A stretch of 57,276 bases of DNA, filler included, from Trichosphaerium sp. ATCC 40318 (taxonomy: Eukaryota; Protista; Tubulinea): assembly GCA_038496445.1 (NCBI GenBank). It is 3 parts of 3 records of this genome, joined end to end, with 100 filler letters (N's around TTAATTAATTAA, not from the genome) between each part and the next. Parts side by side here need not be neighbours in the genome. Positions count along the whole stretch, not along the records: positions 1 to 19,844 come from JALMLS010000026.1; 2 more parts are not named here. The stretch is one strand, 5' to 3'. Below the pieces are notes generated by a model. The model made no database searches. It had not been told where the DNA came from and was given only the letters and a program-made list of their open reading frames with translations. Below, one piece after another: positions 1-57,276 of this stretch; the stretch's first letter is position 1, and each line of letters opens with the position of its first letter. Position numbers and translations under genes: made by a program.

Positions 1-996
1 ATACAACAAAATACCGTCTATTATTGGCACTAATCAGTAAGTTTCTAGGTTTACTTAACGCTTTGGATTTTACATATGATTTTTCGAACCGCTATGTTAG
101 CATTGAGAGAACAATTCCATCCTAGCAAACCTCAAAAACCAACCTAAAAAATGAACAATTCTTTGAGAAAGCTTCCAGAAAAAAAAAAGAAAAAGAAGGA
201 AAAGTTTGTTAGTTTATTAACTTATTGTAGGTATGAGGGCAACTTCTTTATCTACCATAGTATCGGTGCACCAAAGATATGTACGTAATACATTGTACCA
301 TTGTAAAGCTAACCATAAACACACTTCTAGTGACCTATGAAGAATACGTGGAAGTAACTGCACAAGGTTTGGGAAGACTATCTGATACCCTGGACTATAA
401 AACAGTCCTACAATGGCACGTTCTTGTTTAATCTCATTTCTTTCGCCCCTTTCTAAACAATATAAGGTACACTGATTATACAGAACAAGTTGGATACTGG
501 AGAGGTTTGGCTAAGATTGTTGGTGACGGAGGTGTTCGATGTGGTGCTCATTTTGCATCGCTTAAGATTAGTTCGTATCAAGTGAACACTCATTGGCGAT
601 ACTTATTTACACGTGTACCTAAAAGTCCTGCATCATTCCTCAACGCAACACATACTTCAGAGTGTAAGTCGGTTTGAGTCTTGCTTTTTTTTCTCTTCAT
701 AGTTTACTAGTTTGCCTAACACGTGTTTAGTGCCGTATGTATTTCAGAATCCAGATCTTTTTTCCAATGCAACCGTATTCAATGAAGATGATGTAACGGT
801 TGAGCATGCATTTGCTACTTTATGGAAGTCAATGTCTGCTTTGGCAAAACCTCAAGGTACCACTGCATCATGGGCGAGCTATGGGACAAGCCAAAAAGTT
901 CTTGAATTTAATGTACCTCTTCAAATGATTCCTCTGGACCAACAGTATTGGTCTTATTGCGATAACTGGCATCATACCCTGATATCATCACAATAG
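1..996 (+). CDS. Type-B carboxylesterase/cholinesterase-like protein, 3' part (multi-exon, 5' end outside window); inverted duplicate of 13331-15662
   Basis: Near-exact reverse complement of 13331-14326; last ORF 712..996 is identical to ORF 13331..13615. Confidence 0.85.
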
Positions 997-1345
997 CTCA
1001 GTAATAAACTGTACCTTAAACGATTCTCAATGTTCTCTGTGCTGCTGAAAACTGAGTGCGATTTGTCTAATAAAAACAATGGTACAGCTTTTCTTTTTAA
1101 ACCTCACGTGTAATTTTCCTATGATATTCCGTGATAGAAAAGGTTTTTACTAGGTACATACTATTTATGTATGCGAGAGTGAGAGTGTCCAACTGAGGAA
1201 GTCAAAGTTGGCGTGAGACGTTCTCCTAAATTAAGAGAGCTCGAACCCCAAAGAAAACAAAAAAACTGTTCTCTCCTCAAACATGAGATGCTTACAAACG
1301 TAGGGTCTAACAACAAAATAGTTTACTTGTTTGTACAAACATGGT

Positions 1346-2824
1346 TTAAATGGTCTTGTTAACTACTGCCTTGGAAAACAAGATGCGTTCATCTTGACTT
1401 AATTCAAGCAGATCAAAAGTATCTGGAGTAATCTTGCTAACTTGGAAACAAGTCAAGTTCATAATATCCCCAACTGTCTCTGCTCTTTCAGGTTTAAAAC
1501 CCAACCCCTTCAGAATTACCTTCCAACATTTGTCGAGAGTAACAACAGGCAAAGTCTCTTGAGAGAGTTCTGTCCTTGTAGTACTGGAAGGCACCTTCAT
1601 AACGAGTGAGTTTTAGAAGTTGATTTCAAAAAAAGTGGTGCTAGCGTGCATTGGTAATGTCATAATCCGAAAGGCTTAGCATTTGATCTATTACAGAATT
1701 CGTTGCTTCTAAATCTGAATCAACTTGTGGTGGTTCACAGAATGGAGCCTGTTCCAGTGTAGGATCTACAACGCTCATTAGTGTATTGTTGTTCAAACTC
1801 TATGAGCAAATTGCTATGGAGTACCGAAACCTGGGTCGTTGTTGTAGGCGGGCCGTGGAACATGATGCCTATGTAACTCGCCATCGGCAATATCTTGGCT
1901 AGAGATGGTAAGAAAAGGTAAAAAAACGCTAGCTTACCTTGTCATCTCTGGCTCCGACTCAGATTCTGATTCTTCAGCTTCGTGACCCGGACTTGTGTGC
2001 CTATGATGCTGAAGCCGTTCAAACTGGCTTCGGGTTGGTTTGAGACCTAGACAACGTTAAAAGGTATTGAGTACTAGCGCGTACATCTTTGTCAAGGGGA
2101 CCAGGTTTTCTTTGTTCTGTTGTGTTTGCTGGATGAGAAGCATACCACCAGGGTGGAAAATCTTTGATTGATATGAGAATTAATTCGTCAAATACTAAAA
2201 CGTGCCTCCTTCAATAACAGTATCAGGGCTGCTTAAGAATTCACCACAGATGTATTTCAAGTTATCTTGCCCGTTGATCCATAAATCGTCACCGAGCTGC
2301 CTCCAATAACTCTCCTCGATCTAGTTGGAGTTAAACCTTGTTAAACAAACACAAGTGCTTCTCTATTCTTTGAGCGTTTAGTTTCCTCGCTTTGTATTTA
2401 CGCTTTCTTCGAACTAGGGTTGAATAAGTACAACACTTTAGTACAAAAGGCGTATGTTTTGGTCGGTCACGTTGCAGTGATTGGTGAGCAGCTAGGGTGC
2501 CTACGTTTCCCTTAGGTTCATCCATACTCGATTACGTACCTCGATTACGAGCACGTGGTTGCTTCTCCTCTATTCCAAAACCGATACGTGGTTGTGAACT
2601 TGGTTTATAACCAAACTGGGAATGAGATCACCAGTTGGTTTTTCAGACAAAATAGTTTTTAGTTTGATTAATTTACGTTCGCAGTTGTGCTGAGGTGTTG
2701 TTGAGGTTGTTCTTGTTGGTTTAGAATGACCAGAATTAGGTTTAAGCGAACAAAAACTACGAAGTATCGCACATTGGTTGTACGTTGGTAACATTGAAAA
2801 TACAGACGATACTGAGCGTTTCAT
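1346..2824 (-). pseudogene. Cassette-family gene A (MKRS leader, NLS-like segment, acidic linker, SAM-like C-terminus); frameshifted twin of gene E
   Basis: Leader ORF 2570..2824; last exon identical to that of E. Relative to E it has a net 4-bp loss near 2610-2630, a 1-bp loss near 2021 and no second ATG. Could be a pseudogene or sequencing indels. Confidence 0.6.
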
Positions 2825-3254
2825 GAGGTTTTAAGATGAAAATATATTCATCAAAAAAGTGTGAATCGTTTTTAGAAATAATACTAACTCACTGTATTAC
2901 TCCCAGACACTCTGAAAAGTGTTTGTAACAATATCACTTTCTCGTGAATACTCATGTAGTGTAACACAAAAAATACCGTTAACTGTTTTGAGACAACACG
3001 TGATAATGGTGACTGGGAATGTGTACAACTTGTTTTTATTGAGTCGGCTCGTTTTTCTTTTTTCGGTAAACTACTCGTTACCGTACAACTCAGACTAACT
3101 CCATTATTAAAAATGGTCTGGCTATTATGCGTGTCACTACTTGAACGCCTTATTTATGATACCTATCTTCTTCGAGTACTGTAGATCAATCGGGAAGGAG
3201 TTGAATCCCAAATTTGATGGAATTTTTTTTAACATTAACTATTTTTATCACGTG
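2685..3254 (-). repeat. Constant 5' cassette, copy A
   Basis: Shares AAACCTCATGAAACGC...CAACAACACCT and upstream blocks (AAAACAAGTTGTACAC, GTACGGTAACGAGTAGTTTACCGAAAA, GATCTACA) with copies B-E. Confidence 0.9.
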
Positions 3255-3341
3255 TAGAATTCGTTTACACTCTCCGTTTTTATAACGTACAATACACTGT
3301 AGTTGTTTTGAGACCTGAACTGGCACGTGATAAAAATAGTT

Positions 3342-3810
3342 CATCCCAAAAACTAAATGTAAATAAATTCTGGTTTCGGCAATTGATAAAATAAAAAAGT
3401 ACAACTCACGAGAATATCCAGACTCGCCCGCATTAGGCTAATCGTATAATTGCAGACTGGCTCTGATATTAATAAACAACACTTAAGATACCAACATAGT
3501 ATTGATAGGTGAGTCTGGACATCTAGTGAGTACGATGAAGTATTATCGAAATAAAAAGAGACTGTTTCAAAATAAGTTGTTACATGTGTTGAGTTCAAGT
3601 GTTTAAACAGTCACCAGACAACATAATGCGATTAAGAGCTTCTAAACAGTTGTATTAGATTGTATTAATGTTGTTACACGCTCTATTTGGCATAACCAGA
3701 ATATGTTAAAATGACTACACTAATAAAACAAACTACTACATCGCAAAAGTTCCACGTACTAACTTTCGTTGTAACCAAGCTTTTTATTTTGTCACTTGTG
3801 AGTTGAAAAC
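3342..3810. promoter_or_regulatory. Spacer between divergent cassettes A and B (candidate promoter or invertible segment)
   Basis: Lies between two inverted cassette copies; reverse-complement homolog at ~10467-10957; no convincing protein. Confidence 0.4.
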
Positions 3811-4487
3811 AGAATTCGTTTACACTGTCAGTTTTTATAACGTACAATACACTATAATTGTTTTGAGACCTGAACTGGCGCGTGATAAAAACAGTTAATG
3901 TAAAAAAAACAATCTATCGAATTTGGGACTTCAACTCCTTCCCGATTGATCTACATTCGAAGGAGATAGGTAACATACACAAGGCGTACAACTAGTAACA
4001 CGTATAATATCTAGACCATTTTAAATAATGGAATTAGTCTGTAGTTGTACGGTAACGAGTAGTTTACCGAAAAAAAGAAAAACGAGCCGACTCAATAAAA
4101 ACAAGTTGTACACATTCCCAGTCACCATTATCACGTGTTGTCTCAAAATTGTTAACGGTATTTTTTGTGTTACACTACATGAGTATTTACAAGAAAGTGA
4201 TATTGTTAAAAACACATTTCAGAGCATCCGGGAGGTGAATACAGCGAGTTTGTAGTATTTTCTAAAAACACGTTTTAGTAATGATACTTTCCTTATTTGA
4301 TTGATTTCACACTTTTTTGATGAATATATTTTCATCTTAAAACCTCATGAAACGCCCAGTATCGTCTGTATTTTCAATGTTACCAACATACAACCAATGT
4401 GCGATACTTCGTAGTTTTTGTTCGCTTAAACCTAATTCTGGTCATTCTAAACCAACAAGAACAACCTCAACAACACCTCAGCACAAC
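3811..4487 (+). repeat. Constant 5' cassette, copy B
   Basis: Inverted relative to A, C and D; contains ATG 4347 of the MKRPVSSVF leader. Confidence 0.9.
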
Positions 4488-5401
4488 TGCGAACGTAACT
4501 TAATCAAACTAAAAACAATACAACCTCAACGGCACATCATGTCTGAAAAACCAACTGGTGATAGCAAACAAAGTTCTTCTTCACAACCACACATCGGCTT
4601 TGGAACAGAGGCGAGGCCTCATACCCGGAATAACCGTATGTACTCGAGCTTTACAGGTGCTAACTAAACTAGGGTCCCTTGGAGCTAGACAAGATCTACA
4701 ACGAGGTATAAAATGTACAACATTTAGTACACAGAACATTTTACTCATTTCGTTAGGTCTGCGAAAGCGTAAAGCGAATTGGCAGAACACAAAATCTAAA
4801 CTTAAGCGCCCAAGAAACCGAGAAGCTGGCGATTTAGATGTACGCACGTGTGTAATAACGTTATATAACTCCCGCAATAGCTTGAAATAGATAGATTTTT
4901 TGAAGGCCAGCCAGGTAATTGGAAAAACGGGATAGACAACTCCAAGCACGAGGCTGGCGAGCATCTATTAAAGTCAACTGAGGCTATTGAGAGAGGCGCC
5001 TCAAGTTTATTAGACGAATTATTATTAACATCAATCAAAGATACTCCTCCACAATCGCCTAAAAACGATGTGATTCAACGGGCATCCATTGTTGATCATG
5101 TGCGCCAACTCTAGTAAAAATTAGTTCTTTATATTTGTCCACTAATGTTTATGTAGGCTGCTGATGCCGAAACAACAGACATCTCTCAGCTTCCTCAAAC
5201 AAAACTTAATTCCAACCCATGTTGGATGGAGATACTGAAATATTTGGGGTTTGAAAAGGACAGAGCTACTCTAATTGGAGGAAGATGAACCGTGCAAATA
5301 TCAAGACTTGCGACATCAGTGATAGGACCTTTGAAATACTTAGTTTAAGTGCTGATGAACGTCTTATACTAATTATAGCAAAGGATGAACACACCATTTG
5401 A
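4347..5401 (+). CDS. Cassette-family gene B (leader, NLS-like, SAM-like C-terminus), ~6 exons
   Basis: Introns include 4636-4672 and GC-AG 4996-5040. Last exon reads CWMEILKYLGFEKDRATLIGG/KMNRANIKTCDISDRTFEILSLSADERLIL, with a 1-bp frameshift at ~5280 (error or lesion). Confidence 0.65.
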
Positions 5402-5649
5402 AACTTATAACCTTTACTCCATACATTTGTAGCAACCTCCAATTTGTAGCCTAGAACCTGTCTCATTGAGTTTACTTGCTTGGTTACGTGTAGCACTTGT
5501 CTTTTTCATGTTAGTTGAATAACATTCCCTTATTGGTTACGTGGTAAGAGATATGATTTGTTTTAGCAACATTTGTTCGATGAAGAACTCCCACATAGTG
5601 GTAATTAAATGTAAATAGAATGCATAGTATGCCACCAAACGACCAACGT

Positions 5650-5960
5650 AAATAATTGACAAAATAATAAGTACAACTCACTACAATATCCAGACACGTG
5701 CAAAACGCTTTATCATACTAAACCAGTAAAAGAATATAGATTTCGATATTCTAATAAGGACTGTGTTGCTATGATAGATTCTAACGACCAACTTGTAACG
5801 TTAGAACTTAAATCAACCTCGACAGTAGTAAGTGTGCTATCACTTTCACTAGTGATAATACATCAAGTAATACTGTATGTACTTTTTTCGTAAACAACAC
5901 TTTTCAGAGCGTCTGGGAGGTGAATACGGCAAGTTTGCATTATTTCTAAAAACACGTGAT
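5650..5960 (+). repeat. Degenerate relic of spacer plus cassette
   Basis: AATTGACAAAATAATAAGTACAACTCACTACAATATCCAGAC resembles 3381-3424; TTTCAGAGCGTCTGGGAGGTGAATACGGCAAGTTTG resembles 4217-4252; no leader ORF follows. Confidence 0.65.
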
Positions 5961-6552
5961 AAAGCTAAACCAGCTTCCTAAATACTTGTACAGTTTATCA
6001 AAAAAATGTTGTTAACGCTTAGATCAATCCTTTGACCACCAATAAGCAAAGAAGACAATCATGGTAGGAATGGAATACATCTGTCTCTGACATAGCTCAT
6101 GCGCAGGGCGACAGTGTTTATTTACATAATACGATCGAGATTGCAAAGAAAAAAATGTGTATGAAATAAAACGAAAAAGTTGGTAGCAAAAGGTAGTTTA
6201 CGCTAGGCGGAGTAGGTGTTGTCTGTTTGCTATCGCAGTCATTTATAGCTTAGCAATGGAAATCTAGTTGGTCTTCTTTGTTCAAACGTCGTGAAATGTA
6301 CATCATGTTTAGACTTTTGAGCGAACATGTGATAACTGACAGGTGCGGTATTTATTTGATACTTACAAGTACACAGCATTCTTAGACACGAGAATCCTGA
6401 TCCCATACCACGTCACGAAATCATAGTATACCTTGCGATCCTCAGGTGCTTACACACGTCGGTTGTTGATCGTTTTTGTACAAAAAACGCTTGTAAATAC
6501 AACGAATCCATTTGCCTTTTTTGTTACCACAATACGATATTTATTTGGACAA

Positions 6553-7901
6553 TTACAATTGTTTGTCTTGGTAGTTAACTAAGTCAGCGCGCTCTTCCAC
6601 AGTGAATCCCAGCCTTAGCATAACTTTGCCTGTCACATCCTTCAATCCAACGCACATGCGGTTCAATTTTGAGCCAAGAAGTCGTGCTCTTGGTTTTTTA
6701 AGCTTTGCTTCGAGCAAAATGCTCACCCAATCAATTTGGGTACTTGCCGTTTCATCGTCTGATTCTGAAGGATCATCTCTAGCGCATTCAAAAGAGTATT
6801 GTTGGCTTTTGTCCTCCTCAGAGGCTGTATCTATTGAACAATCACCATCACCTTTTTACTGTCAGTCTCACTCATAAAAGTTCAATGTGTACCAAAATTC
6901 GGCGATTGTGTTTCTTTGTAGCTTGTTTTGCCCCTCTCCCTTACTTCAGCTTCAGGGTATCTAAAGCCGTAAGGAAACGATTAATCAAAAAAAAAACAGT
7001 ACGCTATACTTGGACGTTGTTGAGCACATGGAGGAGCAGGAACTGGGTTCTATTTACAATTTAGCAAACGACAACAAACTTAGATTTGAGTACAATACTG
7101 TGTTGCGGTATACGCATTGTGTCATCAGTCATAAAGGTTTGGAGATCTACACCTCGATAATCTTGATTGATATTAGCAACTATTTTCAATAAAAATTTCG
7201 TACCGCCTTCGAACTGCTGTACGTAGCCCTCCTCCAGTACGTCATAGTCCCCGTATTGATCGTAACAAGCGCGCTTGAATTCTGACCTGTATGCAGCTTC
7301 TAGAATCTTTTTGAAGTTAGCCTTCTTCAAGGTAAACATGCGTACAGAGTCCCAACTTCCAGGAGAAGAACCTCTTAGACGCTTCCAAGGGTAGCCGCAT
7401 GTGGAGCCCCACTTCCGTTTGTTGTCTAAAGTTGTTTCAAGTAAGTAACTCATTTTGAAATAAAAAAAAAACTACCTATTTCTTGGCTAGTGTACTGCTG
7501 GTAATCAAACGCTTCATTATAAGATCTGTCGTGGCTCTGATGGTAACCTAAACTATTGTTAGGTTTTAAAGAATGGTTGGCTACGTACTTTGATCATGGT
7601 TATTGAGATGAGGCCTTTGTACTTCTTGGGTATCAAAGTTGATAGCTGGTTTTGAACCTACAGTACTAAACCCGGTCCCCTTTTGTTCTTCGGCCATGGG
7701 TGTACTGAGTTTTCTTTTTCGAGACTTGATTATTTTTCTTCTGTTCTTTCTCCTTTGTTTATAGGAGAGAGGTGTTGTTGAGGTTGTTCTTGTTGGTTTA
7801 GAATGACCAGAATTAGGTTTAAGCGAACAAAAACTACGAAGTATCGCACATTGGTTGTACGTTGGTAACATTGAAAATACAGACGATACTGAGCGTTTCA
7901 T
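6553..7901 (-). CDS. Cassette-family gene C (leader, NLS-like, SAM-like C-terminus), multi-exon
   Basis: Leader ORF 7581..7901; KRKW...KRLR basic cluster; family-shared intron 7162-7203; last exon DWVSILLEAKLKKPRARLLGSKLNRMCVGLKDVTGKVMLRLGFTVEERADLVNYQDKQL*. Confidence 0.7.
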
Positions 7902-8350
7902 GAGGTTTTAAGATGAAAATATATTCATCAAAAAAGTGTGAAATCAATCAAATAAGGAAAGTATCATTACTAAAACGTGGTTGAATGAAAATAATACAAA
8001 CTCACTGTATTCACCTCTCCAGACGCTCTGAAATGTGTTTTTAACAATATCACTTTCTTGTAAATACTCATGTAGTGTAACACAAAAAAATACCATTAAC
8101 TGTTTTGAGACAACACGTGATAATGGTGACTGGGAATGAGTACAACTTGATTTTATTGAGTCGGCTTGTTTTTTCTTTTTTTCGGTAAACTACTCGTTAC
8201 CGTACAACTACAGACCAACTCCGTTATTAAAAATGGCCTGACTATTATACGTGTTACTGTGTGTACGCTTTGTATATGTTACCTACCTCCTTCAAATGTA
8301 GATCAATAGGGAAGGAGTTGAAGTCCAAAATTCGATAGACTTTTTTTTTT
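7770..8350 (-). repeat. Constant 5' cassette, copy C (starts ~30 bp after the stop of gene D; no spacer)
   Basis: Direct repeat of copy D (9780-10350). Confidence 0.9.
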
Positions 8351-8380
8351 ACGAAACGTATCGTTTATTTATTGTGAAAC

Positions 8381-9908
8381 TTAGGCTTGTTGCTTACATT
8401 GATACTCGATCACTTGGGCCCTTTCTAGTACTTTGAAGCCTAAAACTGCAAGAGCTTCACCTGTTATTTCAAACAGAGTCGCGTAACTTTTATCCAATTT
8501 CCGACCTAGAATTCTAGCTCTGTCTTTAGATAACTCACAAGTTATTAGTATCTCCTCCCAATTACTACGGGAAGTGACATTGATACTGTCTTTTGTGAGG
8601 TCTTTTGTATCTTCGTCAGAAGATAGCTTAACAATAAGTAAGTACAAAGGAATCCTTGTTCAAAAAAAAAAACGAAACTGAAGGATTACACTTTGACTAT
8701 CAGAGTCCGAGCCTGAGTTATGTTCTAACTTTACGGGTTGGTCGCTAGAATCTATCAGAGCACTAGAAACGGAGTCCTTGAGAATAGAAGGGTCAAAATC
8801 TAGGTCCATATTACCTTCAGGCGAAGGATCTACGAGAAAAACGTTAGTTTATATCCTCATCAAGATCAAAAAAGTTGACCGTACCAACACTAAGATCATA
8901 AGTAACGGGATCATTCTCGTCTATATTTTCTTCAAAGTTGAGTCTCTGACGTTCACTTTCTGTAATGTCAGCGCTAAAGATCATAAGAAACAGATTACAA
9001 CAAAAGGGTACCTGGTATATTCGTCCACAAGTTGAGGTACTGGGTTGGGGACATAGCTTGGGCTACGTCGACAATGAGCCTGGAACGGTTCAAAGTAAGG
9101 TTTATCTTCATAAGCATCCTATAGAGAGTGTTAAGAGGTATAAAATACTATTGAATTGTACGTCATTTGAGGCAGTATCATGGTCCCACGTGTTATTTAG
9201 GTGATAAGGAGTGTAGAAAAACGATTTTCGACCTTTGATTGATATTAATATTAAAGCCTCAAGCAACAAACGTGCCTCCTTGGAGCCCATCCAGATTTTC
9301 TATAAGATCGCTGTATTCTAACATAATATTATCCAACCCATTGAGCCACAGGCTGTGGTTGGACAAGTCTCTGTAAGGGCTCTCTTCGGATTTGATATCT
9401 GGTTGTTCAGCAGTCTTTATAGTGCGTTTAGTTTTCTTGCGCTTTGCGCAAGTGCTATCCATGCACTTTTCAGCTTTACGCTTTCTAGGGCCTAACTAAT
9501 GAGCTATTGAATAGTTACGTCAACACAAGCGTACATTTTCTTGTATCCCTGCTTAGTGACTGTTGAGCTGCTACATCGAATCTTTGTTTAGAGGCTACAG
9601 ACAAGTTCTTATGTACCTTGAATACCAGCAAAAGGTTGCTTCTCTTCCCCTCCAAAGCTAATGCGTGGCTTTGAAGTTGACTCAGTTCCGCATGAGCCAT
9701 CACCATTTGCTTGTTTCGACATGATGTATTTTGGTTTTGGTTTTTCAAGGTTGGTTAATTTACTTTTGTAGTTGTGCTGAGGTGTTGTTGGGGTTGTTGT
9801 TGGTTTAGAATGACCAGAATTAGGTTTAAGCGAACAAAAACTACGAAGTATCGCACATTGGTTGTATGTTGGTAACATTGAAAATACAGACGATACTGAG
9901 CGTTTCAT
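8381..9908 (-). CDS. Cassette-family gene D (leader, NLS-like, acidic linker, SAM-like C-terminus), multi-exon
   Basis: Leader ORF 9609..9908; RKRK...KRKKTKR; last exon NWEEILITCELSKDRARILGRKLDKSYATLFEITGEALAVLGFKVLERAQVIEYQCKQQA*. Confidence 0.7.
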
Positions 9909-10445
9909 GAGGTTTTAAGATGAAAATATATTCATCAAAAAAGTGTGAATCAATCAAATAAGGAAAGTATCATTACTAAAACGTGGTTGAATGAAAATAA
10001 TACAAACTCACTGTATTCACCTCCCCAGACGCTCTGAAATATGTTTGTAACAATATCACTTTCTTGTGAATTCTTGTGTAGTGTAACACAAAAAATACCA
10101 TTAACTGTTTTGAGACAACACGTGATAATGGCGACAGGGAATGTGTACAACTTGATTTTATTGAGTCGGCTTGTTTTTTCTTTTTTTCGGTAAACTACTC
10201 GTTACCGTACAACTACAGACCAACTCCATTATTAAAAATGGCCTGCCTATTATACGTGTTACTGCGTGTACGGTTTGTATATGTTACCTATCTCCTTCAA
10301 ATGTAGATCAATAGGGGAGGAATTGAAGTCCAAAATTCGATAGATTTTTTTAACATTAACTATTTTTATCACGTGCCAGTTCAGGTCTCAACACAACTTG
10401 AGTGTATTGTACGTTTTAAAAACTGATAGTGTAAACGAATTCTAT
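9772..10445 (-). repeat. Constant 5' cassette, copy D
   Basis: Reverse complement of copy B (3811-4487). Confidence 0.9.
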
Positions 10446-10957
10446 ACGCCAGTTAGAGTGTAAATCAATTCTGTTTTCAACTCACAATTGACAAAATAAA
10501 AAGCTAGCTTGGGTACAACGAAAGTTAGTACGTGGAACTTTTGTGATGTAGTACAGGCAATAGTATTTGTTGTAGTTTTATTCATGTACTCATTTTAACA
10601 TATTCTGGTTATGCCAAATAGAGCATGTAACATTAATACAATATAACACAACTGTTTAGAAGCTCTTAATCGCTTTACATAGTCCGGTGACTGTTTAAAC
10701 ACTTGAACTCAACACACGTAACAACTTATTTTGAAACAGTTTCTGATATTTCGATAATACTTCATCGTACTCACTAGATGTCCAGATTCACCTATCAATA
10801 CTATGTTGGTATCTTATGTGTTGTTTATTAATATCAGAGCCAGTCTGCAATTGTACAATTAGCCTAATGCGGGCGAGTCTGGAAATTCTCGTGAGCTGTA
10901 CTTTTTTATTTTATCAATTGTCGAACCAGAATTTATTTACATGGGTAGTTTTTGGGA

Positions 10958-11597
10958 TACAATACACTCAAGTTGTGTTAAGACCTGAATTGGCACGTGA
11001 TAAAAATAGTTAATGTTAAAAAAATCTATCGAATTTTGGACTTCAACTCCTTCCCTATTGATCTACAGTACTCGAAGAAGATAGGTATCATAGATAAGGC
11101 GTTCAAGTAGTGACACGCATAATAGCCAGAGTATTTTGAATAACGGAGTTAGTCTGTAGTTGTACGGTAACGAGTAGTTTACCGAAAAAAAGAAAAAACA
11201 AGCCGACTCAATAAAAACAAGTTGTACACCTTCCCAATCGCCATTATCACGTGTTGTCTCAAAACAGTCAATGGTATTTTTTTGTGGTACACTACATGAG
11301 TATTTACAAGAAAGTGATATTGCTAAAAACATATTTCAGAGCGTCTGGGAGAACAATGAGTTTGTATTTCTATCTTCAAACACGTTTTAGTAATGAGACT
11401 TTCCTTATTTGATTGATTTCACACTTTTTTGATGAATTTATTTTCATCTTAAAACCTCATGAAACGCCCAGTATCGTCTGTATTTTCAATGTTACCAACA
11501 TACAACCAATGTGCGATACTTCGTAGTTTTTGTTCGCTTAAACCTAATTCTGGTCATTCTAAACCAACAACAACAACCTCAACAACACCTCAGCACA
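10958..11597 (+). repeat. Constant 5' cassette, copy E
   Basis: Inverted relative to D; ATG at 11459. Confidence 0.9.
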
Positions 11598-12977
11598 GCA
11601 ACAAACATAAAGTAACCAACCTTAAAAAAAGAAAACCTCAATGGCGAATCATGTCTGAAAAACCAACTGGTGATAGCTCATTCCCAACCTTTGGTTATAA
11701 ACCAAGTTCACAACCACGTATCGGTTTTGGAATAGAGGAGAAGCAACCACGTGCTCGTAATCGAGGTATGTAATCGAGTATGGACGAAGCTAAGGAAAAA
11801 CATAGGCACCCTAGCTGCTCACCAATCACTGCAACGTGACAGACCAAAACGTGCGCCTTTTCTACAAAACTGTTGTACTCATCCAACGCTAGCTCGCAGA
11901 AAGCGTAAAGCAAACGTACAAATACAAAGCGAGGAACCTAAACGCTCGAAGAATAGAGAAGTACACGTGTTTGTTTAACAAGGTTGTTTACTCCCAATTA
12001 GATCGAGGAGAGTTATTTTGGAGGCCAGCTGGGTGACGATTTATGGATCAACGGGCAAGATAACTTGAAATACATCTATGGAGAATTCTTAAGCAGCCCT
12101 GATACTGTTATTGAAGGAGGCACGTTTTAGTATTTGACGAATTAACACTCATATCAATCAAAGATTTTCCACCCTGGTGGTATGCTTCTCATCCAGCAAA
12201 CACAACAGAACAAAGAAAACCTGGTCCCCTTGACAAAGATGTACGCGCTAGTACTCAATACCTTTTAACGTTGCCTAGGTCTCAAACCAACCCGAAGCCA
12301 GTTTTGAACGGCTTCAGCATCATAGGCACACAAGTCCGGGTCACGAAGCTGAAGAATCAGAATCTGAGTCGGAGCCAGAGATGACAAGGTAAGCTAGCGT
12401 TTTTTTACCTTTTCTTACCATCTCTAGCCAAGATATTGCCGATGGCGAGTTACATAGGCATCATGTTCAACGGCCCGCCTACAACAACGACCCAGGTTTC
12501 GGTACTCCATAGTAATTTGCTCATAGAGTTTGAACAACAATACACTAATGAGCGTTGTAGATCCTACACTGGAACAGGCTCCATTCTGTGAACCACAAGT
12601 TGATTCAGATTTAGAAACAACGAATTCTGTATTAGATCAAATGCTAAGCCTTTCGGATTATGACATTACAAATGCACGCTAGCACCACTTTTTTTGAAAT
12701 CAACTTCTAAGACTCACTCGTTATGAAGGTGCCTTCCAGTACTACAAGGACAGAACTCTCTCAAGAGACTTTGCCTGTTGTTACTCTCGACAAATGTTGG
12801 AAGGTAATTCTGAAGGGGTTGGGTTTTAAACCTGAAAGAGCAGAGACAGTTGGGGATATTATGAACTTGACTTGTTTCCAAGTTAGCAAGATTACTCCAG
12901 ATACTTTTGATCTGCTTGAATTAAGTCAAGATGAACGCATCTTGTTTTCCAAGGCAGTAGTTAACAAGACCATTTAA
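11459..12977 (+). CDS. Cassette-family gene E (leader, NLS-like, acidic linker, SAM-like C-terminus), multi-exon
   Basis: Leader ORF 11459..11773; RRKRK cluster; GC-AG intron 12120-12163; EAEESESESEPE acidic stretch; last exon CWKVILKGLGFKPERAETVGDIMNLTCFQVSKITPDTFDLLELSQDERILF. Confidence 0.72.
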
Positions 12978-13330
12978 ACCATGTTTGTACAAACAAGTAA
13001 ACTATTTTGTTGTTAGACCCTACGTTTGTAAGCATCTCATGTTTGAGGAGAGAACAGTTTTTTTGTTTTCTTTGGGGGTTCGAGCTCTCTTAATTTAGGA
13101 GAACGTCTCACGCCAACTTTGACTTCCTCAGTTGGACACTCTCACTCTCGCATACATAAATAGTATGTAGTACCTAGTAAAAACCTTTTCTATCACGGAA
13201 TATCATAGGAAAATTACACGTGAGGTTTAAAAAGAAAAGCTGTACCATTGTTTTTATTAGACAAATCGCACTCAGTTTTCAGCAGCACAGAGAACATTGA
13301 GAATCGTTTAAGGTACAGTTTATTACTGAG

Positions 13331-15662
13331 CTATTGTGATGATATCAGGGTATGATGCCAGTTATCGCAATAAGACCAATACTGTTGGTCCAGAGGAATC
13401 ATTTGAAGAGGTACATTAAATTCAAGAACTTTTTGGCTTGTCCCATAGCTCGCCCATGATGCAGTGGTACCTTGAGGTTTTGCCAAAGCAGACATTGACT
13501 TCCATAAAGTAGCAAATGCATGCTCAACCGTTACATCATCTTCATTGAATACGGTTGCATTGGAAAAAAGATCTGGATTCTGAAATACATACGGCACTAA
13601 ACACGTGTTAGGCAAACTAGTAAACTATGAAGAGAAAAAAAAGCAAGACTCAAACCGACTTACACTCTGAAGTATGTGTTGCGTTGAGGAATGATGCAGG
13701 ACTTTTAGGTACACGTGTAAATAAGTATCGCCAATGAGTGTTCACTTGATACGAACTAATCTTAAGCGATGCAAAATGAGCACCACATCGAACACCTCCG
13801 TCACCAACAATCTTAGCCAAACCTCTCCAGTATCCAACTTGTTCTGTATAATCAGTGTACCTTATATTGTTTAGAAAGGGGCGAAAGAAATGAGATTAAA
13901 CAAGAACGTGCCATTGTAGGACTGTTTTATAGTCCAGGGTATCAGATAGTCTTCCCAAACCTTGTGCAGTTACTTCCACGTATTCTTCATAGGTCACTAG
14001 AAGTGTGTTTATGGTTAGCTTTACAATGGTACAATGTATTACGTACATATCTTTGGTGCACCGATACTATGGTAGATAAAGAAGTTGCCCTCATACCTAC
14101 AATAAGTTAATAAACTAACAAACTTTTCCTTCTTTTTTCTTTTTTTTTTCTGGAAGCTTTCTCAAAGAATTGTTCATTTTTTAGGTTGGTTTTTGAGGTT
14201 TGCTAGGATGGAATTGTTCTCTCAATGCTAACATAGCGGTTCGAAAAATCATATGTAAAATCCAAAGCGTTAAGTAAACCTAGAAACTTACTGATTAGTG
14301 CCAATAATAGACGGTATTTTGTTGTATTCGCCACTTTCAATGATGGCCAAAGGTTGTTTGGGCAAAGATTTACCACCTATATACGGTAAAGCCTTTTGTG
14401 TCGGATGTCCAGCCTGAACAAGATCAGACCCATTGACACTCTGCAAGCAGCTGTAGAGAGTTACTGATATAGGAACATGTCAAGTCAAGTTTCGACTCAC
14501 CTTGTTGAGTATTCTGTGCACCCAACAATGTTTGCGATTTGCTCTCCATATAAGCTTGCTTGAGTAGTGTTTAGCAGAATCCAAGGAGCAGGACTTTCCG
14601 CAATAATAGCTCTACACAATGGTGTTAAGATAACTCGTTTATGTAAGGCTGAGTTGTACTGACCTTAAAGGTGTATTGAAGTTTGATACAGTTGGCATTA
14701 ATCCTTGCATCAACACGCTCATTCCTCCTGCTGACTCTCCGAATAGAGTTATTGAAGAAGGATCTCCTCCAAAGTTTTTAATATTATCATAAACCCATTG
14801 TATAGCCATTGCTTGATCTAACAACCCAACATTCTCGTGATCAGCGTTGTCTTTGTTAAAATAAAAACCAAAGATACCAAGCCGATACCTGTTACCAAAA
14901 TAAATCCTAATCGCTCTTTGTGGCTTGAATAACAAACGTACGGGATTGTGACAATCACAGAGTTGGTGTATGCCGCAAGTTGTCCTGAGGGAAAGTCTGA
15001 AGTACCAGCATGGAGAAATGTTCCCCCATGTACTTGGCAAAGCGTTAGACAAAATAATCCATGGACATGTCCTAAAACTTTTCTTTAGCAACGTACTGAA
15101 AACGAGAACTGGAAGCATTTCTCTTTCTGATGCTGGTTCAAATACGTTCAAGTACAAGCAGTCCTCTGAGTATACTTTACCAGGTTTTTGCTCATCTTGT
15201 AAACACTGAGGTTTAAAACTGTTGCAAGAACAAGTTAGAGAATGATCAGTTGTTGTTACTGGAGAAAATATCGAAAATGGAATCGCAAAAAAAATCACGT
15301 GCTTTGATGCCTTCAAAGTTGTGGTCCATTCTTGAGGCTTCTGAGGCGACTTGAAGCGTAGTGATCCTACTGGAGGCGAAGCGAAAGGTATTCCTAGCAA
15401 AATATATCACGTGTTTGCGGTATATCATGTAATACCTTTAAAATACGCGTACGGAAGTCCCCCTGTAGAATCTACGCCTTATATAAGTTCTAGTTGTTAC
15501 AAAGACTGTGTATGTACCAGTGAAGCCTTCGACAGGACCATACGTTGTTTTAACGATCAAAGACGATCCTTGTGGCACTTCATTGGCCGTGTTGTATGTC
15601 GCCTTGGTAGAAGACACTACGAGAATCAAAATTGTTAACGTAAGCACTTGACGATGATTCAT
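13331..15662 (-). CDS. Secreted type-B carboxylesterase (cholinesterase/lipase family), multi-exon
   Basis: Signal peptide [19 protein letters not shown]; motifs [38 protein letters not shown] and [18 protein letters not shown] (catalytic Ser). Confidence 0.93.
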
Positions 15663-17306
15663 TGCTAAGTTGGTGAACGCGGTGTTGTATTTCAGCAATG
15701 CCAAGATCGAAAAATGTCCACTACATTTGTCGGTAAAATCATATTCCGCTTCCTGTTTCAAAGCAAACAACACAGTTCACAAAAACCGTCTGTTTGGGAT
15801 TATGTTTATCCGCTTTATGCATTTCTTCGTAAAACGTTTATGATTTGAAACTACCTTTGTATCCACCAAACATACTTGCGTGACTCCTTTTTCCAAAGTA
15901 CTTGGATTCATTGCCACTCAACGTGTCAAAGCCATAAAAGCCAAATGCGAAAATGTTAAACAAACTTTAGCTTAGTGATTGATGACTAACTACTGTAGTT
16001 TTTTGTTGGCATGTGGTGAAACAACTTGGCTTTTTGATCTTAAAAACAAAAAAGTACGCCATAAAAGCCAGCTCAAGCTGTTCAAAACTACGCCTAACAT
16101 CTACCAAAAATGATGGTTATACTTTCAAAAAAGACATCGAGGCTAAAAACAACCTTGAGTCATTCTACCACTCACGTGATTGTACAAGCAGATATTATAA
16201 TATAACTTTTCGGAGATGTTGGATAAAGTTGTGGGCGCCCATGTAACGGAACATTGTAATTTCCCAATACATTTAACATTTTATTTGGATAGTCCTTGCT
16301 TTTGTAATTGGTTACTTCAAACAGCTTTTGGCGAAACTCGGAGAATAGACAGTAATTCTTGGCGAATTCGGGTCTTTGGGCAAGTTGTGGTAATGTATCT
16401 GTACTTTAGAAACTTTCTTGGTGTAATTCTCAAAACTCACAGTGGCAAAGGTGGCAGGGAAGAGATTTTCTACTAAATCTGAAGCAAAATCACTCAAGTG
16501 GATTTTGATACCTAGTCACATATTAACCTGTGCTGCCATACCCACCAATGGATGACATTTTGTGAGCGAAGGTCGGGTTCTTGCCCCGAGCGAAGCGATG
16601 GGCCCGACCGAAAACGAACAGTGCTATATTAGCTTGTATTCGCTGTCCCATACTTGAATAGTGTTACACCAAAACTAGGAATACAAAGAATCCACTTTTT
16701 TGTGGAAAATGTGTCGTCTGCACGTTTGATGTTGCAAACGGTTTGCAGAATAAATAGACTGACAAAGGTGTAATCATCGAGGAACAAGAGCATGAAAACA
16801 TTAGTAATACAATTACAGACTTTGGATTGCAGCCATTGCTTAACCTTGAGCAACTAAGACTTGTCTTGGTTTAAAAAGATTACAAATGTTTGAAATACTT
16901 AAAATCTCTGAAAAGTATCGCATTAATGTTTTCTAAAGTTACAAGAGGCTGTTAAGTCAATGGGTAATCAATATATTGACATTATGGAATACACTTATTG
17001 CGATATAAGTGTGCTTCTAGACAAGCATCGTCCAATAAAAAAGCAAGCTTCAGAAGCCACCAGTGTCTTTATATTAGTGTGTTTTGCACCCGTTCTTGAT
17101 CAACAGCAAGAACGTTGACTATTAATGCTGTGATACAACCCACAAACAATGCAATGTGTAATTGATCCAGCTCATTACTAATGAGGAAACTGATACCGTA
17201 GATTGCAGCTTCACAAGCAGGAGAACACAACATCATCAGCTGTCAAGCGAAACAAAAAAAAAGGCGCCTTAGCAAAGAAGCCTTAAGTCAGAATCTCGCT
17301 CTCAAG

Positions 17307-19844
17307 ATGCTAAAGCCTGCATGTCGCACTAATTTGGCCATAATATGTTTGGTTGCGTTTTTACACCTTATAGCCGCTCGAGATACAATCTTAGATGATT
17401 TTCTTGATACAGAATTGCCTGGTTAGTATTTGATGTAGCGTAATAATATCACGTGATCTCAAATAAGCTTCGGAAATAGTTTTTTTTCAAAAACAACAAT
17501 AAAGTTGTTTTTGTTTTAATTTACTTTTATAAAAGGACTAAGGAGGCCAGATGGTCCATTCGAAGTTACAACAACAGCTGTAGTTGGAACCATATTTGGT
17601 GGAGAGCGAGACATGCGTTTATTACCATCAATGGGTACGAGGCCCGTAACAGCTATGGTGAGAACAGGAGATCTATTCTTTGAGAACGGCGCGAGGACAG
17701 CAGGTGCTATTGAAATTGTATACGATGGCGCTGATGGTGATGCTCTTAATGACGCTGAGGGACTGAACGCTGATTTATTTAATAACGGAGGTACGCAGTT
17801 AATAAGTATATGTTTGTAGAAAAAAATCACGTGACAACGTAAATACACGTGTAAACGCCTCAATTAGGTAATTTTTTTGACAATTAACTAAGCGCTAATT
17901 AGACGCTTTTTTGGTGGTTGTTCGGGCTAATGATTTGGCTGTAACGTTCGATTTCGATGTCACAACAATAGCTGAAGGGTTAATACAAAGTTCTACACGC
18001 TTAGAGATGGTTGCTCCTGGTATAGCGGAAGTTATAATTCCGTTTGTACCAAATCTCATCACTGCTTATCGAAACGTTACTCAATTAGTGTTCCGAGTGG
18101 ATATGGACCCAGGTACACTTTATAACCTTCGCTGGTTCTTATTTTCTATCAAATGCCTTAAAATGCTTGTGTGGAGCTGTGCAGTTCTCAGAGTAGATTT
18201 TACGCTTTTCGTTCTTACAGAACCTCGCTTAGCGAAATCCACTCTAAGACTCTTGTTTCCACTTTTATTTTAGTAGTTTCTTCACCTATGGCGCCTTGAA
18301 AAATCAAACCTGTATAATTTCTTCGAGTAGTTAACAAGAATGCACATAATCAATTATTGAAATATTAACTGGTTTTTTTTTTTGACTGTAGAGGTTGATG
18401 TGACGATTTCTCAATTCTGTGTTGTACCAACTATCGAAGCTCTTTTATTTACAGATGTTATATCAGATACGGCACCAACAGGGCCATCAGTTGGTAAGTT
18501 ATTTTAAGATCAAAACTCGTGACGGTTTTTTTCTTACTTTCTGTATCAAAAGGCGATCTATTGCTTGTTGAGGTTGTCGTCTTTAATCCAATTTCTGTTC
18601 CTAATCTTGGTGTTGATGACGTTGCTTTCTTTCATCCACCTTTCGATACATCTATTGCTGTTTTAGAAACAGGATCTGTAATCACTTCAAAGGCACGTGC
18701 TCAGAAGAAATTCCAACAAGAAAAAAAAACTGAAACGAAACCTTCTCATTTTCACCAATAGGGAGAAATCAAGCTTGGAAATGCACCTTCGGATGATCAA
18801 ATATGGATCGCTATTGGACCTATGGCTGATGGAGAGGATGTTACGATAACATTCCATCTTCGATTGATAGCACCTGGGCAACTCTCATTACAAGGAGAGT
18901 TATTCACAACACCTTTTGATTCAGTACCCGTTTTGACTAGTAGTTTCAACAGAGAAGGTGATTTAAGGTGTACTTGTCCGAACGCAACAATAGTTGATGT
19001 TGTTGAAATAGACCAATGTGTAATATCTGAACGTTTTTCAGCGTACGCGTTTAAGAAAATATCACGTGTTCACAAAAGTTCTCAAATGCTTTTTTTTTTC
19101 GGTTTTTTTCTGGGATTTCTTGGTTCTCTAACAGCTTTTTTAAGTGATGATTTGAATCGCAGAGGTACATGGATACTAGAAAATCATCCTAGAGGAGATT
19201 TAGGTACAATCTATGTTTGTGACTAAGCAACAAATGAAACACCTTTTGAAACTTTTTTCGTTCAAAGAATTAAACGTTTTATTAGCTCCACCTGAATACT
19301 GTCTTCGATTGGATGCACTTCCTTTATTCCCTACAGACATGGTACTTATATATTTCATAATAAGATCCTAATAGAAGTCTCTATGCTGATGTAACGGTGT
19401 TTTTGTAGCAAGTTGTTTTTTCATGTGAAGATAACAACCTTCTTATATCTTACGATGGTATTGATACTATTCGTATTTTCGGTACAGTTCGTGGATTCCC
19501 AATAAATGATCCTTCCAACTTCGCAAAGTATGAGGTAGACTTCACGTACAGGTACTTACAAATTAAAATACCATGCAAAAACGACTTAGCAGTCTCATTC
19601 TCTTTTTTTTCTTCAAAATAGGTTTGTTCGAAGGGTTCCAAGTACTGGCATTGCAACAGCTGTGGAGAATCCAAATGAGCGTATTTCGCGTGGTACTATA
19701 AAGTACGACCTCACCTTAGTGATAAACTCGAGTAATCACGCAATAGGGTATCTTCCACTGGTCAAGAGTTTGAGTTGACTGTAGCTCGATCTTGTACGTC
19801 AGCCGCTTCTATGTTGTTTTGTTCTGACTATATGACTTTTAGCT
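17307..19844 (+). CDS. Secreted beta-rich surface protein (GGERD/YDG-DG domain plus DUF11-like Ig domain), multi-exon, probably cut by the gap
   Basis: Signal peptide MLKPACRTNLAIICLVAFLHLIAA; IFGGERDM...IVYDGADGD..GLNADL; VGDLLLVEVVVFN...GSVITSKG...IGPMADGEDVTITF resembles DUF11. Confidence 0.7.
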
Positions 19845-19944
19845 NNNNNNNNNNNNNNNNNNNNNNNNNNNNNNNNNNNNNNNNNNNNTTAATTAATTAA
19901 NNNNNNNNNNNNNNNNNNNNNNNNNNNNNNNNNNNNNNNNNNNN
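19845..19944. other. Artificial scaffold gap (N44-TTAATTAATTAA-N44)
   Basis: 100-bp spacer with stop codons in all six frames. Confidence 0.98.
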
Positions 19945-19969
19945 TTAATAGCATTCCATCCTCATGCAG

Positions 19970-20392
19970 GTACATCACATCAGAAATGAAGTAAACGCTT
20001 ACAACCAACAGGATACATTTGTATTGCGTTCACCCATGCGTTTGCACACCTCTTGAAGAAGACACCTTATGCCGAAGCCTTGGAGACTATAATTTTTGGA
20101 GGTGGGGACACTGATACAAATGCAGCGATTGTAGGTGGACTGCTAGGTAAGCGCAAATAACAAGACAACTTTTGAGGTTTTTTTTCTGGACCATTTTTTT
20201 ATTTGCTTGTATTGTAGCATCTTACTCATTTGTGCAGGTGCTTTGCATGGTGTTTCTGGTATACCACCCTTAATGGTTAATACAGTATTGCAAGCAAAGA
20301 ATCCAGCAAGGAATAGACCATCAACTGTTTCACCAAAGTTAGTACCGAAACTTGCAGAATCTCTTCTCAAAGTTGCACCAACAAAGTTGTAA
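19970..20392 (+). CDS. ADP-ribosylglycohydrolase (ARH/DraG family), 3' fragment
   Basis: GYICIAF...IIFGGGDTDTNAAIVGGLLG|ALHGVSGIP: the family GGDTDT motif. Confidence 0.88.
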
Positions 20393-20813
20393 CGACTGAT
20401 TTGACAGCAAGTTTCCTCATGACTTCTCATGAGAATAGTAGTTTTTGCGCCTTTAGTTCGGATTTAGGCTCAATGAAGAATATAAATAATTATAATGCTA
20501 CCTGTAAGGACAAAATAAAAAATTCAATCAAAAATGAGTTGAACACATGATGAAAAAAAAAAGAAGCTATTCCCTGTGGTGGTTCAGTTTGGGAATTCCC
20601 GTTTTCTGGCTATGTAGTTCTAAAAGGTGTACTATCCTATTCGTTCTTGCTCTGTTTGCCGATTGTTGATATTTTGAAGGAACAGGATGGAGTTTTCGAG
20701 GAAGCCGAAGGTACATGGAAAATAATATGTGTTTATTTATTTTTCAACATCAACACAATGCGTTCTGTTAAAACGAGAGTTTTTTACACACTTTGTTACA
20801 ATAAGTACTTGAA

Positions 20814-23800
20814 TTAGGTGCTCTCAAAGTGAACTACAATTGGAAGAGTTAAGCATAGGTGAATAAAATTGTGATAAAAACAACTTACTCTTCTTCCAGG
20901 TCTACTTGTTTACCCTCATCATCCTCTTTTTTCTCTCCGTTTCCATCTCCGGTTTCACCGTTTTTATCTTCATCAACAACAACATGCATTTCTTTATCTT
21001 CTTTAGCAGGAGAAGCAGAAGCACTAGATTTTCCCCTTTGATGTGTTAGTAACAAAGAAAGTAAAAACGAAGCTATTCGTACTTTATTCTCAATCTCCTT
21101 CTCAATCTCCATAGAACGCAGCAAGCCATTGTAGCGATAATAACAAAGAATATTAAGAATAGAACAAGCGCAATAATAGCTCCAGTATGGCCCTTGCATG
21201 AAATATTTGTTACTTCACTTGTGCTTGCTACTAAACAGCAAGTCAACAAAAAAAACCACTCGCTACACTTGCAAAAATATCTCAACACAGCTCTTATGAG
21301 CCAACAAGTTCTTCTAACGTGACAAATTCACGTGAAAGAGGGTTGATCATCGCAGTAACATTTAAATAAAAAAAATAGATAAATTAAATCGACATACGTG
21401 AAGGAGGAGTGGTTTGTACTGGGATTTCTAGCAGTTGGCAGAAATCTCCAGTGTACCCAGGGTTACAATGACATTTATCAATTTGGCAAACACCATTTTG
21501 TCCGCAACCAGGTAAGCATGAGACTATGATAAAGTTGTTAGCTTTAATGAGTTTAAGAACAAGGACAGGCAACATACACGATAGAGAGTCTTGGAATTCG
21601 CATTCTAAGTCATCAGGTGTCTGGAAGAGGTGTGTTTTTTCTCCTGACCATGGCAAGAAGTTAATTACGTCATAAACGATATGCATAGGTTCCCAAATGC
21701 CAGCAGGTTCTCTACGCCGTCCTTGAATATCAACTCTAAAAAAAACAGAATTATTCCAACATCCAAAGAATTGAGTAGTAAAGAGTTTTCAAGGTATCAC
21801 TAAATAATTCATCCGATAAAAAATAATTACGCCGAAGAGTAACAAGTACACCAAAGGTGCTTTAAAAACCTCTTTGAGTCAGGAAAGAGAAGAGGCATGG
21901 TCAGTTTTTGATTGACATAAAAATGAATACCTTACAGGCACTTCTTGTGCTTCAGAAATAGCAGTTCCATTTGGGAATACGTATCCGATGGACCAAGGCT
22001 CTGCAAGGAAGTAGAAGTAACTTACAACATCAATCTCGCCATTTCTGTCAGTGCGTATCTAAATACATGAGAACGAAGTAAAAAAAAGAGCAAACAGCAA
22101 AAAAAAATAAAACTGGATTTGTTTTCTGATTTGTACAGGTGGGGAGGACTTCCAATAATGTACGTCTCTGCCTCTGACAGTAGTCATACCTTGGTACTCT
22201 TCACCATATGTCCTACATAAATATTTAACATAACAGAAGATGAAAAGAGTTTTTGTACTCTCCAAACCGCCACAAGTCTGCAGAGGTCTTGAGATGGTAG
22301 GTATGATTGGTTATATCAAGACCAGCGCCATCCAGCTTGGATATCTTACAAAGGTGATCATTTTCAGTTCTTGTAAGACTGATAGTAGCACCCTACGACA
22401 AACAAGTTAGAACAACCATTTGTAGAGTGCGTAGTTGAAACAGCAGGGTCACTTCAATAACTACGTGCTGCGCTTGGTACGCACCTTATCTAAGCGGAAT
22501 ATCTGAGTATAGTCAGCGGATGGGTTCATATGCCACTCAAACATAAACACATTTGCGCCATAGTCGTAATGTTCAGCTAGCGTAAAAATAAATTAATCAC
22601 GTGCTTACGTACAATATTTTCAAACAAAAATTGTTGTCCCGGACGTACTTAGGGTCTGAGTTGTGTTGGCAACGAAATCGGTAATTTCAATCGTGGCAGA
22701 CCATTGGAGAGGTATTGTTGGTAATTCTCTTGTTTGGAGAGATCCACAATCGAGCCTATCGTCAATCTGTAACAAAAATAAACTCGAATGAACACGTTAT
22801 TTTTTTTTTACTTGAAACACGCGATAAACCGTGTACGCCTTATAAACTAAGTACCTGAAAATCAAAATCATCTACTCTGAGTGTGGCCCCAAAAAATTAT
22901 ACTCGGTTGCGTCAGCGTATGCGTCTCCGTCGTGAGTATCAACTTCTACTCTAAAAAAAACCATTAGGTCTGTTATGAATTCTAGATAAAGCGGGTAAAG
23001 TGAAAAGCAAAAGAACCATACTTCAGTGGTAGCGTAAAGTTATCGCTGTGGTAATATTGCCTGAAATTAAAGTGAGTAAACCGGGAGAAATATGTGAAAA
23101 GAAAAGCAAAAAAACTTTGTTGGTTACCAATTTTCGTCTGGTCTAGGAAAGTAGTATGTGATATCAAGCATCTCTACTAGCTCACCATCAACGGTAGAAT
23201 TACCGGTTCTTTTGAACACATTTGCAGGGATCCCTCTTACAAAATCGAAGCCAGGTACATAAATTGCTGGTACGTCCTAGCGAATATTATCAGAAAAAAA
23301 CCGAAGCCGTTTTTGAAAAAGTTTTATCGTACAGCATCAAGACCAAAGAGAAATAGCTCTTCCACCGTTCTCATCTTGGCGTTCTCATCTCCCTCTAACT
23401 GACGTACGTCTTGAACCGTACAAGTCGTGTGGTCACGTATTGTGTATGCTTCATTCTAAAAAGTAAAATAAGATTAAAAAAAGCGCGCTATCGAATAAAT
23501 ATAATAATATACTATACTACATACCGTTGCGTAATTTTTTATAATTTTAAAGGTACCAAAACTTGTTGTAGATTGGTAGTACTCTCTTTGGTTTGGAAAG
23601 TCTAAAAACAGAACAGTCAGACGTAGGTAAGGTGGAATATCGCGCTATCACGTGATAAACCCCAAAAAACCAGAAAAACAATTGGTTTTTGCTTTTCGGC
23701 TCTGTTACATACCAAACACTTCGTAGACGGCTTGAGTAGTTGACTCTTGTAGATCTACTATCTCAACACCAACAGAGAATGAGTCTGGATACTCTGGGAA

Positions 23801-23936
23801 CGGTACTGTGATTTGAGAGCTAAGTAAAAGCTTGAGAAACTACTTTAGATAAAACGGAAAGCTTTTCATACGTGGCAACCTGGAAAAGGGTGCATAAAAC
23901 AAGTACAGCGCCTATGACGAGTTGCGGCTTTATCAT
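20814..23936 (-). CDS. Type-I membrane protein: signal peptide, two ependymin-related/LolA-like domains, EGF-like domain, TM helix, charged tail
   Basis: MIKPQLVIGAVLVLC; repeated PEYPDSFSVGVE/PTIPLQWSATIE and VRGIPANVF/VRGRDVHYW; CGQNGVCQIDKCHCNPGYTGDFC; TM GAIIALVLFLIFFVIIATMACC then RLRRR. Confidence 0.72.
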
Positions 23937-26008
23937 CGTGTCACGTAACCTGTTTTTGTTGACTTGAAATCCCTTGAAAACACTTGTCGTGAAATATTGC
24001 ACAAAACCAACATATCTTCATTATTTAGCATGCTGACGATCAAAAGGGTAGTACCAACGCGTGTCGAGTGAATCACAGCTTTAAAATCTCATGTGAGCTG
24101 AAGCGTGCTTCCCACCCACAAAAGTTATCCCGATATTTACGGCCAGACATAAAAAGTTGTTCGTCACCATACCTGAGTTTCAGACTTGGCTTCATACGTG
24201 CAATACAAAGTATGTAGGTAGTACAGAACCCATGGCATCACCTAGACCAAAAAAGTGATTTCTGAGTACAGTCCAATGGTAGAAACAGAACGATGAGGAG
24301 TTTGTTTGGCACAACATTAATCCATGGCAAACACTTGGCAAATAAGAACAGAATACGCTACGTTTTGCACCGCAAACACCTGTACTTTATTAATCAACGA
24401 TGTTCCTGCAGCGAAGCCTAGCTTACAGCTATGCCAAATAATTGACAAAGCCTTCTGTACCAACGCGTTTCAACAGCTTGTCACAATGGCAATATTTGTC
24501 ATCGTCTGTCTTATATAAAAAGAGAATTGCTGGCAGGCTTGTGGAGTTATCTGCTCATTCTTAATGCTGCGATTTTGCTGATGAGAAGAAATGTGCATAT
24601 AACTGTCTGCGTTGATGACTTTGGTTCAAAGTAATAATCTCTTTGAACTAAGAAAATTGTGAGAATTGGTTTTGTTTACTTACGAGATGCAATCAAGTTA
24701 CAGTAAAGTTCAGGCTTTGGCTTAAGGAAAGCTGCGAGTAATGGTAAGAGTGTCACACATTGTAACTTTGACAAAAAGATATGGCTACCAGGTTACGGTC
24801 TTAGTCAGTTATTTCAGGGGTCATTATAGCTTTGGCGCATCCAAGACAGATTTTGGGTATTGAGATCAATTCAGAATTTTTACATGATAAGTGCTCATGG
24901 TACTTTTTTACAAATACGATAACACGATAAATCCGTTTTCTTTTGTACACCTAAAACTCAAATAAAAATAAATTGTGGGATAGAACGTACCTGTAGCCCT
25001 GTCCATGGTGATTCAGATAGTTGTGACTTTGGTTCGAATTTGTTTACATTGAGCTGAGTAATGCAGTTTACACTAAAACCTATGACAGCATAACCATGCC
25101 AACGGTAATAACTGTTGTGCAACTGTTTTTCAAATTGGTTCACGTTGAACTGAGTACTCTCTTGAACACCCTTTAAAGTCACCAAAACGCTTGAATGTCA
25201 ACGCTAGATACTTTGTTGCGCTTAAATACACTCAAAAATAGATACAAAAGGCTTTAGAACGGTGCAACAACCGAATTCCATTTGTGTCCACCGTTAAAAT
25301 TTTTACTGCCTTGAATACATTGTACGTGGTACGTACAAGCTACAAGGCGTATTTCTGCAAGTATAACATCAGTTCTTCAATGGTGGATATCCACAAAAAT
25401 CGATCACACAACCCAAAGATTGTATCGGTCTAACAAGACGGATTATCGTTTATTAGAGTAGTATATTCTTTACCGTGTCTGTTAACACACAGTGACAGCA
25501 AAATAACCAGTTGTACTTGAAAAGGAACCTTACCTTAAATACAAAACAACTAAAATTACTGTTCAACTTTATGTAAGTACACTATTACAACATACATAAA
25601 CTACTACCTTATATACAAGTTTACGTGTAATCTTAAAATTATATCATCACCTGCATGATCCAGACTCACGGATATATAGCCATAAATAAGAGCTTTTTCC
25701 AGTTTGTACATTAACAGTTTGAGGAAGTGGTACAACTGAATTCCCAGAGGATGTTTGCTGCCAACGTTTTTCAGAAAATGCTAATATCTTTGATTGAGAG
25801 CCCTAATTTGTAAAGCAACTGTAGATCGAGTTCTATCTTTCCATGTATTGCCTTGCCACACTTCTCATTGTAGATTACGCAGTCAGTTTATCCGGTTTAG
25901 CTATTTAACAAAAAAGAGCTAAAACTGTCGACTTAAATAAGCTAATGATAGGATTTACGTTGACTGTTTACCACTGTCTCAAGCGATACTTGAGTACTAC
26001 CACTAATC

Positions 26009-27554
26009 ATGAATTTTGGTGCCGTATCACTAGATAACGCTTTCGAACACTATCGCAAACACCACGGAGAAGCGTTTAGTAGAATTATGGCAAAACAAGA
26101 TAAAACGTTCATAAAACAAGTTGTAAGTATTGTTAATGCCATAAACACGAGCTTTGTAAAGCAACTCGATGAAATACTGTTAAAACAACCGGATTTGATT
26201 GTTAATACAACAAACAAGCGCTTGTCAGAATCAAACGATTATGAGAGGTATGTTCAACAATACACCAACTTTTCCAAACTTTACTTCCACGAACTTTTGA
26301 CTTTTAGAATCATGATTGCAGCTATACATTCATTGTCTTATGTCAAAGTACTTTTAATAGGTCTTGTATTTCACATTATTATTAACGTTTAAAAGGACAC
26401 TGATGGCACTACAAAAAGAAGAAGAAGAGAAGAAGAATATCATTTATTACCCTCCTGAAATCATTTCAAACATTCTTGATCACGTGGAGGCCAAAGATTT
26501 ATTTCCTGTTGCTCAATCATGTCGCCACATGGCCAATATTATTCATGATATTGTTGGATACAAATATGTTTATATCAAACGATACACCGATATTCTAAAG
26601 ATACAACAGTACAAGGGTATCATGAACAATAGTATAGTTCAACTAGACCACATGAGGGATACTACACTATTTTCATTACTTGCTGGATGTCGTAAACTCA
26701 AAAGATCGCCAAAGAATAAGCTTGTGAATGATGGTGATCTGAAAGCAATAGCAAATGTTAGACAGCCTACCTTTATTGATCTTAGTGAATGCAACAATGT
26801 GACAGATGAAGGTATTAGAGCACTTAAAGGCGCTCGTACTGTCAACCTGTATGGCTGCAATGAGGTGACAGATAAAGGCATAAAAGCGCTTTCTGGAGTA
26901 CATGAAATTGACCTTTCCGGATGTCATAAAGTGACAGATGAAGGCATTAAAGGACTTGCTGGAGTACATACTATTAATTTAAGAGGATGTTATAAGGTCA
27001 CAGATGAAGGTATAAAAGCGCTTGCTGGAGTACATGAAATTGACCTTTCCGGATGTCATAAAGTGACAGATGAAGGTGTTAGAGCACTTGCTGGAGTTCA
27101 TACTATATACATTAGAAATTCGCCTAATATTACAGATGAAGGCGTCAAATCATTGGCTGGCGTTTATACCATAATGTTGAATGGTTGCACATCAATAACA
27201 GACGCTGGTATAAAAGCATTAGCAGGAGTACACAATATTTTTTTGTTTGGCATACCTGCAGTTACAGATGAAAGTATTAAAGCACTTGCTGGAGTTCATA
27301 CAGTTGCCCTTGATGGCTTTGAAAGGATTACAGATGAAGGTTTTAAAGCGCTTAAAGGAGTACATACAATTAGCATTCGACAAACTAATATCACTGATGA
27401 AGGCATTAAAGCGCTTGCTGGAGCTCATACTGTCAATCTCAGCCAATGCAATGTGTCAGAGAAAGGTATTAAAGCACTTGCAGGGGTACATGAAATTAAC
27501 CTTACCGACTTCCATATTACCCAGGCAGGATTTAAAGCGCTCATCTCATCATAG
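26009..27554 (+). CDS. F-box/leucine-rich-repeat protein with 22-aa LRRs
   Basis: F-box YPPEIISNILDHVEAKDLFPVAQSCRHM; ~12 repeats like GVHEIDLSGCHKVTDEGIKALA; probably two short 5' introns. Confidence 0.88.
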
Positions 27555-28307
27555 GCTGTAAGACTTGATATTGTCTGGCTTGGGTTGGTACAAAAGCTCC
27601 AGAATGGAACAATAGTACTACCTACGCATACTGGATATTGCACTACCAATCTGGCTCTTCTGAAAAATAGAAGTGCACAGAAACCATAAAGTACCACTTT
27701 CCTGTCATATCATCAACAAGGTGAACTGTCATACTCAGCACGGCATTAATAAAAATATAAGCAAGTCATTTAGACCACAGGTAGATGACATTCCCCTTGC
27801 TTCTCAGATTATTACCGGCAGTATGAGGTTCTTGGTACAGCTCTAACCACCACAACACTGATCGTTGTATGCATTGGAGCACTTTAGGATGGCAAAAAAA
27901 AAAATGGTAAACGGAATACACCAGCCAATAACTCTTATTCTGTAAAATACAATGAAAGCTTAACGCTACAACAAACCAGAAAACGAATATCTAGTACGTG
28001 ACATTCTATTTAGTACAAATTTAGGCTTGCATTGTACGTACTTACTATAAAAGGGAAAATCTAGTCTTTTGTATTTATTGATTCTCTAGCGATGAAGCGA
28101 CAGGTTTTACTGGTATCATTATTCGATGCTACGCTAAGCGCATGCGGTTAAAGAGTAAAAAGCTTCTTGGACTTGTTACAATAGAAGTAAACAAGAAACT
28201 CTTATTAGAACTGACATTTCAAACCGCAAGAACTTTGAACGGCTTGGTACAGATCATGGTATCCTGTTTTGCAAAACACATGCGATTTGGCTGGTTCGGT
28301 GGAGTTT

Positions 28308-29577
28308 GGAGATGTACAGAATGAAATGAATTGATTCCGAAAAAACACGAAACGTTCCGAAAAAAACACGAAATATTCCGAAACATTCCGTGTTTTTACC
28401 ATCTCCAAACCATATCTCATATAGTTGAAGCAAGGTCTTTTAGTAGGTAGTTTCCAAGAGCATTGCAGTGCAGTTTGTAACAAAAAAAGTGAAGTTGATA
28501 ACAGCTTTTTGCAATCGCGATAATTTAGGCAGTACTGCGACTATTTTGCGAAGTTGTCTAAAGAACAAGAAATGTCATTGAGATAGTAAAATCGCTGGTA
28601 CTCCTGATAGGTTTTGTGGAGAAGTTTTTTTCACTTAACGTTGTACACGCGACTTTCGTAGTTTCTGTGTGTTGGAAGTGCTCCTTGCTTGTGCTACAGC
28701 AACTCAAGATGGTTTTTGTGCACAACAATCACTTTGGAAGTGATACGAAACTGATATGAAAGCGCTTTATTTTCACTTCCAAATCGCTTCATAACGCCTT
28801 GGTAGAAACGCCTTAGAATCACTTGGAAAGCGGTTTGAAAGTGATTTGAAAGTGATTCCAAAGCGATTTCTACATGAGTTTTTTATCTCTTGATGCTGTA
28901 GGTGCACCTTTTGCAATTTTGTTATTTCGCAAGTGCACCTCAGATGTATTACAACCAATACTGATGCTTTGAGGAAAAAAGCGCTTAGAAATCGCTTTGG
29001 AATCACTTTCAAATTGTCACAATAATACACTTGTACTTAGATTAAAAAAGCAGACTTAACTTAAAACTCGTACCTCGCACCTTCTTGTCGTGACACAAAT
29101 CACTTTCAAACCGCTTTCCAAGTGATTCTAGAGCGTTTCTACCAAGGCGTTATGAAGCGAAAAGAAAGCGCTTTCAAATCACTTTTGAATCACTTTGAAA
29201 GTGCTCGTTATGCACGGAAAACCATCTTGATTTGCTGTAGCACAAGCAAGGAGCACTTCCAACACTCAGAAACTACGAAAGTCGTGTATACAACGCTAAA
29301 TGAAAGAAAGTCAAATCACCGTATCAGTAACCACTGATTGTACTATGTCTCAGTGACACTTCTCATTCTTTCTATGTCACTTTTTGGAACAAGAACAGCT
29401 GCTCACTACAATGCTCTTGGAACCAACCGAAAGTTCTTGCTTCAACTGTGTTAATATGTGGTTGTCCAGGGCAATCTACTTACCAGTAAAAACACGGAAT
29501 GTTTCGGAATATTTCGTGTTTTTTTCGGAACGTTTCGTGTTTTTTCGGAATCAATTCATTTCATTCTGTACATCTCC
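28308..29577. mobile_element. Non-autonomous foldback/MITE-like DNA transposon (1270 bp)
   Basis: ~90-bp near-perfect TIRs (GGAGATGTACAGAATGAAATGAATTG...), imperfect inverted arms for ~500 bp, internal short repeats, TTT on both flanks (possible TSD), no transposase. Confidence 0.85.
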
Positions 29578-29747
29578 TTTATCATTAATGAGGTTTCCGT
29601 TTCGGCTCAATAAACGCAACGTCGCTGGTAACACAGTGTATCCCTGTGCTTGTAGGCACCAACGCGTTATCAGTTAATAGTAAAGAGTGATAGTTAAGTA
29701 CAGTGCTTAATTACACAATAACATCTGTACATAACGCAGCATACATA

Positions 29748-36811
<7,064 letters not shown>

Positions 36812-36960
36812 CCTAGAAGTTAACATTTGAATAAACACGATGCGATAACAATTTTCTATTAATTCAATATCTACAACTTTTAATTTACAAGGGCGAGAGG
36901 CAGTGGAATTCCACGTCGTTAATTTTACATTCAATCAGCAGATCAATTCTTATTGTCCAT

Positions 36961-38379
36961 TTACCAGTCTGGCTGCAATGACTCTTCCTCAAACGAAGTG
37001 AATCCCTCAGTAGTTTCCGCAAATTCGTATGGATCTTGGGGAGAGATGCAGCACCCACATATACCGCACTTCTGGCAAACGGCTCTGTATTTGGTTCTCA
37101 GTTCATGGCTAGTTCCATAAACTATTGCGTTTACAAATCCAAGCAATGGCGCAGAGAGACTGTGCAGTATGAATAAGGCGAAAACGTCCTATGTACTATG
37201 AATTCCTTTTACAACATGACACGTAGCAATTACGCTTCACGTGATGAAAGCAAAGACGTACTCCCTTGTGCACGAACGAATGATAGACTCTATTGATGGT
37301 TGGAAAGATCCAGATGAGAACAAACACAAGTGGGTACAGCCACAAGCGCCTGACAAGCCAATTGACTTGTTGCTTTCTTCTGTCACCGGCCTCGTAGTTA
37401 GCTTGCTGATAAGAAAGCAGTGTTAGTAACAAAAAAGTGACGTTATCAATGTTACCTTTGCTGTTCTCAAAATTGTACGTAAAATCGCAACGTACATCAC
37501 TATAAGTAGTACAATGCACAAATACAATGGCGCATAAAAAACAACGAGACGCCATATAAATCCTGCCTCATGCACATCATTGCTATTGTATACGCTAATC
37601 CAGCACCTATGTAGCCTAACTTAGCAACCTGTCTAGCTTTTCAAGCCACTACTACCATACCAGTAATTACGATCCCCTTTCTTTCCATATGCCTGTGTAC
37701 TCATAGGTAATACTGCAAGTGCTATCGCTCTTTAGGAATTCTTATAAAAACAGTTTACGTACTGACTGACATGGTCCACACGAATATATGATACCTGCAA
37801 ACATATGTAGCACAACAAAAAAGACTGGAAAAAACCCGAAAGTACCATTTCTCAAGATGCCGTAAGTGAGTAACGTGCATTACAACAACAAGGAATAAGT
37901 TGAAAGCAATGACAATAGTCCACAAGCAAACGGCTAAATCAAATATGGCCATCACAATTCCTTGCGTGTAACAAAGACCTACACAATTTTTTTTTTGAGA
38001 AAACAGAACACGTGCGTTACACAAGCCGAAGAACTTGACGTAGTTTTAACACTTTACAAAACGCACCGCTTTCGTCATTAGATTTCAGGTCTTTGTTTGG
38101 GCCAACTCAGAATAAAAGCAATAGCGAAAAAAAAATCAGACACCGTCAGAAAGAATACCAATCTGCTTGAAAGGTGCTTCAGCATCCAAAATAAAGCATA
38201 CTAAGCGTGTCAGGGTTTTTTCACGTTTTAAACGAAAAACAAGCTAACACTTACCTGCAAATTATAAATAATGATCCCAGTAGCGACATACAAGCTGTCG
38301 TAACTATAACAATAACTAAAATGTCTTGCTCTTGCCTGGTAGTATTTGATACGTGGTTCAGTGTTATTCGCACTACCAT
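36961..38379 (-). CDS. 7TM GPCR, cAMP-receptor-like (CAR/Crl/Git3 group)
   Basis: SLLGSLFII, LCYTQG...LAVCLWTIVIAFNL, CWIS, RLWLYPLVFVLIWIFPTINR, LGFVNAIVYG. Confidence 0.88.
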
Positions 38380-38391
38380 TGAAAAAGGGCG

Positions 38392-38491
38392 NNNNNNNNN
38401 NNNNNNNNNNNNNNNNNNNNNNNNNNNNNNNNNNNTTAATTAATTAANNNNNNNNNNNNNNNNNNNNNNNNNNNNNNNNNNNNNNNNNNNN
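38392..38491. other. Artificial scaffold gap (N44-TTAATTAATTAA-N44)
   Basis: Same 100-bp spacer as 19845-19944. Confidence 0.98.
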
Positions 38492-39190
38492 AAAGCACCG
38501 GCAGAAAAGTGCATGTATGAATTTGATGAACAAGACTTAGACCTGAAAATGGACACCCAAGCCCCATATGCCACTGCAACTTTTATTTGTTCAAAAACAC
38601 AAAAAATTATTGTTCAAGGCCATGCTGATGCTGCTATCAGCAAAGCCTATAACTGTCTTAGCAAAGAAAAAGCTTCTAGAAATCATGGTATGGGGTATTT
38701 GGCATCAAACTTAACCAAGATAGATCATTTAGTCAGTGATGAATCCAGTGGAGCTGCTAAGTCAATATGTGATATTATTAAAGCTATTCCTAGACATGGC
38801 GGCTTACAACATCATTACGACGTTTGGCATAAACAACGAAAGGTAGTTAAAAAATTCAAAGCTTTAGGGATCAACGCTGGACAGCACGTGGAAATTATGT
38901 GTACCCAGAACTGCAAAAAATGTGCCAATACCTTTTTTCAAAAAACATTGGGACTTTACATGTGCCAACAGGCTTTCGTCTAGTGAATATACCTTTCAAT
39001 GTCAACAGGCTCTCTATTTTTAGAGCGCAGTGTTGATGCAGGGTTTGAAGGCAACTGTAGTTTCTCTTATGAAGGCCTTGGATTGTTTTTCACTTGAAAC
39101 AGCCCTCGATGAAAAGCACTATTTGTTGGGTTACGAACTGCAAATTGTGAAAGCTTTCATGCCGTGGCAAACATGTAGTCCAAAAGGAAG
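38492..39190 (+). mobile_element. Decayed Mutator-like (MULE) DDE transposase fragment
   Basis: HLVSDE...HHYDVWH and downstream RTANCESFHAVANM*SKR match MULE second-Asp, (C/D)xxH and catalytic-Glu motifs; in-frame stop at 39176 and a broken frame. Confidence 0.65.
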
Positions 39191-39626
39191 GATCAGGCGT
39201 TAAAGCCTTCTTCAGAACCCCAATAAACTAAGCACAATTGCATTGACTACCTACCACGATGAACAGACACAAAGTCATATTCAAACGATTTGTTCGAATT
39301 CCTTGTATCGACCTCCAAACGCATAGGAATGTGTTTTGTACACTTGCAGACTATTTGATCATTTTTGAGAATGTAGCAAACCCAATAAAGGCTCAATTTT
39401 TTACCCTATTGGTGATGCTCCTGCTAAATTCCTTTGCTTAGCGATACTAATTAGCTCACAAATTCTCCCGCACATACGAACAAGGATTTGCTTCTCGAAT
39501 TTTTGCAACAGTATCGCAACGTTTAAGTTGTAATGAAATGCAAACTTTTTTATTTTTTTTTCAGTTTTTGTTTTCTTTTTTGTTTTGGTGACAAATTAAT
39601 ACAGCGTTGCTTATAGCCTTAATTAA

Positions 39627-41032
39627 CTATGCTTTTAACTGAACAAGAAGTAGTTTACGAATAGCATGAGTAACAACGTTATTGTACGTCTTGATAGTAG
39701 TACGACATTGCCTAAAAGAAAAGTTTAACAAAGTTGTAAAACGCTACAAAAAATTGAGGTCAAGCTCCTTTGTCTTCTTTGACTGAATTACGTACCTTGT
39801 TGTTGGATTAGTCTCTACTCTTACCATACAAACAACTTGTCCATTACCGCTGTAAAATGTTCCAGCACCAACAAAATTGTGCTTATTAGGATCAACATGA
39901 TTGAGAATACTAAAGCGAAGTCCAAACGTCATAACCTTAGCAATAGCCTCCAAACCGACTTCAGGTTTAGCATTAAAGTGATCAGTGGCTTCATTAGGGG
40001 CTCCTTTAATTTGACGCCACATATTCTAAAGCAAGATAAGCCTCAAACACGTGGAACTTTAGAAAAACAAAAAAAATCAAAAATCAAAGAAATCTACAAA
40101 TCAAAGTTCTTCTTTGCGAGACGTACAACAAATTGCGCTTGCGTCATGTTAATAAGAGGTTCGATGAATTTAACAGCGGTTACTGGTAGCTTTATCTTTA
40201 AATCACGACGATGACGACCGCCAACTAGAAAACTCAAATTCAGCATTGGGTGACTGCCAGTAAAAGGTGCATTGCATCTCAATAGTAGAAGTAATTGTGC
40301 CTAACATTATCAGTATAAAATTACATGTCATCACTCTGTCTGAATGAAGAAAAACAGCTCGAAACAAAACAGTTGTTTGTTTCTTTCAAACACAAACAGA
40401 AATTGTAGCGTACTTTGTCTCTTCCTTTAATTGCGCCAACAATATGGTTTGGGGCTTGTACAACGCAACTTGGAAAGGCCGGGAACATAGTGTTGACAGC
40501 TGTCAATGGTTCTTGCGTTATATTACACAATGTGAGTACCATACGTCCTATAATGAAGTTAGTTAGGTTAAACACGCGTTAAATAGAAAAAAAGTTCTGC
40601 TGTTGGTAAAAAAATTGCTGTAGCTAACCATACAATGAGCTATATAAAATTAAACAACGTGCAGATGGCGCAGTACGTTTAGTGTACAAAAATAGACAAA
40701 ATCCAAAATCGATGCGCAGAGAAGCTATATAACGCACCTGAGTTGCCAGAGTACTCGCTCTTTAGGCTGATGTGTAGAACATCGTCCTCGTACAAAACGC
40801 CCTCGTATAGAACGCACAACCGCTTGAATAGAAGCTCGTTATGGTCACCAATGTTGTTAACAACTGGTTTAGCTTTTTCAGCTTTAGGCACTACAAATGG
40901 ATCGATAGGTTTTGAGGCAGCGACTGGCGTTGGCATTATGAGTGGTTGAGCCACTGGTTGAGCTGCTGGAGCTGTAGTGGGAGATGGTGATGCCCCTGTG
41001 TCTAAAATGCCGAAAGGATCGTAGTTTGCCAT
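39627..41032 (-). CDS. Stand-alone alpha-adaptin appendage (AP-2 alpha ear) protein
   Basis: FKRLCVLYEGVLYEDDVLHISLKSEY, IKLPVTAVKFIEP, MWRQI, VDPNKHNFVGAG, VCMVRVETNP; only a ~60-aa Pro/Ala-rich N-terminus and no trunk. Confidence 0.85.
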
Positions 41033-41705
41033 TTGAAGCGTTCACTTATGGCTTGTTTGTAATCCAAAACGTTAATTTAATTGTATTGTATTTTTTTACT
41101 TTAGAACCTCTACGACTAGCGCTCCCAAGTCTTACAATGTCTGACAATGGTTAAACGCACGACCTCATATATGTAGTGCAAACGGTAGTGGCGTTACCCC
41201 TGTTAACTATCAAAAAAGAAAACAAACCCACATACAGTGGGGAGTTGTATCCAATGGCAGAGCAGCAGTATAAAGAATGTGGGCAGGTGCGTAACGCGTC
41301 CGTTACTTTGGTTCGGGACGAAAACAAAAATCAAAGCCCTTTTTGGCACGGAAACTATAACCTTGCTGAGTGTATCGCTTCTCTACGAGAAAGTAGCTTC
41401 TACTGTCTTTTACCAGCAATTACGCAATTGTTTTTTATTTTACAAATTCTTTACTGTTTCACTCCTACGACGGTTGCACGATAGCACTGCGAGCATAAAA
41501 ACAAAAGATTCTGCCAAGTTTTGTTCAAAAAGGTTACTTTTACTGATAGCTCATTACCTTTAGGGTGCTGATACCAGTGACGAAGCGCCAGAGTATACCA
41601 AGTACGTTATCTAAACCACTCATTTTGGCATTTGACGTAATTGCCACTTGTAGAATGCTCTTACGCACCGCCAAACCATCCAGTAATCCTCCACTAAAGT
41701 TTTCA

Positions 41706-44700
41706 ATGTCATCAGACGAAGAGGATATAAGCGACGAAGATTGGGATGATGACATGACGTTTGAGAGCGGCGATTTCTCTCATAGGTGCGTTATCCATTT
41801 GTAGAAGATTTATTTTCTCGCGTTGCACCTCATTCCATCAATTTCTAAGTGAGTGTAGTCGCGTAGCAACTGTTGGACGTCAGGGTAGAACACCAGAGGA
41901 ATTAACTTTCGCAAAAGGTTGTGATTACACTTTCTCGCGTTCTCTTAGCTAAATGTGGTGCTATTCCTTTAGGTGATATCATTTACGTCTGTCAAGTTGA
42001 CCAACAAACTGGATGGTGGTGTGGAATGTTAAATAACGCAATAGGATTATTTCCTGTAAATCTCACTGCTGCTGCCGGGGAGAGAGTGCGAGCTGAGGTA
42101 ATATTTTTTTATTGAATGTTTTTGAGTCTAACTTGTAGTTTAGTCTTCCACGTCTGATTGGGATGATTGGACATACATTGCTGGTGACGTGAGTGTTTCT
42201 TATTACGCACTTTTATGTTTCTTATGGTTGTTTCTTCTAGCGTGAAAGCCAGTACAATATCACCGCATTACCAGGTGATGAGGGATTTAAGTATGTCGCT
42301 ATAGCTAACTACGAAGCTACTAAAGACAGGGAATTATCGTATGTGATATTGCAAAGACTTTTACGAGTAGCCTTGTGGTGTGAATTAATGGTTTGTTGAA
42401 GGTTTTCAAAAGGAGATGTCTTTAGTAGTGTAGAGCAAGGAGAAAATTGGTGGATAGCCTCACTTAATGGTGAAGTAGGAGAAATACCTTCTAACTATGT
42501 TCGGTTGGTTAAACATTCGAAAGCAAGGTAAACTCTTTTTTTTTTTCCTGTTCATAAGTTACTTCTTTTCTTCTCATGGATTGTTTAGTATTTCAAATGG
42601 TCTTAATGGTTTTGGCGATGAGACTTTCTCCCTAGGGAATGTTATCCCACCTGCACCTTCAAGGCCAGTGTCAACAGTACCGCAAAAGATGGGTAAGAGA
42701 AAATCAGACTTATTAAGTAAAACCCTAACAATTTTCTTATATTTGTAGCAGCTCCACCTATTACTCCTAGAAGAAAAGGTAAACAAAACAATAGGAAAAA
42801 AGGACAAAACAAAACCAAGAAAGGACCTGAAAAATTACGGAATAACGTGTCAAATGTGCGTACCTTGTCAAGTCATTTTTACAGAGAATATACAACAATT
42901 TTCACTCAAATCCGCCATCTTCTGTATGAACGCGTTTTAAGAGGCGCAACCCTTGTAAACATTTGGGAAAATGTCTCAAACTGCTAAATTCAGCACTGCC
43001 TCTGCTGAACAACCAGTTGGAGACTATTTATCTTCTCTTTGAAAAAAATCCCTAAAAACTGATTTGTTGTTTAGAAAGGACCAAAGCCACCAAAACGTTT
43101 ACACCCACCTGGTGCCCCTAAAAATAATACAAGTACAAAAGATCAAAAGAGGGATAGTGCACGAAGGAACCAAACTCTTCGCAGTGAAGGCACAAAACGT
43201 CGTAAAAAAGGAAAAAAGAATACCGCTTCAACACTTCGTGGTACTAAAAGATCATTTGGTCCTAAGAAGATGCCACGACCTGCAAAGAAGTCTATTATGC
43301 CACCTAAGAGTGGTCCTGGTGGCAAGAAGATGCCACGGTTCAACCAACCTAATTTAAGGCGACCTAAACGGCCTGGAGCAACGAAAAAGCAAGTACAAGG
43401 CAATCTTCCAAAGAAACGATATAATCAGCCTGTACCTGCTATTCCAAAGTCTCCTAGGAAGGTCTCAAGGTTTCAGGAGCCAAGTATACATGCCACTAGT
43501 TCTATGAGGGGCAAACTGAGCCCTCGAGGGAATGACTACGGTTCACCTAGACCTAGTGGTGTAGCTGGTGGGCAGTCCTTTCATAAACTGCCTACTGGAG
43601 CAAAACATGCCAAAAAGATTAGGAACGTTGATGTTGTTTATGTTTATTGCATAGCAGACTTTACAGCATCTCAAGCAGGTGATTTAACAATCATGAAAGG
43701 TGATAAGATCATATTGTTGTCTAAAGAGAAGGATCCATGGTGGCGAGGTGAATTCAATGGTGTAGTTGGCGTATTTCCTTCAAACTTTGTTTCAACTGGC
43801 AGCTCAAGAAAGGTACGAAAATTACTGGATAGTTTTATATTTGGATTTTTATTGCATGCTTTATTGCTTGCCTCACACATTTTCTTAGAGGAAAAAAGTA
43901 TCAGTTACTAAAGCTAGAGCGTTATATGATTATACACCTAAATCTGATGACACAGAGCTTGGGTTTAGTAAAGGTGATGTAATCAATATTTTCACAAAGC
44001 TTGAAGGCTGGTGGGAAGCAGAAATTGATGGTGTAAGAGGTTGGGTGCCTTCAAAGTTTATGGAGGATGTTACAGATGAAGAGAGTAGTACAATGTCTTC
44101 ATCTGGTCTCATTCATTGTCGAGCATTTGGTGCTTACACACCAAAAAGAAAGGACGAATTAGGCATGAAACCAGGTATGTAGTTTGAAATTTTCTGCGTT
44201 GAAGTTTTCGACCCAACCACTATGAAAAATCTTTCTTTTTCTAATGGATACGGCCATACAACCATGAAAACTCCGTGTCTCTTTCCGAACCGCGAAGATA
44301 AGCATGGTATGGCCCTGCCAGTACTTGGGTCCGTGAGGACCAGGGAACGTAGGGTGCTGTATTCATTTTGCTTTTTTGCTTTCACACTTCAGCCTACCGT
44401 AGGCTGGGGGGTAGGCGTGTCAGCACGTTTTAACCTGTGCGCAACCTAACGATTATTTCTCAAATTTTCTTTCTCAAGGTGATGTTTTTGTTGTTTTGAA
44501 TCAAAAGAAGCGATGGTGGAAAGCTAGAAATATTCAAGGACAAGTTGGTTTAATACCATCTAATCATGTTGAGATTGTTAACTGTACGACAAGGCTCACT
44601 ATTTTAATCACAGATAGCTCTGTCTCTAAGCTCTGCGAATTTTTTTTTTATGTTTTTCAAGTTTCGACTGACAAAATGTTAAGATGACCTTCTTGTAACG

Positions 44701-45385
44701 GATGACGGTATCAACCTTGAGAATACGCTTAACCAGACAGTTGATGATACACGAAAGACTAGACGTGTACAAGTGTTCTCTGGCTTGTTGAAAAGAAAGG
44801 ATGTTAATTCCGCATTAATTGATCGTGAAACTGCTGCTGCTTTGCAACTTCAGTCTACTGAAGATGCATTAGAAGCTGCTAAACATCAAGCTATGAATAA
44901 GACAAAGGCAGGGTGGCTTAAAAAGTACTCTGCATCACTAATCGGGAAGCGATGGAAGCCTGTATATTGCATATTGGATGTATCACAAAACTCGATGATT
45001 TTTTACAAAAACGCTGCTTCAACCAAACCAAAACAAATTTTATCACTAGCAGATGTCGATTCTGTTCAGCCTGATTCTCCTAGTAACGTATCAAGTAGCG
45101 TAGTGTATTCTTTCACGCTCAATTACAGTGGTACGTACTCAAGAGGAAAACAACAAAAGAAGAAAACCAGAGTCGAGAATTCCTTTCGCTTTATTTTTTT
45201 TCAGTCGAAACATAGTGTACTCACAAAGTTATCACTTAGGGAAAGCAGGTTATTTTGGTGCTGATAGCGAACTGGAACGAGATGAGTGGATGGACACTAT
45301 TGACTTTTCTCTTGCGTTTAATAACGACAAGACTCTTTCAGAGTTTGGTAAACGACTAGTTGACCCTAAGAAAGGTAAAAAGTAA
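41706..45385 (+). CDS. Multi-SH3 (about five) plus C-terminal PH domain adaptor with a Pro/Lys-rich linker
   Basis: SH3 motifs GWWCG..IGLFP, NWWIA..GEIPSNY, PWWRG..GVFPSNF, GWWEA..GWVPSKF, RWWKA..GLIPSNH; PH KAGWLKKY...ERDEWMDTI. Confidence 0.9.
44246..44364 (+). rRNA. 5S rRNA: 5S ribosomal RNA gene (intronic)
   Basis: 119 nt. Helix I pairs GGATACGGC/GCTGTATTC; conserved GGCCATAC, CCGAAC, GAAGATAAGC, AGTACTTGG and GGGAA; T-runs downstream. Confidence 0.92.
44366..44377 (+). terminator. RNA polymerase III oligo-dT terminator of the 5S gene
   Basis: TTTTGCTTTTTT directly after the 5S 3' end. Confidence 0.7.
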
Positions 45386-45884
45386 TCTTTTATGCAAACC
45401 TTTTCTTTAAAAGGTTGTTTAAACACGTGTAATTATATGTAATATTTCCCCCCAAAGATGTAATAATACCAGCAATCATTTCAACGAGTGTTGTATGTTT
45501 TCTTATTTATAATGTTTAAAAAGGGTTTTTGAGCAGATAGATGTATATAAATTGGCGCTAGGAACTCTAGAATGTGTTTTGGCGTATTTGTTTTTTATTG
45601 GTAGCAAGTGTCAGAATGTCAATAGTGGGCAACAATTGACGCTTGATAGTAACTCCCTAGACCGGAGAATGCTTCTTTGAAGCATTTTAGTGCATTTTAA
45701 TGTTATTTAGTCTGTTCTTTCTGCGTTCCACCTCGTAGCATCGTGATGCAGTATTTTAATGCTGTCAAGCGTAGTGCGTAGTTAATAATTGTTTAAAACA
45801 ATTCTTCAGGAGATTCGATGTGTTTGACAATTCTGTTCTGTGAACTTCATTAGAGTTGCCAAAGTCACTTTTTAAGACACCAAC

Positions 45885-47426
45885 ATGGCACAACAACAAG
45901 CCTCTATCACTGTAAAGTCAAAACTCGTTGGAGAAAACGACTTGCGTCGTGTTACTCTCCCTGCTGAAGGACTAACATTTGTACTCCTCGCGGAAAAGCT
46001 TAGAACTTTGTATGCATACAAGGACATCTCTAAAGCGAAGATTAAATACCTCGACCCTGAAAATGACAAGATTACCGTACGCCACAATGGGTCATAGTGG
46101 GAGTTCTTAAAATTGTCTTAGATATCCTCTGATGAAGAATTGAGAGAAGCTTTAAAACTTATTGCGTCAGATAGTATTCTCCGCCTTTTTATTGTCCCTG
46201 CAAGGCAACCAGGCGAATTAACAGGAGTACGGCTTTATCGTTTGGGTTTTTGAAGCAAAACTAATTTAAAACAGGAAACTGTATCCTTAGATGAACGTAT
46301 TGAAGCCGCAACTGCCGCAATACTAAAGGACGTCAACAACCCAGCACTTGATGATGAAATTCGTGGTTTTATTTCTACTCTATCAACATCGCTGCCTAAC
46401 TGCGTCCAACGCAAACCTAGTACGTATTTTTACAGGCGGTTTTTTTTTCATTCGTTAACAGTTTTCCAGCTGAGCGTCGCCTTATGCGCATCCTGCGTCG
46501 TCGTGTGTTTCAAACAATGAACGACAAAGCTCTCAGGCTATTGGACTCTACAAAACCAGAAAACTTCACCCACGCACGCGATTTACTCCAAGGACAACTA
46601 GGAATATTCCCAAACGATATTTATAGCATGTACAACCTTGCTTGTAGCGAATCTCTCCTAAACAATAAGGACGCAGCTTGTGCTGCTTTGAGAAAGTCCG
46701 TTGATATGGGATTTAACCGCTTGCAAGCTATGCAAAACGATAAGGACCTCGATAACATCAGGTAAACGCAAACTCTTCATTTTGATCCATTTTTTTCTTT
46801 CTCTCAGAAAATCAGGCTTCTTTGAACCTATCCTCGCTCAGAGTTAGGAATAATCTAACTGGCATTAACACGTGCCTTTGGAAGCTCCTTTTTTAATGAA
46901 AAAATTGTTCACAACCGTGCTTTGTGGCACGAAGTTGTACTGTATTTTTTTTTCATTTACAAAATCTTACCCTTGTGTTAGAAATGAAGTTTTATACACT
47001 CAAATCGTCACCGAGTTGGAAAAAGATAATGGACGTCGCGGTGGATGTCGTAAAGGAAGAGCACGTTTTGGCGGACGCCGTGGACGTTGTGGCCGCGGAC
47101 GCGGTGGACGTGGTAGAGGTAGACGCCATAGAGGAAAGAAATTCGAGAACGAAGGAAGTGATTCTGAACAATCACTCGATGGTTCAGTTGAAGAAGAGCC
47201 ATCCGTTGAGGAACAACCACAAGAGCCTGTTGAACCTGAAGAAGAAGATGCTACCGAAATCCCTGAAGGCATAACCCAGTCAGCTATTGATACCGCAAAT
47301 GACTTTGCACGCTCCTTGGAGAGTTTGTCTGGCATGGGATTTTCTGATAGAAAATCCAATATTGAAGCTTTAGTTCATTCACGTGGTGACCTTACTGGTG
47401 CTGTTAAATTCTTGTTGGACAACTGA
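45885..47426 (+). CDS. PB1-TPR-RGG-UBA protein (p62/NBR1-like autophagy receptor candidate)
   Basis: PB1 VKSK..RR..IKYLDPENDKITISSDEELREAL; TPR-like YNLACSESLL...DKDLDNIR; UBA LSGMGFSDRKSNIEALVHSRGDLTGAVKFLL. Confidence 0.85.
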
Positions 47427-47770
47427 GAGAATTGATTTGTCAACTCACCTTGATAAAAGGGAGTAATTACCTGACAAGTAATAAAAAATATCATTATCCC
47501 TTTTGTTGTAATTCCTTGCGAATCTTTTTTTTATTGAGGGTCCGTATTACTTGCTTTTCTATAAGGGCACCCCCCCTTAAGCAGATATATTGGATCGGGC
47601 GCTTTGCTTAGCAAGAGCTTATATTTACAAAGCCCTTTTTATACAAGTGGAATAGGCTTTATTTAATTTTTTTTGTATTTGTACAAACAGTCACCAAAAA
47701 AAAACAGTGACCTTTTGGGCTGAGGTTAATACTTCCAGCTTAGCAACTAGTATAGCGTGGTATATAATGA

Positions 47771-49211
47771 CTACTTAGCTCTTTCTACAGACATGAAATA
47801 ACCTACAAAAGCGAGTTAACAGCACGGTAGCTTCCAAAAAAAAAACAAGAAAAGAACTTACCAATACAATAAGCAACAACAGCTGCAAATCCACCGATTG
47901 AAACCATTTCGATAGCGGAATCTATAATACGTTCTTGAGTAATCTTTGCCCTAAAAAAACGTGTTAGTATAACAATGATAACATGTATGCTGAAGTTCAA
48001 AGAGAAGGCCCCAAAAAAAGTTGCGGTCATTGTTTTTTGAACAACGATAATAAAAATTGCAAGAATGGTTATTATTATAACACTTGTTCAAATAGGGTCA
48101 TGTGAATACTTTTCGTTCGAATTTATTGTCCGAAAGTCTAAAAAAGGAAAGGGCGCAAAAATCTTACCTTGCAACACCCAATGCGACCAATGTGCATCCT
48201 GTAAGGAAACAAGCTGAAAAGAATCCTCTAAATGATGCACCAAGACCGACATACATTGTGACATCCGCCAACAATGGAATGAATCCAAAGAAGACTAAAA
48301 AACAAAGTAAGAAAAAAACACTTTTTTTTTTGGATAATAAAATCAACAAAACCCCAAATTTCTCAATCCCTACTCCAACCAAATAGGACCAAACTTACTG
48401 AAAGCCATGAATGTATAAAAAGCAGACTTTGTCGGTGATGGTGGCTCCTCTGTAAGCTCTTCTTCCATCATTACAATGTCAACAGTCGTAGTTGCATTTT
48501 TCGATATTATTTGTGATAATTTTTCAGCTTCTTCTGCATGAAACCCTCTTCTTTTAAATATGGCGTTTAGCTTGTCCTTATACATTTGAGGAAACTGGTC
48601 GTATGCTGGAAAAAATTGAGTTAGAATTGTTTCAGCGTTCAAGTCCGTTTTACGGGTAAAGTGAAGGCGCGTAGCCAATATAAACCCACCAGCGCGTGCA
48701 TACAGGGCACTAAAGGTATTTTCGAACATCGAAAAAAAATAACGCAAAAAATATCGCGACGTGGGTTTTCGCGAGTTTGGTGATGCTATGTAGTATCGTA
48801 CCTTTGTAATTTTTATCTAGTTCGCGTTGTTTTGATTCCGTCTCAGAAGTTTGGCTCAAAAAGTCTGATACTCCCATAGATATGGCGTCTGCGAACAGAT
48901 TGGAGAATCCCAGTATCAAAATCAATCCAGACGCTACATCTGCGCCGTAACAACCAGCAACAAGACCAAATATGCTGTTGGACGTGTTATCGCTTTAATA
49001 GATCATTGTGGAGCGATTTTACCTTACAATGCCGTCTGTGCCGCCGTATACAATACTTCGCACGTATTTTACCAAGTCGCGTGAGCGGAAGAATGGTTCT
49101 CGTCGTTCCATAGGCTTTCTGCTCGACTGTCGTGGTGTGTGATTGCTGTTGCTCTAAGAAACACGATTTAGTGACAACTAAGTCTTACCAAACTCGTAAA
49201 TAACGTACCAT
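47771..49211 (-). CDS. VIT1/CCC1-family vacuolar iron/manganese transporter (start uncertain: 49211 or 49111)
   Basis: YVRSIVYGGTDGIV, LGFSNLFADAISMGVSDFLS, MMEEEL, FGFIPLL. Confidence 0.9.
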
Positions 49212-49967
49212 CGTACGTAAAGGTTTGTTTAATGTACTATCACGGTCTACGGAATGCAAATACTGTGGGATTGTTAGGTGTTGGCGTTTAAAATGTTGTA
49301 TGTGCAGAAATTGTTACAGTGTAGTGCGTTGGAACTGTTTTACGGTGGATTTTGAATAAAAACAGGCTTAGACTGGACTTTTAGTCTACAAATTTCATAT
49401 TTCCACGCGGTATGCATGCAACACAACGTTAAAGTGACGTACCTCCTTGCTTTTGCGTACGGTACAAAAAGGTGTGACATTTGTCTCATTTGGGACAATG
49501 TTTGGGCGTATAAGGGTGTTTCCACTGCGTAGAGGAGGGTAAAGGGCTGCCATGGTGGTAGAAATACAGAGAAATTGAACAATTTTTCTTTTTACTCAGG
49601 CGCTAGTACAATGTGAACGTCTTTTCAAACTCAGGTATTTAAATATAGCTTTTATGTGTAGTACATAGAGTAATCCGCGATAGTGTGAAGAACAAAATGT
49701 TGCTCTCATTGTTGGTAACAGTGTCCAAAACTAAATCATTTTTTTTTTGAACTTTTTGTGCACGTGATTACATTAAGAGTAAAAACGTCTTCAATTTCGC
49801 TGGTTATGAGCATATATGCTGTTATTCCGTATCAACGTTTCCATGAATGTATTTTGAACATGGTGAGGAGTGCACTTCACGAGTAAACTGTATGCAGTTT
49901 GTATTTTTTTTTTCGTTTTTTTTCAGCGTATTTTCGAGCAAAGCTAAAATAAAATTAACAAATAGCT

Positions 49968-51357
49968 ATGGAGAAGGTAGAAAAGGATACCATGCAAAAG
50001 GAAGCACCGCCAAAGTGGATTAGACTCAATGTCGGAGGCAGACCATTTACTACAACGGCTCAAACACTTTGTTTCGGTAATAATATATCCATTACGCTCC
50101 TTATACGTAATAGACGCGACTTCAATGCTCGCTGCGATGTTTAGTGATGGATTACAACTAAAATCGGCAGATGTAGATGAAACAGGTGCATATCTTATAG
50201 ACAGGAGTCCTGCATACTTTGTAAGCCATATTACACTATATTATCAGTTTCTAAACTGCTTTATCTCAGGCGCCTATACTCAACTTTCTGCGCACTGGTA
50301 AACTCATAGTTGATCCTAATATTAGCTTGGAGGTAGTTTTACCAACATTACGCCTTTTTTAACGTTTTTAACAGGGTGTTCATGAAGAAGCGACTTATTT
50401 TCAGATTAAATCGCTTATGGACTTACTGGATAAATCAAAACGTCCTGATATGACAAGAAGAGATTTTATAAAGTTCGAGGATAGGTCGTCATTCCAAGGT
50501 GCTGGGTAAGCACGTGATTTATTTGACCCAAAACCCGTAATTTGATTAAAAAAAAATGCGCATATGGTTGACATTGTTTAAAGTGTAAGGCTATCAGGAA
50601 TTGATTTATCGAAGTTAAATCTTGTTGGATTTCGATTTGATGACTGTATTGCAACAAATACGGATTTCTCTGGATGCACAATACGTGGTGGAAGCTTCCA
50701 GAATGTAAGTTGTGTTTTGTTTATTAAGTTTTTATTCGTTGTTCTTTCTTTTGTTTGACCTTTGATTTATAGGCCATTGCTACAGAAGCTTTATTTATAA
50801 ATGCACTAGGAGATAGGCTCATGTGTTGTGAAGCACAACTAATACGTGCAAAATTCGCAGGCGCTCAATTAGTCGCAAGCAACTTTTCTTCAGCTGATTT
50901 AGAAGATAGTTCTTTTGAAAACGCTGTGTGTAATTCAGGTAAGGTCTTAATAATATTACTTTGATAAAAGAGGTAAAATACAATGTGTGCTAATGTTTTT
51001 TATGTAGCATTGTTTCAATACAGTAATCTTGTGAATGCAAACTTCAAAAACTGTAATCTTCAACATGCCAAATTACAATCTGCAATCTGTCGAGGTTGTG
51101 ACTTTACTGGTGCTACTTGTACTGGTATGTACCTTACAGGTGCTGATCTTAGAGGAGCAACTATAGATTGGTCTCAGATTGATGAATATTGTGCAAGAGG
51201 AGCAATAATAACAAAGAAACAGTTTGATAAGATGCCACTTCCTGATTCTGAAAAAGCTTTGTTTAAATTCAAGATTGAAGAAGATGCACAAGAAAGAGAA
51301 AGATCACCACATGTCAAAATGACACGCAGGCAAAGAGTAAACGAAATTGTATATTAG
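49968..51357 (+). CDS. KCTD9: KCTD9-like BTB/POZ plus pentapeptide-repeat protein
   Basis: [47 protein letters not shown]; pentapeptides ANFKNCNLQHAKLQSA, ADLRGA. Confidence 0.88.
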
Positions 51358-51783
51358 AAGCATTTGTTACAGTAAAAGTGAATAAAAAAAAGTGTAAACA
51401 ATCTTCACTTAACACAGTAATTTTTTTGTAAAAACTGGTATATACCAGTTTAATTTGTAGACCTGTTATGCCGTTTAAATCCCCAAACAGTACATTCCTT
51501 CCCTATACATCAAATTAACACTTTTTAGAAACCAGAGGCACTCACAGCATCCAGGTAGCTCATTTCCACCAGCGATACTTGTGCATGTAAGTGAGTCCTT
51601 GAAAAACTTATAAAGGTTCTCCCTGGCACCCAAGAACCCAGAAATGTGAATTTAAAAGGCACTGAAACGTGCCCGAATTTGAGAATTACTTTGCTTGCCA
51701 AGAGTGGCAAACCAAATGATTATATAACCTTAGTGTTTTTCTAAAAAAGATGAATCTATTTATTGCCAGTAATTATTGATAGA

Positions 51784-52268
51784 TTAGTTACGCCTAACAA
51801 TCTCTATGTCCATGTAAACATGCTTTATACTCATTGTAGCAAGCTTCCCGCCATCTGTCAACACAGGCATTACGGGTAATAAGGGGGTATACTGGACAAT
51901 TATAGGTGCATCGGCATAGCACCAATCTCTCTCACGTATACAACACCTCCAAACCTACAAACAGAATAACCACATATGCATAATTATGTCTGTTGGCAAA
52001 GCAAAGTACTTTCTGCGCACGTGGAAGAAAGAGTTTAATCAGCCAAAAAAAAGCTTGCTTACCGATTCTGCGTTAAGCAAATACGAGTACAATATTCTCA
52101 GTACGTCATTTTCTCTGTCTATCATCCTTATGGCTAATAATATTGCCACTTAACGCAAAAGTGTAAAAAACCCACAAGCTACATTTTGACGCATACGTTA
52201 CCGTTCTTAATGCGTAAGTGACGCGAAACCGGCACTTTAGGCGTACAATTACACAATGTATGCACCAT
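51784..52268 (-). CDS. Small hypothetical 4-exon protein (~120 aa), absent from the ORF track
   Basis: Three short GT-AG introns join MVHTLCNCTPK.../...MIDRENDVLRILYSYLLNAES/KVLCFANRHNYAY/VWRCCIRERDW...IVRRN* in one frame. Confidence 0.4.
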
Positions 52269-52487
52269 AACCGCATTTAACGAAAGCGTTACTCGTGTTT
52301 AACGCACTTATTGTCGTGTAATGACTCAGCAATCATTTGCCAAAAAAAACTCCGCTCACTGCTTATTTTCGTAAATTCATGCATTCTCAATTGAAGCCAT
52401 TGCTCCAGTCGGCACACGAAATGAGTTCACAAACGTACTATTGTGCAATGTGAATACTTTTTATTTGAGTTTTGCCATGCTGATGTT

Positions 52488-52937
52488 CTAGTACACTCTA
52501 CTGACCCATTTGCAGTCGTTTACACGCGCAATACAGTCATTAGTATAGTCCCACCCAAATCGCTCCTGTTTGTAAGCTAGACCATGCTCATTTGGTGGTT
52601 CGTGTCTGTTAAGCTGCAATTGGTACGCAACCCGCTGTCCTTGGAACATCTCGCTTACTTCGTAATAGCAAGCAACGAGAACGTTTCCAGGTACGGACCC
52701 AGCACCTGGATACCAGCGTGTGTGGTAGTTTTCGATCTCCATTTCTACTAGTCTGGTGTGTCGAGTGTTGAAACGAGCTTGAGCATCGTCCACGCTAACG
52801 TAACCGAAGCGGCTATCATAGATAAACCAACCTCGGGACCTTGCGGCTTTGGCTAGGTTATATTTTGGGCAGCTTTGTACATGGCAATAAACTGCTACGA
52901 ACAACGCAAAGAGTACAAGGATAGTTTTAGTAAGCAT
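52488..52937 (-). CDS. Small intronless secreted Cys-containing protein (149 aa), DUF3757-like Cys pattern
   Basis: Signal peptide MLTKTILVLFALFVAVYC; SCP...VACYY...W....C......C.W. Confidence 0.72.
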   Translation of the reverse strand: MLTKTILVLFALFVAVYCHVQSCPKYNLAKAARSRGWFIYDSRFGYVSVDDAQARFNTRHTRLVEMEIENYHTRWYPGAGSVPGNVLVACYYEVSEMFQGQRVAYQLQLNRHEPPNEHGLAYKQERFGWDYTNDCIARVNDCKWVSRVY

Positions 52938-53178
52938 TGTGCTTAAAAGGTAATCTCCTATTATGCTCGAAGTCAGTAAAAGTCGTATGGGTAGTTTTGC
53001 TTCATCAACTCGAAATCTAGGTGTTAGTTTGTAAAGTTGGACAAGTCCATACGAGAGTTGCTGAAGGGTTTCACTGTTCACCGTTTCTTATGTTTTGTGT
53101 AGCGTACTAGACAACGTAAACTTCATTTTGTACTTTTATTTGCTACACTAAAAACAGTGCTGGCACGTGACATCAAAT

Positions 53179-54190
53179 TTACATGTGTTTTTCCCATGGC
53201 TTTACACCATTAAGCAAACAACACAGAACAAGCTCATGGCCGAAAGGACGAGAGGTATCGTTGTAGCAATCATCTAAGGACTTCTTTTCACCAATATAAT
53301 CATATCCATCATATCCCTTAACAGACGTTAACTACAAAGAAAAGAAGTATTTTTTTGTTATAGTCGTACTACTATTTGTATATTGTATCCACTGTCTCTG
53401 AGTGCTACAAGCTTCTTCCAAGCTTCAGTTTTTACAACATACTCAGCATAAATAGGGCAATATATTCTACCACGTGCTACACCATACGTAAGTCGTGAAC
53501 CTTGCCATAACGAAAAAAGAGGTTTATTCTTGTTCGGTCCTTTACTCTTTTTAACATGCCTTTTTGGAAAGAGTTAGCTTTGTCCTATTCCATAAAAATA
53601 TAAGCCTTACCGATGCGGCTTTGGGTCAGCGAAACCTTTCTTTCTCCTGTCAAAAAATAGTGGTATTATGCCCCCATTTGAGTCAACTTCTCCTTCCCAC
53701 ACTTTACTAAATTGCCACAGGTTTTCTAACAATAGGAAAAAAGTTAACATATGCGAATGTTCTTTCCCGACAATGTACCTAGGTTCTACAGAAACAGTTA
53801 CTCTAAAATGCAACATAAATCCTACGTACTGTAGCTAATGGTGCATCTTCTTTATGTTTTATTGGTCCTAGCTTCATTGGCGATAACTGCTTGAACACTC
53901 CAGGAGCACTTGAACAACAATTGATATTCTAAAGAAAAAGTTGTTAAAAAAAAGCTAAAAAAGATAAAACTGGAGATTACCTTGTAGCCATCAACCTTTG
54001 GCCATGGTTTTGTTCTACGTATACAATGAGCACGCACTAATCCTTTTGTTTTATTAGCAACATTCTTTTCTTTAGCAGCCTCCACAGTAACAGCATGTGC
54101 GTCTCTTATAACCTGGAGTTTTTTCTCATGAGCTGTTTTTTGCTTCTTTGTCTTCGAACTTGATTTGCTCTTCTTAGCTTTTCGCTTCAT
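53179..54190 (-). CDS. DUF6939-like (NADAR-related) protein with a basic N-terminus, multi-exon
   Basis: LSPMKLGP, LENLWQFSKV, YGVARGRIYCPIY, GYDG, PFGHELVL. Confidence 0.65.
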
Positions 54191-54576
54191 TATCTTCTTG
54201 TATAACTGATGCGTTGATATAGTTGTAAACGTATTATGTTGAAAATAACTGAAAAGAAAAGTTAACAACTTTGCAGTTCCAATGAAAAAGTCACTGAACA
54301 AAACAAAACAACATGATTTTTCACGTGAGAAACAAACCATGCAAGACCTATTTATTTAAAATATAGAGGCGGATGCCTAAGTATAATATCAAACTTTAAT
54401 CAATTTTTTTATGTACCCATGAAACAAGCAATAGAAAGCTAAACCAACTGATTCTGTTTTTTATGTAACTTTTTTTTTTAATATTAACGTACAATACTCT
54501 TTACAAAGAAAAAAAAACCCCTATGTTCTTCTATCTAGAACTATTTCCAAACAACCATCCCCTTATTACTTTAAGC

Positions 54577-57276
54577 CTAATGTGTATCATCACCACCTGT
54601 GTTCGGATGAAGACCACCAATACCATCTCCAGGAGGATGATTTTGTAGATTAGGAGTTTGGTTTAAACCAGGTACATTTGTACCACCAAGAGTTGTCCCT
54701 CCGTTGCCTAGATGAGATATAGGCTACACAAAGAAAGTAAGAAAAAGGAAAAAAACATATATAACATCTATAGCGACCTGTTTTCTGGTGGAAGGCCAAA
54801 AGTTCAAACAACAAAAAAAATGAAGAAAAAAGGCGTACTGAGGCTGAATGATGAACAGGTTGATACATCGATACATTATTACCAAATACCAAATTCGGAC
54901 CACTTCCGGAATACATCTGAGGTGCTTGTGGAGTATTATCTACAACACGAGGATCTGGTACAGCTAGAAGAAGAAAACTGTCAAAAAACAAACAGATAAG
55001 AAAGAAAAAAATAAGAAAACGTACAACTCATTCCAGGCATCACAGGGTATCCACTGTGACCATACCCATGACCACCTTGTGGTCGATAACCATGTTGCAT
55101 ACCACCAGGAAGCTGTCCCATTTGTTGAGATGCAGGTGACATTTGATAATGAGAAGCCATTGACTCATAACCTTGAGGCTGAGTTGGCTTAGGCATCAAG
55201 TTACCTCCAAGAGAATTAACACTACCAAGCTGAGCGCCTGTCATTTGTCCAAGACCAGTAGGTGGCTGAACAAAAGATGTAGGCGGTTGCATTTGACTGA
55301 ATGTCGTTGACGGTTGGACAGGCATCGTAGGTTGTTGTTGTGGAGGTAAAGTCGAAACGCTTGAAGGAACTTGTTGCAATCCAAAGGATTGCGAAGGTGC
55401 CGGCATATTCATTGGTCTAAAGTTCCATTCAGGTGTTTGTCCAATACCTGTACTAGTAGGCGGTTGTGTAGCGCTTAGCCCATGATGTTGTGGATTCTGC
55501 ATCTGTTGTTGTACAATACGTTGAGGTGTTTGATTAGAAACAACAAGACGCTGTGGAGGCATCTGTTGTTGTTGAGCATGACCAACAGTACTGCCAATAG
55601 TTTGTTCAGTAGTAAGTTGTGATTGTACAGCAGATGGTGTTGAAGAAGGAGCAGAAGGTTGTTGCTTCTTAGCATCAGCAGCAGGATTAGATGTGAAAAA
55701 CTTTATCTGGAACTGTTGCTGTCCTGGTGCAGATGTCACAGGTGAAGATTTAGCTGCTAATGAAGCTGCGGCTGCAGCTGCAGCCTGTTCGTTGTTGTTT
55801 ACAAACTTTAGAGGTTCCTTCTTTGTCTTCTTAACATTGAACTTTATCTTTGTCTGTTGTTTGCTTTGGTGATACTTTGTGCAACGATCAGCATGAGGTA
55901 GGCTCGCAATAAGTTCAGCAATAACAGGATTGCCATAACCAAAATACTCTGGACCAGAAACTGAAGATCTCTTAGCACTATCTTGCTTTGCAGCTGAAAC
56001 ACGCTTCAGAATTATTCCCCAAGCTTTACTGGCAGAGTCTGCAATGGCAGGATGTTCAGTATCATCAGAAGGAATCACCTAATAATCACGTGTTAGCCAA
56101 AAAAAAAAGAAGAATCTAAAATTGTGACTTGATCGTTTTTTGAAGTTTCAACGTTATAAAGCCACGTGATAATGAACGTGTAATGAACATATTAGCCTAT
56201 ATGACTTGTTTACGTACACGAAATTGTGGCTTATCACCACCATCGATAATCTCACACTCATATTTACATTTCTTGCTTGGATTTACCGTACTCGTGTACT
56301 CTCTAATACTCTTGAATCCCAAAGGCCAAATATACTTTTCAGAATGAAACGTAGGTCTATCTGTAACAATAGCACCCAAGCATTCAATAGTAAGTACACC
56401 CATCTTTACAGGAAATATAACAGAACCATCAGGGTTACGCTTTATGCTGTTCTCAAACTGGAAGAAGAAAAAAGTAAGAAAAAAAGAACAACCAAAAAAA
56501 AAAGCCAACAAGACGTACCTTTCGTTTCTTTTTACCGTCGCCAGTTTTTGTAGCACGTTTTCGTTTTTTACCTGCTGTCTTCGTCTTATCTGTACTTGAT
56601 GATTGACTTGATTTAGGCTTTACTTGACCAAACTCTATTATGGTCTTTATACAATAGTTTGCCCGTTTCCAAAGCACGTGATCCTTTGGAAAGTCCATAA
56701 CAGCAGCAAACTTTCCACGCTTCTGATTAGCAGCTAAAGTAGCTTTACTCTTCTTGTCAGAAGAGGCTTCACCATTAGCACCTTCAGAGGGTTTATCAAT
56801 ATCCATCCCATCAGCCTTAAAAACACTTCCGTCAAACAAACAAAAACATAAAGCTAAAAAAACTGATGCGTTACCTCATCAGATTCATCCCATTTTCCTT
56901 GAGCCTTTAGACGTTCTTCTGCAACTGATCTGAACGGTAAGTCTTTATCTTCACACATTTCCTCAAGTTTCCCATAACCATGTTTATCCAAACTATACAA
57001 CAAACCTATAAAGAGTAAGACTCACAAAAAATAAAAGAAAAAAAAAAAGAAAATAAAGAAAATCTATTGGCGCAGAATGTGGGTTACCTTCATCATGAAC
57101 ACGAGGTTTCCACCAATCAGGAAGTCCAGCAGTCTTATTGATACCAGTCAAACGTTTTGTAATATCTTCCTTAGAGAACAAGAAGACTTTCAATCGGAGA
57201 TTACTAAACAAAGAGATACGATCCAATGCACGCTTTGCTTGAGTAACAGATAATCCAATATCAATCCTCTCAGCAG
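54577..57276 (-). CDS. CHD-like chromatin remodeller, 3' part, with FYRN/FYRC domain and Q/P-rich tail (5' end outside window)
   Basis: LPDWWKPRVHDE...LDKHGYGK (CHD SANT/SLIDE-like); FYRN LGAIVTDRPTFHSEKYIWPLGFKS; FYRC VSGPEYFGYGNPVIAELIASLP. Confidence 0.8.

What the first reader, a model, noticed from the sequence alone, without database searches (positions are those of the whole stretch)
1346..12977. Constant-leader / variable-body cassette locus: five diverged orphan genes behind one near-identical 5' module, in both orientations
Seen: genes A(-), B(+), C(-), D(-), E(+) each start with an almost identical ~550-680 bp module (upstream DNA plus MKR[S/P]VSSVFSMLPTYNQCAILRSFCSLKPNSGHSKP..TTP). 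Identity collapses within a few codons after ...ACACCT, and the bodies of B, C, D and E are only remotely similar, although they share intron positions and a C-terminal domain. Old paralogs therefore carry a young, homogenised 5' end. A/B and D/E diverge from a shared spacer, while C has no spacer. Known analogue: the Campylobacter fetus sapA locus, where ~600-bp shared 5' regions allow inversions that place different variable genes behind one promoter. Inference: recombination between inverted copies (A/B, D/E, B/C, B/D, A/E, C/E) would flip spacers or swap bodies, giving a shufflon-like switch in a protist, with C as a possible silent copy. The alternative is concerted evolution of a shared promoter and leader with no switching.
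Basis: partly seen in the sequence, partly recalled or inferred. Interest (0 to 1): 0.9.

Follow-up and report, generated by a model that had tools for sequence, protein, structure and literature searches.

The report
SAM-gene cluster sharing one homogenised promoter-leader
In a probable amoeba, four old and very different SAM-domain genes share an almost identical promoter and protein start because copies keep overwriting each other inside an inverted duplication; a bacterial-style flip switch is possible but unsupported.

Summary
The shared 5' module is real: five copies, with a 178-bp core around the first ATG 97-99% identical and about 450 bp upstream about 89-95% identical. B, C, D and E bodies are only 21-44% identical. 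Three corrections. (1) A is not a fifth diverged gene but an inverted, frameshifted copy of E: 1-4565 is an inverted repeat of 9696-14327. (2) The proteins are not structural orphans: they end in a SAM fold, with nearest relatives in amoebae (Trichosphaerium). (3) The abrupt collapse after ACACCT holds only for C. The modules are mosaic (A has a B-type leader tail on an E-type body), and B and D occupy equivalent positions yet are 21-28% identical. So the module has been a conversion and rearrangement junction. A transcriptome run shows spliced E-allele mRNA and no D contigs. I found no recombinase, no single expression site and no orientation isomer, and no DNA reads were available. The outer 1.6 kb of the repeat may be one flank seen twice (in-vivo flip, amplification chimera or assembler extension). 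Best reading: concerted evolution of a promoter plus leader (BEX/WEX/GASP-like) inside an inverted repeat. A regulated inversion switch is about 13% likely.

The parts
1..4565 (.). left arm of large inverted repeat (cut by the piece edge inside a carboxylesterase gene)
   Evidence: (91% over 4.7 kb)
9696..14327 (.). right arm of the inverted repeat
1..996 (+). 3' half of carboxylesterase gene, copy without substitutions relative to the right-arm copy
13331..15662 (-). intact, transcribed and spliced carboxylesterase gene (flank)
   Evidence: Pfam PF00135; 1695-nt transcript contig
1346..2824 (-). gene A: frameshifted near-copy of E with a B-type leader tail; second Met absent; probable recent pseudogene, some indels may be read errors
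2692..3254 (-). module copy A (31-bp deletion at about -74..-44)
3251..3352 (.). about 80-100 bp of the upstream module inverted between CACGTG-containing inverted repeats, only in A
3360..3780 (.). A/B spacer core, highly similar to the D/E spacer core and in the same orientation relative to A/E
3811..4479 (+). module copy B
4347..5401 (+). gene B, 6 exons, one frame break near 5286 in the SAM exon (read with X)
5654..5957 (+). patchwork of remnants: spacer piece 5654-5698, D-exon piece 5767-5821, module piece 5890-5957
6553..7901 (-). gene C, 7 exons, 362 aa, intact model
7769..8352 (-). module copy C, truncated upstream, about 30 bp from D's stop
8381..9908 (-). gene D, 8 exons, 398 aa, intact model; no transcript contig in run X1
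9779..10443 (-). module copy D
10443..10928 (.). D/E spacer core
10928..11591 (+). module copy E; core 11414-11591 holds ATG1 and the 44-codon constant leader
11459..12977 (+). gene E, 9 exons, 386 aa; transcribed; introns 12120-12163 (GC-AG), 12241-12278 and 12502-12560 confirmed by RNA
12729..12977 (+). last exon of E: SAM-like domain (homologous exons: A 1346-1594, B 5157-5401, C 6553-6851, D 8381-8626)

Best explanation
An old local family of intron-rich amoebozoan genes (basic RKRK patch, disordered middle, C-terminal SAM fold) arranged as head-to-head pairs inside a multi-kb inverted duplication. Recurrent ectopic gene conversion between nearby copies keeps the promoter and the first 44 codons nearly identical, peaking at the first ATG, while the bodies are too diverged to convert. 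Shown: the identity gradient, the mosaicism, the recombinant A, the boundary of the duplication lying in the B/D module, and expression of E. Inferred: that selection favours one shared regulatory and N-terminal targeting unit (a basic, S/T-rich, acid-free 62-68 aa extension before a second Met, possibly giving long and short isoforms), and that occasional crossovers in the module produced the duplications, body swaps and remnants as evolutionary events rather than a regulated switch.
For: Identity peaks at -45..+132 (97-99%) and falls both ways. The nearest partner changes along the module: A=E at -455..-345 (95%), A=B at -345..-225 (97%), C=D at -120..-45 (99%), A=B at +148..+184 (97% vs 75% to E), then A=E 100%. 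313 of 666 informative site pairs are four-gamete incompatible against 9% (maximum 34%) simulated without recombination. The ATG1-to-second-Met distance is a multiple of 3 and stop-free in B, C, D and E while the other frames have 2-6 stops. Each gene has its own full upstream module. Known precedent: PMC1274310.
Against: With strong mutational hotspots the incompatibility test is only marginal (p about 0.05). The leader was not covered by RNA, so its transcription and translation are unproven; its amphipathicity is not significant (p 0.19). It does not explain why only E was seen in RNA, nor the substitution-free outer 1.6 kb.
Confidence: 0.6

Rival explanations
1. Assembly or amplification product. 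The outer part of the left arm is the single-copy right flank seen twice (template-switch chimera inside A/E, or assembler-extended repeat), or the two arms are divergent haplotypes joined head to head, with A/E and B/D as alleles. The shared module among C, D and E remains real; only the palindrome and the number of copies change.
For: No substitutions in 1-1611, introns included, versus 9 in the next 700 bp (p 2e-5). 11 of 12 indels are losses in the left arm (p 0.006), many in homopolymers. The arm runs off the piece inside a gene. Assembler-extended repeats are described in PMC6692504 and palindromic WGA chimeras in papers. The Trichosphaerium draft, a candidate source (GC 37.7% vs 38.0% here), used amplified DNA.
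Against: The inner arms differ by real-looking changes: 23/354 intron vs 14/948 exon substitutions (p 6e-6), B-shared alleles and a 13-bp deletion. A plain fold-back chimera therefore cannot explain them. No overlap that would let an assembler fuse two haplotypes was found at 5960-6550. The source genome is not identified.
Confidence: 0.2
2. Regulated inversion switch. Crossovers between inverted modules or between the long arms flip the B-C-D centre or the spacers, changing which body is expressed, either through a unique enhancer or promoter or through a position effect from beyond the left edge (yeast FF1-like).
For: The architecture resembles vpma/sap cassettes and FF1 (inverted repeat around non-equivalent genes, a truncated gene in the repeat). 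Both orientations in one sample would produce exactly a substitution-free outer arm. Only E-allele transcripts were seen; E plus carboxylesterase pieces account for 0.076 of the run's 0.08 word share.
Against: All copies carry the whole upstream module; no recombinase was found among the flanking ORFs tested; spacers are not flipped between arms; modules are about 10% diverged and long, unlike site-specific sites. E depth is only about 4, so the others may simply be below assembly threshold. SAM proteins without signal or transmembrane segments are not typical variable surface antigens.
Confidence: 0.13
3. wtf-like selfish toxin-antidote family: a long isoform with the constant leader (holding an L-P-T-Y, PY-type motif) neutralises a short isoform starting at the second Met through SAM-SAM co-assembly, with diverged SAM domains giving specificity.
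For: Two in-frame starts, a constant N-terminal extension with a Leu-Pro-x-Tyr motif as defined in PMC10721834, ectopic conversion and pseudogene copies.
Against: No sequence or fold relation to Wtf, which are multi-pass membrane proteins; one PY-like motif can arise by chance; no drive or toxicity data; alternative starts not shown.
Confidence: 0.04
4. The module is the terminal inverted repeat of a transposon (Mutator-like, with inward promoters) or a dispersed repeat.
For: B and C or D are convergent between inverted modules.
Against: No fixed outer end (homology runs on through the spacers, C is truncated); no transposase; same position relative to the second Met in four old paralogs; no copy elsewhere in the piece, in metagenome or viral contigs.
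Confidence: 0.03

Closest known systems
Mammalian BEX/WEX/GASP cluster (PMC1274310)
   Same: Clustered genes with highly diverged coding regions and a 5' element kept uniform by recurrent gene conversion, giving chimaeric genes.
   Different: There the element is a 5' UTR motif; here it is about 450 bp of upstream DNA plus 44 probably coding codons, in head-to-head pairs inside a 4.5-kb inverted repeat in a protist.
Mycoplasma agalactiae vpma / M. bovis vsp (PMC2268961); Campylobacter fetus sap (own knowledge)
   Same: Constant 5' region and leader, diverged bodies, mixed orientations.
   Different: Those have one unique promoter and surface proteins, and vpma has an adjacent Xer1 tyrosine recombinase (sap is RecA-dependent, from memory). 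None of these was found here.
Yeast flip/flop mating-type switching, FF1 (PMC6692504, PMC5720833)
   Same: A multi-kb inverted repeat containing a truncated gene flanks non-equivalent genes.
   Different: No MAT-like transcription factors; the inner arms are diverged by up to about 10%; no known centromere or telomere; inversion not shown.
SAM domain, Sla1 SHD2 / SAM_4 type
   Same: Model aligns to 3idw with Z 8.9, rmsd 1.7 over 61 residues, followed by many SAM domains; Atlas TM about 0.7.
   Different: Only 12% identity, below Pfam thresholds; sequence relatives are just two amoebal proteins (C2-tail or RCC1 repeats plus SAM).

Membership tests
Concertedly evolving 5' element on diverged paralogs (BEX/WEX/GASP kind) | 5' element far more similar than coding bodies | tested here: met
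   97-99% core vs 21-44% protein identity
Concertedly evolving 5' element on diverged paralogs (BEX/WEX/GASP kind) | mosaic history showing gene conversion | tested here: met
   clearest for A (B-type tail, E-type body); marginal under a hotspot model
Concertedly evolving 5' element on diverged paralogs (BEX/WEX/GASP kind) | paralogs closer than orthologs of a sister species | not testable with these tools
   no related locus found
vpma/sap-type invertible cassette switch | constant 5' cassette before variable bodies in both orientations | tested here: met
vpma/sap-type invertible cassette switch | single unique promoter or expression site | tested here: inconclusive
   each copy has the full module; 5' ends not covered by RNA; only E detected
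vpma/sap-type invertible cassette switch | linked site-specific recombinase | tested here: not met
   none among flanking ORF pieces scanned; the piece ends at the left arm and not all exons were scanned
vpma/sap-type invertible cassette switch | orientation isomers within a clone | not testable with these tools
   only an RNA contig run holds the locus
FF1 flip/flop locus | inverted repeat flanking non-equivalent genes | tested here: met
   B vs D/C in the centre
FF1 flip/flop locus | MAT-type regulators in the invertible region | tested here: not met
   SAM-fold proteins, no homeodomain or HMG hit
FF1 flip/flop locus | silencing centromere or telomere beside one arm | not testable with these tools
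   piece ends at position 1
SAM domain | compact 4-5 helix SAM fold | tested here: met
   pLDDT 78 model
wtf drivers | multi-transmembrane toxin/antidote from alternative starts | tested here: not met
   no hydrophobic segments evident in the models, no Pfam hit; alternative starts untested

The most novel reading that the evidence does not exclude
An amoebozoan invertible locus in which crossovers within the shared promoter-leader modules or the long arms reversibly change which SAM-domain paralog is expressed: a eukaryotic shufflon or flip/flop, perhaps setting cell identity or self-recognition.
Probability: 0.13. Interest if true: 0.88.

Novelty: new variant of a known kind. Interest (0 to 1): 0.48.

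Why it matters
It is an unusually clean case of a promoter plus N-terminal leader being homogenised across paralogs under 45% identical, with a sharp conversion peak at the start codon and a recombinant copy caught in the same locus. If the centre also inverts within clones, it would be a programmed DNA switch in Amoebozoa, a group for which I know none (own knowledge), and it is cheaply testable by long reads or junction PCR.

Tried and rejected
Rfam: nothing at gathering threshold, one chance hit at E=5; the leader RNA does not fold unusually (z -1), so an ncRNA explanation for the core was rejected. Pfam gave no significant hit on family exons. Leader exon: no homologs. Metagenome and viral scans for the module DNA or exons were blank. 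C's middle exon had no Atlas hit. The sap paper search returned no primary paper, so sap details rest on own knowledge. One of the pieces used in the word-share sum (12279-12316) was inferred from the joint table.
Full report
Observation. A 20-mer of the module occurs exactly five times in the stated orientations. Alignment of the five copies gives a core from -45 to +132 around the first ATG that is 97-99% identical, upstream DNA back to about -460 that is about 89-95% identical overall, and a fall after ACACCTC that is abrupt only for C (47-58%) and stepwise for A, B, D and E (72-97%, then 59-70% for most pairs). A is therefore a duplicate of E, the two spacers are duplicates, and B and D sit at equivalent positions.

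Genes. Short GT-AG and GC-AG introns (37-65 nt) give intact models for E (386 aa), D (398 aa) and C (362 aa). B has one frame break in its last exon, read with X. A has several frameshifts, lacks the second Met and has a non-canonical donor. Bodies start at a second in-frame Met 62-68 codons downstream and are 21-44% identical. The distance between the two starts is a multiple of three and stop-free in B, C, D and E, while the other frames are closed, so the leader is probably coding (inference). It is basic, S/T-rich and almost free of acidic residues, like a mitochondrial presequence, but its helical moment is not significant. The last exon folds as a SAM domain: pLDDT 78, best match Sla1 SHD2 at Z 8.9 followed by many SAM domains. 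The only sequence relatives among 1.84 billion representatives are two proteins: one from Trichosphaerium sp. ATCC 40318 and one from an MMETSP transcriptome. The host is probably an amoebozoan; the Trichosphaerium draft (PMC10521059; GC 37.7%, intron-rich, amplified DNA) is a candidate, not an identification.

Expression. The one public run holding the locus consists of spliced transcript contigs. It confirms three E introns, including a GC-AG one, and the flanking carboxylesterase. The contigs match E, not A, at six diagnostic sites. Nothing lay on D, the spacer or the module. E plus carboxylesterase explain 0.076 of the 0.08 word share, whereas C or D would each add about 0.09-0.10. Depth on E is about 4, so this shows the presence of E, not the silence of the others.

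Recombination. The closest partner changes along the module, and A carries a B-type leader tail (97% to B, 75% to E) directly before an E-type exon (100%). Of informative site pairs, 47% are incompatible with one tree, against 9% expected without recombination; this is marginal only under a strong hotspot model. B and D are flanked by near-identical spacers yet are 21-28% identical, so the edge of the duplicated or homogenised block lies in the module. Fragments of spacer, of a D exon and of the module lie between B and C, and A has a small inversion upstream. The module has thus served as a conversion and rearrangement substrate. Nothing shows that this is frequent, reversible or regulated: each copy has the whole upstream module, the two spacers have the same orientation relative to A/E, and no recombinase was found.

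Status of the inverted repeat. The inner arms diverged under selection (intron substitutions 23/354, exon 14/948), so they are real separate sequences. The outer 1.6 kb has no substitution, runs off the piece inside the carboxylesterase gene, and 11 of 12 indels are losses in the left arm. It may be a recently homogenised arm, or one flank seen twice through an in-vivo flip, an amplification chimera or assembler extension, as described for yeast flip/flop loci (PMC6692504). These cannot be told apart here, and some of A's and B's frame breaks may be read errors.

Comparison. It works like the BEX/WEX/GASP cluster, where conversion keeps a 5' element uniform among diverged genes (PMC1274310), with the difference that promoter and coding leader are both included. 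It looks like vpma (PMC2268961) and sap, but their unique promoter and vpma's linked recombinase were not found. It resembles FF1 geometry but lacks MAT-type genes. A wtf-like reading rests on one PY-type motif (PMC10721834) and is weak.

Verdict. The feature is real and striking. It is best explained as concerted evolution of a promoter-leader unit in an inverted-repeat cluster of SAM genes (0.6); artefact of arm structure 0.2; regulated switch 0.13. New variant of a known kind; interest 0.48.

Noticed in passing
window 1-19844: CACGTG occurs 30 times, often in introns; 8 in the unique right flank against 0.9 expected. Several junctions (3249, 3324, 5695, 5953) fall on it.
   Followed up: partly
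window 12120-12163, 9233-9275, 4996-5040, 7162-7203: One homologous intron (GC-AG in B, D, E; GT-AG in C) is 66-78% identical among paralogs, more than the flanking exons (48-63%). In B it is 45 nt and in frame.
   Followed up: partly
window 3251-3352: Small inversion in A's upstream DNA between CACGTG-containing inverted repeats, template-switch-like.
   Followed up: partly
window 5654-5957: Patchwork of spacer, D-exon and module fragments downstream of B, probably a decayed extra cassette.
   Followed up: partly
window 11489-11500 and equivalents: The leader holds an L-P-T-Y (PY-type) motif and, further on, an R-S-F-C-S segment resembling a mitochondrial processing site; a short uORF begins at -29.
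   Followed up: partly
window 4047-4075 and equivalents: Invariant 34-bp block with a small hairpin followed by an A-run in all five modules.
   Followed up: no
window 15900-17400 (-) and 17500-19844 (+): Two further intron-rich genes, apparently a helical-repeat protein and a beta-rich extracellular-type protein; no Pfam hit on the pieces scanned.
   Followed up: partly
P0001, P0002 (L001): Related SAM domains end a Trichosphaerium protein and an RCC1-repeat protein from an MMETSP transcriptome, suggesting an amoebal SHD2-like SAM subfamily missing from Pfam.
   Followed up: partly
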